Assembly: GCA_963695435.1 (NCBI GenBank)
Contig: OY968788.1
Span: forward strand, 349,456-413,455
Direction of reading: 5' to 3'
From: an uncultured bacterium
Lineage (GTDB): Bacteria; Patescibacteriota; Kazan-3B-28
DNA: 64,000 bases
Part shown: in pieces, positions 1 through 64,000 of the stretch
How positions within the stretch are numbered: the stretch's first letter is position 1
How the letters are laid out: the number at the start of each line of letters is the position of its first letter
The notes under the pieces: generated by a model
What the model saw: only the letters and a program-made list of their open reading frames with translations
What the model was told of the DNA's origin: nothing
Databases searched by the model: none
Position numbers and translations under genes: made by a program

Positions 1-1413
1 TGCGGTCAAATACATTGCTTGGAGGATTTTGGATGTACCATGTCACCAACATTCTCCCCAATTCCGCCAGTTTTCCACTGACATCATTTAGTATCTTGAA
101 TAAACTGTCAGCCAGCTTCACATCTTTTGGACGAATATGAAGATGCACAAAGTCGCGACGACTGGAAACCAGCGCGTTGAAATAATTTACCGAAAGCGTC
201 CTTGAAGATGAGCGAATCGCAGATTCTTCAACTCCCAGAGGGTCGAGCATTACAATATTGTATTTATCTAAATTCTCCAGCTCCAAACAGGAACTGCCTG
301 TGGCGACAATCAGATCTGCTTTGCTGTGTTCGGGGAGCAGAGATTTTTTGATTTCGGTTGGAGCGAATTTTTGTTCCCACTGGTAGATTTCATCATTTAC
401 CAGATACAATTTTGACGGGTCACTCCCCCACTCTTCGCGCCAAATAATAATTTTGGCAATTAACTTTGCTTCGATAGCGGAAAGTGAAGGCATTAGTTTT
501 GCCAGTTCCAACTCGCTTCCTTCACGATAGAAAAATTCTTTTCTGTCCCGCACAGCTATATTTATTTTTTGCGCACGGCCGACTTCCCCCCAATCAATTT
601 CCTTCCAAGCGTTGAAAGGCACTACTAGCACGGCCGGCTTTTTAGCAATGGCGTGAGCAGTTGCTAGTGTTAGTTGGTCAACTGAAAAATGGGTTTCGAT
701 GAAATTGACTTTGCCGGTTTCGGCTAGTTTGATTTCAGGCAAAAATTGTTCGGCTTGGTTTAGTCCGTCCACCAAGCTACTTACATGCGGAGTAATGTGC
801 GGAGTGGGAAGTTTTTCGAAAGTCCAATCCAATTTTTCAAACATCCAGCGCCAGTTCCAAGAATCTCCAGGCAAAGTATCCAAAACTTCCTTGCGAGTTC
901 CCGCTTTGAATTCGGCAATTTGTGAAGCTAAAAACTCCATCAAATCAAGCGTCGCCAAAACATCCGCCATTGCACGGTGAGATGGTTGATGTGAAAAATT
1001 AAATCGCCAAGACAAGCCCTCCAAGCTATAGCTGGGTTGTTTGGGGAGAATTGTTTGGGCGAGTTCGAGAGTGTCCAGCAAGTCGCCTTTTAGAGCAAGT
1101 CCTTTGGCATGCAAAAACTCAACATCAAAACTAATGTTGTGTCCGACAATCGGTAGATCTCGAACAAAAGATTCAACCTTGGGCAATATCTCTTCTAATG
1201 TTGGTTGACCGTCCAAGTCTTCATCTTTTATCCCTGTTAGCGCTGTAACGAGTGGACGGAGAGGCAGTTGTTTGGTCGCGACTAAAGTATCGAGGATATC
1301 GATAATCTCTCCCTTGTCGTTCAGTTTGACGGCAGACAATTCGATAATATCGTCGCGCTTGGGGTCGACTCCGGTTGACTCAATATCTAAAACAATAAAT
1401 TCGGTGTATTTCA
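1..1413 (-). CDS. DnaQ-like DEDDh 3'-5' exonuclease domain protein (PolIII-epsilon-like N-terminus fused to a >300 aa C-terminal region); partial, C-terminus beyond window start
   Basis: Open minus-strand frame from ATG at 1411-1413 to window edge (absent from ORF track because stop is off-window); my translation shows Exo I LDIESTG, Exo II GHNISFDVEF, Exo III HRAMADVLAT. Confidence 0.7.
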
Positions 1414-2610
1414 TTACAAGCGGGAGATGACGACTTCTACTTCTTCAGGAGTGAAGCTTACGATCTGAATGTTAGCGGGAACAGAAAACATTGCGGGCGT
1501 AATGGTGATTTGGTTCGTACCGGACAGAGTCCCCTTCATATCTAGGTTTAGCTTGATATCGGAGCGCTTTAGTTGGTTGATGGTCTTAGGATCCCCTGAA
1601 ACCACCACCTGAACGCTGGTTGGGGCAATAGTAGTCACCCCGAAACCTTCGGTTACATTAGCATACTGGGGCACTATGTCCATCTGGCGAGTCCCCTCGC
1701 TGGAACCGATGATGACCCGAGCCATGATTATGTTGTCTCCAACCATTTCTACCCCATTAGGCAAATCGACGGCTACTTGTTCGTTGAAACTCTCACGGTG
1801 ATCACTCAAATTGATAGCGGTTGAGGACAGGAATATTAAACCCTCCAAATTTTTCTGTGGCCCACGAACTTGCGCTAACGGTGGATCAAACACAACTTCC
1901 TGCACCCAAAACCCACCTGGTAGTTCTCCCGTGAAAGTAGGTTGAAGCCCAAGATTGCGAACGCTGGCGCCGAGAACGATTTCCACATCAACTTTTATAT
2001 TTTCTGGCGTTACTCGGAGTGAATGAATGGTTTGGCTGCGAGCATCCTGCACTACTGCTTTTGCGGGTGTAGTGAACGAGGCGCGGTGATTGCTTACATC
2101 AACAAACGCTTTGGCTTGAGAGATTTTATCTAGCAGCGAGGGGGCGCCAAAAACTAATACTTGAGACGGGGTTGGGGTCAGCGAACGAATACTATATTTG
2201 TCATTGGTGTTTCCTTTAGAAAAAGCGATTACATTTACTGCCTTTGAAGAAATCGGTTCCACCGTTATTTTCAATTCTTGAGGGGTGAAGTTGACTATCC
2301 GAATATCTTTGGGGGTTACTTTGGGCTGAATTTTTACGGAATACTCTCCCACGCTGGTGATGTTTGACGCGTCAATAAAAAATTGTAAGGTTTGGTCAGA
2401 CAATCCGGCGACATTACGCACACTCCCGCTAACAGTTGTTTCCACGACAGTGATCGGTTCGGCAATCGCCAGCGTGTCGGAAAGATTCTCTATGATGAGA
2501 GGCGCGGGAATTGTTTTTGTGCGGTCAGCAAATGAGTATATGTTAACCCACACCAAAATGGCGGCGATTAGGACAACCCAGCGCATAATACTCACCGAGC
2601 TAAGACGCAT
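1414..2610 (-). CDS. cdaR: YbbR/CdaR-like regulator of diadenylate cyclase (N-terminal TM, repeated beta-rich domains)
   Basis: 398 aa ORF directly downstream of cdaA, start overlaps cdaA stop; N-terminal membrane anchor; conserved cdaA-cdaR synteny. Confidence 0.55.
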   Translation of the reverse strand: MRLSSVSIMRWVVLIAAILVWVNIYSFADRTKTIPAPLIIENLSDTLAIAEPITVVETTVSGSVRNVAGLSDQTLQFFIDASNITSVGEYSVKIQPKVTPKDIRIVNFTPQELKITVEPISSKAVNVIAFSKGNTNDKYSIRSLTPTPSQVLVFGAPSLLDKISQAKAFVDVSNHRASFTTPAKAVVQDARSQTIHSLRVTPENIKVDVEIVLGASVRNLGLQPTFTGELPGGFWVQEVVFDPPLAQVRGPQKNLEGLIFLSSTAINLSDHRESFNEQVAVDLPNGVEMVGDNIIMARVIIGSSEGTRQMDIVPQYANVTEGFGVTTIAPTSVQVVVSGDPKTINQLKRSDIKLNLDMKGTLSGTNQITITPAMFSVPANIQIVSFTPEEVEVVISRL

Positions 2611-3483
2611 TTACATTCGATGATAAACCAATATGTTCTGTAATAGTTTAGAGAGGTCATTCAGCGGAAGATTTTTGTAAGTGTTGTCACTGCACACCAC
2701 GCTGATATCTCCGGTTGTTCTGTTGGTCAAAACCACAACTGCGTTCAAATCCTTGGCTATTCTTTGGATTGTCGGATCGGTGGGATTGAATAGTACGCGG
2801 GCTTTGGGACGCATCAAAGTTGAGCCGGCGGCAACAATTTTGTTACCTTCAATAATTACCGCACCCTTCCCAAAGACGGAACCGTTACCAAAGAAATCTA
2901 TCAGCAAATCGGAGCGCAGAGGAGAATTCATTTTAGTCCCGTTTTCGATCAATCGCGTAAGAGACTTATCGCGTTTGATGACGAAAAGGGCTGGTTTGTG
3001 GGCGCGAGCTAACACCGCTAGCGCTTCAATTATAGTTTTGATTGCGGTTTGCGAATCGGCCGTGCTCACTCGAGGAGTTGAGATCCGAGTGGCGGGCAGA
3101 TTTATTCTGATATCTGACGATAAAATATGTTTTATTTCAGGGGCGTATAGGGCAGCGATTGCCAGCAGAACGATAATGAGCAAAGCTCCTGTTAGATAAA
3201 AGAGCGCCCAGAGCCCAAGGATTCGAGCGATCAACGCGATAATGAGCAATATAAAAATTCTTGGCGCGATGGTGATAAGTTCGGTACGGCGAAGCTTGCG
3301 ATAGAGCCACCACAGCAGATACGCGACCAAGGCTAGATCAATCAGCCCTATAAGGGAAAACTGGCTAACTAGACCACTCCAAAACAAACCAGCGGTTTCT
3401 TGTACTTGCTGGAAACTTGCTCCAATTTGACTAATAAAAATGTCCCACCAATTCATTGTTAGCACTTTTGACTTTCCTATCAT
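2611..3483 (-). CDS. cdaA: diadenylate cyclase CdaA (c-di-AMP synthase)
   Basis: 290 aa; three N-terminal TM helices then DAC-like domain (GAVIIEGNKIVAAG ... RTTGDISVV); operon with ybbR-like gene. Confidence 0.75.
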   Translation of the reverse strand: MIGKSKVLTMNWWDIFISQIGASFQQVQETAGLFWSGLVSQFSLIGLIDLALVAYLLWWLYRKLRRTELITIAPRIFILLIIALIARILGLWALFYLTGALLIIVLLAIAALYAPEIKHILSSDIRINLPATRISTPRVSTADSQTAIKTIIEALAVLARAHKPALFVIKRDKSLTRLIENGTKMNSPLRSDLLIDFFGNGSVFGKGAVIIEGNKIVAAGSTLMRPKARVLFNPTDPTIQRIAKDLNAVVVLTNRTTGDISVVCSDNTYKNLPLNDLSKLLQNILVYHRM

Positions 3484-3504
3484 ACGGTAAAACTCTCATC
3501 TGAA

Positions 3505-3537
3505 CAAAAAAGAGGGTCCCGCCTTGCGGCAGGACCC
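3505..3537 (-). terminator. intrinsic terminator hairpin GGGTCCTGCCGCAAGGCGGGACCC + U-tract (minus sense)
   Basis: GC stem 3514-3537 with A-run on + strand (= U-run after stem on minus strand). Confidence 0.6.
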
Positions 3538-3766
3538 AGACTGTTCCGTTCTGCTATCGTACAGCGACAACATGTAACTTTACTGCATGCAGTGGGGCTT
3601 TGGTCTTGCCCCGCAAATGATGGGAAAAGGTACCAATGCTTGCCTCCCAAACTTGAGATGAAGGGGCGAGTAATGGGAAAAAACAGCAAACCTAGAGTGA
3701 GAAAAGTTTTGGTAAAGAGCCCTAGATCCGCTGCCGTTGCTTTCATCCTAGCATAAATCGGCGATG

Positions 3767-4837
3767 TTAGATTGGCTTGGGGGTACGGCGGGCTGTTCGC
3801 CAACTATCGTAAATTCTAGCGAATATCCAAACTACTGTAATAGCAACCAAGTTGATTGTGAAATTGATCCACAAATTATTGCTTGGGTACGGAAGAAGTA
3901 AATTCAGGCTTACCAAAACAAAACTTTGGGAAATATAAGTAGCAAGGGAATTCCGTCCGGCCGGGAGCAAAAGCCAGCCCACAATTTTTGTGAAAACAGG
4001 CTCTAGGCTGCGCACTAGCAAATACAATCCCGCAAACCAAATCAGCGCGACAACCAAATGACCTGGAGCCAGCGTCCATTTATCAAACCATTGAGTAAGC
4101 CATCCTCCTTCGTAGCCGTAAAAATGTTTCACCCACAAATTAGTAACTAAAATAATAAATGCTCCTGCAACGACTGACCAACGAAGCCACCGTTGAGCAA
4201 GCTGGGTGAGACCTCCCCAGAGTTTTTCCCAATCGCTGAAATAATATCCGCCGGTTAGACCAATAAAGAACAATACCTGCCACGCCAAAAAGGGATTGTG
4301 CCCTCGCATCAGCCAAATAGTAAGGGAAGTGGCGATTACTAGCCAAGCCTGCTTTTTTGACATCAGCCAAAGTGCCAACGGCGCAAAAATCATATACATC
4401 GTGTAGTAAGGTAGGAAGTCAGTCCAGCCGTAGCTGTATTGAAAAGTAAGAGACCGCCAAAGAAGCTGAAGAAATGGCAGATGTTCGGCTCCCGCCTTAA
4501 TGCCGGGCTGATTGGGCAGCCAAATAGCTAACGCCGTAAATAGTAGAGTAAGCCCCACAGACCAGCCGTAGAGCACCAACGCGCGAAGCCAGAGGCGCTT
4601 CCAAGCCAACATAAAGTTATTTGCTCGCACTTCCCTCCCCCGCAAAAATCCGACTAAAATTCCTGATTCAATAAAAAATCCATCAGCGGCTGAAGCCCAA
4701 AGCAAACCCTTGCCGGTAAACACCTCAAAAAGCGCCGGGAAGCGGTAAATGTGGTCAATCAGAATAACCCAAAGAAAGTATCCGCGCAGTAAATCTAGAG
4801 TAATAATGCGGCGACTGGGAGATGAAGTCATAAACAT
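3767..4837 (-). CDS. polytopic membrane acyltransferase-3/OpgC-like family protein
   Basis: 356 aa, ~10 TM helices, N-terminal LDLLRG motif typical of acyltransferase_3/DUF1624-like proteins. Confidence 0.5.
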   Translation of the reverse strand: MFMTSSPSRRIITLDLLRGYFLWVILIDHIYRFPALFEVFTGKGLLWASAADGFFIESGILVGFLRGREVRANNFMLAWKRLWLRALVLYGWSVGLTLLFTALAIWLPNQPGIKAGAEHLPFLQLLWRSLTFQYSYGWTDFLPYYTMYMIFAPLALWLMSKKQAWLVIATSLTIWLMRGHNPFLAWQVLFFIGLTGGYYFSDWEKLWGGLTQLAQRWLRWSVVAGAFIILVTNLWVKHFYGYEGGWLTQWFDKWTLAPGHLVVALIWFAGLYLLVRSLEPVFTKIVGWLLLPAGRNSLATYISQSFVLVSLNLLLPYPSNNLWINFTINLVAITVVWIFARIYDSWRTARRTPKPI

Positions 4838-4912
4838 ATATTAGCACGACAGAATTTATCTATTTAGGTATTGCAAAAAGCCCAGCTCCAGTTTTTTAGA
4901 CTGGAGCCGAGC

Positions 4913-5965
4913 TTATTTGTCGAAAAGAGCAAGTTGGGGAGGTCTTCCGCGGGGTCCACGAATTTGTAGTTTTCCGAGCCGATAGAGATTGGCCGATGGA
5001 ACCAACCAGCGACAAGTCCCTTCAATCGGACACTGACTACAGGTGTTGAGATAGTTCTCAATGTTCTGCTTTGTCCAACTAATTTCTTTGGGGACTACTG
5101 TAATCACCCGAGAATCTTCATCCCTAGGGACGATACTCTTGTTACCCGGGTGGCATCGACAGGCGATGCTCGACAAGAACCATGTCGCATCACAGAGTTC
5201 GGTTGGATCAACCTTCCGCTCTCGACAGTAGCGTTGAGTCAGTTCCCTAGCAGCAGCGAACATCTTCTCCGTTCGGAAGTTATAGTTGTCCGGTGCGTTA
5301 GACGCGGTGATCAACCCATTTGCGATAATAATCCTCATCGCATGAAAGTCGATCGGAATCGGCATCGATATAGGAGCTACCAACTTTGCCCTCACGAGAT
5401 AGAAGGCTAACATACTTACCATCTTCTCTCGGAACCCACGGAAACCATGGGGATATTCTGGGTTGAATTCCCCTGCTGGTTGACAGATGAGACGCTTGCA
5501 GAGCGTTTCATAGTCAGCATCAGCAAAGAGTGCTCTCGTGTCACCACCCCAGAACTGATGCAGTTTGGTGAAGTTGTCGACCCATTGTCGGCAAGACTCC
5601 TCAATGTGGTTTAGCCGCCGCTTCAAGAGTTCTTCAGCCAGCAACGCCTTGGTTCGGCTAGGCTGGCGAGCGACCAACTCGGGATCGAAGAGCCTTGGCT
5701 GGTCGTCGTGAAGCTTTACCAAACTGTTAAACGCAGTGTAGCTTTGAATGCTACCCTTCATATAACAGCAAACTGCTAACGAGAAATTAGATTCTGCTTT
5801 CCCCCCAATTTTGAGAGTATGGGGCAGAGTATTACTGTCATAGACGGCAGTAGCGATACTGTAGGGATACGCGGGGCGGCGAAGAGCCGCGATTAGCGCA
5901 TCAAAGACTTGGTATGCCCGTTTCCAGTGGGTAACCAACTTAACTTCCCCGTTGCCGTTAGCCAC
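4913..5965 (-). CDS. hypothetical protein, elevated GC (~50%), C-terminal C-x2-C-x5-C cysteine cluster
   Basis: 353 aa ORF; AGGAGG sits 8 nt before second GTG (track start GTG abuts SD), so start probably 5965; composition differs from neighbours. Confidence 0.5.
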   Translation of the reverse strand: MANGNGEVKLVTHWKRAYQVFDALIAALRRPAYPYSIATAVYDSNTLPHTLKIGGKAESNFSLAVCCYMKGSIQSYTAFNSLVKLHDDQPRLFDPELVARQPSRTKALLAEELLKRRLNHIEESCRQWVDNFTKLHQFWGGDTRALFADADYETLCKRLICQPAGEFNPEYPHGFRGFREKMVSMLAFYLVRAKLVAPISMPIPIDFHAMRIIIANGLITASNAPDNYNFRTEKMFAAARELTQRYCRERKVDPTELCDATWFLSSIACRCHPGNKSIVPRDEDSRVITVVPKEISWTKQNIENYLNTCSQCPIEGTCRWLVPSANLYRLGKLQIRGPRGRPPQLALFDK

Positions 5966-6063
5966 GGCTTTCACCTCCTAAAAATATTCTGGTTGTTCAG
6001 GTACCAGTTCTTTAGTGTATGGATTGAGGGGCTTCGGGTCAAATCTGACCGAAAAGCTTGAGG

Positions 6064-6657
6064 TTAGTACACCCCGAGGGAGATGAGTTCTTCTTCTAGC
6101 TGTTCGGGACTTTGGAAATGTATCCCCTTCATCCCAAACTTTCGAGCGCCTTCAACATTTTCTAATTGGTCATCAACAAAAACACACTCTTTGGGAGCGA
6201 CTCCAAGTTTGTTGCACACATAACGATAAATTCTCTCGTCCGGTTTGATAAAACCTACTTCCCACGACCAGACCATTACATCAAACCAAATGGACATATG
6301 AAAAAGTTTTTTGCGAACTTCAGACCATTTCTTGCCCGTGTTGGAGAGAATAGCAAGTTTATATTTATTTTTTAGCCTTTTTACATGTTCCCATGTTCCC
6401 GTGATAGGTTTTATTTTCATTGACCTTCTTTCCAACACAGATGCTTCAACGGGAATTTTAAATTTCTTGACAATGTGTTCAAACAATTGTCTTTCTGTCA
6501 TTTCTCCCAAATCCACTTTGTTGAAAAGCGGTTTGTAGTATGCACGAACAGCAGAACAGTCCAATTTATATTCATCCGCCAATTCAGATATCAGAGGATG
6601 GAGTGTCCTTTTGGCTAATACACCGCTAACATCAAAAATTACCGCCTTGATCCGCAT
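6064..6657 (-). CDS. HAD-superfamily hydrolase
   Basis: MRIKAVIFDVSGVL (motif I DxD-like), FVDDQLENVEGARKFG (motif IV). Confidence 0.75.
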   Translation of the reverse strand: MRIKAVIFDVSGVLAKRTLHPLISELADEYKLDCSAVRAYYKPLFNKVDLGEMTERQLFEHIVKKFKIPVEASVLERRSMKIKPITGTWEHVKRLKNKYKLAILSNTGKKWSEVRKKLFHMSIWFDVMVWSWEVGFIKPDERIYRYVCNKLGVAPKECVFVDDQLENVEGARKFGMKGIHFQSPEQLEEELISLGVY

Positions 6658-6742
6658 GAAGAAATTTTATTTCCACAAGGCGGTAATGTCAATCTATTGA
6701 GAAAGACTGCTTTGTGAATTACGGCAGATTAGTTTTTATATC

Positions 6743-7519
6743 TTAGGCCTTGCTGACGATAATCATCGCACGGACATTGCTGGTGATTGTTTTGTGGTCT
6801 CCAGTCGGATAGTCCCGCATTGCGGCATAGAGTGTCTCGTAAGTGTAGCGATAGTTTCTACCATTGCGCGTCCCCGGATCATTAGTAGTGAACATTCCCG
6901 CTTTGTCGTCATATCCAATGACCACCAAAAAGTGCCGTTCCGGCCCTGCGCCCGTAAAGTTTGGGTTATGCAAAGCTTGCCCATTCATCGGCATCAAGAG
7001 AATATGATTCGCCGCTAATTCGGTTTTGATATCCGTCATCGTAACATTGTACTTTACGGTACCTTTTGTGGTTCCGGTATAACTTTGGAATAGTTTCAGA
7101 GTGTCTGCGGCGGAAGAATCAACATAAGTGCCAAACATGCTTTCCGCCAGTTTTGAAAGAGTAAGAAGATCCGCAAGAGCATTTTCCGTGGAGCCAATCG
7201 ATTCGCCGTTCATCCATTTCGCCCCAATCAATACAGCGGCTTCTTCGCAATCGTTTTGCTGACGATCATCGCTCCATTGCCCCGTGGGCGCTTGGGAAGT
7301 AAACGGAACATTAGCAATGATGAACTTGTTTGGCAGACCATCCGACTGCGTTTGGGCTGTATTGGCAACTGTTGAATTCTCTACTCGATCGGGAGGCGTT
7401 GAGCCGGCATTATTTTGTGGAGCAACTCCTATGGCTAAGCGAGCACCATACCAAACCAGACCAATCAAAATTGGTATTCCGATTATGCCGTAAATAAGAT
7501 TTGGGGTTTTTCTAGCCAT
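6743..7519 (-). CDS. membrane-anchored C39-like (BtrH/C39_2) peptidase-domain protein
   Basis: N-terminal TM, Cys (NDCEEAAV) and later His (ANHILLMPMNG / HFLVVIGYDD) arrangement typical of C39-like papain fold. Confidence 0.5.
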   Translation of the reverse strand: MARKTPNLIYGIIGIPILIGLVWYGARLAIGVAPQNNAGSTPPDRVENSTVANTAQTQSDGLPNKFIIANVPFTSQAPTGQWSDDRQQNDCEEAAVLIGAKWMNGESIGSTENALADLLTLSKLAESMFGTYVDSSAADTLKLFQSYTGTTKGTVKYNVTMTDIKTELAANHILLMPMNGQALHNPNFTGAGPERHFLVVIGYDDKAGMFTTNDPGTRNGRNYRYTYETLYAAMRDYPTGDHKTITSNVRAMIIVSKA

Positions 7520-7528
7520 AGTCGTAAA

Positions 7529-8050
7529 CTAAATTGTTTGAATTGTTGAGATTATTTGGGAAACAAGATTATCTACATTGAGAGAAGTCCGTTCGGTATC
7601 ACAGGCAGTTTTTTGTGGGTCGTCATAGTTGGCGCATTGAACAGAGCGCAAAGCAAACTCCACCTCTACCGTTTTATCTATCTTGGGCATAGCAACGGAA
7701 TAATCGTAAGCGGTGTACACACTACCGGCCGCTCCATCGGTTTGAGCACTAACACAATAGGACAAGCCATCGATAACAAATGGTTCGACTGAACATGTTG
7801 AGGTACCAGACACCAATGTAACTGATGGCGGCCAAGTTTGCGCTGTAATGTAGGTAGTAGCAAGAGGGTCTGGATATTGGTATGAAATACCTTGTTGGGT
7901 ATCGGTGATAGTTTGCCAACCGGAAATTTCACACTGTGCTTTGCCGTTCAGACACTTTGATTGCGAGTGTCCACCTTGCCAAACGAAATATCCCGCGACG
8001 GCAATTATAACAATGGCCGCAAGAAATAGGACTTTATCTAAAGTAGTCAT
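7529..8050 (-). CDS. secreted/membrane-anchored Cys-containing hypothetical protein
   Basis: 173 aa, N-terminal TM/signal anchor, 7 Cys, co-oriented with C39-like gene. Confidence 0.45.
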   Translation of the reverse strand: MTTLDKVLFLAAIVIIAVAGYFVWQGGHSQSKCLNGKAQCEISGWQTITDTQQGISYQYPDPLATTYITAQTWPPSVTLVSGTSTCSVEPFVIDGLSYCVSAQTDGAAGSVYTAYDYSVAMPKIDKTVEVEFALRSVQCANYDDPQKTACDTERTSLNVDNLVSQIISTIQTI

Positions 8051-8052
8051 AG

Positions 8053-8241
8053 TTAGCGAGCCAAGAACTGGAATGCCTGATATACCAAAAACACCGGCCA
8101 GACGAGAGCCTTCAGAAAGCCGAGCACTCCAACTCCAAAACTTGTCGCGGTACTAATGAAATATATTGCCGCTCCGACAAGCCCCAGACCGTAAATAGCA
8201 CCAGAGGGGTGACCACAATGCTGCATCATTTTATTCTTCAT
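8053..8241 (-). CDS. small two-helix glycine-rich membrane protein
   Basis: 62 aa, GLGLVGAAIYF and FGVGVLGFL GxxxG-rich helices; first gene of the minus-strand 3-gene unit. Confidence 0.4.
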   Translation of the reverse strand: MKNKMMQHCGHPSGAIYGLGLVGAAIYFISTATSFGVGVLGFLKALVWPVFLVYQAFQFLAR

Positions 8242-8316
8242 AGGATTACTCCGTGAAAAATTATATTATCTATCCGTAATTTATTATACAGCTTGGTTCG
8301 GAAAAGCCCCAGGGGA

Positions 8317-8346
8317 GAAAGCTTGTCTGGGGGTGGGTTTTGGGTG
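8317..8346 (+). promoter_or_regulatory. candidate sigma70 promoter TTGTCT-N18-TATAGT for the ABC transporter operon (near-leaderless)
   Basis: hexamers read directly; ATG at 8361 is ~15 nt downstream of -10. Confidence 0.35.
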
Positions 8347-8360
8347 TATAGTAGCTAACT

Positions 8361-9236
8361 ATGGGAGTAATCGAGGTCAACAACCTAACCAAGTATTACG
8401 GGCGCGTAAGGGGGGTGGAAGGCCTTAGTTTTAGCGTTAACGAGGGTGAAATCTTCGGATTTTTGGGCCCCAACGGGGCGGGCAAAACTACCGCCATCAG
8501 GCTCATGCTGGATTTTATCCGACCACAAACCGGCAGTATCAGTTTGTTCGGCTTTGACGCCCATCGAGACGCCGCAGCCATTCACCGCTACATCGGTTAT
8601 GTTTCGAGTGAACCGTTTTTGTATCCGTTCATGCGCGGAAGAGAATTGTTGAATTGGCTCAAAACTTTTCGTGCGCAAACTACGGATGATTTGTCAGTTG
8701 CGCGGCTGTGCGAAATTTTGCAGTTCAATCCCAAACACTTTATCAAGAATTATTCCAGTGGCAACCGCAAAAAGCTAGCACTTATTCAGGCACTAATGCA
8801 TCGACCGCGATTGCTAATCCTAGACGAGCCGACCAACGGGCTTGATCCTATTATCAAACAAGATTTTTACGCTATTTTACGCAGTTTGAGGCAGAGCGGA
8901 ACAACGATATTTTTCTCTTCTCACGATTTGACGGAAGTTCAGAAAATATGTGACCGCGTGGCTATTGTCAAAGACGGCAGGGTTGTGGCGGTGGAAGAGG
9001 TGGCAAGCCTCATCCAAAAAAGTAACCTACTTGTGGAAGTAACTTTCAGCCAGATGCCCGATGAAGTAGCGTTAGCCGGGTTCAAGGTCGTTGAGCGCAA
9101 CGGACAATCAATAAAGTTGCAGATGGGGCGGACGGAAATCAATGCCGCGCTAGCTCAACTGAATAACCATCCGATAACCAACATCACCATCTCTCAACCG
9201 ACTTTGGAGGACATATTCTTAACTTGGTACCGATAA
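8361..9236 (+). CDS. ABC transporter ATP-binding protein
   Basis: Walker A GPNGAGKTT, signature YSSGNRKKL, Walker B LLILDEPTNGLD. Confidence 0.9.
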   Translation: MGVIEVNNLTKYYGRVRGVEGLSFSVNEGEIFGFLGPNGAGKTTAIRLMLDFIRPQTGSISLFGFDAHRDAAAIHRYIGYVSSEPFLYPFMRGRELLNWLKTFRAQTTDDLSVARLCEILQFNPKHFIKNYSSGNRKKLALIQALMHRPRLLILDEPTNGLDPIIKQDFYAILRSLRQSGTTIFFSSHDLTEVQKICDRVAIVKDGRVVAVEEVASLIQKSNLLVEVTFSQMPDEVALAGFKVVERNGQSIKLQMGRTEINAALAQLNNHPITNITISQPTLEDIFLTWYR

Positions 9237-10054
9237 TGAACTGGCCGATTTTCTGGCAAACCCTAAAAAGCTACTGGCTAACCATCCTCTTCTACTGCGG
9301 TGGCTTGTTCTTGTATAGTATGTTTTTGACATTTATTTTCCCAGTTGCTCGCGACTTGGGAACGAATTACACCGAGATTTTTAACAAAATACCCGAACAA
9401 ATTAAGCAGGCGATGGGTGGAGCAAACTTTTTGACTAACGGGCTGACCTTCGAAGGATTCTTGTCGTTGGAACATCTTAAATTTTTCTGGGTAATCGCTG
9501 TTGCCGCTTTTATTGTTGGGTTTGCTTCGCGGGCAATTGCGGGAGAAGTGGAACAGGGCACAATCGCTCTTCTGTTGTCCCAACCGGTTACCCGCACGCA
9601 AATATTTTTCAGCAAATTCGCTGTTGGAGTAATAGGAATAGTGGCATTGACCGCAGCAACCATCGGAGGGATCCTCTGGCAGGCTCATCGATTGGACATT
9701 GCAGTCGCGCCGATTGAGGGATACTGGTTGTTCCTTAGTGTGGCTATTTTATTTTTTATTAGTATTCTCGCGGTGGCGATGATGTTCTCCACCATGGTGG
9801 CGGAACGGGGGCGAGCTACACTACTGCCGCTTATGTTTGTAATCGTTTCTTTCGCGATAGATTTATTTGCTAAATTGAATGCGGATTGGGAAGACTTGAA
9901 ATGGCTTTCGATATTCCATTATTACGGAACGCCGGATTCGATTATCACTAACGCAAGTATTGATGATCTAAACCTTTGGGTATTTGGCGGGATTATTGTG
10001 GTAACAACTATTATTGGGTTGGTAACTTTCAACCGGCGAGATATCGCCGTGTAG
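9224..10054 (+). CDS. ABC-2 family transporter permease
   Basis: 276 aa, 6 TM, start overlaps ATPase stop. Confidence 0.7.
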   Translation: MVPIMNWPIFWQTLKSYWLTILFYCGGLFLYSMFLTFIFPVARDLGTNYTEIFNKIPEQIKQAMGGANFLTNGLTFEGFLSLEHLKFFWVIAVAAFIVGFASRAIAGEVEQGTIALLLSQPVTRTQIFFSKFAVGVIGIVALTAATIGGILWQAHRLDIAVAPIEGYWLFLSVAILFFISILAVAMMFSTMVAERGRATLLPLMFVIVSFAIDLFAKLNADWEDLKWLSIFHYYGTPDSIITNASIDDLNLWVFGGIIVVTTIIGLVTFNRRDIAV

Positions 10055-10080
10055 TATAGGAAATCCAGTTTAGCGGGATT

Positions 10081-10998
10081 CTACAGAACTTGGTTCGGGA
10101 AAAGTCCCTGGGTGGCGTTGACCATTGTATCCGTCCACTGTTCGGCGTTCTGCTCTCTAGACTTGTCAGTAGCCCAAGCAACGCATGGAAGGGCTAGGAC
10201 ATTGCCTTTGTAGTTGTTCGGAGTGCCGTTGTCTTCTTCGAACGCATAACCGCCAATCTTGCCGGATTGTGCTAAATCTAAAACTAACTGGTGGTTGTAA
10301 GTGCGACTGAAGCTTACGAAAATAGCTGAATTGTTTATACTGTTCAGCAAATCATCGGTGAGAGTTTGGATGCTCTCTTCGTTTTTTGCCATGGCGGAAA
10401 ATATTACATCGCACGAGGACATCAATTCTGGCAGTTCAACAAATTTGAATCTTTCGTCTCGCGATTTTCTTGACCAATAGACAACTTCCATACCTATGCC
10501 GGAGCAAAGTTCGGCGTATCTTTTCCCAATGTTGCCAAGCCCAACAATTCCTGCTCTTTTTCCTTTCAACTCAATGCCTCGGTGTCTTATGTAGTTCTGC
10601 TGGTAGTTATCCTGAATTACCAGCGGCATTTTGCGAGCCACTGCCAGTGTCACCATTAGGGCGAATTCGGTTACAGCCTCGGTGCAGTAATTACGAACAT
10701 TGGTAACGGGGATATTTTTTGTTTTGGCGTATTTCGCATCTATCCAAGAAAAAGAAGTGGTCAAACCACAAATCGCTTTTAGGTTGGGAATTGCGTCAAT
10801 TTCTTCTTTGTTGAATTTCCAATCAACAAAGTCGGGGTCTAGTCCTACTATTTTCTCTTCGCTGTCCTGCAGCTCGGGAATCGAAGAGAGGTTTTGGGTT
10901 TGAGATACATAAAACACAGGGGCAGCGGAGTTCAGACGAGTTTTTTGTTCGTCTGTGAAATACTTCTTCCCCTCTGGTGAAAGAATAATTATTTTCAT
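10081..10998 (-). CDS. D-isomer-specific 2-hydroxyacid dehydrogenase family, NAD-binding
   Basis: GxGxxG Rossmann motif GIVGLGNIGKRYAE and catalytic-domain layout. Confidence 0.8.
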   Translation of the reverse strand: MKIIILSPEGKKYFTDEQKTRLNSAAPVFYVSQTQNLSSIPELQDSEEKIVGLDPDFVDWKFNKEEIDAIPNLKAICGLTTSFSWIDAKYAKTKNIPVTNVRNYCTEAVTEFALMVTLAVARKMPLVIQDNYQQNYIRHRGIELKGKRAGIVGLGNIGKRYAELCSGIGMEVVYWSRKSRDERFKFVELPELMSSCDVIFSAMAKNEESIQTLTDDLLNSINNSAIFVSFSRTYNHQLVLDLAQSGKIGGYAFEEDNGTPNNYKGNVLALPCVAWATDKSREQNAEQWTDTMVNATQGLFPNQVL

Positions 10999-11412
10999 CT
11001 AATCGATTAGCGACTGTTCTTTTAGTCTTGGCAAAACTTCGTGTTCGAAGATTGAGCCGACTTTGATATCTGCGGGAATTTCAGAAGTAATCCAACGGAT
11101 TTCCTCGACCTCGCTGTTTGGCCTTGGTTCGCCGTCCCAGTTTTTCACTGTGAAAACATCCATCCTTACCCTTTTGCCGTCCATACCAGCGGCTTCGGCG
11201 TAAAACACACCGAATTCCTCTAAGTTATCTTCAATCACATCAATCGCGAATTCTTCTTGAAGTTCTCTCACTAAAGCTTGTTTTGGAGTTTCTCCTTCTT
11301 CAATCGAACCACCCGGAGCGATAAAAAATTCCTTACCAAAAGATCTCTCGACTAAAAGTTTATTGTCGCGGATGATAATTCCGCCTGATTTATGGATGTC
11401 GAAGTTGTCCAT
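10999..11412 (-). CDS. NUDIX hydrolase
   Basis: Nudix box GGSIEEGETPKQALVRELQEEFAI. Confidence 0.8.
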   Translation of the reverse strand: MDNFDIHKSGGIIIRDNKLLVERSFGKEFFIAPGGSIEEGETPKQALVRELQEEFAIDVIEDNLEEFGVFYAEAAGMDGKRVRMDVFTVKNWDGEPRPNSEVEEIRWITSEIPADIKVGSIFEHEVLPRLKEQSLID

Positions 11413-11423
11413 ATTAGTTAGTC

Positions 11424-11987
11424 TTAGCTACTGGCCATCATATTATTGAGAGCCTCTAAGACTTGAGGGAGCTCGAGCCACCCTTCATGCCCGCTTAGAT
11501 GGCCACCATTGGGTACTATCACCAGTTCGGCATCTAACTTATCTTTTATTAGGTTTGCGTTTTCCATCGGTACAGACGGATCATTGTCGCCATGAATTAC
11601 TACAATCTTCAAATTGTAAGATTTTATTTTTTCAAAGTTGAACGGGTCATTCAAAAATCTATCGACTTTATCTTTTCCTATCGGAATTACTGGTCCCGCA
11701 ACAAACACGAGCCCAGCCACACCATGAATGTTATCCGCAGATTCTAAATAGCGTAAAATTGCGGGTACTCCCAAACTGTGCCCTACTAGATAAATTTCGT
11801 CTTGGGCGCCTTGTTCCACTTGTCTTGCAATTTCTTTCCCCCATTCTTCTGGCGAAGGATTCCATGGATTAGGCATTGGAAGCGCGCAGGCATAAATATC
11901 CTGCTTATCTAACTCAGCCATTAGCCATGGCCGCCAACCTCCATTGGGGCTACCTTCGTAACCGTGGATTATGAATACTTTTTTCAT
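11424..11987 (-). CDS. alpha/beta hydrolase (RBBP9/YdeN-like serine hydrolase)
   Basis: 187 aa, nucleophile elbow GHSLG, later D and H (IHGDNDPSVP ... GGHLSG). Confidence 0.65.
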   Translation of the reverse strand: MKKVFIIHGYEGSPNGGWRPWLMAELDKQDIYACALPMPNPWNPSPEEWGKEIARQVEQGAQDEIYLVGHSLGVPAILRYLESADNIHGVAGLVFVAGPVIPIGKDKVDRFLNDPFNFEKIKSYNLKIVVIHGDNDPSVPMENANLIKDKLDAELVIVPNGGHLSGHEGWLELPQVLEALNNMMASS

Positions 11988-12000
11988 CTTTAGAATTTTC

Positions 12001-12074
12001 TGGCAGGCCTGGAGGGAATCGGACCCCCGCCTTCGGTTTTGGAGACCGACGAGCTACCACTACACTACAGGCCT
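12001..12074 (-). tRNA. tRNA-Trp (anticodon CCA), 3' CCA encoded
   Basis: Hand-folded: acceptor AGGCCTG/CAGGCCT, anticodon stem TCGGT/ACCGA, loop CTCCAAA; strong similarity to E. coli tRNA-Trp; D-stem has one T-T mismatch. Confidence 0.8.
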
Positions 12075-12103
12075 TTGTATCAACAGGGATATTTTACCAT
12101 AAA

Positions 12104-12130
12104 CCCCGCTACTGGAGCGGGGTTTTTTAT
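12104..12130. terminator. hairpin CCCCGCT-ACTGGA-GCGGGG with T-run on + side, between rpmG and tRNA-Trp
   Basis: perfect 6-7 bp GC stem; U-tract strong on + strand, weak on minus. Confidence 0.4.
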
Positions 12131-12313
12131 TTATTTAGTTTCTTTGTGTTCGGTGGTCTTTTTGCAGATACGGCAGAATTTCTTTCTGACCAACCTATCC
12201 GGTGTATTGGTCGGATTCTTGCGAGTAGAATAGACGCCCTGCTTACATACAGTACACATCAGTTTGATGATGGGGCGTTTTACCTTCTTGGTGATTTTAG
12301 CTTTTGCTGGCAT
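12131..12313 (-). CDS. rpmG: 50S ribosomal protein L33 (zinc-ribbon C+ form)
   Basis: 60 aa, CTVC ... CRIC. Confidence 0.9.
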
Positions 12314-12314
12314 A

Positions 12315-13097
12315 TTATGCTTTTTTAATTTGTAGGAAGTCTAATTCAACTGGAGTCTCGCGACCAAAGATGCTGACCAGCACCTTGATTTTCCCTTTTT
12401 CTTCGTCAATTTCATTAACTGAACCATCGTAGTTTTTGAACGGGCCGTCTTTGATGTGTACCAAATCGCCGATATTTACATCAATCTTATACTTTGGTTC
12501 TTCCACATCCATCCGCTTGAAGATACCCTTCAATTCAAAGTCGGAAACAGGAACAGGGACTGTACCAGAACCGATGAATCCTGTTACATTTGGCGTGTTG
12601 CGAACAACATACCAAGAATCTTCCGTCACTTTCATATTGACCAACACATAACCGGGGAACATTTTCTTTTCCACGATTTTGCGTTTGCCGTTCTTGATTT
12701 CAATTTGATTTTCTTTCGGGACCAAAACATCAAAAATTTTGTCTTGCATATCGAGCGAAGAAATTCTTTGCTTTAAACTATCAGACACAGCATCTTCATA
12801 GCCGGAATAAGTGTGTAAAACATACCACTGCCCCGGCCATTCCTTAGAAAGAGAAGCTGCTGTATCGGCAACTGGAGTCGGCTCTTCGTCGGTCTTTTCT
12901 TCAATTTCTTCCTCAATTTCATCAGCTGGTAATGCAGCTTGCTCAACCGATTCTTCAATTTCAGCTAATTCACCCTTGCCCTCTTCTTCTTCAACCTCGG
13001 CTTCAGCTAAAGACTCTTCCACGGTTTCTGGAGTGTCTTCTGCCTCTACGGGTGTCTGTTGGTCGTCTGATTGTGGTAAGTTGTCGTTTTCTTCCAT
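12315..13097 (-). CDS. nusG: transcription antiterminator NusG with ~85 aa acidic N-terminal extension
   Basis: NGN ([12 protein letters not shown]) and KOW ([19 protein letters not shown]) regions; E/D-rich N-terminus. Confidence 0.9.
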
Positions 13098-13153
13098 TTG
13101 CTTTATTTATTTGTGAATCATTCCGAAGCTTTAGCGAAGGATGACGTCCATTA

Positions 13154-13405
13154 TTATTGAGTTACTGGGGTAGCTGTAACATCACCGAGGCTAGTGCTGG
13201 CTGTCGGCGTATTCTTTTCAGCCAAGATAGTCAGCCACTTGATTCCGGTAGTCAAACCGTAGTCAGCCAATGCTACATAAACCATAAACAAAATTGACAC
13301 ACCTAACACTATCAAAGTCAGATTGATAGCAGCTTGGCGAGTCGGCCAAGTGACCTTGGCTAATTCAACCCGAGCTTCGTGGAAAAATTTTAGAATACCC
13401 TTCAT
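13154..13405 (-). CDS. secE: preprotein translocase subunit SecE
   Basis: FFHEARVELAKVTWPTRQ followed by single TM helix. Confidence 0.85.
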   Translation of the reverse strand: MKGILKFFHEARVELAKVTWPTRQAAINLTLIVLGVSILFMVYVALADYGLTTGIKWLTILAEKNTPTASTSLGDVTATPVTQ

Positions 13406-13423
13406 ATGTTGCGATTATTAGGT

Positions 13424-13517
13424 GGAGGTAAGAGCAGTGAGCTTGTTTCGACTTGTCGAAATGGGCTTTGCCCACGAGCGTTGAGGGAGGGAAATACCTC
13501 GTCCTTCCCTCAAGAGC
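13424..13517 (-). repeat. X-element copy 1 (structured ~95-nt repeat) between rpsI stop and secE start, sense orientation
   Basis: shares CGCTCGT, GGGC-AAA-GCCC hairpin and CAAGCTCACTGCTCT with copies at 35106-35200 and 24262-24360; stems differ but remain paired. Confidence 0.6.
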
Positions 13518-13931
13518 TTAACGCTTGGAGAACTGTGGAGCGCGACGAGCGCGTTTGAGACCAAACTTTTTGCGTTCCTTTACGCGAGCATCACGAGTAA
13601 GTAATCCTGCTTTTTTCAGTGCTGTCTTTAGATTAGCATCAAACTCCACTAAAGCCCGAGCAATTCCGTGACGCACGGCATCTGCTTGAGCTGCCATACC
13701 GCCTCCGTGGACATGTGCAGAAACATCAAAATCTTTTTGCATCCCAACAGTAGTCAATGGCGAGAGAGCAATTTCAACTAAATCTTTAGGACTGAAATAA
13801 TGACTGCCGACTTGGTCGTTGATTACCACAATTTTGCCGTCACCCTTGTAAAGACGGACTTGAGCAGAAGCGGTCTTGCGACGACCGACTGCGTAGAAAT
13901 ATTTACCAGAAAGTTTTAGTGTTGGTTCCAT
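13518..13931 (-). CDS. rpsI: 30S ribosomal protein S9
   Basis: C-terminal GLKRARRAPQFSKR. Confidence 0.95.
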   Translation of the reverse strand: MEPTLKLSGKYFYAVGRRKTASAQVRLYKGDGKIVVINDQVGSHYFSPKDLVEIALSPLTTVGMQKDFDVSAHVHGGGMAAQADAVRHGIARALVEFDANLKTALKKAGLLTRDARVKERKKFGLKRARRAPQFSKR

Positions 13932-13936
13932 ACTAT

Positions 13937-14377
13937 TTATAATTTAACCTCTACTGGGTTTTGACCGCCGTGAGGATGTGTTTCGCCAGTGTAAATCTTT
14001 AGTCTCTCAAGCATTCTGTTGTGGAGTTTATTCTTTGGGAGCATCCCCGCAATGGCGTGACGAACAACTTCGGTAGGATTTTTGCCCGCCAGAATTTCTG
14101 CGGCAGTTTTGGTATTCAAACCACCAGGATAAGTGGTGTGAGTAGTGTAAATCTTTTTCGCCAATTTATTGCCGGTCAGTTTTACTAATTCGGCATTGAT
14201 AATAATAACATTCGTCCTGGCCTCCACCGCCCGATTGAAACTAGCTTGATCTTTACCCATCAGAAGCTTGGCGATTTTCACTGCCAAACGGCCAACCACC
14301 TGATCCTTGGCATCAGCCACGAACCAGCGTTCGGGGAGTTTTTGACTCGGCATATGATCAGTAGCTTTTTTTAACAT
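13937..14377 (-). CDS. rplM: 50S ribosomal protein L13
   Basis: WFVADAKDQVVGRLA. Confidence 0.95.
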   Translation of the reverse strand: MLKKATDHMPSQKLPERWFVADAKDQVVGRLAVKIAKLLMGKDQASFNRAVEARTNVIIINAELVKLTGNKLAKKIYTTHTTYPGGLNTKTAAEILAGKNPTEVVRHAIAGMLPKNKLHNRMLERLKIYTGETHPHGGQNPVEVKL

Positions 14378-14730
14378 TAGACAAATTCAATTACGGATGT
14401 AGGAGCGGCATCACCAACCCGAGTGCCTTTGCGGACAACCCGAACATATCCGCCAGTTCGCTCTTGGTAGCGGGGAGCCAAAACTTTGATTAGCTTTTTT
14501 ACTACAATCTGATTATTATACAAATCTTTCATCAATCTTTGCTTGGCGTTGAGGTCGCCTTTTTTGGCGGTAGTAATAAGTCGTTCGATTTTTGGTCTCA
14601 AACTTTTGGCTTTTGCTGAAGTTGTCACAATGCGTTCGTGCAGAATAAGTGAAGTTAGCAAATTACGCATCAACGCGGTACGCTGACGTTTTACTCTCCC
14701 CAACTTTCTGCCTTTTACCAAGTGACGCAT
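14377..14730 (-). CDS. rplQ: 50S ribosomal protein L17
   Basis: MRHLVKGRKLGR ... GGYVRVVRKG. Confidence 0.95.
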   Translation of the reverse strand: MRHLVKGRKLGRVKRQRTALMRNLLTSLILHERIVTTSAKAKSLRPKIERLITTAKKGDLNAKQRLMKDLYNNQIVVKKLIKVLAPRYQERTGGYVRVVRKGTRVGDAAPTSVIEFV

Positions 14731-14763
14731 AGAGAATAATTAAGAATGAAGAATTATGGAAGA

Positions 14764-15714
14764 TTATTCGGGACGGTTGAATATAATTCCGAGCTCGCCG
14801 AGCTTATCAGTGATTTCGTCTAATGCTTTGGCGCCCAATCCCTTCATTTCACCAAGCTTTTCCGCACCGATCTCTAATATTTCGCTTACTTTCTTGATAC
14901 CGTTATTTATCAGCGCGTTAGTAGTGCGAACTGAAAGACTAATTTCGTCTATGTTGAAGTCTTTGGCACTAACTTCATCCGACTCGGCCTCCGGTTCACC
15001 AACCGGCAAGTTTTCCAAATCAACACCGAATATGCTCAACTGACGCGCAAGCAATAGAGCGCTTTGGCGCAGAGCTTCTTCGGGTGTAATAGTGCCATCG
15101 GTCAATACATTCAGAGTTAGTTTGTCGTAGTTTAGCGTTTCACCGACACGAGTTGGCTCAACATTGAACATTACTTTTACAACTGGTGAAAACGCAGCAT
15201 CAACCGCAATTGTACCGATGGAAAAACTTTTCTCGTCCATTGCTTCGCTCGGTACATATCCCCTCCCCTTGCCTATCTGAATTTCTAGATCCAGAGCGCT
15301 TTTTTCAGATACGGTCGCGATGTATTGCTCGGGGTTTACCAGAGTCATGTTACTTGGAATATCTAAATCACCGGCGGTAACTTCACCTGTTTTGGTTGAT
15401 TTGAATTTCAGCGTTGTAGAGCCTCCTTCATGGACGATGAAGTGCAGTTTTTTGAGATTCAGAATTACTTCAACTGCGTCTTCCTTAACTCCTGGAATGG
15501 GAGAAAATTCGTGATCGATGCCCGCGATTTTCACCGCGATAACGGCCGCGCCCGAAAGAGAACTCAAAAGCATTCTCCGCAAAGAGTTCCCCAGCGTAGT
15601 GCCATAACCCGGATAACACGGTTCGATAACAAACACCGCGCGGTTAGGAGCCTTTTCTTCGATTTTTATACTCGGTATGTTTATGTCTTCAGTCATAATA
15701 TTCCCTCTCCCCAA
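14764..15714 (-). CDS. rpoA: DNA-directed RNA polymerase alpha subunit
   Basis: 316 aa, NTD and CTD conserved, follows rpsD. Confidence 0.95.
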   Translation of the reverse strand: MGRGNIMTEDINIPSIKIEEKAPNRAVFVIEPCYPGYGTTLGNSLRRMLLSSLSGAAVIAVKIAGIDHEFSPIPGVKEDAVEVILNLKKLHFIVHEGGSTTLKFKSTKTGEVTAGDLDIPSNMTLVNPEQYIATVSEKSALDLEIQIGKGRGYVPSEAMDEKSFSIGTIAVDAAFSPVVKVMFNVEPTRVGETLNYDKLTLNVLTDGTITPEEALRQSALLLARQLSIFGVDLENLPVGEPEAESDEVSAKDFNIDEISLSVRTTNALINNGIKKVSEILEIGAEKLGEMKGLGAKALDEITDKLGELGIIFNRPE

Positions 15715-15719
15715 AATTA

Positions 15720-16346
15720 TTATCTTGAATAGAATTCAACGATTATTTTTTCACTAAATGGGACTTCAATTTCGTCACGAGTAGGTAAATTGGTGATCTG
15801 AATAGTCAGCTTGCTATTGTCCACCTTCAGCCATGAGGTTGGCTGATTGCCTTTGGCAGTTTCTTGAAGTGTGGTTTTTTGAGTGGAACTTTTGCCGCTG
15901 AAATTTACCTCGTCGCCTGGGCGAATTTGGAATGATGGCACATCAACCGCTTTGCCATTAACACTCAAATGTCCGTGAGAAACTAATTGGCGAGCGGAAC
16001 GATGAGAATCAGTCCAGCCTGCCCGATAGACTACATTGTCCAAACGGCGTTCCAGCTCCACTAATAGTTCAATGTCGGTCGAACCTTTTTGCTGACTAGC
16101 TGCCGTGTAATAATGTCTTAATTGTTTTTCGGTAAGATTATAAAAAACTCGAGCTTTTTGCTTTTCACGAAGTTGCTGACCGTAAGCGGTCAACTTCGCA
16201 AAGCCAGCCCTTTTGCCGTGCATACCAGGAGGTTGTTTGCGGTGTAACTTCACATACCGCGCGGCAGTAGAACGATCGCCAGCCATAGCGAAATCTTCGC
16301 CTAGCCGTCTGATCTTCTTCATTTTTGGTCCTATAGAAGTAGACAT
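15720..16346 (-). CDS. rpsD: 30S ribosomal protein S4
   Basis: S4 domain, 208 aa. Confidence 0.95.
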   Translation of the reverse strand: MSTSIGPKMKKIRRLGEDFAMAGDRSTAARYVKLHRKQPPGMHGKRAGFAKLTAYGQQLREKQKARVFYNLTEKQLRHYYTAASQQKGSTDIELLVELERRLDNVVYRAGWTDSHRSARQLVSHGHLSVNGKAVDVPSFQIRPGDEVNFSGKSSTQKTTLQETAKGNQPTSWLKVDNSKLTIQITNLPTRDEIEVPFSEKIIVEFYSR

Positions 16347-16351
16347 GTTAT

Positions 16352-16825
16352 TTATACTCTGCGAGATTTACGCGGACGCGGTCCGTTATGCGGAATTGGG
16401 GTTATATCTTTGATTGAAACAATATCTAAACCTCCTTGGGCGACTGACCGAATTGCGGCTTCCCGCCCCGTGCCAACACCTTGTACGAAGATGTGGGCTT
16501 TCTGCATTCCCATAGCTACTCCCTTGGCTACCGCCGAAGCGGAAGCACGCGAGCCAGCATAGGAAGTTGATTTCTTAGAGCCTTTGAACCCTTCGCGTCC
16601 AGCAGAGCTGGAGGAAAGTACATTACCTTCCAAATCGGTTACTGTAACGAGGGTATTATTGAAAGTGGACTTGATGTAAACTTTGCCCTCGGTAACAACC
16701 CGTTTGACCTTCTTCTTTTTGGCCTTGGTTGTTTTTCCGGCAATTTTAGCAGCGTAGGCCTGCTTCTTTTGCTCGGCCTTCCGCCCTTTTTCAGCTTTCT
16801 TCTGTAATCTTTTCTTTCTGGACAT
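16352..16825 (-). CDS. rpsK: 30S ribosomal protein S11 with ~25 aa Lys-rich N-terminal extension
   Basis: FNNTLVTVTDLEGN ... ITPIPHNGPRPRKSRR. Confidence 0.95.
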   Translation of the reverse strand: MSRKKRLQKKAEKGRKAEQKKQAYAAKIAGKTTKAKKKKVKRVVTEGKVYIKSTFNNTLVTVTDLEGNVLSSSSAGREGFKGSKKSTSYAGSRASASAVAKGVAMGMQKAHIFVQGVGTGREAAIRSVAQGGLDIVSIKDITPIPHNGPRPRKSRRV

Positions 16826-16828
16826 AGT

Positions 16829-17218
16829 TTAGGTCTTATCCCCTGTCTTCTTACGACCGCTACCCATCGTTACTCGTTTGCCTCGCTTGGTGCGAGCATT
16901 GGTGCGAGTACGCTGACCGCGAACCGGAAGTTTTTTGATATGGCGGAGACCGCGATATGACCCCAGATCTTTCAATCGTTTGATATTCATTGCAATTTCT
17001 CTGCGCAGGTCGCCTTCAACCAGCAATTCTTTTTCAATCAACGCCCGCAGACGATTTTCTTCATCGGGAGTAAGATTCTTGACCTTGGTCGCGGCATCAA
17101 TGTTGGTTTGTTTCAGGATTTGAGCACTCAAACTTCTGCCAAGACCGTAAATTCCAGTCAGAGCGATATCAATTCGCTTGTCATTGTTCAAGTTGATTCC
17201 GGCAATTCTGACTACCAT
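16829..17218 (-). CDS. rpsM: 30S ribosomal protein S13
   Basis: [10 protein letters not shown] ... [19 protein letters not shown]. Confidence 0.95.
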
Positions 17219-17220
17219 AT

Positions 17221-17334
17221 TTATCCTTGGCGTTGTTTATGCTTTTTTGTTGAACAAATCACGCGTACCACGCCCTTGCGTTTGATGACGCGGCAGTTTT
17301 TGCACATTGGTTTTACTGAAGGCCTAACTTTCAT
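17221..17334 (-). CDS. rpmJ: 50S ribosomal protein L36 (C+ zinc form); true start is internal Met of the 67-aa track ORF
   Basis: [37 protein letters not shown]. Confidence 0.9.
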
Positions 17335-17462
17335 GTCGTCTAAATTCTTTCGCGTTAACGGAAAGTCGCATCCGCTTCTTTCCTTTTGGGGCTCAAGAAT
17401 TTCTCCTCTCCCCAAGCCAAACACTTCGTTGGTTTGCCTCGGGGGCCCCGATAGAATATTAA

Positions 17463-17687
17463 TTACTTATGTCTATAAGTGATTCTTCCTTTTTCGATAT
17501 CGTAAGGGCTCATTTCGATTCTAACTTTGTCGCCCGGCGCGATTTTGATGTAGTTCATCCGCATCTTGCCGGAAATGTGAGCCAAAATAACATGACCATT
17601 GTCCAGCTCTACTCTGAAACTGGCATTGGGCAGGGCTTCTTTGACGACCCCGTCCAGCTCAATAACTTGTTTTTCGAAGGTGTTCAT
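17463..17687 (-). CDS. infA: translation initiation factor IF-1
   Basis: S1-like fold, [19 protein letters not shown]. Confidence 0.95.
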
Positions 17688-17832
17688 AGGAGATGGTAAG
17701 GGCTTACCCTACACTTCCACAGCCGTTCTTGGGGGAAGACTTGGTGCCCTGATAACCAGTTGGAACCTAACAGATAAGGCGGGAAAATTTACTTTGGTAT
17801 TATTGAATTTTTTTGAGCCCTAGTCAAGCATT

Positions 17833-18597
17833 TTATTGAGAGCGGCCGGCAATTAGCTCGTCCAGGGGGGTAAGAACCTCGGCTCCCGTGGGGGTTATGA
17901 GGATAGAGTGTTCAAAGTGGGCAGCCACTCTCCCGTCAGCTGTTTCGATAGTCCAGCCGTCAGAAAGTTCATTGGTTTCTTCCGCCCCCAGGCCCGCGAT
18001 AGGTTCAAGTGCCAGCACCAGACCTGATTTCAGGGCCATTCCTTTAGAACCGGGGTCGAAGTTGGGGATCATCGGGTCCAGATGCAGTTCCCGCCCGACT
18101 CCATGACCTACCAGCTGGCGGAAAATGGTTAGTCCCCTGCCCCGAAGGATTTGCTCGATGGCCTTTGAGATGTCCTGAACATGATTGCCCTCCCTGGCTG
18201 CATCTGTGCCCGCCAACAGGGCGGTATAGGTGCCGTCGAGTAAGCGGTGGGCTTCCGGAGCAATATTTCCCACCGGCAGGGTTATGGCGGCGTCAGTGTG
18301 CCACCCGCGGTAGTACATCCCCATATCTATAGCCAAAATATCACCTTCTTTCAGGACATAGTCAGTGGGGATGCCGTGAACAACTACTTGGTTTACCGAT
18401 AGGCACAAAGATGACGGGTATCCTTTATACCCCTTGAAGGACGGGAGCCCGCCCGATTGGCTGAATAAACTGTCTGCCAATTTTTCCAAGTCCAGTAAAT
18501 TGACGCCAGCACGAACTTGTTCTTTCAAAGCTTTAAAGATAGTCATCAATCGACGACCGCTTTCTTTTAGATCAGCAATGTCTTCTGTGCTTAGCAT
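17833..18597 (-). CDS. map: methionine aminopeptidase type I
   Basis: 254 aa, pita-bread metal-ligand pattern (D..D..H..E..E). Confidence 0.9.
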   Translation of the reverse strand: MLSTEDIADLKESGRRLMTIFKALKEQVRAGVNLLDLEKLADSLFSQSGGLPSFKGYKGYPSSLCLSVNQVVVHGIPTDYVLKEGDILAIDMGMYYRGWHTDAAITLPVGNIAPEAHRLLDGTYTALLAGTDAAREGNHVQDISKAIEQILRGRGLTIFRQLVGHGVGRELHLDPMIPNFDPGSKGMALKSGLVLALEPIAGLGAEETNELSDGWTIETADGRVAAHFEHSILITPTGAEVLTPLDELIAGRSQ

Positions 18598-19172
18598 TGA
18601 GGAAGAATTTTATTAATTGTGGTTTCTACTTGTTTTATAGTGCCGTCACCGTTCACAGTAATTAGACGATTAGATTTTTTGTAACTGGTCAGCAATATTT
18701 TTGCTTGGGCTTCAAAAACTTTGATACGACCGCTAAGTGCTTTTGGATCTTTATCATCCGCACGGTGTTCAATATTTGCTCGCTTCAATAAACGCGCTTT
18801 GGCAACTGCAATTGGAAGTTTGATATAAATCATAACGACAGGACGCCCCGCGTCATTCAATAATTTATCTAAAAATTTCATATGCGCGGCACTGCGGGGA
18901 TATCCATCAAATACCACTCGCTGATTGCGAGGGACTTTGGACATAAACTTTTTTGCCAAACCGTTAACGATGTCAGCTGGGACTAATTTTCCTTGTGCCA
19001 TTATTTTTTTCACTATTTTCCCGTCTGCCGATTTCGATACGGATAATTTACGCAATAAAGCACCCATATTAAGATGCTGGGCGTGTAGCTTCTTTACTAA
19101 ATAAATGGCCTGCGTACTTTTTCCTGAACCCGGACCGCCGTAGAGAATAATATCTTTTCTAGATGGTGTCAT
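18591..19172 (-). CDS. adk: adenylate kinase
   Basis: P-loop GGPGSGKSTQA. Confidence 0.9.
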   Translation of the reverse strand: MTPSRKDIILYGGPGSGKSTQAIYLVKKLHAQHLNMGALLRKLSVSKSADGKIVKKIMAQGKLVPADIVNGLAKKFMSKVPRNQRVVFDGYPRSAAHMKFLDKLLNDAGRPVVMIYIKLPIAVAKARLLKRANIEHRADDKDPKALSGRIKVFEAQAKILLTSYKKSNRLITVNGDGTIKQVETTINKILPQC

Positions 19173-20442
19173 ACCGCTTCATAATTAGTTGGGCGCGAAG
19201 CTGACGCATTAGTTCGAGCGCAACTGACACCACGATAAGCAGTCCTGTACCACCAAGAGTGAGCGTTTGAATGTGAGTTAGCCCCTGGACAATGTTAGGG
19301 AGCACCGCGATAAGCCCAAGGAAAATGGCGCCGGCCAATGTAATGCGATTGGTAACATAACTTAGGAAATCAATAGTCTGACGACCGGGACGAATGCCGG
19401 GAATAAATCCTCCGGATTTCTGGATATTTTCCGCAACCTGATCGGGTTTGAAAATAACCCAAGTATAAAAATAGGTAAAGAACACCACTAAAACAAAATA
19501 CAACCCGCCGTATATCCATTTGTCATTGAAAGCGGTTTGTAACCACTTTGCCGCTTCCGCCAACCAAACAGTCCGAGCGTTAGCAAAGAATGAAGCAATG
19601 AGCCCGGGGAATAGTAATAAAGAAATAGCAAAGATGATTGGAATTACCCCTGCTTGGTTGACTCGCAAAGGCAAATGATTGGTCTGACCACTATAAAGAC
19701 GGTTCCCGCCTCCGCGGCCGGCATAGGCAATCGGAATATTACGCTGACCTTCGGTAATGTAGACTACCAGAAAAACTGTAGCGACAGCCAATACCGCAAA
19801 CACCAGAATTTCCATTAGTTTGCTTGTATCAAACAGCGCTATTGTGCTAGTTAGTCCCTGGGGGAGACTAGCCAAAATACCGACAAAAATGATTATAGAA
19901 ACACCGTTGCCGATACCATGCTCGGAAATCAGTTCACCCAGCCACATCAGGAGGACTGTCCCACCAGTGACAATCAGCATAATCCCCAACATTTTTAGCA
20001 TAGTAATGTCGCCCAAAATGTTGACATCGGACCGTTGAAGTAAGGCAATCATCCCGTAAGCCTGAATCAAACCAAGAGGGATTGTTAGCCAACGAGTGTA
20101 TTGGTTAATTTTTCTCCGACCGTATTCACCTTCTTTTTGCAAAGCTTCAACCGCGGGCAATGCCATCCCCATCAGCTGCATAATAATTGAAGCATTGATG
20201 AAGGGCGCGACACCCATCATTGCGATAGAAAACCGGTTCAGCGAACCTCCCGAAAAGAGATCTATCAACCCCAAATATTGATTGCTGGAAAAAACTTGTT
20301 GGAGAGCATCCAGATTTACTCCCGGCATTGGAGTGTGGGTAATAATGCGAACAATCAAAACGATCACTAGTGTCCAAAATATCCGCATCCGCAAATCGCG
20401 GTGTTTGAATATCTGTCTGATTGAATCGAACATGTTCGTCAT
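19159..20442 (-). CDS. secY: preprotein translocase subunit SecY
   Basis: 427 aa, 10 TM, position between rplO and adk. Confidence 0.95.
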   Translation of the reverse strand: MTNMFDSIRQIFKHRDLRMRIFWTLVIVLIVRIITHTPMPGVNLDALQQVFSSNQYLGLIDLFSGGSLNRFSIAMMGVAPFINASIIMQLMGMALPAVEALQKEGEYGRRKINQYTRWLTIPLGLIQAYGMIALLQRSDVNILGDITMLKMLGIMLIVTGGTVLLMWLGELISEHGIGNGVSIIIFVGILASLPQGLTSTIALFDTSKLMEILVFAVLAVATVFLVVYITEGQRNIPIAYAGRGGGNRLYSGQTNHLPLRVNQAGVIPIIFAISLLLFPGLIASFFANARTVWLAEAAKWLQTAFNDKWIYGGLYFVLVVFFTYFYTWVIFKPDQVAENIQKSGGFIPGIRPGRQTIDFLSYVTNRITLAGAIFLGLIAVLPNIVQGLTHIQTLTLGGTGLLIVVSVALELMRQLRAQLIMKRYDTI

Positions 20443-20885
20443 TATTTGAGAATTTCTACTGTTCCACCCTGCTCTTCGATTTTAGCGCGGGCGCCGGCAG
20501 AAATAAAATGAACCTGTACTTGGTATGCACCAGTAATGGCGCCTTCGCCTAAAATCTTTACTTTAGTATCAGACATAATCGTACCCGCTTCAACAAGTTG
20601 TCTGGCGTCCAATTTATTTTCTTTAGCATACCTCGGCACATCTTTCAGATTGATTTTGATTTCGCTAAATTTGCGCTGGGAGTGAAATCCTCTGCGCTTA
20701 GCCAACCTTCTAATCAGCGGAGTCTGACCGCCTTCAAAGTAGGCCGGAATATTACCGCCCGTTCTGGCTTTCTGACCGTTGTTCCCCCGCCCGGCAGTAG
20801 AACCGCCACCGGCTGATGAACCACGACCAATCCGCTTGCGAGCGGGTTGCTTGGTGATCCCTACGATTTCATGCATAGCATCCAT
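20442..20885 (-). CDS. rplO: 50S ribosomal protein L15
   Basis: Gly-rich N-terminus, 147 aa; directly follows rpsE with no L30 gene between. Confidence 0.95.
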   Translation of the reverse strand: MDAMHEIVGITKQPARKRIGRGSSAGGGSTAGRGNNGQKARTGGNIPAYFEGGQTPLIRRLAKRRGFHSQRKFSEIKINLKDVPRYAKENKLDARQLVEAGTIMSDTKVKILGEGAITGAYQVQVHFISAGARAKIEEQGGTVEILK

Positions 20886-20898
20886 AATAGTTTACCGA

Positions 20899-21489
20899 TT
20901 ACTTAGTATCTTCCGCTTCCTGCTTGGCAGGTTTTTGAGGTTTAGATTTTCCGCGGTTTGCCAGAATATCAGCCGACGGACGAATGTCATCCAGCGCCTG
21001 AATAGTTGCCACCACATTACTGATTTTATTAGATGAACCCATAACTTTTGCGACGGCGTCTTTGATCCCAGCCAGTTCCAGAACAATCCGAACAGCACCA
21101 CCGGCAATAAGTCCTGTACCGGACTTGGCCGGCTTGATCAAAACTGTGGCGCTCTTGTGACTGGCTTGTACCCGATAAGGCAAAGTACCGTGAACCATAT
21201 GAATAGTTTTGACATCTTTCTTTGCTTCGTTGACTGCTTTGGCAACGGCAGTGGTAACATCATTAGCTTTCCCCAAGCCATATGCCACGCGATTAATTTT
21301 ATCGCCCAAAACTACCAGCGCTCTGAAACGCATTCTTTTGCCACCTTTTACCACACGGGTAACGCGATTGATCTCCAGCACCCGTTCCTGGAATTCTGAT
21401 GGAGCGGCTTCCCGACGACCGCCGGGGCGGCGTTGCCCGCCGCGATCACCCCTGCCGCGACCCTGATTGTGAGATTGAGGTCTTTCCAT
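20899..21489 (-). CDS. rpsE: 30S ribosomal protein S5 with R/G-rich N-terminal and Lys-rich C-terminal extensions
   Basis: VTRVVKGGKRMRFRALVVLGD. Confidence 0.95.
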   Translation of the reverse strand: MERPQSHNQGRGRGDRGGQRRPGGRREAAPSEFQERVLEINRVTRVVKGGKRMRFRALVVLGDKINRVAYGLGKANDVTTAVAKAVNEAKKDVKTIHMVHGTLPYRVQASHKSATVLIKPAKSGTGLIAGGAVRIVLELAGIKDAVAKVMGSSNKISNVVATIQALDDIRPSADILANRGKSKPQKPAKQEAEDTK

Positions 21490-21492
21490 AAT

Positions 21493-21843
21493 TTAGAATA
21501 TTAGTCCGCCTTCACGAGCACCGTCAGCCAAAGCCTTTATTTGCCCATGATATTTATAACCGCGACGGTCAAACGCTACTTTCGTCACTTTCTTTTCTAT
21601 TGCTACCTTCGCCAATGCCTGCCCCACTTGAGTGGCGCGCTCTATTGGAGTTTTGCCCTTCATTTTTAAACTGGAGACAGAGGCCAGTACTTTTCCGCCA
21701 GATTCGACTACTTGAGCATAAATGTATTTGTTACTCCTGTTGACCACTAATCGAGGACGAGTAGCATGAACGCCAACCTTAACACGAGTCCGATTGGTGC
21801 GAAGTTGGCGACGGCGACTAGTTTTGATAGTTTCTTTTGACAT
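21493..21843 (-). CDS. rplR: 50S ribosomal protein L18
   Basis: 116 aa, position and sequence. Confidence 0.95.
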
Positions 21844-21854
21844 AATAAAAATTT

Positions 21855-22412
21855 CTAGGCGGCAGTTTTACCCGAACCAGTCGCGGCGGTCTTACCGGCC
21901 TTGCGGCGAATAACTTCATCAATATATTTGATACCTTTGCCTTTGTACGGTTCTGGTTTTTTGTGGGAGCGAATAACAGCTGCCATTTGTCCGACTATTT
22001 GTTTATTTATTCCGGTGATGAATACCTGATTTTTTTCTACCCGAACTTCAACACCGTCTAAAATCGGCACTTCTACTTGGTGCGAAAGACCAATATTCAA
22101 AACAACTACATTACCTTTAACTTCTGCGCGATAACCCACGCCGTTAATTTCCAATGTTTTAGCAAATCCTTCGGTGACACCAATTACCGCGTTGTTCAGA
22201 AGCGAGCGAACTAACCCGTGAAGTGCGCGGGTTGGTTTTTCGTCATTGGCTCTCTTCACCAATAGCTCATCACCTTCTTGGGTAACGGTAATAACTGTAG
22301 GAATAACAACAGTAAGCTCTCCTTTGGGGCCTTTTACTTTTGCTTCACCATCCGTTATTGCAACGGTTACCTGGGAAGAAATCTTAACTGGTAGTTTTCC
22401 AATCTTTGACAT
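21855..22412 (-). CDS. rplF: 50S ribosomal protein L6 (start at internal Met MSKIGKLP; C-terminal extension)
   Basis: two L6 repeats. Confidence 0.9.
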
Positions 22413-22416
22413 ATCT

Positions 22417-22824
22417 TTACCAAATCTTAAATAGAACTTCACCTCCCAAGCCCTTGTCTCGAGCCTGCTGATCAGTCATCAAACCTTGAGAAGTAGATAT
22501 AACTGAAGTGCCGACTCCGCTCAAAACTTTGTGCAGTCTTCCGGATGCGCTATAAATGCGCTGACCGGGGTGGCTCACCCGCTTTACACCTTGAATAATC
22601 GGCATACCGTTGGGAGCGTATTTCATCACCATAGCGATTTGTTGAAATTTAGATTTTGCGTCTGGCGCCATAACTTTGACATCCCGAAGATAACCTTCCG
22701 CTTCCAAAAGATTGGCAATCGCCAATCGCAATTTGGAATGGGGCACGGTAACAGTTTCCTTGCGAACGGCTACTGCGTTGCGCAGGGTGGTGATGAAATC
22801 AGCAATTGGATCGGTCATAGTCAT
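22417..22824 (-). CDS. rpsH: 30S ribosomal protein S8
   Basis: MTMTDPIADFITTLRNA. Confidence 0.95.
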   Translation of the reverse strand: MTMTDPIADFITTLRNAVAVRKETVTVPHSKLRLAIANLLEAEGYLRDVKVMAPDAKSKFQQIAMVMKYAPNGMPIIQGVKRVSHPGQRIYSASGRLHKVLSGVGTSVISTSQGLMTDQQARDKGLGGEVLFKIW

Positions 22825-22840
22825 AATAAAATTCTAAATA

Positions 22841-23026
22841 TTACCAGCTAGCTTTTTTTATACCAGGTAGTTGTCCATTACGGCTAAGCTCTCTGAAACA
22901 AATTCGGCAGATACCGAAATCACGCATATACCCGTGTGGGCGTCCGCAAATCGAACACCGACGGTTTAGCCGAGTGGAAAACTTTGGTTTCTTATTCGCG
23001 CTATTAATTAATGCTTTTCGTGCCAT
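22841..23026 (-). CDS. rpsZ: 30S ribosomal protein S14 type Z (zinc-binding)
   Basis: 61 aa, CSICGRPHG ... CRIC. Confidence 0.95.
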
Positions 23027-23041
23027 ATCGTCTAAATCCTT

Positions 23042-23581
23042 TTATTTATTCTCTCCTTGGAATGGGAAACCTAGTGCCTTCAATAATGCCTTGGTCTGCA
23101 CTTTGTTTCTGCCAGTAGTAACAATAGTTACCTGCAAACTTAATATCTTCTCAACATTTTCAAATACTACCTCGGGAAAAGCGATATGTTCTCTAATCCC
23201 AAGATTGAACCCGCCGTGGTTATCAAAACCTTTGTCTGGTAATCCTTGAAAGTCGCGGACTCGCGGTAAGGTGATATTCACCAGTTTATCAAGAAAATCG
23301 TACATTCTATCTCCTCTAAGAGTTACCATCACTCCGATTTCGGCGTTTTCGCGCAGTTTGAAACCAGCGATAGATTTCTTGGCCTTGGTTACAACTGGCT
23401 TCTGACCGGTAATCTTTTTAAGCTCTTCTCTTACCACTTCAATCAGTTTTGGCTCAAGCACAGCCTTGCCGGCAGAAACATGAACAACCACTTTCTGTAC
23501 TTTTGGCACAGCTGAAATCGATTTGAGTCCAAGCTCTTTCTGCAACTGCGGAACTAATTTTTGATACTTACTTTTTAACAT
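23042..23581 (-). CDS. rplE: 50S ribosomal protein L5
   Basis: 179 aa. Confidence 0.95.
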   Translation of the reverse strand: MLKSKYQKLVPQLQKELGLKSISAVPKVQKVVVHVSAGKAVLEPKLIEVVREELKKITGQKPVVTKAKKSIAGFKLRENAEIGVMVTLRGDRMYDFLDKLVNITLPRVRDFQGLPDKGFDNHGGFNLGIREHIAFPEVVFENVEKILSLQVTIVTTGRNKVQTKALLKALGFPFQGENK

Positions 23582-23891
23582 AAGAAATAATTGCCTGACA
23601 TTTTTTACATACTCTTTCTCTTTTTCCGCTGACTACTTTGTGTCCGACTCTAACCGGTTTGTGGCAGTTCGCGCAAATAAGCATAACTTTAGAAACTGGA
23701 ATTGGCAGAATTTTTTCAGTGATGCCACCCGGCTGACCGGCGCGGGAAGATTTTTTAAGATGACGCTTGACCACATTCAAACCTTCAATTTTAACCTGAC
23801 CTGTTGAAGGGCTAACTGCAACCACTACTCCGGATTTACCGCGGTCGCGTCCTTTGATAACCAAAACTTGATCAGCTTTTTTAATATCCAT
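23568..23891 (-). CDS. rplX: 50S ribosomal protein L24 with C-terminal CxxC-x17-CxxC zinc-ribbon-like insert
   Basis: KOW motif KGRDRGKSGVV; CANCHKPVRVGHKVVSGKRERVCKKC. Confidence 0.9.
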   Translation of the reverse strand: MDIKKADQVLVIKGRDRGKSGVVVAVSPSTGQVKIEGLNVVKRHLKKSSRAGQPGGITEKILPIPVSKVMLICANCHKPVRVGHKVVSGKRERVCKKCQAIISYVKK

Positions 23892-24259
23892 TAGAGTACC
23901 TCGGGTGCTAAGGAGATTATTTTCATAAAGTTCTTATCACGAAGTTCGCGAGCAACCGGTCCAAAAACACGAGTCCCGCGAGGCTGCTTCTGGGCGTCAA
24001 CAATAACTACGGCATTGTCATCAAACCGGACATAGCTTCCATCACTCCGACGAATTGCTTTCTTGGTACGAACAATCACCGCTCGCACGACATCCTTTTT
24101 CTTAACAACACCTGTTGGAGAAGCTACTTTGACTGCGCAGACAACAATGTCACCTACGCCGGCATAACGCCGACGGGAACCGCCAAGTACCTTGAAACAA
24201 CGAACCGCTTTCGCGCCAGTGTTGTCAGCTACTTTCAAATTGGTTCCTTCTTGAATCAT
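23891..24259 (-). CDS. rplN: 50S ribosomal protein L14
   Basis: [17 protein letters not shown]. Confidence 0.95.
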
Positions 24260-24261
24260 AG

Positions 24262-24360
24262 AGTGCCTCTCGAGAGGGCAACCAAGAGGTTTTCCTCTCG
24301 ACGCTCGTCAGCAAAGCTGAGTTTTGGTGAACCAAAACCAAGCTCACTGCTCTCCCTTCC
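24262..24360 (+). repeat. X-element copy 3, inverted (antisense to operon), filling the 126-nt rpsQ-rplN spacer
   Basis: + strand reads CCTCTCGAGAGG...CCTCTCGA-CGCTCGT-CAGC-AAA-GCTG-A-GTTTTGG-TGAA-CCAAAAC-CAAGCTCACTGCTCT. Confidence 0.6.
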
Positions 24361-24385
24361 TTTAAATATAGTAATTGTTCTCATA

Positions 24386-24658
24386 TTACAAATCTGCTGA
24401 TGTTATTTGATTCTTACCCGGCATAATCTGAATAACTTCCCAATGTTTTGTCTTACTCAACGGTCTGGTTTCACCAATCGATACCAAGTCGCCGACTTTG
24501 ACTTTGTTCTCGGCATCGTGGACAGCAAAACGCTTAGTCACCCGAACCCGTTTTTTGTAAAGCGGATGAGCGACATAAGTGTCCACCTTCACAATGACGG
24601 TTTGTTCACCGGCACGGGAAATGGTTACGCCAATTTTTTGTTGTCTAATTTTCTCCAT
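24386..24658 (-). CDS. rpsQ: 30S ribosomal protein S17 (start at internal Met MEKIRQQ; track ORF extends upstream into rpmC)
   Basis: conserved S17 core. Confidence 0.85.
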   Translation of the reverse strand: MEKIRQQKIGVTISRAGEQTVIVKVDTYVAHPLYKKRVRVTKRFAVHDAENKVKVGDLVSIGETRPLSKTKHWEVIQIMPGKNQITSADL

Positions 24659-24893
24659 GAGAGATTGCCTCCAAAATAATTTTTTCATTGAGAACCGTTT
24701 CCATTTGAGCAATTGAGTGGCGGGCTTTACGCAATTCCTGATGATTCTTGAGTTTGCCGATAGTTAGTTGGTTGCGCAAATCCTGCAATTTTAATTGAAT
24801 CTCGGCCAAATCTTTTTTCAGTTTGGTGATATCCAGCTTGCGATATTCAGAAATAGTTGTTTTTTCCTTAGCCATATTAAACCTTAGTAACAA
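24645..24893 (-). CDS. rpmC: 50S ribosomal protein L29
   Basis: 82 aa coiled helix protein between rplP and rpsQ. Confidence 0.9.
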
Positions 24894-25284
24894 ATTTAGT
24901 CTTGATAGGAAGTTTGTGGCCAGCCAAAGTCATTGCCCGAGCCGCTACTTCCTTTGGAACACCATCCATTTCAAACATTACTGTTCCCGGTTTGACGGTA
25001 GCAACATAGTGACTCACCGCGCCTTTTCCTCCGCCCATACGGGTTTCGTTAGGAGTGGATGTGACAGCTTGGTGAGGGAAAATTCGAATCCAAACCTTTC
25101 CTTCGCGTTTAATAAAGTGAGTAATAGCACGACGAGCGGCTTCGATTTGGCGAGAGGTTAGCCAGCTGGCTTCCAACGCCTTCAGCCCGTATTTGCCGAA
25201 ACTGACGACATTACCACGGGTAGCAACGCCACCTCGCTTGCCTCTTTGCTGTTTACGAAATTTAACTTTTCTTGGAACTAACAT
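24877..25284 (-). CDS. rplP: 50S ribosomal protein L16
   Basis: [16 protein letters not shown]. Confidence 0.95.
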
Positions 25285-25286
25285 AA

Positions 25287-25928
25287 TTATTTATTCTCGT
25301 TATTCTCCGTGACTTCCTGTGGTAATACCCACACCTTTACTCCGATTGTGCCGTAAGTGGTAAAGGCTGTCCGAAAAGCGTAATCAATAAAATACTTAAT
25401 TGTGTGAAGTGGAACTTTGCCAAAACCGAATACTTCTCTGCGGGCAATTTCTGCACCATTCAAACGACCAGCAATTACAATGCGGATACCTTGAACCTGA
25501 GCTTGTTTTGCCGCTTCAACCGATTGTTTGATGGCACGACGGAAAGGAATTCTTTTTTCAATCTGTTCAACGATATTACCAGCAATCACCGCCGCCGAAC
25601 TTTCAGGATTCGGTACTTCTTGAATTGTGATATTGATAGTGCTACCTACCGCCAGTGGTTTGAGAATCTTTTTCAAATCTTCCACGCCTGCTCCACCTCG
25701 GCCGATAATCATTCCAGGGCGTGAAGTCCAAATAATTAGATTGATTTCGTTTCCTACCCTTTCAATTTCTAAATCGGCAATGGCTCTTTTGAATTTGGTA
25801 TTAGTGGCCATCCGAATTTTATAATCTTCCAAAAGAAGTCTGGGATAATTTTTAGTATCCAGCCAACGGGACTTCCAGGCGGAAGTGACACCGAGTCTAA
25901 ATAAATGTGGATGAATCTTTTGTCCCAT
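25287..25928 (-). CDS. rpsC: 30S ribosomal protein S3
   Basis: MGQKIHP, KH domain. Confidence 0.95.
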
Positions 25929-25933
25929 GAGAT

Positions 25934-26443
25934 TTACTTATTGGTAGTACGACGAGTTATAATCTTTTTTAATCCTTGAGAAAATTTTGGTTTGGGTAAT
26001 GTAGCCTTTGGTTGAGTGGTCGTCTTTTCGCCAGTAGTTTCGGTTGTTGGTGCCGACGGAGAAACAGGAGTAGAGGAAGGCTTTACAATTGGTTTTTTCA
26101 CCAGACTTGGTTTGATTTCTTCCAGGGTAATGCTCATGTGGCTGCTGCGCTTCAAAAGCGGATCGGCAGAACCGTGAGAACGGAACCAATATCGTTTCAT
26201 TGTTGGACCAGTATCGACTGTCAGAGTTTTTATCCGCAAATTATCTTCCTTCAAGTTATAGTTATTAGTTGCGTTAGCGGAAGCGGAATGAAGTAGTTTG
26301 TAAATTAGCTTAGCTGTCTTGCTGGAATGATATTTCAAATGGATTAGCGCATCAGGCACCGGCATCTTACGCAAAGCCACCACCATTGGTTGGACTTTTT
26401 TTGGACTAATCCGGATGAATTTTGCCGTTGCACTTACTTCCAT
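25934..26443 (-). CDS. rplV: 50S ribosomal protein L22 with S/T/P-rich C-terminal extension
   Basis: 169 aa. Confidence 0.9.
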   Translation of the reverse strand: MEVSATAKFIRISPKKVQPMVVALRKMPVPDALIHLKYHSSKTAKLIYKLLHSASANATNNYNLKEDNLRIKTLTVDTGPTMKRYWFRSHGSADPLLKRSSHMSITLEEIKPSLVKKPIVKPSSTPVSPSAPTTETTGEKTTTQPKATLPKPKFSQGLKKIITRRTTNK

Positions 26444-26505
26444 ATGATTTATAGATTTAGATCCCTCGTCGACCTAGCGGTCTCGCTCGGGATGACGCTG
26501 TTGCG

Positions 26506-26883
26506 TCACTTTTTCTTACCACCTTTTTTACCGCCTTTACTGGCTGGTTTAGCTGAAGATTTAGCAGCGGGAGCGGCGACTGGAGCGGGAGCAGATGTAG
26601 CAGACTTAGCCTGTTCTTTCGCCATCTTACCGCCGTGGCTTCTAAACTTGCGGGTAGGAGAAAATTCGCCCAACTTATGACCAATCATCCCTTCTTGAAT
26701 ATAAATTTGGACATGTTCTTTGCCATTGTGAACACCGATGGTCAATCCAATCATTTCTGGAGCAATAGCACAACTGCGTGACCATGTTTTGATAACTGCC
26801 TTACTATTAGTGTCTTTGGCAACCATCACCTTTTTCATTAGGCGTTCGTCAATGTAAGGACCTTTTTTGCTTGAACGTGACAT
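26506..26883 (-). CDS. rpsS: 30S ribosomal protein S19 (start at internal Met MSRSSKKGP; Ala/Lys-rich C-terminal tail)
   Basis: track ORF N-terminus overlaps rplB 3' end; canonical S19 start found 27 codons in. Confidence 0.9.
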
Positions 26884-26884
26884 A

Positions 26885-27733
26885 TTATTTCTTCCTCTTC
26901 TTAGGGCGAGCTTTAACAATAAACTTGTTACTAAATTTCTTGGGGTTGCGGGTCTTGTAGCCAAGTGCCGGTTTGCCAGTGCGAGTTTTTGGCTTCTTCA
27001 AACCGATTGAAGTATTTCCTTCACCACCACCATGAGGGTGATCAACTGGGTTCTTTGCTTTACCTCTGGTTGTTGGGCGATGCCCCATATGACGGGTCCG
27101 ACCTGCTTTTGAAATTCTAACATTCATATGGTCGGGATTTGATAATACTCCAATGCTGGCAAATCCTATTTCTGGTACTCGATGAATTTCGCCTGACGGC
27201 ATTTTTAGCAATGCGAATCCCGCATCAAAGCCCATCAAAGTAATGGATGATCCTGCGGAACGGGCGATTTGACCGCCATGCCCTGGTACCATTTCAACAT
27301 TATGGATTGCTGTACCAGCAGGAATATTTTTGAGTTGCAGACGATTACCAAGTTTAACTTTGGTGTTTGCGCCAGAAACTACTTTATCCCCTACCTTCAG
27401 TCCTTCAGGAGCCAGAATATAGGATTGGGTTCCATCAGCAAAGATAATGTGAGCAATAAAGGATGTTCTGTTTGGATCGTATTGAATGCTTTGAACAGTG
27501 GCTGGAATTTCAAATTTCTGCTGTTTGAGGTCAACTGTTCTAAAGGAGCGCTTTGCTCCGCCTCCGCGACCGGTCATTGTTTTTACACCGCGATTGTTTC
27601 TGACATCCGTACGAGTACGGCCCTTCATCAGACTTTTAACTGGACCGGCATTTTTGGTCAGCACTTCCCTATACAGGATGTACTGCATTTTGCGCTGAGC
27701 GGAAGTGACTGGTTTTAGTGTTCTGACTGCCAT
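26885..27733 (-). CDS. rplB: 50S ribosomal protein L2
   Basis: 282 aa, [10 protein letters not shown]-like C-terminus. Confidence 0.95.
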
Positions 27734-28011
27734 TATTTATTCTCCTCAAATAGAGCAATGCGGTCGCCTTTCTTTAGCGTGACTATCGCTTTCCTGCGGG
27801 CAGAGCGCGCTCCTGTTTGCCGACGGAATTTCTTTAGTTTGCCGGCCAAGTTAATCATATTTACATCAGTGACTTTTACTTTAAATAATTCTTCTACCGC
27901 TGTGGCAACTTGATATTTGTTGGCGGTAGGAATAACCAAAAAGGTATATTTATTCACCGTCCCTTGGGCGATACTTTTTTCAGAAATAATTGGACGTTTG
28001 ATAATAGCCAT
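27733..28011 (-). CDS. rplW: 50S ribosomal protein L23
   Basis: 92 aa. Confidence 0.9.
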   Translation of the reverse strand: MAIIKRPIISEKSIAQGTVNKYTFLVIPTANKYQVATAVEELFKVKVTDVNMINLAGKLKKFRRQTGARSARRKAIVTLKKGDRIALFEENK

Positions 28012-28638
28012 CTAGACTCCTAATTTCTTTTTTAAATCAGCGTAAGCATCGTTCAGAAAAACAATTCGGCGAGCGGACATAACCTCTAAAGCGCTCAATC
28101 TGTTTGGAGCAATTACTTTTACTCCTGCAATATTTTGTAGAGCTTGGGGAGGGATAGAAGTAATGATCAGAGCTGGAGCAATGGCAATGGCATCCGACAA
28201 CTGCTGAACCGCTGATTTGGTTTTTGTGGTGTTGATATCAAAATTTACAATCCCAACTTTACCGAATTTGATTTTCAAACGCAGTGCGCCAAGTAATGCT
28301 TGTCGACGCAAATTGGTAGTCAACTTCTGTTGATAATTTTTGGATTTGAGTGGCCCAAAAGTAATGCCGCCGCCTTTCCATAAGGGGCTTCGGATTGAAC
28401 CAACCCTAGCACGGCCGGTACCTTTTTGACGCCATGGTTTTTTGCCTCCACCTGAAACTTCGCCTCTGCGTTTTGTATTGGCGTTGGAGTGGTGCTGGTT
28501 TGCCTGCAGAGCCAATGCCACCTCACGAAGAATCTGCGGATGCACAACTACATCTTTCATTTCATCGCTAGATACCGCCTGCCAAGTAGTGACAGTTGGA
28601 TCAATTTTAGTAGTGGTTGATTTAGTTGCGTGTTCCAT
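28012..28638 (-). CDS. rplD: 50S ribosomal protein L4 (probable start at internal Met MEHATKS; overlaps rplC end)
   Basis: L4 core. Confidence 0.9.
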   Translation of the reverse strand: MEHATKSTTTKIDPTVTTWQAVSSDEMKDVVVHPQILREVALALQANQHHSNANTKRRGEVSGGGKKPWRQKGTGRARVGSIRSPLWKGGGITFGPLKSKNYQQKLTTNLRRQALLGALRLKIKFGKVGIVNFDINTTKTKSAVQQLSDAIAIAPALIITSIPPQALQNIAGVKVIAPNRLSALEVMSARRIVFLNDAYADLKKKLGV

Positions 28639-29203
28639 CGTGTGTGATAGTGACCAATTGTTTATTCGCACCAGGGATGTTACCTGAAACTGCTATGAGA
28701 TTATTTTCTTTATCCAAAGCTACGACTTCCAGATTTTTGACTGTAATTTGAGTGGAGCCCATATGTCCGCTCATGCGACGACCTTTGATAACACGGGCGA
28801 TTCCCATAGGACCAAGAGAACCTGGTTGACGGTGATGGTCGTGACCATGCCCCATTGGACCGCAAGCAAAGTTGTGTCGCTTTACTGTACCAGCAAAACC
28901 TTTACCCTTGCTCACTCCCGTCACCTCTACTTTGTCGCCAATGGTAAAAATATCCACGCTGACACTGTCGCCAACTTTATATTCGCCTTCAGGAAAACGA
29001 AATTCTTTCGCTTTCATTTGACGAGTGTCCTTGGCTCTTGTTTTGATTGATGCCAATTGCAACGCAAAATAGCCATCTTTTTCAGCCGTTTTAATCTGCT
29101 TGATGACATTGGGAAGGGCTTGCAAGATGGTCACAGCCTGAACTTTGCCGTCTTTGGCAACGCTTTGCCCCATCATTATTTTTTTGGCGATCAATCCTTT
29201 CAT
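28622..29203 (-). CDS. rplC: 50S ribosomal protein L3
   Basis: 193 aa. Confidence 0.95.
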   Translation of the reverse strand: MKGLIAKKIMMGQSVAKDGKVQAVTILQALPNVIKQIKTAEKDGYFALQLASIKTRAKDTRQMKAKEFRFPEGEYKVGDSVSVDIFTIGDKVEVTGVSKGKGFAGTVKRHNFACGPMGHGHDHHRQPGSLGPMGIARVIKGRRMSGHMGSTQITVKNLEVVALDKENNLIAVSGNIPGANKQLVTITHDGTRN

Positions 29204-29255
29204 ATAAATCCTTCTTCTGGTCCCATTAGACGGGACGCGGAAGTAATAAACAGAG

Positions 29256-29317
29256 TCTAGAGAGTAGAGATGAGAGAATAGAGATTGGCTCTACACTCTC
29301 GTCTCTCTTCTCTAGAG
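29256..29317. repeat. TAGAG-unit hairpin repeat copy A (28-nt purine arm, loop ATTGG, 29-nt pyrimidine arm) between rpsJ and rplC
   Basis: TCTAGAGAGTAGAGATGAGAGAATAGAG / CTCTACACTCTCGTCTCTCTTCTCTAGAG imperfect inverted repeat. Confidence 0.6.
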
Positions 29318-29320
29318 CTT

Positions 29321-29701
29321 CTACATTTTTACGTCGATGCTGACACCGGCCGGCAGGCTCAAGTTAGTGAGCGCGTCGATAGTCTTTGGGGTCGGATCAA
29401 CAATTTCAATCAACCGGCGATGGATTCTCATCTCAAACTGGTCGCGAGAATCTTTGTGAACAAAAGTAGATTTCAATACAGTATAGATTTTTTTATCGGT
29501 AGGCAGGGGAATTGGTCCCAAGACGACTGCACCAGTCCGTTCTGCGGTTTCGATAATCAGTCTGGCTGAACGATCAAGAATCCGATGATCATAGGCTTTG
29601 AGACGAATGCGAATTCGTTGCTTATCACTGCGTTGCTCGGATTGCTTCGCGCTTTCCGCCTTGTCTTTTTTCAAACCTGATTGTGTAGGAGCTTTGGCCA
29701 T
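29321..29701 (-). CDS. rpsJ: 30S ribosomal protein S10 with ~25 aa Lys-rich N-terminal extension
   Basis: [12 protein letters not shown]... Confidence 0.9.
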
Positions 29702-29766
29702 AGTTAGTGTGCAAAAAATCTTTTGTTTTAGGCGGCCCCAGAATCTGGAACCGCCTAATTTAATTT

Positions 29767-30954
29767 TTACTTATCAATCTTGGCAACAACACCTGAAGCA
29801 ACTGTTCTGCCGCCTTCACGAATGGCGAAACGCAAACCTTCGTCCATAGCGATTGGGGCAATCAGTACAACTTTTACTTTGGCTGTGTCACCCGGCATTA
29901 CGATTTCAGTCCCTTCACCCAAGATTACTTCACCAGTCACATCCGTGGTGCGGAAGTAGAACTGTGGTTTGTAACCTTTGGAGAATGGGGTGTGGCGTCC
30001 GCCTTCTTCTTTGCTCAAGACATAAATCTCGGCTTCGAATTCGGTGTGCGGAGTAATGCTTCCCGGCTTGGCGATAACTTGACCGCGTTCAATTTGTTCG
30101 CGCTCAACACCGCGCAAGAGCAAACCAACATTGTCACCGGCCTGACCTTGGTCCAGCAATTTGCGGAACATTTCCACGCCGGTCACAATTGATTTCTGGG
30201 TTGCCTTGATACCAATAATTTCAATTTCTTCGTTGATTTTAATAACACCCTGCTCAACACGGCCAGTAGCAACTGTACCGCGTCCCTTGATGGAGAAAAC
30301 ATCTTCAACAGGCATCAAGAAAGGTTTATCAAGGGCGCGAACTGGATCAGGAATGTAAGTGTCCAAAGCATTGACCAAATCCATAATTGGTTTGGCAGCC
30401 GCTTCGTCGGTTGGGTTCTCCAACGCTTTCAAAGCTGACCCGCGAATGATTGGGACTTCATCACCTGGGTAACCTTGCTTGGTTAACAAGTCGCGAATTT
30501 CCTGTTCGACGAGGTCAATAAGCTCTGGGTCGTCCACCATATCGGTCTTGTTCAAGAAAACAATAATTTGAGGCACACCAACCTGATGAGCCAAAAGAAT
30601 GTGCTCACGAGTTTGTGGCATTGGACCGTCAGTAGCGGCAACTACCAAAATGGCAGCGTCCATCTGGGCAGCACCAGTAATCATGTTCTTTACGTAGTCA
30701 GCGTGGCCCGGACAGTCAACGTGGGCGTAGTGACGCTTTTCTGTTTCATATTCTTGGTGAGATGTTGCAATAGTAATACCACGCGCCTTTTCTTCAGGAG
30801 CGTTATCAATTTCATCAAACTTTCTGGCAGTAGCCAAACCTTTGCTGGCCAACACTTGAGTGATAGCCGCAGTTAGGGTGGTTTTACCATGGTCGACGTG
30901 ACCAATTGTACCGACGTTGACGTGAACCTTGTCTCTCTTGAATGTTTCAGCCAT
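29767..30954 (-). CDS. tuf: elongation factor Tu
   Basis: [18 protein letters not shown]. Confidence 0.97.
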
Positions 30955-31080
30955 AAATCCCTCTCAAAAACTTCTTATAGATTAGTATAGGTGTAAAAAA
31001 GATACTTTTAGAAAATACCTAAATTTGGAGAATAAAGCAAGGGTTTTTTCTGGGAAAATCGCCCATAGGAGGGGCTTCAG

Positions 31081-31118
31081 ATATAAAAGTGGGGCGGCGG
31101 GTCTTCCCGCTGCCCCAC
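31081..31118 (-). terminator. strong intrinsic terminator GTGGGGCAGCGGGAAGACCCGCCGCCCCAC + UUUU after plsC-like gene
   Basis: read on minus strand. Confidence 0.7.
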
Positions 31119-31135
31119 AAAATGGGCTTCGCCGA

Positions 31136-31858
31136 TCAGTCATACCAGGCTCTCATATCCTTTTTACTTGGCTGGAGCTCTTCCGGCAACATGGCGCGTA
31201 TCCGCCATGCAAGTCTACGAACCTCTCTCTTGAGAACATCCCTGGGGATGGTTTCTCCTAGATTGGCTCTGTAGCTAATCCGATAAGGAGCCCCGAAGAC
31301 GATCCTGATTTGGGACGGCCGGGGAAACTTACAGCCCTTCGGCAGGGCTCGGTGACTTCCAACAATGACGGCTGGTACGATGTGGCACCCACTGATAATA
31401 GCTGCTTTGACCGCCCCCGATCTACACCGCTCCATTCGGGGAGTATCACTGCGCTTCCCTTCTGGGAACATCATGATGGTTTCCCCATTTTTGAGAAGAT
31501 CGAGGGTGTACTCGAAGGCTGCCTTGGGGCTGCTTCGATGAAGTGCAACGGCTCCCAGCCCGATAATTACCCAAGCGAGTAGTTTGCTCAAACAGCTCTT
31601 CCCTTGGAAGAGTTCTATTTTGGCAATAACCCTGACCCTTCTGGGTATAGATATCCCAACCAATGGCGGATCAAGGTAGCTAATATGATTAGCTACCACC
31701 AGTACGCCTCCAGATTTAGGGACTTGAGACAGCCCGACAATCCGAAGCCTAAACCAGATCACTGCGCACACCAACACGATGGTGCGGATGCTCCAGTGAA
31801 AGATTATTTGCCACACCGACATAGGTCGGTGTGTCGAGTGTTTGCCTGACGACAACAT
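31136..31858 (-). CDS. 1-acyl-sn-glycerol-3-phosphate acyltransferase family (PlsC-like), ~52% GC
   Basis: motif I VVANHISYLD (HxxxxD), motif III FPEGKRS. Confidence 0.75.
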   Translation of the reverse strand: MLSSGKHSTHRPMSVWQIIFHWSIRTIVLVCAVIWFRLRIVGLSQVPKSGGVLVVANHISYLDPPLVGISIPRRVRVIAKIELFQGKSCLSKLLAWVIIGLGAVALHRSSPKAAFEYTLDLLKNGETIMMFPEGKRSDTPRMERCRSGAVKAAIISGCHIVPAVIVGSHRALPKGCKFPRPSQIRIVFGAPYRISYRANLGETIPRDVLKREVRRLAWRIRAMLPEELQPSKKDMRAWYD

Positions 31859-31937
31859 TGTGGGGGTGCGCCTCCTTTTTGATTTGAAGTGCCCTATAAA
31901 AATACCACTCGATTATTAGAAATGCAATCCCAGAGTC

Positions 31938-31965
31938 TAAAAAGCAGTCCGAAGAATCGGACTGC
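31938..31965 (-). terminator. intrinsic terminator GCAGTCCGATTCTTCGGACTGC + U-run
   Basis: read on minus strand. Confidence 0.6.
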
Positions 31966-31992
31966 TTGAAGTTTTGAATATTTTGTGGTGTA
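31964..31992. repeat. 29-bp direct repeat copy 1 GCTTGAAGTTTTGAATATTTTGTGGTGTA
   Basis: 27/29 identical to 32978-33006. Confidence 0.8.
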
Positions 31993-32002
31993 GCTTGGGT
32001 AT

Positions 32003-32034
32003 AGAAAAGGGGTCGCGGATTGCTCCGCGACCCC
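32003..32034 (-). terminator. intrinsic terminator GGGGTCGCGGAGCAATCCGCGACCCC + UUUU after hypothetical gene
   Basis: perfect 11-bp stem. Confidence 0.7.
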
Positions 32035-32069
32035 TGTGTTGTAGGTAAGGTGCGCTTTGACTAGCTCCT

Positions 32070-32801
32070 CTAGTCGAGCGAATGAACACCCCTCTCTTCT
32101 CCTATGTTGGCATAGAGGGCAATGCGAATGCATCCCGCCATGTGGTGGCCCACCCTTTCGTCTAAATAAAATCTTTCCGAGATCCAGTGGCACTCAAATG
32201 AGAAAACAGTAGCTGGGTATGCTCTAGAGAGACTAAGTGCATATCTCCTATTTTCTTCGTCTCTGTAGATAGTACCCAAGAAGATTGTTGGTACATCTTC
32301 ATAACCGCTGTCTCTCGGGATGAATCTTTGGTCATGGAGCAGGCCCTGGAGTACATTAGCATTAGGAAACATCCGACCAGCCAGTGTTTTCTTGACTTCA
32401 TCGAGATTGAAACAGAATCCTGGTCGTTTTTGGTCGGGTGGATAGTACAAATCAATCTGAAACGGATTCCACTCCCACTTACCCATCGAGGTGTCGTGGC
32501 TCTCAATCCTACCCTTGATATGAAGCCTATCTACAGGGGCGGGAGCCGCACAGTCAATCACCAAACTCGAGCGCTTCTTGGTTCGTTTGGAGGGAAGCAT
32601 GGGTTTCAGTAATTTGGCGCAAACTGGTTCGAGGGGTTTGCCCTCACGAATAGCTTGCAGGATTGGCTTTGCTTGGACAAAGTATGTTGCGGTGTACTTA
32701 CCGTCACGGGTTCCTTTTGCGATAGCAAGTAGGGTGCCAATAACCCATTCCGCCCATTCTGATAGCGTAGCGGGGCTAACCGCTTTCTTTTTCCTGAACA
32801 T
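32070..32801 (-). CDS. hypothetical protein (243 aa), ~50% GC, no recognisable motifs
   Basis: long ORF flanked by terminators and the 29-bp direct repeats. Confidence 0.5.
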   Translation of the reverse strand: MFRKKKAVSPATLSEWAEWVIGTLLAIAKGTRDGKYTATYFVQAKPILQAIREGKPLEPVCAKLLKPMLPSKRTKKRSSLVIDCAAPAPVDRLHIKGRIESHDTSMGKWEWNPFQIDLYYPPDQKRPGFCFNLDEVKKTLAGRMFPNANVLQGLLHDQRFIPRDSGYEDVPTIFLGTIYRDEENRRYALSLSRAYPATVFSFECHWISERFYLDERVGHHMAGCIRIALYANIGEERGVHSLD

Positions 32802-32951
32802 AGAACCTCCTTCTGCGGGACTAGCGCAGCCAACCTCGGTTACTCTCCAAAAGGGTAGAGTGTCTAGTTGGTAAAAAACAGAGATTTCGCACTTTCAAAC
32901 TACTGTTGATTAGGTTATCTGTCAAATAAAATTGCTCTCACATTGATTTTT

Positions 32952-32975
32952 CAAAAACACCCGCCTTTGAAGCGG
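32952..32975 (-). terminator. terminator-like hairpin CCGCTTCAAAGGCGG + GUGUUUUUG after fusA
   Basis: 6-bp stem incl. one GU. Confidence 0.4.
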
Positions 32976-32977
32976 AT

Positions 32978-33006
32978 GCTTGAAATTTTGAATATTTTGT
33001 GGCGTA
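32978..33006. repeat. 29-bp direct repeat copy 2 GCTTGAAATTTTGAATATTTTGTGGCGTA, immediately after fusA stop
   Basis: see copy 1. Confidence 0.8.
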
Positions 33007-33007
33007 A

Positions 33008-35080
33008 TTAGCCTTTTTTGGCGACCAGCTCGGCCTGAATGTTGGCAGGCACCTTCTCATAGTGGTCGAATTCCATTGTAGAGGAGGCACGGCCTTGGGA
33101 CATCGAGCGGAGGTTGGTGGCATAGCCGAACATTTCGGCCAACGGCACCAGTGCCCGAATCACCTTGGCATTAGCTCTATCCGTCATTCCTTCAATGCGC
33201 CCGCGCTTGGAGTTCAAATCTCCCATCACATCACCAGCATATTCTTCAGGGGTGACCGCTTCTACTTTCATAATAGGTTCCAACACAACGGGATTTCCTT
33301 TGCGCACACCTTCCTGCAAACACATACTCCCTGCGATTTGAAACGCCATTTCGTTGGAGTCAACTTCATGATACGAACCGTCAATCAAAGTGGCTTTGAT
33401 ATCTACAACAGGATAACCGGCGATAACACCGCGAGTAAGCGAAGATTCCACACCTTTTTGAACTGCGGGAATATATTCACGAGGAATAACACCACCAACG
33501 ATTTTATTAACAAATTCAAATCCACCAGTCTCAAGAGGCTCAAACTTGATAACCACATGTCCGTATTGTCCGCGACCACCGGTTTGTTTGATGTATTTCG
33601 TTTCGTTGACTGCTTCTTGCGTAATGGTTTCGCGATAAGCCACCTGCGGTTTACCGATGTTGGCTTCAACTTTGAACTCGCGTTTCATGCGGTCAACAAT
33701 AATATCCAAATGAAGCTCACCCATTCCTTCAATAATTGTTTGGCCGGAATCAGTATCGGTGTGCACACGGAAGGTCGGATCTTCTTCGGCTAATTTACCA
33801 AGAGCAATGGCCATTTTTTCTTGGTCAGCTTTTGATTTTGGTTCAACCGCAATAGAAATAACAGGCTCGGGGAAAGTAATCGATTCCAAAATAATCGGCT
33901 TGTCTCCATCACAAAGGGTGTCACCAGTGGTCACTTCTTTCAGCCCCACCATAGCGCCGATTTCACCTGCAAAAATTTCATCCACTTCTTCGCGGTGATT
34001 ACTGTGCATCCGCAAAATTCGGCTAACTCTTTCTTTTGTTCCTTTTGTAGCATTAGTCACATACGAACCAGATTTCAATGTTCCTGAATAAACACGGAAA
34101 TAAATAAGTTTTCCGACAAACGGGTCAGTGGCAATTTTGAAAGCTAGCGAAGAAAATGGTTCAGAGTCACTGGCTTCGCGAATAATTTCTTCACCGGTTT
34201 TTGGATCTAATCCTTTAACCGGAGGAATATCCAATGGATTCGGAAGATAATCAACAACCGCGTCCAAAAGTTTTTGAACACCTTTATTTTTCAAAGCGGA
34301 ACCGCACATTACCGGCACAAATTTGCCGGCAATAACAGCTGCTCGCATTGCTTTTTTTAATTCATCATTGGTAATAGCTTGGTCTGCCAAAAACCGCTCC
34401 ATTAAAGCGTCTTCGGTTTCAACAATTTTTTCCAGCATTTTGTGTCGATATTCTTTTACCAATTCTTTCATATCGTCTGGAATATCTGTTTCTAAAACAT
34501 CTTTACCTAAATCATCTTGATAAAAATAAGCTTTTTCGGTAATCAAATCGACTAACCCTTTGTAAGTTTCAGCGGCACCAATAGGAAGCTGAATTGGAAC
34601 GGCATTAGCGCCTAATCTATCCAAAATAGTTTTGTAGCAAAAATAAAAGTCCGCGCCCATTCGATCCATCTTGTTCACAAAACAGATGCGTGGGACGTGG
34701 TACTTGTCCGCCTGACGCCAAACAGTCTCGGATTGTGGTTCCACACCCGCGACACCGTCAAACACCACTACACCGCCGTCTAGTACGCGGAGACTGCGTT
34801 CTACTTCAACTGTGAAGTCAACGTGTCCGGGGGTGTCGATAATGTTGATGCGGGAATCGTTCCAGAAACAGGTGGTAGCGGCGGAAGTAATTGTAATTCC
34901 GCGTTCCTGTTCCTGTTCCATCCAGTCCATAACCGCCTCGCCTTCATGAACTTCACCAATCTTGTAAGTCTTTCCAGTATAAAAAAGAACTCGTTCTGTA
35001 ACGGTAGTTTTTCCGGCATCAATATGAGCAATAATGCCGATGTTTCTGGTTTGAGCTAGTGAATATTGTCTTTCTGACAT
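33008..35080 (-). CDS. fusA: elongation factor G
   Basis: 690 aa, [17 protein letters not shown]. Confidence 0.97.
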
Positions 35081-35105
35081 TCCGTTTACATTTATTCTTT
35101 GAAAG

Positions 35106-35200
35106 GGAAAAAGAGCAGTGAGCTTGTTCTGCTGTGAGCAGAATGGGCTTTGCCCACGAGCGTCGAGAGAAAACCGTAGGTGTTCTCTCGAGACTCTCTT
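35106..35200 (-). repeat. X-element copy 2 between rpsG stop and fusA start, sense orientation
   Basis: TCGAGAGA...TCTCTCGA-CGCTCGT-GGGC-AAA-GCCC-A-TTCTGC-TCACA-GCAGAA-CAAGCTCACTGCTCT. Confidence 0.6.
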
Positions 35201-35674
35201 TTAGAATCGCGAGAAGTGTGCGAACGCTTGGTTCGCTTCCGCCATGCGGTGTGTTTCTTCCTTTTTCTTCATTGCATCACCGGTACCGTTGTAAGCATCA
35301 ATCAATTCTTGAGTTAATTTTTCGGCGATTGGTTTGCCTTTGCGAGCACGAGCAACTGTCACCAACCACTTCAAAGCGATAACAATTCTACGGTCAGCAC
35401 TAACTTCGGTCGGCACCTGCAAGTTAGAACCACCCATACGACGAGCTTTCAACTGAACTGATGGAGCAATATTGTGAATTGCTGTATCAAAAACTTCTAC
35501 TGGTTCTTTACCCAATTTTTTGGCGGCGGCTTCCAGAGCCGTATAAACCGCTCTTTCGGCGACAGTTTTTTTGCCGTTCACCATTACTTTATTAATAAAC
35601 CGACCAATCATAACATTGCCGTATTTGCGGTCGGGTTCGTGAAGATTATTAAATTTGGTTTTTCCTCTCGCCAT
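35201..35674 (-). CDS. rpsG: 30S ribosomal protein S7
   Basis: 157 aa. Confidence 0.95.
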   Translation of the reverse strand: MARGKTKFNNLHEPDRKYGNVMIGRFINKVMVNGKKTVAERAVYTALEAAAKKLGKEPVEVFDTAIHNIAPSVQLKARRMGGSNLQVPTEVSADRRIVIALKWLVTVARARKGKPIAEKLTQELIDAYNGTGDAMKKKEETHRMAEANQAFAHFSRF

Positions 35675-35676
35675 AA

Positions 35677-36105
35677 TTATTTTCCTACTACTTCAGTTTT
35701 CTTAGCACCATATTTACTGCGACCTTGTTTGCGATTGGCTACTCCAGCAGTATCTAGCTTGCCTCGTACCACATGATAACGAACACCCGGAAGGTCTTTT
35801 ACCCTGCCTCCGCGAATCATAACGATAGAGTGCTCCTGCAAGTTATGACCAATGCCGGGAATATAAGCCGTCACTTCCATTCGGTTGGTCAGCCTGACAC
35901 GAGCAATTTTACGCAAAGCGGAGTTTGGTTTTTTCGGAGTGATAGTAGTCACCTTGGTACAGACACCTCTTTTGAAAGGTGAGCCTTTAGGTAATTTGAC
36001 CGGCCGATTTTTCAGCGTGTTAAAGCGCCGCATCATTGCGGGCGATTTGCTCTTGTGAGGAGCTGTCTTGCGACCTGATTTGATTAGTTGATTTACTGTT
36101 GGCAT
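35677..36105 (-). CDS. rpsL: 30S ribosomal protein S12
   Basis: MPTVNQLIK ... [10 protein letters not shown]. Confidence 0.95.
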
Positions 36106-36125
36106 ATGGGGAAGTCTATCTGATA

Positions 36126-39100
36126 TTACTCGGTTTTGTCAATCAGGTTAGAGATTTCACTGTGATATTCGTGGAAACCGGTACCGGCAGGGATCAGTCG
36201 CCCAACAATGACATTTTCCTTCAATCCTCTAAGATAATCGACCTTACCGGCTACTGCAGCATCCACCAACACTCGAGTGGTTTCCTGGAAGGATGCGGCA
36301 GAAAGGAAGCTTTCGGTATTAAGTGATGCCTTGGTGACACCAAGCAAAAGTTCAGTGGCGATTGGCGGAGTTTTGCCCTTGGCGACCAATTCGGCGGCAA
36401 GAACATTGAATTTGAGCCGATCAATTATTTCTCCAACCGTAAGCTCACTATCCCCTTCTTTATCAATACGCACCTTAGAAAACATTTGGCGGACAGTAAT
36501 TTCGATGTGTTTGTCGCTAATGTTCTGTCCCTGCAAGTTATAAATTTTCTGAATCTCATCAATAATGTAGCGCTGGGTAGCTTCTACACCCTTGAGCTGC
36601 ATCAAATCTTTCAAATTCAACTGGCCTTCGGTTATTTGCTGACCCCGCTCAACCGTATCGCCGTCATTCACGCGCAGGAATGTTCTTGCTGTCAGCTGGA
36701 ATTCGTAAGCTTGTTTTTTGGTGTAGGTTAGATAAATCGCGTTGCCTTCGAGATTAATCGTGCCGTTGCTCGGTGATTTTACTTCTTCGTTTTTAGCTAT
36801 CAGCAAAACATCATTGCGTTTTACTTTAGCGCCGTCTTCCACTTTTACTTCCGCGCCCTTCGGCACCGTAATATGAGCAATGGCGTCTTCATCGCCTTCT
36901 AGTCTCAAAATTTTCTTGTTGCCCACTTCCATCACACTAATAACACCCGTAACCGGAGCCATGAGCGCTTCCGTCTTTGGTGTGCGTGATTCAAACAATT
37001 CCTCCACTCGAGGCAAACCTTGAGTAATGTCAGCGCTGGAAGCCACACCACCAGTGTGGAAAGTTCTCATTGTAAGCTGGGTACCCGGTTCACCAATACT
37101 TTGGGCGGCCATAATTCCCACTGCTTCACCAATGGCGACTAAATGACCACGAGCAAGGTCTTTGCCGTAACATTTTTGACAAATTCCCCACGGAGCTTGG
37201 CACCAAATCGGTGAACGAACCACAACCGAATCAATACCGGATTCATCAATCGCTTTCGCCAAGTCTTCGGTAATGTATTCGCCGTTAGGTACAATTACTT
37301 TCCCTTCCTTATCTTTAATAGTTTCGGCAGCGTATCGGCCGTCCAAGCGTTTGCTCAATGGGTCGATCAACAAATCTTCGGCACTGCGGTAAAGCCGGAA
37401 CCCCTGGGTGGCTCCGCAATCTGATTGAGCAACGACTACATCCTGGCAAACATCTACCAAACGGCGGGTCAGATAACCGGCATCAGAAGTACGCAACGCA
37501 GTATCAGACAAACCTTTACGAGCACCGTGTGTGGACAAGAAGTATTCCAAAGATTCCAGTCCTTCTTTGTAGTTGGATTTGACCGGCAACTCGATCATGT
37601 TACCAATGGCGTTGACTTTGGTTCCGACAATCCCAACCATCTGGTTGAACTGTTCCAAGGAACCTCTGGCGCCGGAATTGATCATCATAGCGGTCGGGTT
37701 GAATAACCGGCCACTAACTTGAGTTTTTAGTAAAGCTTCCACTTCTTGTTTGGTCTTTCCCCACAAATTGATAACCAAACGGCGGCGTTCATCAGCGGTA
37801 ATTAGACCTTCCTTGAATTGTTGCTTGATATTTTCAACTTTGGTATCAGTAGCCGTTACTAAACTTTCTTTTTCGTTAGGAATTTCCAAATCGGCGGCGG
37901 AGAAAGTCGCGCCTGAAATAGTAGCGTACTTGAAACCAAGATCTTTGATAGCGTTGACTAATTTGACTGTCCGTTCCTGGGTCTGATTTTTGTAACAATT
38001 GATAACAATTTTTTTCAACGACTTCTTGTCGGCAACATCATTGAAGTATTCAAATTCTTCCGGCAAAGCAGCGTTGAAAATCAACCGTCCAAGAGTGGTT
38101 TCTTTTATTTCGCCTTTGGCTGGCGCAATGATCGGCGTGTGAAGATTTATCGCACCGTGAGCTAACGCTAACCTTGCTTCATCAATATCGGTAAAGATTT
38201 TTTTACGCGCGCCTTCTTTTTCATCTTCTTTCAAAGTCAGGTAGTAGCAACCCAAGATCATGTCTTGGTCGGCCAGCACGATAGGATCACCTGTAGCTGG
38301 TTTCAGAAGATTTTTTGTGGATAGCATAATTTCTTCCGCTTCTTTTTGCGCGGGTTCAGAAAGAGGAAGGTGAATTGCCATCTGGTCACCGTCGAAGTCG
38401 GCGTTGAAAGCAGTACAAGTCAGCGGATGAAGTTGAATGGCATTGCCTTCCACCAAAATTGGTTTGAACGCCTGAATACCCAAACGGTGAAGAGTTGGCG
38501 CGCGATTTAGTAGCACATGATAGTGACCGATAACGGAATCTAGCGCGTCCCAGACTTCGGTGGTTTCCTTTTCCACCATTTTGCCGGCAGTTTTCACATT
38601 GTGAACAATGCCTTCGCTCATCAGTTTGGAAATTACAAATGGTTTGAACAATTCCAAAGCGATTGATTTTGGAACACCACATTCGTCCAGCGCCAAATTC
38701 GGACCAACTACAATTACCGAACGACCAGAGTAGTCTACGCGTTTACCGAGCAAGTTCTGACGGAAGCGACCTTGTTTTCCTTTCAACATGTCGCTTAGGG
38801 ATTTCAGTTGGCGTTTGGTGGCGGTAGTGGTGGAAGTTTCGCGGGCAGTAATATCAAACAAAGCATCAACCGCTTCCTGCAACATTCTTTTTTCGTTGCG
38901 GGTAATAACTTCCGGCGCACCGATTTCTACCAATTTCTTCAAACGGTTATTACGGTTAATAACCCGACGATACAAATCGTTTAGGTCAGATGTCGCAAAT
39001 CGGCCACCATCCAACTGCACCATTGGCCGAAGGTCTGGAGGGATAACCGGCAAAACTGTAATAAACATCCAAGACGGATGAAGTTTGGCTTTGAGCATCC

Positions 39101-39917
39101 CTTCCAAAAGACGCATTCTCTTTTGCAACCGGCGATATTTCTGACCAGCGGCTTCTTTCAGCTGAAGACGCATTTCTTTTATCTCGTCTTCTATATCCAT
39201 ATCTTTCACCAACTGGAATACTGCTTCGGCACCGATGCCGGCTCTAAATACTTGCCCATACTTTAGCGCAAGATTTCGGTATTCGTGTTCAGTAAGAATT
39301 TGCTTTAGGCGCAGATCTTTTACTTCAGTCACCGCTGTTTGGTAGGCAGCTTTGAGTTTTTCTAATCTATCAGTAAGCTCCGCGTCGTTCAGACGGTTTT
39401 GTTTGTGTTCTGACTTCAGGCGAGTGGTGTGAGTTTTGTATTCCTGTTCCAACTGACCCAGCGCCTGATGACGGGCATCTTCATCAATGTTGGTGAGGAT
39501 GTAGGCGGCAAAATAAATTACCTGTTCTAAGCGACGTGCTGGAACATTCAATGTCAGACCAAGTCTGGAAGGAGTTCCGCGCAAATACCAAATATGGCTA
39601 ACCGGCGCAGCTAACTGAATGTGCCCCATCCGTTCACGACGAACAGCAGAGCGAGTTACTTCAACTCCGCATTTATCGCAGGTAATTCCCTTGTAGCGAA
39701 TTTTTTTGTATTTTCCACAGTAACATTCCCAGTCTTTGGTGGGGCCAAAAATTCTTTCATCAAACAAACCATCTTTCTCCGGACGCAAAGTGCGGTAGTT
39801 GATAGTTTCCGGTTTCGTAATCTCACCATGCGACCACTGCAAAATGTGTTCCGGAGAGGCAATGCCAATTCGGACGGCGAGAAAGTCAGTAGATAATGTA
39901 GATGGTTCTTTTATCAT
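36126..39917 (-). CDS. rpoC: DNA-directed RNA polymerase beta' subunit
   Basis: 1263 aa, NADFDGDQM catalytic motif, Zn finger [21 protein letters not shown]. Confidence 0.97.
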
Positions 39918-39926
39918 GATTTTGCC

Positions 39927-42900
39927 TTATTTCTTGCGGCTGCTTTTGGGCAAATGCTTGCCTGCTTCGCCATGAAGTTCGCCGATCGGTCGTTTTAGCT
40001 CGTCTTCGCTGTGTACTACTTCCACATTCAATCCGAGTCCTTGTAGTTCTTTTACAATGACATTGAAAGCTTCCGGAGTTTGTGGCTTTTGGATGGTTTC
40101 GCCCTTGATGATCGATTCGTAAGTGCGGGCGCGCCCTTGAACATCGTCTGACTTGATTGTCAGCATTTCTTCCAATGTGTAAGCAGCACCATAACCTTCC
40201 AGCGCCCAAACTTCCATTTCACCAAATCGTTGACCTCCAAGCTGTGCTTTTCCTCCTAACGGCTGTTGGGTAACAAGAGCGTACGGTCCGATAGAACGAG
40301 CGTGAATCTTGTCGTCTACCATGTGCGCCAATTTCAACATATAAATCACACCAACTGTAGTGGGCTGGCCAAACGCTTCACCGGTACGCCCGTCTGTCAG
40401 CTGGATTTTGCCGTTTTCGGGCAAGCTGCCCTTGCGCAATTCTTCAATAATTCCTTGAATATCAATACCTTCAAAAACCGGGTTGACTGCGTTGAACCCT
40501 AGTGTGCCGGCAGCCCACCCCAAATGAGTTTCCAAAATCTGACCTAGATTCATACGAGAAATAACGCCGAGCGGATTCAAAATAATGTCTACCGGCGTGC
40601 CATCAGGCAAACAAGGCATGTCTTCGCGAGGAACAACTTTGGAGATAACTCCTTTGTTACCATGCCGACCAGCCAACTTGTCACCGACAGAAATTTTGCG
40701 CATCTGCGCGATGTTCACATAAATCCGTTTCAAAACACCGACTTCCAATTTGTCGCCCTTACTCGCATCAAATACCTGCACGCCGATAACTTTTCCATAA
40801 CCACCGTGAGGCATGCGCAAGGAAGTGTCTTTTACATCTTTTACTTTTTCGCCAAAGATAGCCCGCAGCAATCTTTCTTCTGCGGTTAGTTCGGTTTCAC
40901 CTTTAGGCGTAATCTTACCGACCAAAATATCATTTGAAGTAACGCGCGCACCAATTCGAATAATCCCATCTTCATCCAAATCCGATACAGCTTCTTCACC
41001 AACATTCGGGATGTCGCGAGTGGTAATTTCTGGTCCTAGTTTTGTATCGCGAACATCAATTTCTTCACGTTTGATATGAATGGAAGTGAATACATCATCT
41101 TTTACCGCGCGATCAGACAAAATAATAGCATCCTGATAGTTGGCGCCAGCCCACGGCATAAAAGCGACAACCAAGTTGCGCCCAAGTGCCAGTTTTCCAT
41201 TTTTGATTGCCGGACCATCACACAGAGCTTGGCCTTTTTTAACTTTGTCACCTGAATTTACCAACGGAGTTTGGTTGAGGTTGGTTTCGTGGTTACTCCG
41301 AATAAATTTGGTCAGGGTGTAAACAATTGGCTTGCGACCGCCTTCGGGGACAAATTCAATCCGGGTACTGTCGGCATATTTCACTGTGCCGTCTTCTGGC
41401 GCGGTGATTACCCAGTTTGAGCCAACGGCGGCATCGCCTTCCATACCAGTACCAACAATTGGAACTTGAGGACTAACTAAGGGGACAGCTTGGCGTTGCA
41501 TGTTGGAACCCATCAGGGCGCGTTTGGCGTCATCATGTTCAACGAAAGGAATCAGAGATGTAGTAACACTCAAAATCTGTTTGGGTGATACATCCATGTA
41601 ACTTACTTTCCCAATAGAAATCACAGTTGGTTCACCGGCTTGCCGTGCGGCAACCTGCGTACTCAAAACTTGATTTTGATCATTGGTCGGGATATTAGCC
41701 TGCGCGATTACCAAATCTTCTTCGACGTGGGCATCAAGATATTCAATTTGAGAAGTTACGAAAGACTTAACTTCAATTTCTTTTAGACCTTCAACGCGAG
41801 AAATTTTCTGCGCCAAAGATTCGTCCACAACCGAGCCTGATGGCGCAACAATATTCTTGGTTTTGGGGTCGAGTAAATCTTTGAATAGGGTTTTGCCTAC
41901 AGCGCTTTTTCCATCATTTGAGACTATTGATGTAATTTTCCGGTAAGGTGTTTCGATAAATCCAAAATCATTTACCCGCGCATAGCTGGCCAAGTGCCCA
42001 ACCAAACCGATGTTTTGACCTTCAGGAGTTTGAATCGGACAAATACGGCCGTAGTGGCTAGTGTGCACGTCGCGAACTTCAAAACCGGCGCGTTCGCGGG
42101 AAAGTCCTCCCGGCCCCATAGCGGATAATCTTCGTTTGTGCTCCAACTCCGCTAGAGGATTAGTTTGGTCCATGAATTGGCTCAACTGCGAAGAACCGAA
42201 GAATTCCTGCATGATCGCGGAAATCGGTCGCGCGTTCATCAATTGAGCGGGAGTAAGTGTATTGATATCAGAAACGCTCATTCTGTCTTTTACAATGCGT
42301 TCGACACGAAGCAACCCTGTGCGGAATTTGCTTTGCATCAATTCGCCAACCGCTTTCACGCGGCGATTTTTCAAATGATCAACATCATCCTCCAAACCAC
42401 CATTATTGTTCAATCTGATGATCTCTCTGGTAATGGCGATCAAGTCTTCTTTGGTCAGTACTCTAAATTCCGGCTTGTTTGGTCGTTCAATCTTTAATCT
42501 TTTGTTCAATTTATAACGACCGACCGCGCCCAAATCATAACGGCGGAAGTTTTGGAAAGTATTCACAAACAAAGCGCGGGCATTATCAACGGTAGCAAGA
42601 TCGCCTGGCCGAATTTTTTTGTAAACTTCGAGCAATGCTTGGTCTGTGGATTTGGTTGGGTCTTTGTCGATAGTGTTTTTCAAAAATCCCATTTTTGGGT
42701 TGTCGTCCACATCGGCGAATAATTCGATAAGTTCAGCGTCACTACTGATTCCAAAAGCGCGAAGCAAAGTAGTGATGAAAGTTTTGCGCTTCCGGTCTAT
42801 CTTTACGGAGATTACGCCCTTACCGTTGGTTTCGATTTCCAGCCAGGCGCCGCGTTCCGGAATTATTTTTGCTCCGTATTGGCCGTATTCTAACCCATCT

Positions 42901-43367
42901 TCGCGAGTAAGGAGTACTCCCGAAGAACGCACCAATTGAGACACGATTACACGCTCAACACCATTGATAATAAAAGTCCCCGAATCGGTCATTACGGGAA
43001 TATCGCCCAGAAAAACTTCCTGTTCTTTTATTTCACCAGTGTTTTTATTTACCAATCGCAATTTCACCCGCAGGCTCGATTCGAATGTTGCGTAACGCTC
43101 GCGAGCTTGAGATTGGGTGTACTTTGGTTCTTCAAAATAATAGTCAACAAAATGAAGCTCCAGATTTTTCCCCGTTAAGTCCTCAATGGGACTAATTTCC
43201 GCAAATAATTCTTTCAGTCCTTCGCGAACGAAGTACTCATAAGAACGACTTTGCAGACTATTTAGCTCGGGGAGCGAAGGAACTTTTTTCTTGTCGGTAT
43301 ACCACTTATCTTCGTAATTGTGGTTCTCGGTAATTAAAATGTCCTGGTCTAGGGGATTTTTTGCCAT
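39927..43367 (-). CDS. rpoB: DNA-directed RNA polymerase beta subunit
   Basis: 1146 aa. Confidence 0.97.
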   Translation of the reverse strand: MAKNPLDQDILITENHNYEDKWYTDKKKVPSLPELNSLQSRSYEYFVREGLKELFAEISPIEDLTGKNLELHFVDYYFEEPKYTQSQARERYATFESSLRVKLRLVNKNTGEIKEQEVFLGDIPVMTDSGTFIINGVERVIVSQLVRSSGVLLTREDGLEYGQYGAKIIPERGAWLEIETNGKGVISVKIDRKRKTFITTLLRAFGISSDAELIELFADVDDNPKMGFLKNTIDKDPTKSTDQALLEVYKKIRPGDLATVDNARALFVNTFQNFRRYDLGAVGRYKLNKRLKIERPNKPEFRVLTKEDLIAITREIIRLNNNGGLEDDVDHLKNRRVKAVGELMQSKFRTGLLRVERIVKDRMSVSDINTLTPAQLMNARPISAIMQEFFGSSQLSQFMDQTNPLAELEHKRRLSAMGPGGLSRERAGFEVRDVHTSHYGRICPIQTPEGQNIGLVGHLASYARVNDFGFIETPYRKITSIVSNDGKSAVGKTLFKDLLDPKTKNIVAPSGSVVDESLAQKISRVEGLKEIEVKSFVTSQIEYLDAHVEEDLVIAQANIPTNDQNQVLSTQVAARQAGEPTVISIGKVSYMDVSPKQILSVTTSLIPFVEHDDAKRALMGSNMQRQAVPLVSPQVPIVGTGMEGDAAVGSNWVITAPEDGTVKYADSTRIEFVPEGGRKPIVYTLTKFIRSNHETNLNQTPLVNSGDKVKKGQALCDGPAIKNGKLALGRNLVVAFMPWAGANYQDAIILSDRAVKDDVFTSIHIKREEIDVRDTKLGPEITTRDIPNVGEEAVSDLDEDGIIRIGARVTSNDILVGKITPKGETELTAEERLLRAIFGEKVKDVKDTSLRMPHGGYGKVIGVQVFDASKGDKLEVGVLKRIYVNIAQMRKISVGDKLAGRHGNKGVISKVVPREDMPCLPDGTPVDIILNPLGVISRMNLGQILETHLGWAAGTLGFNAVNPVFEGIDIQGIIEELRKGSLPENGKIQLTDGRTGEAFGQPTTVGVIYMLKLAHMVDDKIHARSIGPYALVTQQPLGGKAQLGGQRFGEMEVWALEGYGAAYTLEEMLTIKSDDVQGRARTYESIIKGETIQKPQTPEAFNVIVKELQGLGLNVEVVHSEDELKRPIGELHGEAGKHLPKSSRKK

Positions 43368-43448
43368 AAAAATACCTGCTCTTTGAATCGAGAGTTGCTC
43401 AAAAAGTTATGAATAGAACCAGCTTTTAATGTCAGTACGGATAGCCAA

Positions 43449-43477
43449 ACCATAACTAAAACTCGGGCTATCGTCAA
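43449..43477 (-). promoter_or_regulatory. candidate sigma70 promoter TTGACG-N17-TATGGT ~75 nt upstream of rpoB
   Basis: hexamers read on minus strand. Confidence 0.4.
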
Positions 43478-43546
43478 TACCTCTCTCGGGTGTTTGTATT
43501 ATAAACGACACCGTGGGAAGGGCGCAACCCCTTTTTTTGGTGATTT

Positions 43547-44383
43547 TTAGCTCTGGATTGTGAAGTTGGTTGTTTTGGCCAGTGCTTGGTTGATTTTTGC
43601 CGTCACTTCAAAGCTCCCCGCCGGCCATAATTTGTCGCTCCAGAAGCGACCAAATTGGCTACGGGTGAGCGAGAATAATAGGGTGTCACTCCCTCCTACC
43701 ACAGAGGAGAATGTGTTCACGACGAGATCGGTCTTTATCTGACGAACCGCTATCTGCAAGTCCGTCCCCGTGGGGGCATTGGCGATTTTCACCTGGATAT
43801 AGATAACTGGAGCAGTTCTCGAAAAACTGGACTTTGTGTTTGCTAGTAGGTTGTCTTCGGTTAGGGTATCGCCAAAAGAGATACTGCTCACCAACCCTTG
43901 AATCCGCTGCTTTTCCGCCTCTGCATCGCTAACAATGCTAAAAAATACCGTCTTGGCGAGATTGTTGTCCAGATATACCTCTGTCTTATAGTCCCCCATT
44001 GGCCAACTTATCCCCGGTCGTTCAATTTGGGAGCTTAGCCAGCTGGAAGCGGCCTTATAGTCAAAATCCAGCTGGTTACGGGTGTTTGTGCGTTTGCCGG
44101 TGAAAGTTTCTGTGGCGATGATCTGATTGGGCAATTTTTGCCAGACTACCCGCACTTGAGTAGTACTTACGGGGTGAGTTACTTCGACTGCCAGATAAAT
44201 TTTCAAACTGCTGTCCCCGACCTGTTCAAGATTGTTCTCCGGCTCATTGGTGTATTTGATACCGGTCGTTAAACTCACTTGAGAAATAGTCGTTCCCACG
44301 TTTGTCGTTGGTTTACCACAACTCGCTCCGCCGAGTATCACCAGAGCAAGGGTAGCCAGCAAAGCGAATCTAGGCGCTTTCAT
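43547..44383 (-). CDS. putative lipoprotein (lipobox LGGASC), hypothetical
   Basis: MKAPRFALLATLALVILGGASC. Confidence 0.5.
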   Translation of the reverse strand: MKAPRFALLATLALVILGGASCGKPTTNVGTTISQVSLTTGIKYTNEPENNLEQVGDSSLKIYLAVEVTHPVSTTQVRVVWQKLPNQIIATETFTGKRTNTRNQLDFDYKAASSWLSSQIERPGISWPMGDYKTEVYLDNNLAKTVFFSIVSDAEAEKQRIQGLVSSISFGDTLTEDNLLANTKSSFSRTAPVIYIQVKIANAPTGTDLQIAVRQIKTDLVVNTFSSVVGGSDTLLFSLTRSQFGRFWSDKLWPAGSFEVTAKINQALAKTTNFTIQS

Positions 44384-44404
44384 GTTTTTTGCCCCCCATA
44401 TGAA

Positions 44405-44959
44405 TTAGAACTTCACTTCGGGTGCTTCGCGTTCTTTGATCTCTTCCAGCTCGAATAGTTCGCGCTTTCCGAAATTGAACATGCTAGCGAATAAACTGGT
44501 TGGGAACATTTCGCGGCGTGTATTGTAATCACGCACATTGGTGTTGTAGAACCGACGCGAAGACATAATTTTGTTCTCAGTTTCAGCTAATTCCTCCTGT
44601 AGGGCCAAGAAATTCTGATTAGCTTTCAAGTCAGGATAATTTTCCGCCACCGCAAACAAACTTTTCAAAGTGGAAGTCAGCGCGTTTTCTGCCACTGCTT
44701 TTTGTTTGAAATCACCACTTTCTGCCGCAATCGCATTACTCCGAGCTTGAGTCACTTTTTCGAATAGCTCGCGTTCGTGCGTAGCGTAGCCCTGAACAGT
44801 ATTCACAAGATTGGGGATCAGGTCATGCCGACGTTTATGCTGAACATCAATATCACTCTCAGCTTCGTTGACTCTGTTCTTCAAGACTACCAGTCCGTTG
44901 AACATGCCAATCAGCCAAGCAATCAGCCCCAAGATAGCAATCCATAATATCCACCACAT
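44405..44959 (-). CDS. LemA family membrane protein
   Basis: N-terminal TM + LemA-like helical domain; strong SD AAGGAGGAAAT. Confidence 0.7.
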   Translation of the reverse strand: MWWILWIAILGLIAWLIGMFNGLVVLKNRVNEAESDIDVQHKRRHDLIPNLVNTVQGYATHERELFEKVTQARSNAIAAESGDFKQKAVAENALTSTLKSLFAVAENYPDLKANQNFLALQEELAETENKIMSSRRFYNTNVRDYNTRREMFPTSLFASMFNFGKRELFELEEIKEREAPEVKF

Positions 44960-44980
44960 ATTTCCTCCTTTGTTTAATAA

Positions 44981-45057
44981 CTAGAGATTAGAGCATAGAG
45001 TGTAGAGAGTAAGAGCAGAATTTTTGTAATCTCTCTTCTCTCATCTCTATTCTCTGG
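44981..45057. repeat. TAGAG-unit hairpin repeat copy B
   Basis: CTAGAGATTAGAGCATAGAGTGTAGAGAGTAAGAG ... CTCTCTTCTCTCATCTCTATTCTCTGG. Confidence 0.55.
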
Positions 45058-45076
45058 CTTCCAGTATACCTGTTTT

Positions 45077-45652
45077 CTAGTCTCCTTTGAAGAAGACTGA
45101 TAGATACATAATTTTCTGTAGTTCACTAAGAGTGATTTTGCGAGCCCAAGCATTATCCCACCAACCGTTTTTACGCCAAGCCGAGTCTGCCGCGGAATGA
45201 TTTATTATTTTTACCGAATCCCCCAAATAACGATTGAAAGTTAGTGACGCGCGCCGTTGATGATACGGAGAAGTCACCAAAATTATTGACTCGACATTAT
45301 TGTTCATTAAAATGTCACGAGTAAATTTGGCGTTGTCAAAAGTATTGCGAGATTCCTTTTCTACTAAAACTTTGTCTGTCGGGACGCCAAGTTTCACTGC
45401 CAACCGTTTCATTGCTTCGGCGTTGGATTCACCGGCATCTCTAGCGGCGCCTGACATAATAATAAGAGGTGCCCATTCTTCTTGAAAAAGTTTCACTCCT
45501 TCTTTCACCCGCAAATCAGTCTCTCCCCCGCTGATAACGACTATCGCGTCGGTTTTAGCAAGTTTATCCTGCGGAGACAAATAAAAACCGGTGCCGACAA
45601 TAAAGCCAGCAACGATTACCAGAATTCCAATTAACCCGATTAGGTATTTCAC
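45077..45652 (-). CDS. DUF218/YdcF(SanA)-like membrane-anchored protein
   Basis: 191 aa; VVISGG ... SPYHQRRA motifs. Confidence 0.6.
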   Translation of the reverse strand: MKYLIGLIGILVIVAGFIVGTGFYLSPQDKLAKTDAIVVISGGETDLRVKEGVKLFQEEWAPLIIMSGAARDAGESNAEAMKRLAVKLGVPTDKVLVEKESRNTFDNAKFTRDILMNNNVESIILVTSPYHQRRASLTFNRYLGDSVKIINHSAADSAWRKNGWWDNAWARKITLSELQKIMYLSVFFKGD

Positions 45653-46065
45653 GGCAATTTCAGTTCCTGACCAACGGTCAAATCATAGGGAGCTGGAATG
45701 TTGTTCGCATTTGCCAAATCTTTCCACTCAAGATTCAGGGCGCTTGCAATACTATAAAGTGTATCGCCAGTCTTGACGGTGTATTTATCAGTACTCTTTA
45801 GAGTGAAACTGCCTGTGTCGTCAGTGGTTGTGTTGGTCGCTGTATTATCGGTAGCTGTATTGGACACGGTCGGTGAACCGTTCAAGGACGGATTAATAAT
45901 ACCCAGTGGTTTGATAAAAATCGTGGCAATTAGTCCACGAAAAGCAAAGATAAGAAATATCAGCGAGAAGAATAAAGCGTATAAAACGATAACAGAAAAT
46001 GGGTCTTCGCGAAAACGCTTCTTGACCCGATAGCCATATCTCCTAGTTTGGTGGGAAAGTGCCAT
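45649..46065 (-). CDS. LysM domain membrane protein
   Basis: C-terminal YTVKTGDTLYSIA...VGQELKLP. Confidence 0.75.
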   Translation of the reverse strand: MALSHQTRRYGYRVKKRFREDPFSVIVLYALFFSLIFLIFAFRGLIATIFIKPLGIINPSLNGSPTVSNTATDNTATNTTTDDTGSFTLKSTDKYTVKTGDTLYSIASALNLEWKDLANANNIPAPYDLTVGQELKLP

Positions 46066-46081
46066 ATGTTTAGTTTACCAT

Positions 46082-46165
46082 TGGTGGGCGGGGTGGGATT
46101 CGAACCCACAAGCCTTGCGGCAAAGGATTTTAAGTCCTTCGTGTATACCGTTCCACCACCCGCCC
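46082..46165 (-). tRNA. tRNA-Leu (anticodon TAA), class II long variable arm, CCA encoded
   Basis: hand-folded; anticodon loop CTTAAAA. Confidence 0.85.
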
Positions 46166-46168
46166 AAT

Positions 46169-46255
46169 TGGTGGGCACGAGAGGAGTTGAACCTCCACGG
46201 GATTGCTCCCACAGCGACCTGAACGCTGCGCGTATGCCAGTTCCGCCACGTGCCC
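46169..46255 (-). tRNA. tRNA-Leu (anticodon CAG), CCA encoded
   Basis: anticodon stem CAGCG/CGCTG, loop TTCAGGT. Confidence 0.85.
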
Positions 46256-46271
46256 ACACCGATTTTTAAAA

Positions 46272-46345
46272 TGGAGACCTGGAGGAGAGTCGAACTCCTG
46301 TACGGGGTTTTGCAGACCCCTGCCTAACCGCTCGGCCACCAGGCC
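46272..46345 (-). tRNA. tRNA-Cys (anticodon GCA), CCA encoded
   Basis: loop CTGCAAA; acceptor has one GU. Confidence 0.8.
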
Positions 46346-46408
46346 ATCGTCAGAATGGACTCGACCTTACGCTAACACCTTCGACAGGCTCAGGGTTGCT
46401 TTTAGTCT

Positions 46409-46490
46409 CGTCATTCTTCCTCTCAAAATCACAAACACTCGCTTCGCTCCTTGGTTTGTGATTTTGTGTTTGGGTTTTCAATCTCCGTTT
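46409..46490. repeat. Z-element copy 1: AAAATCACAAAC-N17-GTTTGTGATTTT hairpin module upstream of tRNA cluster 1 / downstream of dCMP deaminase
   Basis: ~90% identical over ~55 nt to 47515-47570. Confidence 0.6.
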
Positions 46491-46517
46491 TGTTATTTGT
46501 TATTTGGTTATTGGTTA

Positions 46518-47006
46518 TTACGGTGTAGCCGTTGTGGGGTACTCTTTTACTTTATCATCAAGAATTTCAAATTTAATACCCGCTTCTTCAAATATTCGCC
46601 GACTTTCAGCGCTTGCCTGATAATCCTGCCGTACCACTACCCGTACAATTCCACTGTTGATAATCATCTTGGCACAGGCATAACATGGCGTCATTGTGCA
46701 ATATAATGTACCGCCGTCAATAGAGATGCCAAATCGTGCAGCTTGGCAAATTGCATTTTGTTCGGCATGAGAAGTCCGAACACAATGCTTAGTTATACGA
46801 CCATCTTCATGAACAGTATCCTTGAATTCGTGACCTACTTCATCACAGTGTGGCAATCCTATTGGTGAACCAACATAACCAGTAGAAAGAATCCGTTTAT
46901 CTTTCGTAATAACTGCGCCGCTTTTTCCGCGATCACAAGTAGCACGGTTGGCTACCGCTTCACAAATTTGAAAAAAATATTCATCCCAGCTCAGTCGCTC
47001 GTTCAT
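46518..47006 (-). CDS. dCMP (cytidine/deoxycytidylate) deaminase family, zinc-binding
   Basis: HAEQNAI and PCYACAKMI motifs; start moved to second ATG (AGGAGG 7 nt upstream; perfect TATAAT overlaps first ATG). Confidence 0.75.
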   Translation of the reverse strand: MNERLSWDEYFFQICEAVANRATCDRGKSGAVITKDKRILSTGYVGSPIGLPHCDEVGHEFKDTVHEDGRITKHCVRTSHAEQNAICQAARFGISIDGGTLYCTMTPCYACAKMIINSGIVRVVVRQDYQASAESRRIFEEAGIKFEILDDKVKEYPTTATP

Positions 47007-47056
47007 CTGTGTCCTCCTGCTAATCATTATATCAGGCAGCTTGATTCTCTCTCGCC

Positions 47057-47095
47057 CAAAACAAAAAACCGAGCATTGCTCGATTTTCTGTTTTC
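47057..47095. terminator. bidirectional terminator hairpin CGAGCATTGCTCG flanked by A-run and T-run, after tRNA-Gly
   Basis: read directly. Confidence 0.55.
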
Positions 47096-47170
47096 TGGAG
47101 CGGGTGAGGAGAGTCGAACTCCCGTCTCTACCTTGGCAAGGTAATGTAATAGCCGTTATACGACACCCGC
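47096..47170 (-). tRNA. tRNA-Gly (anticodon GCC), CCA encoded
   Basis: loop TTGCCAA. Confidence 0.8.
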
Positions 47171-47217
47171 ACTTTTAATTTTCTGGATTGCCATGAAGCG
47201 TGCTTTGCACTGCTTCA

Positions 47218-47292
47218 TGGTGCCGAGAGACAGAATCGAACTGTCGACACCACGCTCTTCAGGCGCGTGCTCTACCACTGAGCTACCTCGGC
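47218..47292 (-). tRNA. tRNA-Phe (anticodon GAA), CCA encoded
   Basis: loop CTGAAGA. Confidence 0.85.
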
Positions 47293-47323
47293 ATAACAAT
47301 ACTAATATTATCAATTTTTTCAA

Positions 47324-47400
47324 TGGTGGATCCAAGAGGGATCGAACCTCTGACCTTTCGGATGTAAACCGAACGCTCTAACCAGCTGAGCTATGGATCC
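47324..47400 (-). tRNA. tRNA-Val (anticodon TAC), CCA encoded
   Basis: loop TTTACAT. Confidence 0.8.
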
Positions 47401-47403
47401 AGT

Positions 47404-47488
47404 TGGTGGGCGAGAGAGGACTCGAACCTCCACGGGTTGCCCCACAGCGCCCTTAACGCTGCGTGTATACCAGTTTCACCACTCGCCC
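47404..47488 (-). tRNA. tRNA-Leu with anticodon AAG (A34), paralog of the Leu-CAG gene
   Basis: anticodon stem CAGCG/CGCTG identical to Leu-CAG gene, loop TTAAGGG instead of TTCAGGT. Confidence 0.7.
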
Positions 47489-47490
47489 AT

Positions 47491-47575
47491 TGTCATTCTG
47501 CTGTACAGCAGAATTCCTCTCAAAATCACAAACAGTCGCTTCGCTTCTTGGTTTATGATTTTGTATTTTAAACTA
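47491..47575. repeat. Z-element copy 2 plus 18-bp palindrome TTCTGCTGTACAGCAGAA abutting tRNA-Leu(AAG) 5' end
   Basis: see copy 1. Confidence 0.6.
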
Positions 47576-47578
47576 CAC

Positions 47579-49333
47579 TTATTCTTTCTTCGACTTTATG
47601 TACCACTGTGCAATGTTTATAAACCTATCCGTTGTAGATGACAAGTTAATCTTATCAGTTACACCTTTTACTTTCTTGTCCACCAGATAGGTATATTTTG
47701 GCTGATACAGCAAGATAGCAGGAACAAGATCGGCAAAAGCGGATTGAAATTTCAAATAATATGGAATCGCTTTGTTCAAACTAGCGGCAGTACGGGCTTG
47801 TTCCAAATTATTATCAATGTCCTTGTCCACTTCCACCGCCAACGCCAACCCGGGGTCTTTTATTTCACTGCTGTGCCAATAAACATACGGGTCGGAGTTG
47901 CCGCCCAAATCCTGTCCGAAGATCAGTACTTCATAAGCGCGCGGACGAATTACATCTTTAATAAGAGTGGCAACATCCAGCGGTTGAAGAATCGCTTCCA
48001 CGCCAATGCTTTTCCATGTTTGCTGAACTAGTTCTGCTGTTTTACGGGATTTGGCATCATCACGAAAAGCTACTTTCAAACTTAATTTTGTTTTGTTCTT
48101 ATCCAGAATTCCGTCACCATCAACATCCACCCAGCCGGCTTTTTTCAATAAGTTCGCGGCACGGGCGATATCGAATTCATATTTTTTGATATCGGGATTG
48201 TGCCCCCAAAAGCCAGGTAAAATCGGCGAGTCCACTTTTTCAGCATAACCTTGTTCCACTTCATCAATAATTTGCTGCTTGTTGGTGGCGTAGGCTAGTG
48301 CTTGTCGAATAGTTTTATCCGCGAGCAGTGGGTTGCTACCAAGTTGATTGAAGAAGATTGCCTTATATTGTGGCAATGCGAATTTGTAGATCGAATCATT
48401 GGCGGTTGTGCTAAATACCGGCTCGGTAAACCCACCTGCGCTAACTTGACGGTTGCGGAAAGCAGCATAAAGATTCTCGGCGTTGTCAAAGAAGTAAAAA
48501 ATAATGCTTTCGATGTATGGTTTGGTACCATAGTAGTCGTCAAACTTGGTGAGTGTAATGGAAGTATTCAAATCGGATGATTGGTATCTGTACGGACCGG
48601 TACCAATAATTTTCCCCGAATCATATTGGCTAGCCATATCTTTTATCGCAATATCGGCAAAGATATGTTCGGGGATTATCCCCACGGACAGGTCGGTCAG
48701 GAAAAATGCCGAGGGTGCGGGGAGAGTGAACTTGACCGTCAAGTCGTCTAGTTTTTCCACCAAAATTCCGGCAAAGCTGGATTTCAACACACCTGTGTAG
48801 TCATTGTTTTGCAGAGTGTTGAAAGTATAAACCACGTCATCAGCGGTAAAATTTTTACCATCATGCCATTTGGCATTGGACTGCAGACGGAAGAGATAAG
48901 TTTTCCCACCGTCCAATAAATCCCACCCGGTAGCTAGATTCGGCACTATTTCGCGTCCCGTACCTATTTTAGTAAGACCAGAATAAACAAGCGAAGAAAT
49001 ATCTCGGTCAGCCGCGTTCGTGCCAGAAAGCAGCGGATTGATGTATTTCGGGCTGCCAACCAACCCTTCAATATGCACACCTCCGGCAATTGGTTTGACT
49101 TCGCTAACTCCAGCATCAGACAAAGCCAAGATCGCGCCGCCGCCAATAATTACTATGACCAAGCTCGCCAAAATAACTTTTTCGGTAAAAGTAAATTTCT
49201 TTTTCAAATGATTCAACCACAAAACCGCCTCACCAAAAAACTTCTGCATTCCTCCAATAGCGGAGATTGCAGCGTGTTTAGTGCGGTCTACTTTCAGTCT
49301 TTTGACAATGCGAATTTCTGGCTCTTTTTTCAT
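47579..49333 (-). CDS. ABC transporter substrate-binding protein family 5 (peptide/nickel-type) with N-terminal TM anchor
   Basis: 584 aa; SBP_bac_5-like. Confidence 0.7.
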   Translation of the reverse strand: MKKEPEIRIVKRLKVDRTKHAAISAIGGMQKFFGEAVLWLNHLKKKFTFTEKVILASLVIVIIGGGAILALSDAGVSEVKPIAGGVHIEGLVGSPKYINPLLSGTNAADRDISSLVYSGLTKIGTGREIVPNLATGWDLLDGGKTYLFRLQSNAKWHDGKNFTADDVVYTFNTLQNNDYTGVLKSSFAGILVEKLDDLTVKFTLPAPSAFFLTDLSVGIIPEHIFADIAIKDMASQYDSGKIIGTGPYRYQSSDLNTSITLTKFDDYYGTKPYIESIIFYFFDNAENLYAAFRNRQVSAGGFTEPVFSTTANDSIYKFALPQYKAIFFNQLGSNPLLADKTIRQALAYATNKQQIIDEVEQGYAEKVDSPILPGFWGHNPDIKKYEFDIARAANLLKKAGWVDVDGDGILDKNKTKLSLKVAFRDDAKSRKTAELVQQTWKSIGVEAILQPLDVATLIKDVIRPRAYEVLIFGQDLGGNSDPYVYWHSSEIKDPGLALAVEVDKDIDNNLEQARTAASLNKAIPYYLKFQSAFADLVPAILLYQPKYTYLVDKKVKGVTDKINLSSTTDRFINIAQWYIKSKKE

Positions 49334-49348
49334 AAGACCAGTCAGCTC

Positions 49349-49573
49349 CTATTTAACAAAAAGCATCACGAAAGAGCTGGCGACAAATAAGACAGCTAAA
49401 ACCACCGTGATGTAATAGAGCATCTGTTCTGGACCCCGGCGGGTGCCGTAGAAAACGCCACTACCTCCGAAAGTCTCCCCCAGAGAGGAGCCCCGTGCCT
49501 GTAATAGAACGGCGGCCATCAGTAAGATGCCTATTACTACCTGAAAAATAAAGAAAAAATTACTCCAATCCAT
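49349..49573 (-). CDS. secG: preprotein translocase subunit SecG
   Basis: 74 aa, two TM, LLQARGSSLGETFGG. Confidence 0.8.
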   Translation of the reverse strand: MDWSNFFFIFQVVIGILLMAAVLLQARGSSLGETFGGSGVFYGTRRGPEQMLYYITVVLAVLFVASSFVMLFVK

Positions 49574-49654
49574 AAGATGTAATCCGTAATTAGATCCTTC
49601 CTATCCTAGCAAAAAAATCACCCCAAGTAAACTGATTTCCCCTATTCCCCTTTT

Positions 49655-49684
49655 TGACTTTTTGCCCCCAATCTGCTTACAATT
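49655..49684 (+). promoter_or_regulatory. candidate promoter TTGACT-N18-TACAAT for bactofilin operon
   Basis: followed by GGGGGG SD-like run and ATG at 49697. Confidence 0.45.
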
Positions 49685-49696
49685 GGGGGGTCTATT

Positions 49697-50134
49697 ATGG
49701 CTAAGACCAGAGCAGATTTTGCTGATTTCGATAACCCCGACACCATTATTGGTCGAGGGGTTCGGGTAGAGGGCAGTCTTCAGACTGCTGGCGATATTCA
49801 AATTAACGGAGAGTTCAAAGGCAAGCTCCTGACAGAAGCTGATGTTGTCGTAGGCGAACACGCAGTAGTTGATGCCGATATCAACGGACAAAATGTCTAT
49901 GTATCGGGTGAGGTGAAAGGCGACATCAATGCATTTGAAAAAATCCAAATCTTAGAAACAGGCAAGGTTGACGGCAATGTCACCTCTGCCGCTCTTTCAA
50001 TTGAATCTGGTGGAATTCTGAAGGGTACCAGCACGATGCACGAGATTGAAGCGGAACGGCCTGAAACCGAGCCGACTTATGAAGTACAGGAAGCTAAGCC
50101 CGAGGAGACTTCCGATTCAGATACTTCCGCCTAA
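49697..50134 (+). CDS. bactofilin (polymer-forming cytoskeletal protein)
   Basis: beta-helical repeats IIGRGVRVEGSL ... IQINGEFKGK ... VYVSGEVKGDI. Confidence 0.8.
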   Translation: MAKTRADFADFDNPDTIIGRGVRVEGSLQTAGDIQINGEFKGKLLTEADVVVGEHAVVDADINGQNVYVSGEVKGDINAFEKIQILETGKVDGNVTSAALSIESGGILKGTSTMHEIEAERPETEPTYEVQEAKPEETSDSDTSA

Positions 50135-50140
50135 AAGCTT

Positions 50141-50944
50141 ATGTATCTACTTCTCGCCAATCCAGAAGCCGGTGGCAAGCGTTTTCAGAAAATAAAACCT
50201 CAACTGATTGATTACCTTAATCGAGTCGGGGTAAAGTTTGATTTGGTAGAGCTCACTAATTTGGTGGATGCGGGAGAAGTTATGGAACAGCACATCCAAA
50301 ACGCTACTCGCGGCGTCATCGCGGTTGGTGGCAACGCAACAGTAAACACTGTTATCAACTCGATGGCAGACGAGGGAATGCCGTTTGGTATTATCCCGAT
50401 TGGAAAAACTAACTACCTCGCTCACAGTCTTGGGATAAAAGGCTGGCGTAATGCGGTCAAATTGCTGGCTGAGCCAGATAAAAAAGCTCAACGCTTAGGG
50501 AAAATCGGCAAACATTATTTTGTTGGGAAAATCGAAATATTGGGAAGCCACAACTTGCTGGCGAAATATTTGCGGGGAGAGGGATTCTTGAAAAAGTTTC
50601 TGGGTTCATCCAAGCCCACCTCCCAGCGAACCGCAGGCGTCAATACGACGATCACCTTTGACGATTGTGTAAAGGCAGCCGCCGTTGCGCAAAAAATTAC
50701 CGTCAAGCTGAATGACGAAAAAGGCGGTAAAAAATTATTGATGGAGATAACTTCTGATGACCCGAAAAACCCGACCCGTCTTTGGATGGATGAAATGGAA
50801 ATTGAAGGCGACAAAAAAATGCCAGTATTGATGGGCAACGAAACGGTGGCGCACACGCCCGTGGAAATAAAGGGTTGTCCAAAATATATCGAGCTGTTGG
50901 TCCCCAAAGCCCCAAGCAAATTGACCAAGAACCATAAGAAATGA
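50141..50944 (+). CDS. YegS/DgkB-like lipid kinase (DAGK_cat) with variant glycine loop GGNAT instead of GGDGT
   Basis: LLLANPEAGGKR, VIAVGGNATVNTVINSM. Confidence 0.55.
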   Translation: MYLLLANPEAGGKRFQKIKPQLIDYLNRVGVKFDLVELTNLVDAGEVMEQHIQNATRGVIAVGGNATVNTVINSMADEGMPFGIIPIGKTNYLAHSLGIKGWRNAVKLLAEPDKKAQRLGKIGKHYFVGKIEILGSHNLLAKYLRGEGFLKKFLGSSKPTSQRTAGVNTTITFDDCVKAAAVAQKITVKLNDEKGGKKLLMEITSDDPKNPTRLWMDEMEIEGDKKMPVLMGNETVAHTPVEIKGCPKYIELLVPKAPSKLTKNHKK

Positions 50945-50959
50945 TAGTTTGAGGATAGC

Positions 50960-51484
50960 TTGAGTAGACCAACTCCACCACCACGAATCCGCGCTAATCA
51001 CATGATCCGAGCATCTCGGCTATTTGTGATTGACGCAGAGGGGCAGCCTCATGGTGAAATGTCCCTGCAGGACGCAATGAAGTTGGCGGAAGCGTCCGAA
51101 ATGGACTTGGTAGAGGTATCTCCCAATGCCAATCCGCCCGTAGCCAAGATTCTGGATTTGGGCAAATACAAGTACGATCTGACCAAGGCTCAACAGCGTC
51201 AGCGCAAGCACCATAAGGAGGTGGTAGTCAAAGAAGTCCGACTAGGGCCTACTATTGGCGACCACGATTTAGGGGTAAAAATCAAGCAGGCAGAGAAGTT
51301 TTTGGGGCTGGGCTATAAGGTGAAGGCCTCGGTAGTGTTCCGTGGTCGGCAGATGGCCCATATGGAGCTCGGTCATGATGTTTTACAAAAGCTGGTTGAC
51401 AGATTACGGGACAAAGCTAAAATGGAACAAGCTCCTATCCGGCAAGGTCGGAGCATTCATATTGTCATCGCTCCTGTAAAATAG
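50960..51484 (+). CDS. infC: translation initiation factor IF-3
   Basis: IRASRLFVIDAEGQ ... VVFRGRQMAH. Confidence 0.9.
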   Translation: MSRPTPPPRIRANHMIRASRLFVIDAEGQPHGEMSLQDAMKLAEASEMDLVEVSPNANPPVAKILDLGKYKYDLTKAQQRQRKHHKEVVVKEVRLGPTIGDHDLGVKIKQAEKFLGLGYKVKASVVFRGRQMAHMELGHDVLQKLVDRLRDKAKMEQAPIRQGRSIHIVIAPVK

Positions 51485-51575
51485 AGAGTAGAGCGTAGAG
51501 AATAGAGCGTAGGAAGAATTACTTTAGTTTTTGCTCCCTGCCCTCGTCTCTAGTCTCTCATCTCTCATCTCTATC
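51482..51575. repeat. TAGAG-unit hairpin repeat copy C between infC stop and rpmI start
   Basis: TAGAGAGTAGAGCGTAGAGAATAGAGCGTAGG ... CCTCGTCTCTAGTCTCTCATCTCTCATCTCTATC. Confidence 0.55.
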
Positions 51576-51580
51576 TTTCT

Positions 51581-51778
51581 ATGCCAAAAATTAAGACTCA
51601 CAAGACAGCTGCTAAGAGATTTAGCGTTACCAAAACGGGCAAAATCGCCCGTCGGAAGACTCGTGGTGCCCATAAACTGACTAACAAGACGCCTAACCAA
51701 AAACGGAGAAGCGCCCAACCGGCACAGGTAGCTGCTTCTGATGTAAGCAGAATAAGACGAATGATCGGTAAAACTTAA
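51581..51778 (+). CDS. rpmI: 50S ribosomal protein L35
   Basis: MPKIKTHKTAAKRF. Confidence 0.95.
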   Translation: MPKIKTHKTAAKRFSVTKTGKIARRKTRGAHKLTNKTPNQKRRSAQPAQVAASDVSRIRRMIGKT

Positions 51779-51815
51779 TTTGTCATCCTGAGCATAGCGA
51801 AGGATCTATAAAATT

Positions 51816-52163
51816 ATGGCACGAATCAAACGGGGAAAAGTAGTTCGCAGACGCCACAAGAAGTTGCTTGAAGCAACTAAGGGTTTTCGAGTACTGCGTC
51901 GGACTAACATCAAACGGGCAAAAGAAGCTTTGATAAAAGCATTGTCCTATTCCTACCGTGACCGCAGAAATAAGAAGCGGGAGTTTAGAGCACTCTGGAT
52001 TAACCGCATCAATTCTGCGTTGTCGAATATGAATATCAAATACAGCAAATTCATTCAGGCAATGACTGCAAAAAAGATTGAATTGGATCGAAAGATTTTA
52101 GCTCAACTGGCAGTTCAACATCCTGATGTCTTTGACCGCATCGTAAAAGAAGTGACGAAGTAA
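51816..52163 (+). CDS. rplT: 50S ribosomal protein L20
   Basis: MARIKRGKVVRRRHKK. Confidence 0.95.
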   Translation: MARIKRGKVVRRRHKKLLEATKGFRVLRRTNIKRAKEALIKALSYSYRDRRNKKREFRALWINRINSALSNMNIKYSKFIQAMTAKKIELDRKILAQLAVQHPDVFDRIVKEVTK

Positions 52164-52220
52164 CACTTTGTCATTCTGACTCCGACTGGTCGGGAGAAGA
52201 ATCTAAACTATAAAATTAAA

Positions 52221-52250
52221 AAAACCGAGTAGAGATGCTCGGCTTTTTGT
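52221..52250 (+). terminator. intrinsic terminator CCGAG-TAGAGATG-CTCGG + TTTTT after rplT
   Basis: read directly. Confidence 0.65.
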
Positions 52251-52311
52251 TGTCCAAAAATAATTACAGGAGACAAACCAAATCCCCCGTAGATAACTAA
52301 AATTTTCATAT

Positions 52312-54318
52312 CTACAAGCTGATATCTGCTACCAACGGACCTTTGAAAAGTTCTTTGAGGTTGCCAGTGGCAAGCCCCGTAGAAGGAGTTTTGAGCGTGG
52401 AGGTGAAGCTGGTGTTCACCGTGCCCGCTTGTTTTTGTACATAAAGAGAATAGCTCTCCCCCTTTGCCGTATCCAGCATAAATGGAGCCTGATAATCTAA
52501 GGTAATAATTTTAGTTTCGCCGGGATTTGTTGTTACATAAAACCCAAAGAAAGTTTTTTCGTGAGCAGGTTCGGTCACAATTTTTTCCGCCACATCATAG
52601 CCGATAATATTTTTCACCGTCGCACCTTTTGGCAAATACACCCGTACATAATCTTTATTTGTACCATCAGGAGATTTACCGGTGCCAGTGTGAGTGTAGG
52701 TCAGGATTAGTTTTTCGGTAATCTTGCCCGTGGAGCTGATATTCACCTGATGCTGAATGGTGTCAGTAATATTTTTACTGCTTTTTACTCCGCCCATATT
52801 AGCACGGGCAACCATCAGATAATCTTCCTTTGGCGCAGTTTCTTTCAGCTCTCCCGACCAATTCATTTGGGAAAGAATTTTTTGCAAATCTGCGTTGCGA
52901 GTGTAGAGCATAATATTTTTCTTGGTAATTTGTTCCAAGAGTAGCGGGGTCAATTTATTCAAATCATCGCGACTCAAAGACATTATTCTTTGCATCAAAA
53001 TTGGATTCAGTTCAGAGAGAATCGCTTTGGGGTTACTAGTTTTTTCAACCTTTTGGATTTCGCCATATACCACATCCGCAAAATTATCCGCGGTAATAGT
53101 AATGTGTCTTTCCGGTAATTCAATATCCCCAATCACTGTCATGATCGCTGACATAACTTGCGTATTGATAGCGATCACGCCATCAGGCGTCCCGCCGCCG
53201 GATTCTTCGTACAAATTAGAAATATATTTTGCGGAGGCAGGGAAGTCAGGGTCAAAGTTTGCGTTAGGGATTACTTTTTCTCCCGTCTGCGAACCTGCTA
53301 GTTGCCCATCTATGCGGTAAGTGTCGTCCACAAAGAAATCAGTAATTTTACCGCGCTGAAGTTTGAGCATCGCGTAACTTCCCATAAATCCACCTGTTGG
53401 ACGAAGCTCTGTGTCGTTCTGATTCAAAATCAAATACGAGCGGGGATTAGGACTACCAAGAGCTCTTGGTAATTGTTTTGCTATTGTGCCCATCATTGCG
53501 ACTAAATCGTGGAGTGTTGATGCTTTTCCCTGCGCCACAGCAAGCGTCGCAGAATATGCTCCTCCAAGTGCGGATGGCTGAATTGACTGCAACAGATTAT
53601 CTGCTTTGGCGAGTTTCACCAGTGCCTTATCTAGATTCCCAACACTCCCGGAAAGAATCTGCATGGCTTGAGGCAGAAATTCTTCCGTAGTTTGCGCTTC
53701 CTGTATATCGGCAGAATTAGCGGTGTTATCAAAATATTTCATCGCCGGTTCGGCGGTAGCAATCAAAAGTTGTCCGCCTTGGGCAAGATTTAGACCGGCA
53801 TCAATCAATTTTTGTCCCGCAATAATCTGAAAATGTTCACCTCCCAGCCCTGACATATACAAATTAGTTTGTCCAAGCGACAAGATATCTTTTTGGGCGG
53901 AGGCAAATAAATTTTCAGCGGCAATTAGATTTGTTTTTGCTTCTGGTAGGTTTTTCAGTGTAACGGCTTGGGCAGCCGCTTCAACTTTTGCCACACCCCT
54001 ATTTACCGTCGTAATAGTTTCTTGTTTTATTTGTGTAGCGCCTTGATATAGCACTACCCCGCCGGCATACAGCAAGATTCCGGTTACCATCAAGCCGGCT
54101 AATTTCAGCCAAGTCAATCCTGCGTGAGCTACTTCGGCGACAGGTCTCGCCGTAACGGTTGATTCGGCATTTACAAAAGCCAAATCCATAATTTGTCCTT
54201 TGGCTGGAGATCTCAAACTAGACTCCGTTTCATCGGGTCTATCCAGTACCGCTGCCGCGTGGCCGTATGACAGCCGTACTTTGGCCTTTGGTTTTACATT
54301 GTAATATTTATCCGACAT
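52312..54318 (-). CDS. large membrane-anchored extracytoplasmic protein (DUF4012-like), hypothetical
   Basis: 668 aa, single TM near residue 75-95, last gene of glycosyltransferase cluster. Confidence 0.45.
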   Translation of the reverse strand: MSDKYYNVKPKAKVRLSYGHAAAVLDRPDETESSLRSPAKGQIMDLAFVNAESTVTARPVAEVAHAGLTWLKLAGLMVTGILLYAGGVVLYQGATQIKQETITTVNRGVAKVEAAAQAVTLKNLPEAKTNLIAAENLFASAQKDILSLGQTNLYMSGLGGEHFQIIAGQKLIDAGLNLAQGGQLLIATAEPAMKYFDNTANSADIQEAQTTEEFLPQAMQILSGSVGNLDKALVKLAKADNLLQSIQPSALGGAYSATLAVAQGKASTLHDLVAMMGTIAKQLPRALGSPNPRSYLILNQNDTELRPTGGFMGSYAMLKLQRGKITDFFVDDTYRIDGQLAGSQTGEKVIPNANFDPDFPASAKYISNLYEESGGGTPDGVIAINTQVMSAIMTVIGDIELPERHITITADNFADVVYGEIQKVEKTSNPKAILSELNPILMQRIMSLSRDDLNKLTPLLLEQITKKNIMLYTRNADLQKILSQMNWSGELKETAPKEDYLMVARANMGGVKSSKNITDTIQHQVNISSTGKITEKLILTYTHTGTGKSPDGTNKDYVRVYLPKGATVKNIIGYDVAEKIVTEPAHEKTFFGFYVTTNPGETKIITLDYQAPFMLDTAKGESYSLYVQKQAGTVNTSFTSTLKTPSTGLATGNLKELFKGPLVADISL

Positions 54319-55525
54319 GGTGTGACACTGCTTGTTCTAAAACTAATAAAGTCTTTCTGGCAGTGGTTTCCCAATCAAATTCGCGAGCAATCTTTTTTCC
54401 TTTATCAATCATCTCATTCCGCTTGGAAGGATTAGAAAGTAAGTTGCTGATTTCTTTTGCTAGAGCATTGAAATCCGTTGCGTCAATCAGGATACCGGCA
54501 TCTCCCGCTATTTCGGGCAGAGCGGAATTGTTCGCCGTAATCACAGGACATCCACTCGCAAACGCTTCCAATACCATCAACCCAAATCCTTCATAGAACG
54601 AGGGAAAAACGAATACAAAAGCGTGTTGCAGAAAGGCTATTTTTTCTTCTTCGCTTACTCTGCCGGTAAAGATTACTTTTTCTTCTAGCTCGAGCTCTTT
54701 GATAATTTGATAAAGTTCACTGTTTAGCCAACTTTTTCCTCCAGAAACCACCAGCTTAATTGTATCACTCTTATCTGTTTGTAATTGGTGGAGTGCGCGG
54801 ACAATTGTGACCAGATTTTTGCGTGGTTCAACACTCCCAACATAGTAAATATATTGTTCGGGCAATTGCCATTTGTCGCGCATTTGGACAAATACTTTTT
54901 CGTCTGCAGGATTGAAATAATCTTTCCCTACTCCTTCATAAATTACTTTTATCTTACTTGGGTCAGCGTGAAGCAAACGCACCATGTCGCGTTTGGTGCT
55001 TTTTGATACAGCAATTACAGCATCAGATATTTTCGCTTCATATCCATAGCCCATTTGCCACTGCCAGATTCGGGAATCCAGAGTATAAAACTGGGGGAAC
55101 AATAAAAAGATAAGGTCGTGAAAAGTGGTCACTTTGGCGCATTTCGGAGACAGCGGAAGAAGCCGAGGTGAAGGCATCCACATAACATCCAATCCACCGC
55201 AAACAATATCCGCTTTTGGCCAGTTGAGGGGTTTGAAAAAAGCGTGTAGGAGAAAGGGGACATTCGGCCATTTGAGTTTGCGGATTTCGACATTTGGGCT
55301 TTTCAATATTGGGTAAAGGTTCATCAAATCAACCAGATTCTTGTCCTGATCCTTGTACGCCACATAAAACAACACATAAGTATTGTCGTGGTCGATTCGC
55401 ACTAATTCGCTCAATACAGAAATGGTGTATTGCTCAATACCGGAAATCTTTCCGGTAATAAGTGGCCTCAAATCAACCCCAATCCGTAATGTCTTCTTCT
55501 CCTCCATATTTCCTTCTCTCGTCAT
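54308..55525 (-). CDS. glycosyltransferase family 4 (GT-B)
   Basis: C-terminal EGFGLMVLEA motif. Confidence 0.8.
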   Translation of the reverse strand: MTREGNMEEKKTLRIGVDLRPLITGKISGIEQYTISVLSELVRIDHDNTYVLFYVAYKDQDKNLVDLMNLYPILKSPNVEIRKLKWPNVPFLLHAFFKPLNWPKADIVCGGLDVMWMPSPRLLPLSPKCAKVTTFHDLIFLLFPQFYTLDSRIWQWQMGYGYEAKISDAVIAVSKSTKRDMVRLLHADPSKIKVIYEGVGKDYFNPADEKVFVQMRDKWQLPEQYIYYVGSVEPRKNLVTIVRALHQLQTDKSDTIKLVVSGGKSWLNSELYQIIKELELEEKVIFTGRVSEEEKIAFLQHAFVFVFPSFYEGFGLMVLEAFASGCPVITANNSALPEIAGDAGILIDATDFNALAKEISNLLSNPSKRNEMIDKGKKIAREFDWETTARKTLLVLEQAVSHHVG

Positions 55526-55590
55526 CCTCTCTTTTTATGTCATTCCCGCGTAGGCGGGAATCCATTTTCTCCCTGTCTTTCACTCATCAC

Positions 55591-56733
55591 TCACAACCCA
55601 TTACTCTCTACCCCCATCTTATCCAAATGCGATTCAACAAATTCCATAATCTTTTGTTTGAAAACAGACAAATCAAATTGTCTGGCGCGCTCCCGACAAA
55701 TTTCAGGAGAAAAACTAGTTTGCTCAAATTTACGAATCGCTTCAGTCAATGAATCGACTGATTGCTCTGAAAATAAAATTCCGGTTTGCCCGTCAATTAC
55801 AGTTTCCAATGCACCGCCATGCGCGTATGCAATAACTGGTTTGCCAGCGGACATTGCTTCCAACGGGACAATTCCAAAATCTTCTTCTTGTGGGAAAATT
55901 ACCGCCTTACATCCCAAAACTACTTTAGTAGTTTCCAAGTCCGAAATTCTGCCCAAAAATTCGACATTTTCTTTTCCTGAAGCCATTTTTTTCAGCTTTT
56001 CCATCTCCGAGCCATCCCCCACTATCTTCAATTTGGCGGGAAGGTTTCTGAATGCTTCCACAACTAAGTCAGTTCGCTTGTAAGGCATTTGGCGACCCAA
56101 AACCAAATAGTAATCCCCCGCTTGTGCCTCGCCCGAAAATCTATTGAAATCAACTGGCGGATTTATCACAGTTGAATCCATGTTGTAATATTTGCGAATG
56201 CGGCTTTGGGTGTGTCGGGAGTTGGCAATAAAGAAATCTACCCTATCCGCCGCCACTCTATCCCACTCACGCAGATTGTGAATCATTGAAGGAATAAAAA
56301 GTTTTGCAATTGGGTCTAAAATCCCAAATTGTTTCGCCTTCAAATATTCGTGATAGTGACTCCAAAAATAACGAGTCGGAGTGTGGCAATAACAAATATG
56401 TAAAGTTGAGGGTTGTGTAAGCACACCCTTTGCTTCAGCAGAGGCGGAGGAAATTACCAAATCATATTCGTCCAAATTCAAACTTTCAAACGCTTTTGGA
56501 CGAAGTGTTGGGAAAAGCTGGTGTTTGAACTTCAACGGCCAGTTTTGTAGGTAAGTCGTAATCACTTTTCGGTTGGCAAGTTCCAGAAAGGCTTCCGCCT
56601 TGTAAACAGAGGCAAAAATATCGGCTTGGGGGAAGATATCTGCCAACGCCAAAATCACCCGCTCGGCTCCCCCTCGATCCGTCAGCCAATCCGCCACAAT
56701 CGCCACTTTTAGTTCTTCTAGCCTTTTTGCCAT
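55591..56733 (-). CDS. glycosyltransferase family 4 (GT-B)
   Basis: EDFGIVPLEAMSAGKPVIA. Confidence 0.8.
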   Translation of the reverse strand: MAKRLEELKVAIVADWLTDRGGAERVILALADIFPQADIFASVYKAEAFLELANRKVITTYLQNWPLKFKHQLFPTLRPKAFESLNLDEYDLVISSASAEAKGVLTQPSTLHICYCHTPTRYFWSHYHEYLKAKQFGILDPIAKLFIPSMIHNLREWDRVAADRVDFFIANSRHTQSRIRKYYNMDSTVINPPVDFNRFSGEAQAGDYYLVLGRQMPYKRTDLVVEAFRNLPAKLKIVGDGSEMEKLKKMASGKENVEFLGRISDLETTKVVLGCKAVIFPQEEDFGIVPLEAMSAGKPVIAYAHGGALETVIDGQTGILFSEQSVDSLTEAIRKFEQTSFSPEICRERARQFDLSVFKQKIMEFVESHLDKMGVESNGL

Positions 56734-56835
56734 ATAGGTATTATAACACAGGCAAAATCGCTAAAAATCTGCTCTCATTGACAATTTCTGCCCGTTGACC
56801 TAGTCTGAACCCAGCACCTTAAAAGGAGGAAAAAA

Positions 56836-57450
56836 ATGATTCTCGGAATAGTTTTTGTGGTCGTGTTGGCACTTTTCCTTTTGGGAGAGGGAGGAATCTG
56901 GAAGCAGAAAAAAGAGGATCGAGCATCGGCGATATGTTCAGCTTTATGGATAAGTGCAATATTGTCTTTTTTTTGCGCTTGGTTTATCGCAGGACTTTGC
57001 AACTCCAGGCCCGTGAATGAACCTGTCACCGCCAAGAGCTCACTCATAGCAGTACAGGGAGGGCTAGCCAAGAGTGGCAATTTCTCGCTATCGGGAGACA
57101 TTTTCTATGTTTCCGGTAGTGGGCGTTACGGTGATGAGTCCCAGTTCAGTTACTACATCAAAGACCGAGACGGTGGAATTATGCTGGAGACTGTCCCCCG
57201 CTACGCGGACATCAAAGTCTATGAGGACAGCGCTGAACCATATGTCCTGAAGCATTACTTGCATAGGACATATTCTCAAAGACAGCGTTGGGCGTCGTGG
57301 CCGTTGCCCCTGCCCTTGGACGTGGGACCTAAACTGATGGACAAATTAGTGCAAGTCGATCTGCATGTTCCGATTGGTTCCATTAAGCCCGACTTCAATG
57401 TTCGGGTCTACCAGAACACGGTTGCCCAAACCGCTGATTCATCTCCTTGA
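56836..57450 (+). CDS. hypothetical membrane-anchored protein
   Basis: 204 aa, two N-terminal hydrophobic segments. Confidence 0.4.
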   Translation: MILGIVFVVVLALFLLGEGGIWKQKKEDRASAICSALWISAILSFFCAWFIAGLCNSRPVNEPVTAKSSLIAVQGGLAKSGNFSLSGDIFYVSGSGRYGDESQFSYYIKDRDGGIMLETVPRYADIKVYEDSAEPYVLKHYLHRTYSQRQRWASWPLPLPLDVGPKLMDKLVQVDLHVPIGSIKPDFNVRVYQNTVAQTADSSP

Positions 57451-57462
57451 ATTTCGCACCCA

Positions 57463-57497
57463 GAAAAAGAGACCCCTTCGGGGTCTCTTTAATTTTC
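57463..57497. terminator. bidirectional terminator AAAAAGAGACCCCTTCGGGGTCTCTTTAATTTT between convergent genes
   Basis: perfect 8-bp stem, tetraloop TTCG. Confidence 0.8.
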
Positions 57498-57499
57498 AT

Positions 57500-58882
57500 T
57501 TAGTAGCTTCCCTTGCGAGCGAAAACAGCTTTGAAGGTCAGGAACATAATCTTGAAATCGAGCCAGATAGACCAGTGCTCCAGATAATAAACATCCATCT
57601 GAACATAGTCGTCAAACCCCGTGTCGCTTCTGCCAGAAACTTGCCACAATCCTGTCACACCGGGCTTGATGAGTAATCGCCGCTTCGCGGCGTCGCCGTA
57701 CTGCACAACTTCATTGGGAAGAGCAGGACGCGGTCCTACCACACTCATATTGCCGACAAAAACATTGAACAACTGGGGCAATTCATCCAACGAAGTTTTG
57801 CGGATGAATTTTCCTACTTTGGTAATGCGCGGGTCATCTTTCATTTTGAACATCGGGCCACTCGCTTCATTTTTCTCTGCGCGTAATTTTTCCAAAAGTT
57901 CTTCCGCCTTCGCTCCTCCTAACCCCGGACTCAATTCGCTATACATCGAACGGAATTTGTAAAAAGTAAATAATTTACCAAGCTCCCCAACTCTTTTTTG
58001 GGAATAAATTATCGGACCTTTAGAATCGAGTTTGATAGCGATTGCTATCACTAGCATCACAGGAGATAAAACAATAATCCCTAAAATGCTCAAAACAATA
58101 TCAATAAATCTTTTGACGATTCTCCCCCACCCCGAAAGTGATGTTGGGGCAATTTCAATCAGCGGATATCCTGCAATTGTATCGATAGTAATATGAGAGG
58201 TATAAAGACTGGTCAAACTCGGAACATATTGAAGAGTGATTCCGCGGTCTTCGCAGAAACGAACCAGTTTCAACATTTTTTCTTTATCCAGTTCTGCGCC
58301 CAAGATTATCCGATTAAGTTGGGTTTGGGCGAACAGATTTTCTTCATCAAAAAATCCGCTGATGCCAAGCAGTTTTTTGCCCGGCCGGCGGGATTTGATA
58401 TAGTTTCTCAAAACCACCGCAATATTACCCTCGGCAATCAGCCAGACTCCCTCCACACCTGTTCCGTAATACTGCAACCATTGTTTGATGAAGTTGACGA
58501 ATGCTCTGCCCAACGGAACCATCAAAATACTTAGTCCCCAAAAATAAACAACAATTAGACGAGAGAAGAAAGAAGTTTTTACCAAGAATAATCCGATAAT
58601 AAACAGCGCCAAAGCGACCGAAGTTGCGGTGATAACTTTCCCAAATAACTCACCCTGCTTGAGCCCACGGAATTTATACAATCCAAAAATAAAAAATACC
58701 GCCAGCCACAGAAGTGATAGTTCGGCGGTATATTTCGCGTATTCAGGCAAAGGTTGGATGTAAATAACATCCGTAGCCGTCCAACCAATGCGGATGTAAT
58801 AGGCAAATAAGAAAGCGCCCCAGACCATCAAAAAGTCCACGGGCAAAAGAAGTATCGTAAATATCTGATTAAATCTTTTCAT
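57500..58882 (-). CDS. polyprenyl-phosphate sugar phosphotransferase (bacterial sugar transferase, WbaP/CpsE-like); start moved to internal Met to clear tRNA
   Basis: C-terminal KFRSM ... DELPQLFNV ... GNMSVVGPRP; track ORF start would overlap tRNA-Val by 33 nt. Confidence 0.8.
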   Translation of the reverse strand: MKRFNQIFTILLLPVDFLMVWGAFLFAYYIRIGWTATDVIYIQPLPEYAKYTAELSLLWLAVFFIFGLYKFRGLKQGELFGKVITATSVALALFIIGLFLVKTSFFSRLIVVYFWGLSILMVPLGRAFVNFIKQWLQYYGTGVEGVWLIAEGNIAVVLRNYIKSRRPGKKLLGISGFFDEENLFAQTQLNRIILGAELDKEKMLKLVRFCEDRGITLQYVPSLTSLYTSHITIDTIAGYPLIEIAPTSLSGWGRIVKRFIDIVLSILGIIVLSPVMLVIAIAIKLDSKGPIIYSQKRVGELGKLFTFYKFRSMYSELSPGLGGAKAEELLEKLRAEKNEASGPMFKMKDDPRITKVGKFIRKTSLDELPQLFNVFVGNMSVVGPRPALPNEVVQYGDAAKRRLLIKPGVTGLWQVSGRSDTGFDDYVQMDVYYLEHWSIWLDFKIMFLTFKAVFARKGSY

Positions 58883-58915
58883 ATCTGAATCATAGCCCCC
58901 AAGCGGCTTATTATA

Positions 58916-58991
58916 TGGTGGGCGGTAGAGGATTCGAACCTCTGACATTCACAACGTCAATGTGACGCTCTACCAACTGAGCTAACCGCCC
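58916..58991 (-). tRNA. tRNA-Val (anticodon GAC), CCA encoded
   Basis: loop TTGACGT, T-loop TTCGAAT. Confidence 0.85.
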
Positions 58992-59020
58992 GTATTTTCA
59001 ACTCCAATAGATTAGCTTTT

Positions 59021-59662
59021 CTACTGGTATTTGCCAAGTACCTCGAGAATGCGGCCGCGGACAGTTTCCAGCGCGTCCTGAAGTTCCTCAATACCGCGGT
59101 TATTGTTAATAATCAAATCCGCTTCTTCTTTCCCCGGCTCGACATATTTATCGTGCATTGGTTGTGCTGAAGTTAGATATTGGTTCAGAGATTCTTCAAA
59201 TGTTCTATCTCGCGTACCAACATCCCGCTCCAATCTGCGAGCCAGACGAATATCGGATTCAACATCAACGAAAATTGTAAGATCTAACAAATCGCGTACT
59301 CGTGGATCAGTCAAAATCAAAATTCCCTCAATAATAATTACTGGCAAAGGCTCGATGTGTTTAGTTTCCGGTTTGCGAGTGTGCTCACCAAAATCATATT
59401 GTGGCATTTCAATCGCCTCGCCTCGCTTTAGCGCGGATAGTTGTTCGACAAACAATTCCTCATCTAGGGCTTTTGGTTCGTCGTAGTTAAGTTCTTTCCG
59501 CTCCTCTAAAGGGATATCATCGTGGCTTTTGTAGTAGTTGTCATGAGACAAAATCAGAATTTTGGTTGGGTCGGCTTTTTGCAGTTCTTGAGCTACATAA
59601 GTTTTGCCCGAGCCGGTACCGCCAGCCACGCCGATAAAAAACGGGGTAATGGTTTTATCCAT
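59021..59662 (-). CDS. udk: uridine kinase
   Basis: GVAGGTGSGKT P-loop. Confidence 0.85.
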   Translation of the reverse strand: MDKTITPFFIGVAGGTGSGKTYVAQELQKADPTKILILSHDNYYKSHDDIPLEERKELNYDEPKALDEELFVEQLSALKRGEAIEMPQYDFGEHTRKPETKHIEPLPVIIIEGILILTDPRVRDLLDLTIFVDVESDIRLARRLERDVGTRDRTFEESLNQYLTSAQPMHDKYVEPGKEEADLIINNNRGIEELQDALETVRGRILEVLGKYQ

Positions 59663-59690
59663 ATACCTATTATGCCATATCTTGGATTCT

Positions 59691-59718
59691 TTACATCTGG
59701 AGCCGAAAAGTGTATGAT
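59691..59718 (+). promoter_or_regulatory. candidate promoter TTACAT-N16-TATGAT for rnpB
   Basis: -10 ends 7 nt before P1 5' strand. Confidence 0.4.
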
Positions 59719-59725
59719 GTGCCTG

Positions 59726-60168
59726 CTCTTTGCAAGTGTGTAACTACCCTGTACCGACGGTATAGGGAGGAAAGTCCGGACACCATTTGGGATTTGGAAA
59801 GTCGCTAACGGCGACCAGGGGCAACCCTAGGGAAAGTGCCACAGAGACTATACTAGTTCTGCTGTAAAGCAGAATGAAAGGTGAAAAGTTGCGGGATGTG
59901 TTGTGTAAAGAATTAGGCCAAACCTAATGATTTGCGCCTCTTGCCACTCGCAAGGTTCCACCGCGAGGTGGAAATTCTGGTAAACCCTTTCCGGTGCAAG
60001 TTGGACTGGACTGAATATGCTAACAACATAAATTCCAATTGAGTATATTCAGACCCCAACGCTTGAGTTCTGGAGCAATCCAGAACCTAGATAGATGGTT
60101 ACTCTACCCGCGTACATTCGCAAGACTGTACAGGGTGAGACAGAATCCGGCTTATAGCTTGCAAAGAG
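59726..60168 (+). ncRNA. rnpB: RNase P RNA (bacterial type A-like), ~443 nt
   Basis: GGGAGGAAAGTCCGGAC (P4 5' strand), ACAGAATCCGGCTTATAG (P4 3' strand), GGTAAACCC; P1 pairing CTCTTTGCAAG / CTTGCAAAGAG. Confidence 0.85.
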
Positions 60169-60172
60169 TTTT

Positions 60173-60200
60173 AAAAAGACCACATTAGTGGTCTTTTTTG
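60173..60200 (+). terminator. intrinsic terminator AAAAAGACCAC-ATTA-GTGGTCTTTTTT after rnpB
   Basis: perfect stem. Confidence 0.8.
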
Positions 60201-60265
60201 ATTACAAATAAATTTTATAAACAACTTCTACAAACAACTCACAGAACAACATCTCCCCATTACGC

Positions 60266-60287
60266 AAAACTCACGATCGTGAGTTTT
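60266..60287. promoter_or_regulatory. perfect 22-bp palindrome AAAACTCACGATCGTGAGTTTT (bidirectional terminator-like or operator) 45 nt after the Cas2-like gene stop
   Basis: read directly. Confidence 0.5.
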
Positions 60288-60331
60288 GGGGAATAATTAG
60301 ATATTTAGATATGTCGATTAAATAAATGTAG

Positions 60332-60817
60332 CTACCAGATGTGTTCGCCGACATACAGAGATACATAGCCCTCAACATCATGATAATCAACTAAATCCTC
60401 TATCCAGTCCTCGCATTTATATCGACTAATCCAGACACTAAGCTGATGTTGTTTGAAACCCAGCATCTTGATGTGACGACGAAACCTATCACGCAACTTG
60501 CGCTCCCCTTCGGGGATATCGAATACCAAAATTCTTATTTTGCCGTCAACGGCCAGTTCTTTTTTAATAATTGGTAGCATTCTAACTGCACCAAGTTGTG
60601 TCAGTCGATAATATTTTCCTTTTGGTTCTAATTCTTGCTCGTAAATCAGTCTATCAACAATTTTCTGAACCTGACGAGGATCCAATAATCGCATCCCCTT
60701 ATATCTAGTGGTCAGAGGGATAGTGAAAAATTCAAACAGACCCGCACCGGTGTGTTTGATAGCACGAATAATAAGACGGCGGACTATATTACGTTGAGTA
60801 TTTTTTGTTTTTGGCAT
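60332..60817 (-). CDS. PaaX-type protein: N-terminal winged-HTH-like region + C-terminal Cas2-like domain
   Basis: KIRILVFDIPEGERKLRDRFRRHIKMLGFKQHQLSVWI aligns with Cas2 core (VVVYDV..RRRR..L..YG.RVQYSVFE). Confidence 0.6.
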   Translation of the reverse strand: MPKTKNTQRNIVRRLIIRAIKHTGAGLFEFFTIPLTTRYKGMRLLDPRQVQKIVDRLIYEQELEPKGKYYRLTQLGAVRMLPIIKKELAVDGKIRILVFDIPEGERKLRDRFRRHIKMLGFKQHQLSVWISRYKCEDWIEDLVDYHDVEGYVSLYVGEHIW

Positions 60818-60824
60818 GTTACTA

Positions 60825-60846
60825 AAAACGTACGATCGTGAGTTTT
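60825..60846. promoter_or_regulatory. degenerate second copy of the palindrome (AAAACGTACGATCGTGAGTTTT) 8 nt upstream of the Cas2-like gene ATG
   Basis: 20/22 match to 60266-60287. Confidence 0.5.
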
Positions 60847-60876
60847 GAGGATAGAAAGTTGTGGGTAAAATAAAGA

Positions 60877-62997
60877 CTAGGCGATGGTGATGGTGATGAT
60901 ACCAGTGTAGTTACCTGTCGCCTTGTTCCATAGACCAGTGAGATCAATTGTGGGCGAAAAATAGAATCCCCCCTTACCATAACCCGCAGAAGCTGCGTAG
61001 GCTGTTCTGGAAGCGTCTAGAGTGGCACCGGTTTGGCCAGTCATATTTGTTGTGACAGAGGTAAAACCGACATTAAGAACACCTGTCGTGGATGTCCATG
61101 TGATATTAGCATGGTCGATAGTGTTTCCTCCATTAGTCATATCAGTACCAGAAACTGATACGGTATAAGCGGAAGCTGTAGAGCGCTTGTCCCAAAAACC
61201 AATCTTCTCGCCGGCAGCAAAGACATACTGCTTGGTATTCGTGCCTACAGTGACACTTCCATAGCTCACGCTGGCAGGTGCAGTGCTTACTTCCAAATCA
61301 TAAGCGGCGGCGGTAGTGAGGGTAGGATAATTATTGCCCACAACAGGAGATACTACACCAGCAGGAGTATCTGTCCCGCCACTATTCTCGATGTAGTAGA
61401 GGCGGAAAAAATATTGAGTGTTGGCGGTGGCACCATTATTTTGGATGGTAAATTCAAATTCTGTGGCGGTGCTGGCGGCAGGATCAAAGGTACTGGAGCT
61501 AGTGCTACCGCCAGTTTCGTTATGAGTACCGTTGGCGGCAGTAGTGGTAAGAAGACGAGTAGTTATCGAAGTGTCGTCAGTGTCAACGCCGTTGTAGTAG
61601 CGCCAAATAACCATTTGACCAACCCCGCCGACATCAGTCGCCGATGAAAAACTATTAGAAGTATCGTATTCCAAATGAAATTTTACATCCGTGCCGGCCG
61701 TCGCCCCAGTTTCCGTTACACCAAAGCGTAATTTTAAAGCATTCCCGTCATAGACTATTCGGGTGCTGGCTGGCGCGTGGCTTTCGGTTCCGATAGTGTC
61801 TCCTGCTAAAATATCAGTCCCTAAGGTGTCGGCAGGGTCAGTCGTTTGTTCGGCATCACACCAGCGCCATTCGGTTGATTTGGGAGTATATACAGCCAAT
61901 TTCTTCGCTACCACCACATCAATATACGCAGGAGTATTGCTCTCGGAGGAGAAGTTGCCGGAGATGGTATGAGTGTGAGCGGCAGCTGTGGCGCCAGGAG
62001 GAGTGGTGCTGGTGGTGACACCCGTTGTGGCACTGGCGCCAAGAGAGACAACACTAAGGGCATGGGTATGAGTGGCGGAGCCTTGTCCGGTCTGGTAGCC
62101 AGTCTGGGCCTCCATAAAAACTTGGTAGAATGCTTCGCCTCCGCCATTGCTAATGATATCCCAGCTGGAGCTGTCAATATTCGGGTCACCATTGAACATA
62201 GCTATCATGCCGGCGGGGATAGCGGTGCCGCCGCTGTTGGTAACAGAGCCCAAGACCACTTCTGTATGGAGAGGGGTATCGTCGTTACTGATAGGAGAAG
62301 TGCCGGTATAGCTGTGGGTATGGGCGCTGGAGGGGCGCGGATCGGTCCCGGAAGCTACAGCAACGGTGGCGCTGGGGCCGCTGGTGACAATGCTTAGATT
62401 AGCATGGGAGTGGGTGTTGGTGCTACTAAAGCCACCAGAAGTAGAATTAAACCTGATCATATAGCCATTTTGACCAGCATAACCGCTAAATCCCGTTCCC
62501 ACGGCGGCATCAAATATAGCGATGGCGAATTGGGGCAGGGTGGTGGGAATACCGCTATCGCAAGAAATGGGGATGAGATCGCGATAAGCAGGCGAAGGAG
62601 TTGCAGTATTCATAGTGAAAGTGGTAAGAGTCGAGTGGGTGTGGATGGTGTTGGAGACAGTAACTCCCGTTCTTGTACGGTTGGCGCCCGTGGAAGACGC
62701 AACCACAGCTACGGTGCCTTGGGTGTGAGTATGAGTGGGGGTGGTGGCGGAGCCAAGGGCCGCATTCCCCCGCGGGAAGTAGCCGGCATAGGTAGCGCCT
62801 GTGCCAACACCCGCAGTCCAGCCAGTAGGGACACTTCCGCCCAGACCGGTATCCCAGAGCAAAATCATTTTCTCGCCGGTAGCGCGAGCTTTTGGGACAT
62901 TACCTGTTTCTAACGGGAACAAATGGGAAAAGCCGGCCACTACCGAGACCGTTATGATAATGACTGTAATACGCTGGAAAAGTTTTGTCCGCTTCAT
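60877..62997 (-). CDS. secreted/anchored 706-aa Thr/Gly/Ser-rich protein with six periodic (S/T/A)-H-(T/S)-H motifs; possible fiber-like surface protein
   Basis: N-terminal signal anchor; PTHTHTQG, IHTHST, NTHSHAN, SAHTHSY, SATHTHAL, AAHTHTIS. Confidence 0.5.
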   Translation of the reverse strand: MKRTKLFQRITVIIITVSVVAGFSHLFPLETGNVPKARATGEKMILLWDTGLGGSVPTGWTAGVGTGATYAGYFPRGNAALGSATTPTHTHTQGTVAVVASSTGANRTRTGVTVSNTIHTHSTLTTFTMNTATPSPAYRDLIPISCDSGIPTTLPQFAIAIFDAAVGTGFSGYAGQNGYMIRFNSTSGGFSSTNTHSHANLSIVTSGPSATVAVASGTDPRPSSAHTHSYTGTSPISNDDTPLHTEVVLGSVTNSGGTAIPAGMIAMFNGDPNIDSSSWDIISNGGGEAFYQVFMEAQTGYQTGQGSATHTHALSVVSLGASATTGVTTSTTPPGATAAAHTHTISGNFSSESNTPAYIDVVVAKKLAVYTPKSTEWRWCDAEQTTDPADTLGTDILAGDTIGTESHAPASTRIVYDGNALKLRFGVTETGATAGTDVKFHLEYDTSNSFSSATDVGGVGQMVIWRYYNGVDTDDTSITTRLLTTTAANGTHNETGGSTSSSTFDPAASTATEFEFTIQNNGATANTQYFFRLYYIENSGGTDTPAGVVSPVVGNNYPTLTTAAAYDLEVSTAPASVSYGSVTVGTNTKQYVFAAGEKIGFWDKRSTASAYTVSVSGTDMTNGGNTIDHANITWTSTTGVLNVGFTSVTTNMTGQTGATLDASRTAYAASAGYGKGGFYFSPTIDLTGLWNKATGNYTGIITITIA

Positions 62998-63983
62998 TTC
63001 TTCTTCCGTTTGCTACTTGTTTTGCTCGTACTCAACCTCGCGGATAGGCGTGGCTGTCCGCTGGTAGTTATGCGTGGATGATACAAAGAAGATTTAAACG
63101 ATAGTAGATAGCTAACGAGAGATGGCATAGTTTCGGTTTCGGATTTACGGTATAGCTCATCAGATGTCAGTGGACGAATTGGAATCATTAATTTGTCTCC
63201 GACATTTAGCGCATAGGGCCAGACCAGCCGGTTGAATCTAACGATTAGTTGGGGCAAAGCGCCTGTTTTTTCGGAAATATGAATAATTGTTTCACCTTTT
63301 GCGATAGTATAAACCTCAACTTTGGTGCGGTATTTATTTCTGTCTTTCCAGAAAGCCAATAAACGGTAGACGAGCCATCCAATGACCAAAAGAATGGCTA
63401 GGAGTGCGAAGTAAATTCCTCCTATCCAGAAACCGAAAGAATATTTAAAAGTCATGTCTGGCAGAGTTTTCTTGCTTCCATCCGACAAGATTTCATCAAT
63501 CGACCATGTGTGTAAAACCAGATTTACCCGATAATAGCCCATCAGCGGAGCGTGTTTTGCCCACGTCTTGTCTATAGTTATCGTACTATTAGGCAGAAAA
63601 GCTCCATTTGAGTTTTCTACTTGGTGATAAGTTCCAAACAATCCTTTTAGGTTAATATCTAGCGCCGGTTCGATATTTATATTGCTTTCGTTGCGGGCTT
63701 GAATATGAAAAATTAATTTCCCATCCTTAATTTCATGAGTGACTTTTTGGAAAGTTAGTTTGCGAACAACCTTCCCCGGCACCGTCACATAAATTCGGGC
63801 ACCTATACGGATTCTTAGCCCGACTCCGTTGGGTGAGTCGGCTGTTTTTTCATAAATTACAATTGCCCCGCTGTGTTGGCCCGGACTGGCATTGTCGGGA
63901 ACTGTGAGATTGAAATTAATGTTAGCAGATTTGCCAGCACCGACTTGAATAGTATTAGTAGAAAGCTTAACCCAATTACCCAA
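62994..63983 (-). CDS. hypothetical protein: beta-rich Ig-like N-region, TM helix, C-terminal LysM domain; N-terminus possibly beyond window (frame open to 64000)
   Basis: TM FGFWIGGIYFALLAILLVIGWLVY; LysM YTIAKGETIIHISEKTGALPQLIVRFNRLVWPYALNVGDKLMIP. Confidence 0.5.
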   Translation of the reverse strand: MGNWVKLSTNTIQVGAGKSANINFNLTVPDNASPGQHSGAIVIYEKTADSPNGVGLRIRIGARIYVTVPGKVVRKLTFQKVTHEIKDGKLIFHIQARNESNINIEPALDINLKGLFGTYHQVENSNGAFLPNSTITIDKTWAKHAPLMGYYRVNLVLHTWSIDEILSDGSKKTLPDMTFKYSFGFWIGGIYFALLAILLVIGWLVYRLLAFWKDRNKYRTKVEVYTIAKGETIIHISEKTGALPQLIVRFNRLVWPYALNVGDKLMIPIRPLTSDELYRKSETETMPSLVSYLLSFKSSLYHPRITTSGQPRLSARLSTSKTSSKRKKK

Positions 63984-64000
63984 ATCTTGGTTCTGGGCGG

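Follow-up and report, generated by a model that had tools for sequence, protein, structure and literature searches.

Three segments between ribosomal genes in the 64-kb stretch of DNA that we analyzed (the window) are copies of a non-coding, three-hairpin repeat of 108-116 nt, here named X. This element family, not described before, is narrowly distributed (a few Saccharibacteria) and low in copy number. Comparison with the sequences of relatives indicates that the copies are discrete insertions, which the ribosomal operons did not contain ancestrally. At a probability of about 45%, our preferred reading is that X is a small interspersed hairpin-type insertion element that behaves like REPINs or PATEs without being a member of either, is probably read in folded, single-stranded form and is retained under selection.

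Architecture, folding and covariation

All three copies are built in the same order, that is, stem 1, the heptamer CGCTCGT (block 1), a 5-bp hairpin of the form U-NNGC-AAA-GCNN-A (stem 2), stem 3, the 15-mer CAAGCTCACTGCTCT (block 2) and a pyrimidine-rich tail, and the blocks CGCTCGT, GCAAAGC and CAAGCTCACTGCTCT are identical across the window copies. The 15-mer has three exact occurrences in the window, at 13431-13445 (minus strand), 24339-24353 (plus strand) and 35112-35126 (minus strand), and no fourth is found there even with three mismatches tolerated; the chance expectation for any given 15-mer is ~1e-4 in 128 kb of two-strand sequence. The initial annotation, which had pointed to three segments with a shared layout, was therefore right about their presence. 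It was also right about the flanking genes, which Pfam identifies as S9|SecE for copy 1, S7|EF-G for copy 2 and S17|L14 for copy 3, and the location that it gave, in core ribosomal operons, is borne out for the window copies. Two details need correction. The length is not ~95 nt since X also includes an AT-rich tail with CATA at its end; copy 3 (24270-24385) measures 116 nt and copy 1 (13406-13513) 108 nt. Likewise, what had been described as a 4-bp stem 2 followed by a "single A" is a stem of 5 bp, in which the last T of CGCTCGT pairs with that A. Every gene of the region lies on the minus strand; relative to the operon, copies 1 and 2 are sense and copy 3 is antisense. This inversion of copy 3 relative to the other two copies and to transcription had been missed. 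The parts of the three copies are as follows.

13406-13513, minus strand: X copy 1, full, 108 nt, between the rpsI stop (13518-13520, then GCTC) and the secE ATG (13403-13405); operon-sense
13481-13513, minus strand: copy 1 stem 1, TTGAGGGAAGG...CCCTCCCTCAA, from folding
13474-13480, minus strand: copy 1 block 1, CGCTCGT, whose final T is the closing base of stem 2
13462-13474, minus strand: copy 1 stem 2, TGGGC-AAA-GCCCA, from folding and covariation
13446-13461, minus strand: copy 1 stem 3, TTTCGAC-AA-GTCGAAA, from folding
13431-13445, minus strand: copy 1 block 2, CAAGCTCACTGCTCT, an exact match
13406-13430, minus strand: copy 1 tail, pyrimidine-rich TACCTCCACC, then AT-rich to CAACAT, abutting the secE ATG
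24270-24385, plus strand: X copy 3, full, 116 nt, between the Shine-Dalgarno/ATG side of rplN and the rpsQ stop (24386-24388); operon-antisense
24270-24301, plus strand: copy 3 stem 1, from folding
24302-24308, plus strand: copy 3 block 1, CGCTCGT
24308-24320, plus strand: copy 3 stem 2, TCAGC-AAA-GCTGA, from folding and covariation
24321-24338, plus strand: copy 3 stem 3, GTTTTGG-TGAA-CCAAAAC, from folding
24339-24353, plus strand: copy 3 block 2, CAAGCTCACTGCTCT, an exact match
24354-24385, plus strand: copy 3 tail, CCCTTCCTTT followed by AAATATAGTAATTGTTCTCATA
35081-35191, minus strand: X copy 2, at most 111 nt, its 3' boundary being without an empty-site fix, between the rpsG stop (35201-35203, then 9 nt) and the fusA ATG (35078-35080); operon-sense
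35163-35191, minus strand: copy 2 stem 1, from folding
35156-35162, minus strand: copy 2 block 1, CGCTCGT
35144-35156, minus strand: copy 2 stem 2, TGGGC-AAA-GCCCA, from folding and covariation
35127-35143, minus strand: copy 2 stem 3, TTCTGCT-CAC-AGCAGAA, from folding
35112-35126, minus strand: copy 2 block 2, CAAGCTCACTGCTCT, an exact match

Each copy is more stable than shuffled sequences, with z scores of -3.1 to -4.9 when folded as RNA and -3.2 to -5.1 when folded as DNA. Stem 1 occupies the 5' terminus, and the last 47 nt, encompassing block 2 and the tail, are unstructured. We assessed covariation on seven distinct copies, the three from the window and four from relatives, aligned to a covariance model. 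Standard pairs occupy 89.7% of the pair cells in these copies, compared with 40-54% when the 3' partners are slid, and 16 of the 23 pairs have changed on both sides, values that none of 500 shuffles attained. Stem 2, for example, exists as GGGC/GCCC, CAGC/GCTG, TGGC/GCCA, CGGC/GCCG and GAGC/GCTC, while the sequence of stem 3 is unlike in each copy. Some stems are perfect palindromes including the loop, such as GTTCGTCAGCTGACGAAC in the relative L034. Frozen unpaired blocks combined with covarying helices are thus a solid and statistically clear pattern, and the proposal that the stems vary in sequence yet stay paired, made from the window copies, holds once homologues are added. In the divergent copy from the relative L032, blocks 1 and 2 could pair with each other (GGCGGU/GCCGCC), which is impossible in copies of the window type.

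The pairing does not single out one strand. With DNA parameters, all three hairpins form on either strand, and G·U pairs are rare and strand-symmetric (5/156 on the forward strand and 4/159 on the reverse). No strand is therefore marked out as the RNA strand.

As the initial annotation had supposed, we found no described element that corresponds to X. A gathering-threshold scan of the whole window against Rfam 15, whose families include hammerhead, twister, pistol and hatchet, leaders of ribosomal-protein genes and sRNAs, detected only RNase P RNA and tRNAs, the scan of each copy at E<=10 gave only chance microRNA and snoRNA matches of 8-14 bits, and ARAGORN found no tRNA or tmRNA at the copies. 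There was no match by BLAST to plasmids and phages, and a search of a literature library for the block sequence found no paper. Several specific identities were also considered and rejected. Copies of the window type carry, on the reverse strand, a Shine-Dalgarno-like tract followed by GTG-AGC-TTG, as in a leader peptide, but the stems vary in length by numbers that are not multiples of three, neither reading frames nor stops are shared between copies, and the L032 copy lacks the GTG. The 9-nt sequence AGCUCACUG is shared with the GTPase-associated centre of 23S rRNA, but a mimic of that centre was dismissed, since there is no closing helix and a match of this kind could well arise by chance. 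A search for pairing between the blocks and either the window's tRNAs or its RNase P RNA gave only G·U-laden matches of 8-10 nt. Three hairpins and a CTG suggested a G4-type priming signal, which was rejected since, within one replichore segment, copies are found on both strands.

Distribution, insertion and orientation

A scan of 185,579 species-representative genomes with the exact two-block pattern gave two real matches, in L001 and L003, both Saccharibacteria/Saccharimonadales MAGs, and one chance match in Prevotella coding DNA. L001 and L003 have one intact-block copy each, and the blocks in L003, which is a soil MAG, are the same as those of the window copies. Synteny-guided look-ups added an intact copy in L034, a divergent copy in L032 and a degenerate copy in L044. 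L001 and L025 are one species, of which L044 is another locus, and L046 is a locus of the L032 species. A second covariance model that included the divergent copy found zero extra copies in 186 kb of related loci, a relaxed-pattern metagenome scan gave 21 chance matches, all in coding DNA and none real, and a scan of viral contigs gave a single chance match. Together, the copies occupy six independent sites, with the following orientations relative to the mRNA.

rpsI|secE, in the window: forward
rpsG|fusA, in the window: forward
fusA|tuf, in L032: forward
rpsQ|rplN, in the window, L025 and L034: reverse
rplQ|rplM, in L044: reverse
HD-domain gene|tRNA-Met, in L003: reverse

All six sites are junctions between tightly packed co-directional genes, three with X forward and three with X reverse, and all those found sit in highly expressed translation loci, which may reflect sampling bias. 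The copy at rplQ|rplM is degenerate, its blocks reading CGCTCAC and CAAGCTCGCTACCCT, its loop TAA and its stem 3 being lost; this copy is a picture of what an unconstrained X looks like.

Relatives have spacers of just 0-16 nt at X junctions. In L032 and L033, for example, where nucleotide identity across the flanking genes is 74-79%, the rpsQ stop and the rplN start overlap as ATGA, and only 9-15 nt separate rpsG from fusA. At rplQ|rplM, the window has a 23-nt spacer, while the L025 species has the L044 copy of X. The most informative comparisons are those with empty sites. At rpsI|secE, the 4-nt spacer of L046 (TAA-AGTC-ATG) is matched in the window by TAA-GCTC|TTGAGGG...CAACAT|ATG, which includes the 108 nt of X and from which we infer the insertion of copy 1, without target duplication. 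At rpsQ|rplN, L035, the closest relative found (92.7% nucleotide identity, with a four-fold-site difference of 0.26), reads TTTGTAA|GAGGCACTCTATG, where the window reads TTTGTAA|116 nt|GAGGCACTCTATG. This empty site fixes the boundaries of copy 3 to within 1 nt, and thereby places the 5' end of X precisely on the opening base of stem 1 and its 3' end at ...TCTCATA. Judged from the empty sites, the ends carry no terminal inverted repeats, as the 5' end (TCGAGAGG or TTGAGGG) and the 3' end (...TCTCATA or ...CAACAT) are not complementary, and there is no target duplication either at rpsQ|rplN (L035 versus the window, with at most one ambiguous nucleotide, an A) or at rpsI|secE (L046 versus the window). 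An apparent "TATGA" target duplication at rpsQ|rplN was ruled out by the genuinely empty site of L035. The 5' flanks of X end in CCTC, GCTC, AGTC, TTAC, CTCC and CAAA, with two of these boundaries set by empty sites; a C thus stands at -1 in five of six, with no fixed word.

X can apparently also be lost. The tree of the flanking genes is ((window, L035), L025), L034, and the rpsQ|rplN copies of the window, L025 and L034 share the same orientation and a clearly related stem 1. Absence of X from the nested L035 is therefore best read as a seamless loss. Insertion of X splits stop/start overlaps without abolishing them. As a background to these events, other spacer-filling elements in the clade are gained and lost rapidly between species that are 91% identical.

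The orientation of the copies bears directly on what X could do. The initial annotation implied a functional RNA embedded in the operons, and one form of that idea is a cis-acting module in the polycistronic mRNA, serving as a determinant of processing or stability, as a structured spacer that avoids Rho polarity or as a platform for translation initiation, with the blocks binding an RNase or a ribosomal protein. Such a module would fit the placement of X at six of six sites between co-transcribed genes in highly expressed loci, several of which are classical operon boundaries (S10|spc, alpha|rplM, rpsI|secE and fusA|tuf), as well as the strong covariation, the purifying selection on the orthologous rpsQ|rplN blocks described below, and the way in which the AT-rich tail abuts the ATG of secE, which is without a Shine-Dalgarno sequence. 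However, three of the six copies would give the complement in the mRNA, GAGC instead of GCUC and a UUU loop instead of AAA, with the same bases conserved, and a single protein-binding RNA function cannot hold for both orientations when their conservation is equal. Moreover, hardly any G·U pairs occur and they favor neither strand, no Rfam match exists, and close relatives are without X at the same junctions. We consider a cis-acting RNA unlikely, and the operon-embedded RNA that the earlier reading implied gives way to a picture of insertions absent in relatives, of 3:3 orientation and strand-symmetric rarity of G·U, and of a copy that is decaying.

The presence of both orientations in the window, two sense and one antisense, could instead mean that sense and antisense copies pair in trans through their unpaired blocks, forming a perfect 15-nt duplex and a further 7-9 nt, and so couple the decay or translation of ribosomal-protein transcripts, while the stems would only keep the blocks exposed. 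Mutual complementarity would account for identical blocks and free stems. In a variant, X would be a stand-alone sRNA whose CU-rich tail masks Shine-Dalgarno sequences, and indeed the forward tail is anti-Shine-Dalgarno-like (ACCUCC, CCCUUCC) and the reverse tail Shine-Dalgarno-like. Yet the whole-genome pattern scan finds one intact-block copy each in the L001/L025 species and in L003, and the second copy of the L025 species, besides being degenerate, shares the orientation of the first, which leaves no visible partner. As for the stand-alone variant, X begins at stem 1, which leaves no space for an upstream promoter, and neither promoter nor terminator was found: no sigma-70 promoter is present at X (-10-like TATAAT or TATATT sequences in some tails have no -35 and are absent from other copies), and the lone terminator-like match is stem 2 of copy 3, lacking in the other copies. 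Pairing in trans is, in our view, distinctly improbable.

A last RNA reading concerns the blocks themselves. The GCUCUU at the end of block 2, together with CGCUCGU, might recruit NusB/NusE as a boxA-like Nus antitermination site and promote readthrough into secE-nusG and fusA-tuf. Copies 1 and 2, which lie upstream of long units, one of them including nusG, read UGCUCUUA and UGCUCUUUUU, and these presumably resemble the boxA core GCUCUUUA over 6-7 nt. In copy 3 and its orthologues, however, which run antisense to the operon, the motif is GCUCUCCC (GCUCUC), in the L032 copy it is GCUCCUC, and the orientation is wrong at half of the sites, which leaves this reading with hardly any credibility.

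Constraint on the blocks and a possible mode of action

Whether X is maintained can be judged from a single orthologous copy, that at rpsQ|rplN. L034 was located via S17, and not via X, which means that the comparison is free of ascertainment bias. Between the window and L034, the blocks show no difference (22/22 positions identical) and neither does stem 2 (0/13), whereas stem 1 differs by ~9%, the tail by ~28% and stem 3 by ~50%, the latter with its pairing kept. In the flanking genes, 50% of the four-fold sites differ. Since the chance that 22 neutral sites would remain unchanged is ~0.5^22, the blocks are under purifying selection, and consequently X is more than a decaying relic. Perfect blocks in an old orthologous copy count against a purely mobile element, since one that is excised when intact should tend to leave old copies with damaged blocks, and they point to a host-level function that the insertion model preferred below does not name. 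Of the earlier claim of selection on secondary structure, selection thus stands, with the blocks kept at 50% four-fold divergence, while its reading as an operon-embedded functional RNA does not.

The opposite view would be that the copies are inert relics, with stems paired through templated palindrome correction and blocks alike through recent common origin. Stems that are nearly pure Watson-Crick, some of them perfect palindromes including the loop, are what such correction would leave, and one copy is visibly decaying while relatives are without X. What disfavors this view is the contrast of rates inside one orthologous copy, where the blocks are identical at ~0.5 neutral divergence although the tail and stem 3 have diverged by 28-50%. 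The soil MAG L003, moreover, has the same blocks. We regard inert relics as highly improbable.

A hairpin-type insertion element accounts better for these observations than an RNA native to the operons, because insertion occurs without inverted repeats or duplication, loss is seamless, both orientations are found and the stems are Watson-Crick on two strands. The invariant unpaired motifs, the decaying copy and the turnover of spacer-filling elements in the clade point in the same direction. X entered the junctions as a discrete unit running from the first base of stem 1 to the AT-rich ...CATA tail. On the preferred reading, it would be read as a folded single strand, its three short Watson-Crick hairpins being equal on both strands, and the hairpins would display the invariant unpaired blocks, with three GCTC motifs, and the GC-AAA-GC tip. 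A putative trans-acting factor would recognize the folded X and may move or excise it; by analogy with REP/REPIN-RAYT and IS200/IS605-derived elements, the likeliest candidate is an HUH- or tyrosine-type enzyme specific for structured single-stranded DNA. Among the scanned window ORFs, Pfam detected no transposase or HUH gene, and no RAYT either, which weighs against this reading, as do the apparently low copy number, the direct orientation of the blocks, the hairpin-free 3' end and the lack of a consistent target word in the flanks seen. At least the rpsQ|rplN copy would then have been kept by purifying selection on its blocks, and such retention would imply either a host-level benefit or a lasting, REPIN-like association between element and host.

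A related but more doubtful possibility is that X is a domesticated, functional single-stranded module with a dedicated putative protein partner, under purifying selection at the junctions of translation operons in Saccharibacteria. The partner would read the three GCTC motifs and the GC-AAA-GC tip on a three-hairpin scaffold. If this were true, X would represent a new class of structured RNA or DNA element, or ultra-small genomes would possess a new kind of seamless cut-and-paste machinery with X as its substrate.

These readings matter because the genomes of Saccharibacteria, like those of other Patescibacteria, are tiny and densely packed, and interspersed repeats in them would be expected to be rare and short-lived. 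X inserts into the operons with the strongest conservation and the highest expression and can apparently exit without a scar, which makes it a concrete case for studying how genomes of this kind tolerate mobile DNA or put it to use. X would also lead to its partner protein, should there be one.

Comparison with known interspersed and single-stranded elements

X falls within the bacterial structured interspersed repeats, as a family not described before. REPINs are the closest parallel for its pattern of conservation, since they have conserved REP motifs and a spacer whose sequence is different in every copy and which nonetheless folds into a hairpin in all of them (PMC3337134). The combination of conserved loops with covarying stems is therefore not specific to functional RNA, because mobile DNA of the REPIN kind displays it likewise (PMC3337134), and this calls for caution, as a covarying-stem signature also marks hairpin-type mobile DNA. 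Excision events and long-term vertical persistence are likewise on record for REPINs (PMC3337134 and other papers). Like REPINs, X is short, non-coding and extragenic, occurs in both orientations without classical target duplication, and combines conserved motifs with stems that are copy-specific yet always paired. It differs in its design. A REPIN consists of two inverted REPs that form one long hairpin, while X has three local hairpins, and its blocks CGCTCGT and CAAGCTCACTGCTCT both contain GCTC, as direct repeats, with no complementarity between them. Furthermore, X lacks a GTAG-type REP head and exists in one to at least three copies per genome, in contrast to tens to hundreds for REPINs.

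With MITEs and other interspersed repeats (Correia/NEMIS, ERIC, RUP, BOX and Rickettsia RPE), X shares a length class of ~100-150 nt, a non-coding nature and strong structure, as well as co-transcribed locations inside or between transcription units, including operons, and variable presence in close relatives. Those families, however, conserve the sequences of their stems, while X conserves only its unpaired parts. The DDE-type MITEs have terminal inverted repeats and target duplications, TA in the case of Correia, for example. X has the several copies, the presence/absence polymorphism and both orientations of such elements, without terminal inverted repeats and without target duplication. 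The initial annotation had named random orientation and clear repeat and duplication boundaries together as the mark of a selfish MITE; orientation is indeed random, at 3:3 over the six sites, but inverted repeats and target duplications are both missing.

The attC sites of integrons resemble X in another way, as they keep structure over sequence with few conserved unpaired or core bases, are recognized as a folded single strand and are inserted and excised with no duplication. They are, however, single long bulged hairpins with RYYYAAC/GTTRRRY cores, in cassette arrays beside intI, while X has no RYYYAAC...GTTRRRY pair, three independent hairpins and a location in ribosomal operons.

PATEs, which derive from IS200/IS605, are moved as single-stranded DNA by TnpA-Y1, which recognizes hairpins and short single-stranded motifs. 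X is similar in having neither terminal inverted repeats nor target duplication and in its apparently clean excision, as seen from the loss in L035. The subterminal hairpins of IS200/IS605 elements are alike at both ends, and insertion occurs 3' of a fixed tetra- or pentanucleotide. In X, by contrast, a terminal hairpin is found at one end only, there being no hairpin within ~47 nt of the 3' end; the other end is unstructured and AT-rich, and no consistent target word was seen in the six flanks. With inverted REP pairs and a 3'-terminal hairpin both lacking, and no fixed word evident in its flanks, X is not a member of either group, and is best described as an element that works like a REPIN or a PATE.

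Elements occupying spacers in a related species and in the window

The L025 locus of a related genome harbors an element of ~150 nt in three copies, with the layout AAATCAGCAAATCAGCAAAT...ATCGCAGGC-AAA/TTT-GCCTGCG...CATTTGCAGATTTTTT:

L025 8172-8328, copy in the L22-S3 spacer
L025 11904-12073, copy in the S8-L6 spacer
L025 17176-17500, copy in the L36-S13 spacer

At these junctions, the window has spacers of only 0-5 nt. The TAAAG found on either side of the S8-L6 copy is possibly a duplication.

Small spacer elements in L025 and in L044, a locus from the same species, follow a common plan, in which short purine-rich repeats (AATGA, GAGTCGC) lead into a GC hairpin, followed on its 3' side by CCACC/CCTC and then by pyrimidine/AT-rich repeats (TTCTTAATTC):

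L025 148-308, purine-repeat/GC-hairpin element
L025 6183-6265, purine-repeat/GC-hairpin element
L025 11422-11495, purine-repeat/GC-hairpin element
L044 11660-11790, purine-repeat/GC-hairpin element

Such elements replace the native spacers at rpsG-fusA, L23-L2, S14-S8 and nusG-rpmG. The first of these junctions is occupied in the window by X, the non-coding insertion element with three hairpins. A further repeat of the L025 species, GTATCAAGTTGCCAGTGTCAGGTGTCA...CTTGATACTTGATAC, has arms whose pairing is mostly G·U on the sense strand:

L025 17891-17984, repeat in the S13-S11 spacer
L044 10415-10502, repeat in the rpsI-secE spacer

While the rpsI-secE spacer of the L025 species thus contains this G·U-armed repeat, that of the window contains X copy 1.

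In the window itself, two sites form long hairpins in which the 5' arm is GA-rich and the 3' arm CU-rich (AAGCTCTAGAGAAGAGAGACGAGAG...CTCTCATCTCTACTCTCTAG):

Window 29204-29320, S10-L3 spacer (fold z -5.0)
Window 44960-45076, upstream of a LemA-family gene (fold z -3.5)

A near-identical copy of the S10-L3 hairpin is present in the L025 species, and these hairpins appear to be a second family of structured spacers.

Gene content and gene models

Between fusA and tuf, the window has a gene and an ORF:

Window 31136-31858, acyltransferase gene
Window 32070-32801, 243-aa ORF without a Pfam match

The same interval in the relatives L025, L032 and L033 is a non-coding spacer only. Directly downstream of nusG, the L032 species carries a group of genes (L046 11859-15591) that looks like an integrated element: HTH and unknown genes accompany a large serine recombinase of 551 aa (Resolvase and Zn_ribbon_recom). 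NusG in the window (12315-13097) has 260 aa, with an N-terminal extension of ~85 aa before the NGN domain. For two window genes, S17 (24386-24712) and L13 (13937-14377), the longest ORFs are too long. S17 homologues have 87-90 aa, as against 108 aa for the longest window ORF, while L13 most likely starts at its second ATG (CATATGCCGAGTC), which would leave an rplQ-rplM spacer of 23 nt.

Upstream signals and a public assembly

A hairpin-forming segment of ~55 nt, AAAATCA(C/T)AAACCAAG(G/A)AGCGAAGCGA(G/C)TGTTTGTGATTTTGAGAGGAA, lies immediately upstream of two tRNA gene clusters:

Window 46346-46517, minus strand, region with one segment copy
Window 47489-47578, minus strand, region with one segment copy

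The region upstream of tuf is promoter-like (AAAAACCCTTGCTTTA...AATTTAGGTATTTTCTAAAAGTATC) and is kept in three species, so sigma-70-like signals exist in the lineage; X has nothing comparable:

Window 30955-31135, tuf upstream region
L025 2382-2953, tuf upstream region
L032 3179-3580, tuf upstream region

In the Logan assembly of ERR12035938, seemingly from the same species as the window, one contig ends 66 nt past the rpsI stop and another starts 42 nt before secE, which places an assembly break within X copy 1 (window 13400-13520). This break hints at other, very similar copies of X elsewhere in that genome.

Follow-up and report, generated by a model that had tools for sequence, protein, structure and literature searches.

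The locus of interest is the junction of two ribosomal protein genes within a 64-kb stretch of DNA, which was analyzed as a whole (hereafter the window). The upstream gene, rpsQ, codes for S17 (24386-24658, minus strand; the protein begins MEKIRQQ) and has its stop codon at 24386-24388, while the downstream gene, rplN, codes for L14 (23891-24259, minus strand). The spacer between them (24260-24385) is 126 nt long, and the coordinates and gene calls given for it in a preliminary description of this DNA stand. It holds a structured element, here called X, which has rpsQ as its 5' neighbor and rplN as its 3' neighbor, with all the surrounding genes on the minus strand. The ribosomal protein junctions of the window range from −20 to +16 nt, except for the X sites and three others. 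The spacers with X measure 112 nt (rpsI-secE), 120 nt (rpsG-fusA) and 126 nt (rpsQ-rplN), whereas the long junctions rpsJ-rplC (117 nt, featuring a different hairpin element) and rpsS-rplV (62 nt) are without it. The map-rpsM junction extends over 614 nt and encloses genes missing from the ORF list; relatives have infA and rpmJ at this position. The gene for L30 is missing between rpsE and rplO in the window, as is usual in the CPR bacteria.

A sensitive BLAST comparison of the spacer with the window recovered two reverse-complement matches, at 35088-35193 (74%, E = 9e-13) and 13424-13516 (70%, E = 1e-7). The covariance model of the element delineates the same three copies: copy 3, with a structured core of ~94 nt in the rpsQ-rplN spacer (24266-24359, plus strand; 107.5 bits, E = 6e-29); copy 1 in the rpsI-secE spacer (13425-13517, minus strand; 88.8 bits), which begins ~1 nt past the rpsI stop codon; and copy 2 in the rpsG-fusA spacer (35106-35195, minus strand; 95.2 bits). 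The identities of secE and nusG are backed by Pfam. Beyond these three copies, a covariance-model search of the 64 kb with the filters off yielded no score above 16 bits. Since both methods place copy 3 on the strand opposite to copies 1 and 2, and the flanking genes are all on the minus strand, copy 3 is truly inverted with respect to the other two, just as the preliminary description had held in placing it antisense inside its operon. Its labeling of copies 1 and 2 as the "sense" orientation was arbitrary, as no evidence points to either strand as the functional one. The family has a core of ~95 nt within whole inserts of about 109-155 nt, and the core has a G+C content of 52-54% against 45% for the window.

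The core of copy 3 features three hairpins and two conserved blocks. Hairpin 1 (24270-24301) is conserved in sequence across the copies and comprises an outer stem, TCGAGAGGG paired with TCCTCTCGA, and an inner stem, AACC paired with GGTT; its 12 pairs are 96.7% paired across the family, with changes on both sides in 7 of them, and the palindrome CTCGAG is found in both arms. It is followed by an unpaired block, ACGCTCGT (24301-24308, plus strand), shared unchanged by 7 of the 10 copies of the family. Hairpin 2 (24308-24320; TCAGC AAA GCTGA) has a 5-bp stem and an AAA loop, with the stem covarying to GGGC/GCCC, TGGC/GCCA and CGGC/GCCG in other copies. Hairpin 3 (24321-24338; GTTTTGG TGAA CCAAAAC) is free in sequence and constant in pairing, with compensatory changes in all 7 of its pairs. 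The second block, CAAGCTCACTGCTCT (24339-24353, plus strand), is identical across the three copies of the window and is succeeded by the pyrimidine tract CCCTTCC, which in the mRNA becomes the purine-rich GGAAGGGAG. In the three-copy alignment, the long invariant blocks are CGACGCTCGT and CAAGCTCACTGCTCT, with the three hairpins separating them. Finally, an A+T-rich tail (24360-24385), homologous to those of the related loci L001, L005 and L019, adjoins the rpsQ stop codon (TAA|TATGAGAACAATTAC... in the mRNA).

The three hairpins are strongly supported by covariation. In an alignment of 10 copies, 97.5% of the cells are paired and double-sided changes are found in 17 of the 24 pairs; none of 500 shuffles reached the observed values, and sliding the partner by 1-3 columns lowered the pairing to 33-52%. 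A census of the 240 pair cells counted 230 Watson–Crick pairs, 4 G·U, 5 A·C and 1 other. We tried to assign the functional strand from the wobble cells, and the 4 G·U against 5 A·C favored neither. As the two are about equal, and wobble is far below the expectation for an RNA read from one strand, the constraint carries no strand signature and looks strand-symmetric. A closing helix between the conserved blocks was considered and left out of the model: GCUUG:CGAGC can form only if one strand tolerates a G·U pair, on that strand it is disrupted in L011, and the L002 variant pairs in another register.

For each of the three copies in the window, either strand is predicted to fold more stably than its dinucleotide-shuffled counterparts (z from −2.3 to −5.2). 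The mRNA strand of the rpsQ-rplN spacer is predicted to fold at −44.1 kcal/mol (z = −3.0), bearing out the earlier suggestion that the spc-operon mRNA carries a stable reverse-complement fold. The further suggestion that this structure might act as a processing site or a translational-coupling barrier between S17 and L14 is plausible.

The purine-rich strand of X, with its Shine–Dalgarno-like GGAGG and the codons GTG AGC TTG, raises the alternative of a small RNA gene with a transcript of its own, or of a small-peptide gene, which we regard as very improbable. Every copy has a GGAGG-like purine tract 5-8 nt ahead of a conserved GTG, and public annotations call ORFs of 40-46 aa across X; however, the ORFs that begin with this GTG span from 15 to more than 40 aa, run into stops or enter rplN out of frame, and their similarity merely tracks nucleotide conservation. 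Moreover, the covariation of the stems is the reverse of what codon conservation would lead one to expect. As for a small RNA gene, neither a sigma-70-type promoter nor an intrinsic terminator was found on either strand: no X copy has a consensus promoter site, and the single terminator-like prediction consists of hairpin 2 and the GTTTTGG behind it, a sequence that belongs to the 5' arm of hairpin 3.

Several other signals within X were considered, and most were set aside. A "promoter" picked out by eye in the tail, TTGTAA-17-TACTAA, failed the promoter scan and is missing from copies 1 and 2. ARAGORN found no tRNA-like or tmRNA structure in the three X spacers. The motif TGCTCTT(A/T) fits the lambda and rrn boxA in copies 1 and 2 and is a candidate boxA-like signal there; the majority of copies have TGCTCTCCC instead, and at rplN the motif would be read from the wrong strand. 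A search of Rfam 15, whose families include ribosomal protein leaders, ribozymes and HEARO/IS605 RNAs, returned no match for the window at the gathering threshold, or for 24230-24420 at E ≤ 10.

The window belongs to a Patescibacteria lineage. We then compared the rpsQ-rplN junctions of relatives, retrieved through the S17, L14 and L24 proteins as handles; these bear the database titles "Candidatus Saccharibacteria", "Kazan-3B-28" and "candidate division Kazan" (Patescibacteria). The comparison across related genomes that had been proposed as a check recovered both states, namely the 126-nt junction with an insert and the tight junction that had been claimed as the normal one. In the majority of the tight cases the two genes overlap by ATGA: L002 (S17 85% identical), L003/L004 (77%), L007/L008 (84%), L022-L024 (82%), L025-L027 (75%) and L028. 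In L019 the spacer is 6 nt and in L006 (S17 93%) it is 10 nt. The 126-nt spacer with X, in the same orientation, is found in the window, in a single species represented by L001 and L012-L018 (at least 8 independent assemblies, with an L14 protein identical to that of the window), in L005 (S17 87%), and in a window-like contig listed without its DNA. At least 10 contigs, each assembled independently and drawn from different samples, share this spacer, which also rules out the mis-assembly that the preliminary description had considered.

The tight junction of L006 is the most informative. By identity of the flanking genes this is the closest sampled relative of the window (rpsQ 93.0%, rplN 91.6%), followed by L001 (91.6% and 89.7%) and then L005 (84% and 83%). 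Read in the sense of the mRNA, its junction is TTTGTAA|GAGGCACTCT ATG, whereas that of the window is TTTGTAA|(116 nt)|GAGGCACTCT ATG; the sole difference at the junction is thus a clean block of 116 nt (24270-24385), with a duplication at the target site of at most 1 nt. The 10 nt common to both (24260-24269; AGAGTGCCTC on the plus strand, GAGGCACTCT in the mRNA) bear the Shine–Dalgarno sequence of rplN, GAGG, which in the window is retained directly after hairpin 1. This comparison places the insert precisely between the stop codon of rpsQ and the Shine–Dalgarno sequence of rplN. The inserts of L001 and L005, in contrast, have cost rplN its Shine–Dalgarno sequence without supplying another.

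Because the unfilled L006 is closer to the window than the filled L001 and L005, the state of this site has changed within a very shallow clade, and X is patchily present among genomes whose flanking genes share at least 90% identity. As L001 and L005 are both filled, L006 is possibly not an ancestral empty site: its exact match to the 10-nt right flank of the window may reflect a clean secondary loss of X.

In all, we found ten distinct copies of X. They come from five genomes of related Patescibacteria and occupy, in both orientations, six junctions of the str-S10-spc-alpha cluster: S9-secE, S7-fusA, fusA-tuf, S10-L3, S17-L14 and L14-L24. As transcribed with the operon, X is oriented like copies 1 and 2 at S9-secE, at S7-fusA in two genomes, at fusA-tuf and at S10-L3, and is reversed at S17-L14 in three species and at L14-L24 in two. 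On the fetched loci, the covariance model located copies at S7-fusA and L14-L24 in L019 and at S10-L3 and L14-L24 in L028 (Kazan bacterium, GCA_001771185.1), together with a distant variant just past fusA in L002 (43 bits); the same search found no X in the L003, L007 and L022-L027 loci.

Scans with an exact two-block pattern gave one true match in 185,579 species genomes (L001) and one in 241 million metagenome records; the latter match, L011, is the element also seen in L019. Two further metagenome matches, L009 and L010, are chance occurrences inside G+C-rich coding sequence, and the exact-pattern scan of viral contigs gave no X. The exact patterns are too strict to recover L019_A, L028_A/B and similar variants; these were obtained through the protein handles. 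Copies per genome are few: three in the 64-kb window and one exact-pattern copy each in the L001 genome and a 601-kb contig. All the copies seen are in the translation gene cluster, and the other ~38 kb of the window, outside the cluster of ribosomal protein and translation genes, has none. This confinement could signify a function, to an extent limited by the fact that the related loci were all fetched through ribosomal protein genes.

The similarity between copies tracks neither host relatedness nor junction. The copies of L005 (S17-L14) and L019 (L14-L24) are 90% identical, while the third-codon identity of rplN between these genomes is 40%, i.e., saturated. In contrast, copies at the same junction are less alike: copy 2 of the window and that of L019 at S7-fusA are 67% identical, and at L14-L24 the L019 and L028 copies share 78% identity. 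The three species filled at rpsQ-rplN show mosaic mixes at that site of hairpin 2 and hairpin 3 variants and of flank types. To judge from these sequence patterns, X copies have evidently been subject to exchange, conversion or re-insertion. L012, of the closest species, has at rpsG-fusA an unrelated insert with CGCGAGT repeats around a GTCGCC...GGCGAC hairpin, and a different repeat of ~150 nt at three other ribosomal protein junctions. Thus, the ribosomal protein junctions appear to have been repeatedly invaded by hairpin elements.

Confinement to the operon and conservation bring up the reading that X is a selected cis-acting RNA of the ribosomal protein operon mRNAs, serving in punctuation, in segmental stability or processing, or in uncoupling and adjusting translation of the following gene, with a host protein binding hairpin 1 and the blocks; its mobile-looking distribution would then be secondary. 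All ten copies lie in junctions of the translation cluster, and several of these positions correspond to operon boundaries in E. coli, where S17|L14 and S9|secE are such boundaries. The low copy number, the strong covariation, and the retention of hairpin 1, ACGCTCGT and CAAGCTCACTGCTCT far beyond the synonymous divergence of the hosts point the same way. So do the intact upstream stop codon, to which the window adds an intact downstream Shine–Dalgarno sequence, and the constancy of orientation at a given junction: X reads like copies 1 and 2 at S7-fusA in two genomes, and the opposite way on either side of rplN in five. Against this, the occurrence of both orientations means that the mRNAs carry two different sequences, and an RNA read from one strand should tolerate G·U and not A·C, yet the two are equally rare (4 vs. 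5 of 240). Further, X is dispensable, since close relatives with tight junctions (L006, L002, L003, L022 and L025-L027) lack it; the rpsG-fusA insert of L012 is unrelated to it; it matches no Rfam family; and in L001 and L005 the insert costs rplN its Shine–Dalgarno sequence. Weighing these, we consider this main rival reading possible, though not likely.

A more specific form of this idea would make X a lineage-specific, putatively protein-recognized site, of a new kind, for punctuation or feedback of the ribosomal protein super-operon of Kazan/Saccharibacteria-like bacteria, at which hairpin 1 and the invariant blocks bind a ribosomal or regulatory protein, and which is exchanged between species by homologous recombination in the ultra-conserved flanking genes. 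Such exchange of a dedicated element would account for the low copy number, the confinement to the operon and a conservation above that of the flanking genes; as a whole, this scenario seems to us unlikely.

The strand symmetry could instead indicate a site acting at the level of DNA, i.e., a hairpin or cruciform bound or extruded for a tyrosine or HUH recombinase (of the REP or IS200/IS605 type) or for a nucleoid or replication factor, for which orientation would be irrelevant. This agrees with stems that are strand-symmetric and almost purely Watson–Crick, with the occurrence of both orientations, with the CTCGAG palindrome in both arms of hairpin 1, and with two features of IS200/IS605-type ends, namely the lack of a target duplication and the position of the hairpins inward of the termini. 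Nevertheless, a consistent flanking target motif at a fixed end of X was not found, none of the ten ORFs tested codes for a recombinase or transposase, and both orientations occur within 22 kb of a single co-oriented block, which argues against strict strand-specific targeting of single-stranded DNA. Its DNA-binding partner would be hypothetical, and we hold this alternative to be quite unlikely.

The ends of X are variable. The L14-L24 copy of L019 (L019_B) has an outer inverted repeat matching at 16 of 20 positions, AATACCCCTATGAACAATC ... GATAATTCACCAGAGGTATT, and the inserts of L001 and L005 start with TATGAATAT and finish with ATACTTCATA, giving inverted ends of ~8-9 nt; TA ends are possible in the latter two, where they are not separable from the termini of the element. 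No terminal inverted repeats were found in copies 1, 2 and 3 or in L019_A. The pairs TATGAA...TTCATA and AATACCCC...GGTATT were also noted as candidate ends. Copy 3 lacks a target-site duplication of more than 1 nt, and there is no constant target motif at a constant end of X, the stop codon TAA adjoining opposite ends in the two orientations. No transposase was detected among the ten non-ribosomal ORFs of the window that were tested.

Viewed against the criteria that a review sets for MITEs (PMC2229807), X is small (<200 bp) and non-coding, with a core of 94 nt and ORFs that are not conserved; its copies are dispersed, with filled and empty orthologous sites, albeit at very low copy number. 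Its target-site duplication is at most 1 nt, and at 52-54% G+C it is not A+T-rich. Given this duplication and base composition, inverted ends that are weak and inconsistent, the few copies, and no transposase found in the ORFs tested, X is not established as a MITE in the strict sense. Of the three options offered in the preliminary description for the opposite orientations (a mobile origin of the MITE/REP kind, a DNA-level function, or a structure that works both ways), a mobile or recombining origin and a structure suited to both orientations gain from the patchy presence, the incongruent similarity and the strand-symmetric, almost purely Watson–Crick hairpins.

X also departs from other families of repeats. 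REP/BIME elements are palindromic extragenic units that occur in operons in both orientations and stabilize the upstream mRNA; the REP units are 20-40 nt long, very numerous and linked to RAYT genes. X differs from these in both unit size and copy number, being ~95-150 nt long and made up of three distinct hairpins together with conserved blocks that stay single-stranded, and no RAYT gene was seen among the ten ORFs tested. In the classical families of MITEs and REPs, the copies number in the tens to hundreds. PATEs, which derive from IS200/IS605 elements, are small, non-coding, and equipped with subterminal hairpins; they leave no target-site duplication and always insert with the same polarity, on the 3' side of a fixed tetra- or pentanucleotide. 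X resembles them in having no target duplication and hairpins set in from its ends, but no fixed motif was seen at a constant end. The Rickettsia palindromic elements (RPEs) persist in reduced, host-dependent genomes and insert into essential genes and regions, often in frame inside coding sequences, with 12-bp terminal inverted repeats. In contrast, X is confined to spacers in the copies found. RPEs are listed as palindromic repeats of 100-150 bp in Table 1 of the above review (PMC2229807).

Further counterparts are found among the repeats of the same review. ERIC/IRU elements are 127 bp long, transcribed and intergenic, occur in either orientation with filled and unfilled sites, give transcripts with stable stem-loops, and have an orientation-dependent effect on the flanking mRNA (PMC2229807). 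X is similarly sized and non-coding, lies inside operons in both orientations, and has filled and unfilled orthologous sites. It differs from ERIC in having three separate hairpins rather than one long imperfect palindrome, in lacking a clear TA duplication, in its 2-3 copies per genome against tens to hundreds, and in its host, a CPR bacterium, ERIC being described from enterobacteria only; the two have no evident sequence similarity. YPAL/RU-2 and CIR are without canonical inverted repeats or TA ends, YPAL is not A+T-rich, the stem-loops of CIR fold independently, and recent mobility was inferred for them from empty and filled sites (PMC2229807). YPAL is abundant and has target duplications of 3-26 bp (PMC2229807), unlike X, which is rare and has at most 1 nt.

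Taking these comparisons together with the filled and unfilled sites, the spread over six junctions in both orientations, the incongruent similarity and the strand-symmetric hairpins, we think it somewhat probable that X is a low-copy, non-coding palindromic repeat of the ERIC/YPAL/MITE kind, which inserts or recombines into stop-proximal gaps in either orientation. This kind of object is known, and X would add to it both a new family and a new group of hosts, a narrow set of Patescibacteria with records labeled Saccharibacteria or Kazan. Counting against a mobile repeat are the very low copy number, the confinement to the ribosomal cluster, a target duplication of no more than 1 nt at copy 3, the copies without inverted ends, the lack of a transposase in the ten ORFs, a G+C content of 53% against 45%, and the chance that L006 represents a secondary loss. 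Likewise, the conservation of hairpin 1 and the blocks between hosts saturated at synonymous sites could equally reflect selection for a host function. The readings are not mutually exclusive, since a mobile element can be co-opted.

Under the mobile-repeat reading, X would enter and leave the few-nucleotide gaps past stop codons in the str-S10-spc-alpha cluster, in either orientation, and copy 3 would be one such insertion, of 116 nt between the rpsQ stop codon and the rplN Shine–Dalgarno sequence. The constraint on the element would lie in its strand-symmetric hairpins, a sequence-specific hairpin 1 and the two conserved blocks, which might suit protein recognition of single-stranded or cruciform DNA, or the need to fold whichever way X is transcribed. 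Lying inside an operon, X is co-transcribed with its neighbors. In the rpsQ-rplN mRNA, three stable stem-loops would replace the ancestral overlap or short spacer of S17 and L14, such that L14 would need independent initiation at the retained GAGG; an effect of X on mRNA stability, processing or translation is plausible. The element might spread by transposition and/or, in naturally competent hosts, by homologous recombination within the strongly conserved genes on either side. The low copy number, the restriction to ribosomal operons and the incongruent similarity would fit spread by homologous recombination, and Saccharibacteria are described as naturally competent (preprint 10.1101/2023.05.02.539146, published as PMC10633639).

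The CPR/Patescibacteria have tiny, tightly packed genomes that are thought to be poor in repeats, and their ribosomal protein genes are usually coupled by overlaps. In this lineage, X and at least two other families of hairpin inserts repeatedly break such couplings at essential, highly expressed junctions. As X differs between near-identical genomes, it offers a natural experiment on the translational coupling of S17 with L14 and of S7 with EF-G. If X were restricted to ribosomal operons genome-wide, it would represent a new regulatory motif. X also offers lineage-specific markers, and possibly tools, for a newly tractable group, Saccharibacteria having become amenable to genetics only recently (PMC10633639). 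We found no published work on such repeats in Saccharibacteria or the CPR. For genome annotation, X gives rise to spurious ORFs of 40-46 aa, and short-read contigs tend to end inside it.

Besides X, the three-hairpin repeat with a core of about 94 nt, the window contains a second, distinct repeat family, a long GA/CT-rich hairpin of the form TAGAGAGTAGAGATGAGAGAATAGAG ... CTCTACACTCTCGTCTCTCTTCTCTAG. One copy (29204-29320) fills the rpsJ-rplC spacer, with a fold of -47.6 kcal/mol (z -5.0), and is kept in the same spacer in the closest related species (L012); further copies lie at 44965-45070 and 51475-51585.

Junction inserts of other kinds were observed in the relatives. L012 displays a repeat of about 150 nt, AAATCAGCAAATCAGCAAATTAAAG ... 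CGCAGGC[TTT/AAA]GCCTGCG ..., which occupies L22-S3, S8-L6 and the junction preceding S13 (copies at 8172-8328, 11904-12073 and 17350-17500); in the window, all three junctions are tight. Between copies of this repeat, the loop of the central hairpin flips (TTT/AAA). Other junctions feature tandem-motif inserts, in which short tandem motifs are followed by a small G+C-rich hairpin and then by the complementary tandem motifs (L012 148-308 and 17891-17984; 20095-20235 in a further relative, L019). For example, CGCGAGT repeats lie on both sides of GTCGCCGTGGGCGAC at rpsG-fusA, the junction that X copy 2 occupies in the window.

X itself is found in the S10-L3 spacer of the Kazan bacterium (L028 4241-4470). 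Here, the X 3' block and tail recur after the copy as a tandem duplication (unit of about 75 nt), and the duplicated segment leads into a strong SD, an 11-codon ORF (MHRSAEQLPIS) and then L3. In a contig with an S17 91% identical to that of the window, S17-L14 is tight and the L14-L24 spacer measures 161 nt. The repeat also appears to break assemblies, because a window-like short-read contig (3XXrEYjI) ends inside X copy 1, 66 nt past the rpsI stop codon. Further, gene callers place spurious ORFs of 44-46 aa in X-type spacers (L029 9877-10011 and contig 7uO5K1C2 1385-1525).

Elsewhere in the window, rpsE and rplO are only 13 nt apart (20885-20899), and therefore no L30 gene lies between them, an absence that fits a CPR genome. 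The fusA-tuf distance is 2 kb (30955-33007), and between the two genes lie an acyltransferase (31136-31858), a 243-aa ORF without a Pfam match (32070-32801) and two copies of a 30-nt repeat (31963-31992 and 32977-33006); in relatives this interval spans 0.2-0.6 kb or contains other small ORFs. A 55-nt direct repeat, TTCCTCTCAAAATCACAAACA...GGTTTGTGATTTTG, 93% identical between its copies (46417-46471 and 47514-47568) and with an inverted repeat within it, adjoins both tRNA clusters. Finally, two related palindromes, AAAACTCACGATCGTGAGTTTT (60260-60292 and 60819-60851), bracket a 161-aa ORF (60332-60817) that lies a short way downstream of the gene for RNase P RNA (59728-60170).

Follow-up and report, generated by a model that had tools for sequence, protein, structure and literature searches.

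The stretch of DNA analysed here (the window, 64 kb) comes from a member of the Patescibacteria (CPR), and three of its spacers hold inverted arrays of short repeats. Hairpin A lies between rpsJ and rplC, hairpin B between genes for a DUF218 protein and a LemA protein, and hairpin C between infC and rpmI. An earlier note, made from the letters alone, had located the three elements and quoted the sequence of A; both the locations and the quoted sequence are exact. The features are as follows, with the basis of each in brackets.

29256..29316, minus strand: hairpin A, rpsJ-rplC spacer, in an operon on the minus strand (sequence, inverted repeat, fold, Pfam, orthologues)
29316-29289, 29288-29284 and 29283-29256, minus strand: sense 5' arm, loop and 3' arm of A
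44981..45057, minus strand: hairpin B, DUF218-LemA spacer (sequence, TRF, fold, Pfam)
44982-45019 and 45030-45055: tandem arrays of B (TRF, period 7)
46487..46521, no strand assigned: solitary period-7 array of TTTGTTA/TTGGTTA units (TRF, lag scan, sequence)
51482..51576, plus strand: hairpin C, infC-rpmI spacer (sequence, TRF, fold, Pfam)
51482-51512 and 51543-51576: tandem arrays of C (TRF, period 7/14)

Repeat unit, folding and gene context

The three elements have a common architecture: four to five tandem [T/G]AGAGNN units, a loop of between 5 and ~30 nt, and an inverted array of NNCTCT[A/C], one arm being rich in purines and the other in pyrimidines. The unit is thus a heptamer, [T/G]AGAG plus two variable bases, and not the pentamer of the earlier description, in which the diagnostic 7-nt periodicity of the class went unnoticed. 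TRF reports a period of 7 (also 14) for all six arms, and a lag scan of the window detects six period-7 arrays against none or one for each other period from 4 to 12. The solitary array at 46487-46521 belongs to the same heptanucleotide repeat class as the hairpins, but is built from a different unit and has no inverted partner.

That A, B and C form one family, as first proposed, is upheld. Allowing up to one mismatch, TAGAGNNTAGAG occurs 16 times in the window and every occurrence is within one of the three elements, an enrichment of ~8-fold relative to shuffled sequence (2.04 +/- 1.54 occurrences, maximum 6); no further TAGAG-type copies are present within the 64 kb. What is common to the copies is the 5-nt core only, the loops and variable positions being unrelated. 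The elements had been entitled a "second repeat family"; the other family that this implies is probably that of the small hairpins of the form GTCATYCTGA...GAAGRATC, found at ~51783-51810 (rpmI-rplT spacer) and at ~52166-52207 (after rplT).

The self-complementarity claimed for the arms stands up to folding. Predicted structures for A-C have energies of -30 to -38 kcal/mol and z scores that range, by copy and strand, from -2.3 to -5.0; just 0-3 of 200 shuffles equalled the native stability. Among the inverted repeats in the window that fall within 150 nt, copy A ranks first: its arms, 29256-29283 and 29289-29316, are each 28 nt long, 82% complementary and separated by a 5-nt loop. It folds at -35.6 kcal/mol on the sense strand and -37.9 on the other (z -4.6 and -5.0). 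For the two strands of B the scores are -3.0 and -4.2, and for those of C, -2.3 and -4.0.

Pfam assignments place each element between co-directional genes (S10/L3 and DUF218/LemA on the minus strand, IF3/L35 on the plus strand), and the repeats are outside coding sequence, overlapping nothing but the upstream stop codon. The S10 stop codon TAG (29323-29321) is paired into the base of stem A, and the first TAGAG unit of C is itself the infC stop codon TAG (51482-51484). B begins 19 nt past the stop codon of DUF218, also TAG, and stops short of the LemA ATG by 21 nt, leaving free the Shine-Dalgarno (SD) sequence AGGAGG that lies between. The rpmI ATG (51581) is just 4 nt beyond the end of the 3' arm of C with no SD in between, and rpmI is without an SD everywhere in this clade (window and relatives). 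TAG thus terminates each of the three upstream genes, although it accounts for no more than 17 of the 79 stop codons in the window (p roughly 0.01, from three cases). A further property, that every frame of either strand meets a stop codon in the purine arms, was rejected as a general one, being true only of B(+) and C(+). Within the 3' end of infC, at 51396-51423, there is a strong sigma-70-like promoter match (TTGACA, 16-nt spacer, TAAAAT; 11/12), which would make hairpin C part of a 5'-UTR for rpmI-rplT.

The location of A and C had prompted a hint of ribosomal-protein autoregulation (L20 feedback at infC-rpmI, and the S10 operon). On this view the stems would be leaders, one bound by L20 and the other, in the S10 operon, by L4 or some other protein. 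The position of these two copies out of three is the one point in favour of such leaders. Rfam, searched at gathering and at permissive thresholds, returned tRNAs and RNase P, besides sub-threshold matches to models of eukaryotic miRNA precursors (generic long hairpins), and no ribosomal-protein leader; the third copy has DUF218 and LemA as its neighbours; and conservation does not extend to relatives, among which infC and rpmI can be 8 nt apart and rpsJ-rplC can have no hairpin (below). We consider this explanation to be hardly credible, and the view that the elements are generic rather than specific to ribosomal proteins is strengthened, given that there is no leader match and that relatives have no element or one made of another unit.

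A small hairpin that adjoins A is a better candidate. It occupies 29214-29243 on the minus strand, a short distance ahead of the rplC ATG (29203), and has the form CUUCCG-CG-UCCC-(loop GUCUAAU)-GGGA-CC-AGAAG, its 3' half overlapping the SD region. Across seven relatives it comprises 12 pairs, of which five show compensatory changes; it has no Rfam match. Judged by this conservation, it would be likelier than the heptamer hairpin next to it to act as an rplC or S10-operon leader.

Intrinsic termination or attenuation within the operons, also raised at the outset, is very improbable. The stem-loops are stable, and at the rpsJ-rplC junction of distant CPR (L138, L149 and L150) a GC-rich hairpin is followed by T-rich sequence; nevertheless, a terminator scan detected no terminator-like site at A-C, where there is no U-tract, and the sites are situated between essential co-transcribed genes. 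[quoted passage not shown] The RNase P RNA (class A, 59728-60170, terminator at ~60174-60200) is 443 nt long compared to 367 nt for the model and so carries insertions; no heptamer array of the STRR-like kind inserted in this gene in heterocystous cyanobacteria is present inside it.

Orthologous spacers in relatives

Homologues of IF3 assign the window to the Patescibacteria (CPR). Syntenic contigs from relatives, denoted by L numbers, were recovered through IF3 and L3 homologues. Synteny is conserved, and the spacers orthologous to those of A-C are highly variable: they contain a hairpin with other numbers of units, inverted arrays of a different heptamer, or no element.

infC-rpmI, L125-127: 8 nt only (TAGAGAAAATAATG)
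infC-rpmI, L122: inverted arrays built from another heptamer, TAGTGAA / TTCACTA
infC-rpmI, L123: TAGAG hairpin, as one allele in the scaffold
infC-rpmI, L128 (4214-4300; IF3 95% identical in amino acids, infC 85% in nucleotides): period-8 CTAGNNNA array
DUF218-LemA, L125/126: 34 nt, element absent
DUF218-LemA, L122/123: 190-412 nt, with TAGTATC and GAAATCC heptamers
rpsJ-rplC, L129, L130 and L131: orthologous TAGAG hairpins of differing lengths (z -4.1, -5.6 and -7.1)
rpsJ-rplC, L136/137: GGTTAGC arms on both sides of the rplC leader
rpsJ-rplC, L143: no hairpin

The earlier note had proposed this comparison, and its outcome is divided: TAGAG hairpins recur in L129, L130, L131 and in the L123 allele, and are lacking in L125-127 and L143. 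The period-8 array of L128 folds no better than its shuffles (z -0.2), which means that a repeat-filled spacer is not always a hairpin; the same contig has a CAAGTNN heptamer array at 4500-4560, in the rpmI-rplT spacer. L122 and L123 are two strains whose flanks agree at 100% of 2484 nt and which yet differ in the number of ACGAAAT units (three versus six) and of TAGTGAA units (two versus five); the variation by whole units is thus established for relatives of the window organism. Over 172 kb from relatives we counted 24 arrays of period 7, seven of period 8 and between zero and two of any other period. NAGAG arrays are specific to the clade, with 15 in 185 kb from near relatives versus two in 601 kb from distant CPR. 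The gain and loss of whole units, together with replacement or absence of the element in close relatives, show that the arrays turn over rapidly and evolve in situ by dynamics of the slipped-strand type.

Two insertions of other kinds were noted in these spacers. In L132 and L133, at about 9850-10000, an inverted-repeat insertion of ~150 nt is positioned right on the start codon of rplC, with the ATG duplicated on both sides (ATGAATCCCGTAGAGAAATTTAGAA ... TTCTAAATTCTTCTACGGGATGAAAGGT). In L121/L122 the DUF218-LemA spacer is interrupted by a GTCATTCC...GGGAATGAC element, which is related to the small GTCATYCTGA...GAAGRATC hairpins of the window.

A miniature mobile element, of the MITE or REP/REPIN-like type, that inserts into spacers would account for the presence of one core at three dispersed loci in 64 kb, for the TAGAG-type hairpin that occupies a different spacer (rpmI-rplT) in L122/123, and for a palindromic architecture, with which it is compatible. 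Against this, the copies are alike in the 5-nt core only and have no defined ends, comparison of the filled sites of the window with the empty sites of L125-127 and L143 revealed no target-site duplication, and orthologous copies vary by whole units and not en bloc. No transposase was seen in the vicinity of the elements. We therefore regard a mobile element as quite improbable. The term "REP-like", applied to the elements previously, is apt in a loose sense; it fails in that the copies share a 5-nt core and no element sequence, with no target-site duplication. REP/BIME and MITE palindromes likewise are dispersed, intergenic, found within operons and possibly have roles as mRNA stabilisers, but A-C differ from them in having no conserved element sequence, defined termini or target-site duplication and in having a substructure of repeat units; they are not members of this family.

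Arm polarity and strand tests

One genome per species was scanned for four TAGAGNN units, which yielded at least 120 stretches from many phyla. Among the matches listed, about a quarter of the arrays for which both flanks were available have an inverted partner. One such case, in a Chloroflexota MAG (L103, 4400-4476), is a TAGAGAG x4 / CTCTAAT hairpin directly upstream of an rplP-like gene that starts MLMPKRVKWRKQMRGR; an unrelated phylum thus also has a TAGAG hairpin in a ribosomal-protein operon. A Bacteroidaceae MAG (L041, ~4938-4963, minus strand) contains a long TTTAGGG/TTTAGAG array identical to the plant-type telomere repeat, which could be a heptamer SSR or else result from the mis-binning of plant DNA in a gut sample.

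Across phyla, and whichever strand is used, the purine-rich arm is nearly always 5' of its partner. For TAGAG arrays the purine arm comes first in 22 cases and the pyrimidine arm in two, and for other units in those same loci the figures are 16 and two (both sets among the matches listed); for CPR loci they are 16 and one, some of these being duplicates, and for the near clade seven and zero. It had been argued that a purine arm paired with a pyrimidine arm reads the same on both strands and that orientation is hence uninformative. This is mistaken in one respect, the polarity being strong and non-trivial, and helix energy cannot separate the two orientations. A possible cause, avoidance of Rho by keeping the C/U-rich arm from being exposed first, is weakened by five purine-first loci in cyanobacteria, a phylum not known to have Rho.

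The arms themselves bear on how the elements arose. Transversion mismatches in the stems number 41, mostly at the two variable positions, which are non-complementary between arms, and TRF shows each arm to have 14-nt duplications of its own. The 3' arm accordingly did not arise by decay from an inverted copy of its partner: the two look like independently expanded arrays of one core in convergent orientation.

Were the stems selected as RNA, a strand bias could be sought in their mismatches and energies. Transition mismatches show no bias toward the sense strand (14 of G.U type, 11 of A.C type), and the minimum free energy is better for the sense than for the antisense strand in only five of eight hairpins. 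With neither a G.U bias nor an advantage in sense folding, the data do not support RNA rather than DNA as the selected form.

These results weigh on the possibility that the hairpins are regulatory stems maintained by selection, which would be cut by RNase III, block exonucleases or act in coupling and in this way fix how strongly neighbouring cistrons are expressed relative to one another, with repeat number providing tuning at the level of the population. Some features are in keeping with it. In the four orthologous rpsJ-rplC hairpins, pairing is held through changes on both sides at five of the 23 consensus pairs; the stems span from stop to start; and rpmI is without an SD in the clade. 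A precedent is the hmw 5'-UTR hairpin of Haemophilus influenzae, formed by (ATCTTTC)n, which is cleaved by RNase III and for which expression is inverse to repeat number (PMC12721329). There, too, a heptamer SSR is one arm of a long transcribed hairpin, as A-C would be if transcribed with their operons; however, the hmw repeat arm is the pyrimidine arm and is 5', its partner is a non-repeat G-rich region, the hairpin is in the 5'-UTR of a phase-variable adhesin, and its cleavage by RNase III is experimental, so that the resemblance of A-C is structural only (long imperfect dsRNA). A search for an RNase III signature found none in the sequences covered, which were partial genomes, too incomplete for the result to be informative. 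With hairpins missing or replaced in close relatives and a sense-strand G.U bias absent, we consider maintenance by selection for regulation to be unlikely.

Heptanucleotide repeats and the origin of the elements

The three hairpins are intergenic heptanucleotide simple-sequence repeats (SSRs), a known class, here with a host from the Patescibacteria and TAGAGNN as the unit. They have a 7-nt unit, are intergenic, occupy several loci (three in 64 kb), vary in unit number and occur as convergent pairs that form stem-loops. They are not STRRs in the strict sense of the cyanobacterial STRR1-3, given their host and their unit.

Heptamer STRR hairpins of cyanobacteria include those between hupS and hupL, for which effects on transcript stability or translational coupling have been proposed (PMC2670836). 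The likeness extends to 7-bp tandem units, an intergenic or intercistronic location, hairpins between co-transcribed genes and several types of unit per genome; the phylum is different, and the unit of the window has five fixed and two free positions. Xanthomonas genomes contain 70-75 convergent pairs of GGGAATC arrays each, and their conserved spacers vary extensively (Rehm et al. 2015, PMC4692102). These arrays and the GGGGA(T/C)T repeats of Nostoc are, like A-C, heterogeneous intergenic heptamers, often in convergent stem-loop pairs, whose length and sequence vary at the same spacers between related genomes. Their units are G-rich and prone to form G-quadruplexes, whereas TAGAG has no G-runs, and G4 formation is hence not applicable. 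A third counterpart is the TAACTGA family of Beggiatoaceae, cyanobacteria and Bacteroidetes, the repeats of which end just ahead of start codons, ribosomal operons included (MacGregor 2015, PMC4679880). There also, genome-specific heptamers are found at many intergenic loci and often end a few nucleotides before starts, with canonical SDs rare; unlike A-C, which are all inverted pairs, nearly all TAACTGA repeats are direct, with one inverted among 170 sets.

On balance we favour the reading that A-C are STRR-like heptanucleotide SSR elements, each made of two convergent [T/G]AGAGNN arrays, which are tolerated as intercistronic stems and are not conserved regulatory RNA; we would put its probability at roughly two in three. 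The arrays would be transcribed inside operon mRNAs, where they are predicted to fold into imperfect stems of 25-35 bp, in which 5-bp helices are split by small internal loops. Beginning at the stop codon of the upstream gene, each stem would extend nearly as far as the following start codon or its leader and, being self-closing, would add about 60-95 nt to a tight spacer with stop and start still close. Because closure would keep the stop near the start, an insertion could be tolerable even though the spacer can measure 8 nt in relatives. As rpmI has no SD in the clade, its translation is probably dependent on coupling.

A secondary role is conceivable. The stem might present a site for a double-strand RNase or a barrier to exonucleases, altering the processing or stability of the mRNA, and might affect translational coupling in the way proposed for the cyanobacterial hairpins; by analogy, A-C may modulate processing, stability or translational coupling. 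Presence/absence polymorphism in close relatives implies that any function is dispensable; taken with the null strand tests, it speaks for an element that is tolerated and modulatory at most, as opposed to a dedicated regulator.

Slippage by itself fails to account for the dispersed recurrence of one 5-nt core, the non-complementary variable positions or the purine-first polarity. A more speculative proposal, to which we attach little weight, is that the polarity, the genome-specific core and the anchoring at stop codons reflect a directional, sequence-aware process, making the hairpins a tunable layer of intercistronic control in the regulator-poor CPR. Such a process might involve a protein that acts in trans and recognises AGAG at 7-nt intervals, or a repeat expansion dependent on RNase III like that of H. 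influenzae. If such a process were real, heptamer hairpins would be more than passive products of slippage.

The findings extend STRR-like heptanucleotide-repeat hairpins to the Patescibacteria and place them in core translation operons (rpsJ-rplC and infC-rpmI) in which spacers are otherwise tight. For annotation they carry a warning: stems of this kind are not to be taken for ribosomal-protein leaders or terminators. The series of orthologous spacers, with no element, a hairpin of different length or a different unit, constitutes a compact natural data set on the origin and turnover of repeats, and the purine-first polarity that holds across phyla provides a simple rule that must be explained by every model of how they originate or function.

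Follow-up and report, generated by a model that had tools for sequence, protein, structure and literature searches.

Here we analyzed the DNA between fusA and tuf in a 64-kb stretch of bacterial chromosome, referred to throughout as the window. The two genes found there probably reflect ordinary gene gain at two different times: an old placement of plsC that is shared by a clade, and a recent insertion of a single gene in this lineage.

Gene order and composition between fusA and tuf

The E. coli str operon runs rpsL-rpsG-fusA-tufA, and E. coli tuf also has an independent promoter. In the window, rpsL-rpsG-fusA are likewise contiguous (36105–33008, minus strand), with fusA (EF-G, 690 aa; 33008–35080) ending the block, and tuf (EF-Tu, 395 aa; 29767–30954) follows on the same strand with rpsJ and the S10 operon downstream. 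Unlike in E. coli, tuf does not lie directly downstream of fusA. The two are separated by 2,053 bp, in agreement with the roughly 2 kb given in the initial annotation, and this interval contains a further two genes along with four hairpins that resemble terminators, all genes being on the minus strand. The first open reading frame after fusA encodes a 243-aa protein (32070–32801), and the second, plsC, encodes a 240-aa acyltransferase of Pfam family PF01553 (31136–31858).

Two independent Logan assemblies (ERR15459710 and ERR12035938) have the same gene order and spacing as the NCBI/ENA genome and encode an identical 243-aa protein. Direct repeats can mislead assemblers, and one such repeat is present here, as described below. 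Against an assembly chimera at this repeat stand the agreement of the two assemblies and the shortness of the repeat, which spans 30 nt, differs at 2 positions, and does not reach the length of typical final k-mers; the chance of such an artifact is negligible.

The host genome looks Patescibacteria/CPR-like, and of the small-genome kind, because its contig measures about 560 kb and the uL30 gene (rpmD) is absent between rpsE (21489–20899) and rplO (20885–20442), which are separated by a gap of 13 bp. The lack of this gene at this position is a CPR signature. In a search of genome contigs, the fusA product was 61–67% identical to the EF-G of the 80 genomes listed, and several of the top matches among those listed were CPR MAGs (66–67% identity).

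The interval has a GC content of 48.0%; the window as a whole is at 45.3%, and tuf is also at 48.0%. The initial annotation had placed both intervening genes at about 50–52% GC. This is correct for plsC, which at 52.0% ranks 47 of 48 ORFs and has the highest GC3 in the window, but not for the 243-aa gene, which is at 48.4% (z = 0.9, rank 40 of 48) and is compositionally native to the window.

Position of plsC among relatives and predicted transcription units

The closest relatives were found through PlsC homologues and comprise five short contigs from about four distinct lineages, with L081 and L123 near-identical; their samples are ERZ27247363, SRR22387796, SRR12262945, SRR33696295, and JGI Ga0265297. 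On L081, L082, and L123, fusA is followed by a 130–145 nt spacer and then plsC (EF-G 88%, PlsC 68–70% identity). The more distant L084 has the order fusA, an NT5C-like gene on the opposite strand, plsC, and tuf (EF-G 83%, PlsC 41% identity). Four relative contigs therefore carry fusA-plsC (EF-G 83–88% identity), and plsC is followed by tuf on L082, L083, and L084. The 243-aa gene is present at this locus on 0 of the 5. Outside this group, plsC was beside fusA in 0 of the 80 other genomes listed, and none of 53 more distant PlsC loci adjoined fusA or tuf. In other genomes, other CPR included, tuf instead comes after fusA at a distance of mostly 60–780 bp, with no plsC in between; the majority of those that show tuf have a gap of about 60–250 bp. 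A few other genomes have a larger fusA-tuf gap, or no tuf within reach. From the gene orders compared, the position of plsC inside the str cluster is clade-specific, and within the fusA-tuf interval the 243-aa gene alone is specific to this lineage.

The protein product of plsC matches PF01553 with a score of 80 bits, where the cutoff is 23 (E-value 1.8e-22; profile positions 2–131 of 132), confirming the PlsC-like acyltransferase of the initial annotation. Like other LPLAT/AGPAT enzymes of this family, it contains an HX4D motif (H58-ISYL-D63), an FPEGxR motif (F131-PEGKR, residues 131–136), and an N-terminal membrane anchor, and both motifs are invariant in five clade orthologues. By sequence its membership in the LPLAT/AGPAT family is certain. 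It differs from these enzymes in its clade-specific place in the str cluster and in scoring below the NCBIfam TIGR00530 cutoff for 1-acyl-sn-glycerol-3-phosphate acyltransferase (80.1 against 102.95 bits), which does not support that specific assignment. PlsC has been reported from CPR genomes with no fatty-acid synthesis of their own (PMC7242380).

The whole 2-kb interval had been described as one higher-GC insertion, that is, a recent foreign island in which plsC and the 243-aa gene together split fusA from tuf. The 52% GC and top GC3 of plsC fit such an island, as does the fusA-tuf order of other genomes, which have no plsC there. However, the relatives share the fusA-plsC-tuf arrangement (fusA-plsC on four contigs and plsC-tuf on a fifth), with PlsC identity falling to 41%. 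Their plsC also exceeds fusA by 8–10 points of GC, which makes the excess characteristic of plsC itself rather than a sign of recent acquisition. In addition, the direct repeat brackets only the 243-aa gene, whose composition is ordinary. A single foreign island is thus very unlikely. The initial annotation had itself reasoned that a shared arrangement of the same composition in relatives would point to ancestry rather than acquisition. This applies to plsC, whose place at the fusA-tuf site and whose composition are, on these comparisons, ancestral to the clade, but not to the 243-aa gene, which the relatives lack.

Four hairpins with U-runs are predicted in the interval on the minus strand, in keeping with the four intrinsic terminators noted earlier. 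T1, the predicted fusA terminator (32952–32980; fold z = -2.8), has the stem GCAUCCGC/GCGGGUGU and resembles the fusA terminator of L081 and L123. T2 (32004–32035; z = -6.0) is the candidate terminator of the inserted 243-aa gene, with a 12-bp perfect stem and a folding energy of -31.7 kcal/mol. T3 (31937–31967; z = -4.2) follows the second repeat copy, and T4 (31083–31118; z = -4.3) is the putative plsC terminator, with a hairpin at the same position in relatives. Of the four, only T2 was listed by a strict terminator scan. All relatives have fusA terminator hairpins; T1 resembles the L081/L083 type and T3 the L082 type, and the ancestral fusA terminator may be either T1 or T3. Six fusA-terminator modules aligned too poorly for RNAalifold to reveal covariation, and the sole Rfam result was a sub-threshold BjrC68 match that coincides with T2.

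Promoter-like sites precede all three genes downstream of fusA, again on the minus strand. That of the inserted gene, TTGACA-N17-TAGTTT (32897–32925), is an in silico pattern match and was not listed by the strict scan. The plsC site, TTGCAT-N17-TATTTT (31899–31927), keeps its position in relatives as TTGATT-N17-TAnnTT, and the tuf site, TTGCTT-N17-TATTTT (31012–31040), lies within a promoter and 5'UTR block that shows almost no variation among clade members. We infer that these predicted promoters and terminators are functional. On that basis fusA, plsC, and tuf appear to be separate transcription units in the clade, as had been suggested earlier for fusA and tuf, and the four predicted terminators together with the conserved tuf promoter argue against fusA-tuf co-transcription.

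The repeat-bracketed insert

The 243-aa gene is bracketed by a direct repeat, originally described as 29 bp, which is real and spans 30 nt. Copy 1, TACGCCACAAAATATTCAAAATTTCAAGCA (32977–33006, minus strand), is A-rich and begins 2 nt past the fusA stop; copy 2, TACACCACAAAATATTCAAAACTTCAAGCA (31963–31992, minus strand), runs on into the ancestral spacer. The copies match at 28 of 30 positions (93%), with 0 such matches expected in shuffles. Further copies had been proposed as something to search for, and exactly two exist within the window, which covers 64 kb of a contig of at least 560 kb, even with 3 mismatches allowed. With one indel, blastn extends the repeat to 38–39 nt, but past 30 nt, where the hairpins lie, the similarity lacks significance, its score being reached by 247 of 2,000 shuffles.

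Comparison with the relatives places the repeat within their fusA-plsC spacer, where it corresponds to the A-rich stretch 5' of the fusA terminator. Copy 1 is the orthologue of this spacer's first 30 nt and aligns no further than the terminator, and copy 2 aligns with the entire spacer up to the plsC ATG. Deleting one repeat with the inter-repeat DNA (1,014 bp) leaves a spacer of 135 nt, collinear with the 130–145 nt of the relatives; the net gain of 1,014 bp thus consists of 984 bp of unique DNA and one repeat. Each copy matches the orthologous spacers at only 21–22 of 30 positions (70–73%), below the 28 of 30 between copies. Since the copies are closer to each other than to the orthologous spacers, the 30-nt duplication is, by this measure, young and post-dates the split from the relatives. 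The footprint of insertion or duplication proposed by the initial annotation therefore holds for the repeat-bracketed DNA, the 243-aa gene and its terminator, and is lineage-specific.

The same repeats could be read in the opposite direction, with the 243-aa gene ancestral and lost from the sampled relatives. Direct repeats of 30 nt are a substrate for precise deletion, and few relatives are in the sample. This reading is improbable in light of the 93% identity of the copies against 70–73% for orthologous spacers, which puts the duplication later than the split, and of the absence of the gene from five relative contigs (about four lineages), the distant L084 included. In addition, a word-indexed search of 5.8 billion protein clusters matched the 243-aa protein to itself only, with no orthologue. 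We infer that the event was a gain rather than a loss.

Rather than an insertion footprint, the repeat might also be a cis-element with a function of its own, serving as the A-tract arm of a bidirectional terminator or as a 3'UTR/sRNA seed; its two copies would then reflect reuse of a terminator module or similarity held by selection. Each copy does lie immediately 5' of a hairpin and U-run, the predicted fold pairs its UUCAAAA with the U-tract, and an A-rich segment is kept at this place in relatives. However, the copies match each other far better than orthologues do, the segment is missing from T2 and T4, and two copies are all that the 64 kb contains. Even a functional segment, once duplicated, marks the junctions of inserted DNA. 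A cis-element in place of a footprint is therefore quite unlikely.

How the gene entered is a matter of conjecture. The insert resembles both Campbell-type or att-mediated integrations and transposon insertions in being flanked by a direct target duplication, and the 30-nt repeat could be taken for the attachment core that flanks an integrase island. Unlike these elements, the insert carries no integrase, transposase, terminal inverted repeat, or tRNA target: its single ORF contains no recombinase or transposase domain in Pfam, NCBIfam, and other profile searches, no terminal inverted repeats were found at its ends, and no tRNA lies nearby. Moreover, a 30-nt duplication is far longer than is usual for transposons, and the element measures only about 1 kb. 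A single crossover (Campbell-type or att-like) or a staggered-break insertion at the 30-nt segment is the likeliest route; this is a conjecture because the searches found neither a recombinase or transposase nor inverted repeats at the ends and because members of the same protein family elsewhere have no flanking repeats.

The favored history, with two events, would then run as follows. In the ancestor of a narrow clade, a PlsC-type gene would have become placed between fusA and tuf. The classic str operon appears to be split in this clade: fusA stops at a terminator of its own, a promoter-like site and a terminator frame plsC, and the promoter and leader of tuf are strongly conserved. Later, in this lineage only, about 1.0 kb would have entered the fusA-plsC spacer, either just ahead of the fusA terminator module or inside it, and duplicated the A-rich 30 nt lying before the terminator. 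The insert would be moron-like and self-contained, its gene for a soluble protein of 243 aa being preceded by a promoter-like site and a GGAGG and followed by a strong terminator; it could therefore lie among highly expressed translation genes with no read-through into itself or into plsC.

The 243-aa protein and its family

A phage moron consists of a promoter, a single gene, and an intrinsic terminator inserted between two genes. The insert described here similarly has a promoter-like site, a GGAGG Shine-Dalgarno (32806–32810), one ORF, and the strong predicted terminator T2, all its own, between conserved genes, and relatives of the C-terminal domain of its protein occur in phage early regions. 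It differs in lying in a bacterial chromosome rather than a prophage, with no phage genes nearby, and in its flanking 30-nt duplication, which is not a defining moron trait. By sequence comparison, the region upstream of the gene (32813–32884, minus strand) shares 5'UTR elements with an otherwise unrelated gene, P0065 at locus L148. These are a 25-nt block (32860–32884), CCAACTAGACAC, and a hairpin, CUGCG-N7-CGCAG (32813–32829), just 5' of the Shine-Dalgarno.

The N-terminus of the 243-aa protein is a three-helix module (approximately residues 13–65) that is 55% identical to P0065 and shared with that protein only. The C-terminus is an alpha/beta domain (approximately residues 75–215) of an uncharacterized family, which we call A1. 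The AF2 model has a pLDDT of 79.9, with core blocks mostly above 90. The initial annotation had called the protein an orphan with no recognizable motif. Pfam, NCBIfam, PHROGs, and PADLOC indeed returned nothing for it or its relatives, but exhaustive phmmer found 68 matches at E ≤ 1e-3 (best 1.8e-13), of which 3, the query among them, were at E ≤ 1e-10. Similarity is significant over a domain of roughly 130 aa and includes the conserved core: P162, F174, G176, and T177 are invariant in the A1 alignment, and D83, H102, and N147 occur in at least 90% of sequences. The family consensus is IDCDAxP...GWxVExH...VLNANVLDYLL...IPExWK...FWGTIYRD. Within it the 243-aa protein has the domain and all four invariant residues (P, F, G, T) but differs in carrying the extra N-terminal module, is 21–33% identical to other members, and has other residues in place of the second IDCDA Asp and the FWGT Trp. 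On sequence grounds the protein belongs to a real family, if as a divergent member, and is no strict orphan. We also considered whether the conserved His and Asn might be HNH-like and rejected this, as their spacing is about 45 aa and structural support is absent.

Members of A1 are solitary chromosomal genes in varied housekeeping contexts of small-genome bacteria. A search of IMG/VR with the family gave three viral contigs, and a canonical member (hhalign E 1.8e-60) lies on a phage contig between Holliday-junction resolvase and NinB-like genes, the same contig also encoding RecT and DnaC-like genes, which places the family in a phage replication/recombination module. Searches of INPHARED (phage) and PLSDB (plasmid) with A1 members by tblastn gave no match, the family has no PDB (sequence-profile search) or BFVD counterpart, and a literature search on its motifs found no papers. 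This distribution suggests a horizontally mobile accessory gene. Elsewhere, A1 members have no consistent flanking repeats, and the duplication seen here is therefore not a trademark of the family.

A more far-reaching possibility is that A1 is a new self-inserting or phage-delivered single-gene cassette, or that the 30-nt-plus-hairpin module is a functional 3'UTR-derived RNA. We regard this as very doubtful. If true, the cassette would home to the A-rich segment before intrinsic terminators of highly expressed genes, about 30 nt would be duplicated upon its entry, and the separate insertion of a different gene in the L084 fusA-plsC spacer would mark a preferred landing site.

The two-step history does not overturn current understanding and is useful chiefly because it corrects the view of the 2 kb as a foreign island. 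The fusA-plsC-tuf order is a clade-specific synteny marker, and A1 is an unnamed protein family, covered by no current domain or structure library, that is common to small-genome bacteria and phages. The insertion itself would be a clean, datable case of a streamlined, host-dependent bacterium gaining an accessory gene inside a cluster that ranks among the most conserved in bacteria, and leaving that cluster undisturbed, with the new gene arriving insulated by its own predicted promoter and terminators.

Gene order and the acyltransferase between fusA and tuf

The str region lies on the minus strand throughout, in the order rpoB, rpoC, rpsL (36105-35677), rpsG (35674-35201), fusA (35080-33008), a 243-aa ORF (32801-32070), a 240-aa ORF (31858-31136), tuf (30954-29767), rpsJ and the S10/spc operons. 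The initial annotation placed about 2 kb between fusA and tuf, and the interval measures 2,053 bp. As called, the rpsJ product (29321-29701) begins with about 26 residues that most S10 homologues compared do not have. Most tblastn matches to it start near residue 25-30; these residues are either a lineage-specific extension or the result of a start codon placed too early. Downstream, rpsE (21489-20899) and rplO (20885-20442) are separated by a 13-bp gap with no uL30 (rpmD) gene between them, and uL30 absence is a classic signature of CPR/Patescibacteria. The window also contains seven clustered tRNA genes (three Leu, Cys, Gly, Phe and Val; 46082-47488) and a class A RNase P RNA (59728-60170, 210 bits), both unrelated to the fusA-tuf finding.

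Judged by its sequence, the 240-aa product is certainly a PlsC-type acyltransferase, as first proposed. It matches Pfam PF01553 (E 1.8e-22, 80 bits with a cutoff of 23) and contains the HX4D (H58-D63) and FPEGxR (131-136) motifs behind a hydrophobic N-terminal anchor. Its score does not reach the NCBIfam TIGR00530 cutoff, so the certainty covers the class and not the substrate. The fusA-tuf interval has 48.0% GC vs 45.3% for the window. The elevated GC first reported for both ORFs is confined to plsC (52.0%, rank 47 of 48 ORFs), and the 243-aa gene is unexceptional (48.4%, z = 0.9). In relatives, plsC GC is likewise 8-10 points above that of fusA, so the excess belongs to the gene and is no sign of recent transfer.

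Close homologues of the acyltransferase are 70, 68, 62 and 41% identical. In contigs L081, L082 and L123 (EF-G 88% identical), fusA is followed by a 130-145 nt spacer and plsC, with tuf coming after plsC in L082; L083 has the order spacer, plsC, tuf. In L084 (EF-G 83%, PlsC 41%), an NT5C-like gene in the opposite orientation stands between fusA and plsC, and tuf comes after plsC. The 243-aa gene is absent from all five. Since relatives have fusA-plsC and plsC-tuf without it, a single 2-kb foreign island is not tenable: synteny is in keeping with recent acquisition of the 243-aa gene but not of plsC, which is common to the clade with the same GC excess. Several CPR MAGs are among the best EF-G matches listed; together with the missing uL30 gene and a contig of about 560 kb, this makes the genome probably Patescibacteria/CPR. 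Across the 80 other genomes listed, several of them CPR MAGs, the fusA-tuf gap is mostly 60-250 bp in non-CPR genomes; it runs from 136 to 780 bp across the CPR loci examined, and a few loci have a larger gap or no tuf within reach. None of the 80 has plsC between fusA and tuf, and none of 53 more distant PlsC loci adjoins either gene. Shared by relatives and found in none of these other genomes, the placement reads as a derived yet old character of a narrow clade.

Predicted transcription units

The interval contains four minus-strand hairpins with U-runs, T1 (32980-32952), T2 (32035-32004), T3 (31967-31937) and T4 (31118-31083), all folding clearly better than shuffled sequence, which bears out the four terminators first noted. 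T2 is the strongest hairpin of the region (-31.7 kcal/mol). A sub-threshold Rfam match to the sRNA family BjrC68 at 32000-32050 (27 bits, gathering score 39) was rejected, the matched stretch being simply T2.

Separate termination of fusA and a tuf promoter of its own had also been proposed. A predicted fusA terminator is present here and in every relative, and plsC comes with a predicted terminator and with a promoter-like site whose position is conserved. Upstream of tuf, the roughly 90 nt that hold its promoter-like site and 5'UTR (30955-31045; AAAAACCCTTGCTTTA...GGTATTTTCTAAAAGTAT...) are almost invariant in L081-L084, including the more distant L084, beside a plsC 3' flank that diverges freely. 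The conserved 5'UTR may be a regulatory leader. The str cluster of this clade thus seems to have been split, with fusA, plsC and tuf each forming a unit of its own. PlsC is reportedly kept by CPR genomes lacking fatty-acid synthesis (PMC7242380), which makes it plausible that this conserved and, by prediction, independently expressed plsC encodes a lipid-salvage enzyme.

Probable insertion footprint around the 243-aa gene

The direct repeat, first described as 29 bp, is 30 nt long, with minus-strand copies after fusA (copy 1, 32977-33006) and before plsC (copy 2, 31963-31992) that are identical at 28/30 positions (chance expectation 0). No third copy with three or fewer mismatches occurs elsewhere in the 64-kb window. 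Copy 2 and all DNA downstream of it are collinear with the entire fusA-plsC spacer of the relatives; T3, a conserved block CTCTGGGATTG, a promoter-like TTGCAT-N17-TATTTT site and the ribosome-binding region GGAGGCGCACCCC all fall within this match. Copy 1 aligns to only the first part of the spacer, which comprises the stop codon, the 30-nt segment and the terminator. Removal of one repeat plus the inter-repeat DNA (1,014 bp) leaves a spacer of 135 nt vs 130-145 nt in relatives. Throughout the clade an A-rich 30-nt segment stands just before the fusA terminator, and the collinearity and 135-nt remainder identify the repeat as this segment, which was probably duplicated when the new DNA, about 984 bp, entered. 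T1 is similar to the hairpin of L081/L083 and T3 to that of L082; similarity past the 30 nt is not significant.

Identity is 93% between the two copies vs 70-73% between the copies and the orthologous segments, indicating a duplication younger than the split from the sampled relatives. This favours recent gain of the single 243-aa gene rather than its loss in relatives. An assembly artefact was rejected, since two independent Logan assemblies have the same arrangement and an identical 243-aa protein. The insertion footprint suggested at first therefore applies to the repeat-bracketed unit and not to the whole interval. The insert contains no recombinase, transposase or inverted repeat, and the mechanism is an inference from the junctions: their target-insert-target layout would be expected if a circular intermediate had recombined with the 30-nt segment by a single crossover, and likewise if a long staggered break had been filled in.

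In L084, a different gene, the NT5C-like one named above (875-1480; 201 aa, weak NT5C match, opposite strand), lies within the fusA-plsC spacer, and no flanking repeat was detected around it. Gene gain seems to be tolerated in this spacer, with an independent insertion in L084 too, and the new cassette would have exploited it.

The 243-aa gene and family A1

With a promoter-like site (TTGACA-N17-TAGTTT, 32925-32897, minus strand) and a GGAGG Shine-Dalgarno sequence upstream and T2 downstream, the insert is predicted to be an autonomous promoter-gene-terminator unit, which the putatively duplicated fusA terminator module would insulate on both sides. The gene is modular, as its N-terminal ~60 aa (55% identity) and ~70 nt of 5'UTR are common to P0065, an otherwise different gene on a 418-kb contig (L148). 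The shared 5'UTR (32802-32884 vs L148 6038-6135) includes a 25-nt block, identical at 22/25 positions and containing CCAACTAGACAC, and a CUGCG-N7-CGCAG hairpin directly before the Shine-Dalgarno sequence. A small cis-regulatory module may travel with the N-terminal domain.

The 243-aa protein is soluble (maximum hydropathy 0.99). It was initially considered an orphan with no recognisable motif, and a word-indexed protein search found no relative, but an exhaustive phmmer search found 68 (best 1.8e-13). Their alignment has the consensus IDCDAxP..GWxVExH..VLNANVLDYLL..IPExWK..FWGTIYRD, with P162, F174, G176 and T177 invariant, and places the protein as a divergent member of an uncharacterised family, A1. 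The earlier view held insofar as Pfam, PHROGs, PADLOC, BFVD and the PDB, compared by sequence and by fold, contain nothing equivalent to the family. In the AlphaFold model, which is confident (pLDDT 79.9, mostly >90 in the core blocks), the protein has three helices at its N-terminus and an alpha/beta domain. Long members, including P0045, P0047 and P0049, carry 3-4 tandem copies of a ~130-aa domain, a pattern that points to a role in binding or scaffolding more than to catalysis.

In small-genome bacteria, family A1 genes stand alone, among housekeeping neighbours that differ from locus to locus. On phage contig L150 (IMG/VR UViG_3300009691_000002), a canonical member (4929-5450; hhalign E 1.8e-60) is flanked by Holliday-junction resolvase and NinB-like genes; a replication initiator, RecT and a DnaC-like loader are encoded on the same contig. 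No PHROGs model matched this phage member. Two further IMG/VR contigs, L149 and L151, are listed beside L150 for viral occurrence of the family. This solitary chromosomal and phage distribution is consistent with an accessory gene that moves horizontally. The fusA-tuf interval is an old, clade-wide placement of plsC joined by one recent, ordinary and well-footprinted gain of a single gene, not a 2-kb foreign island.
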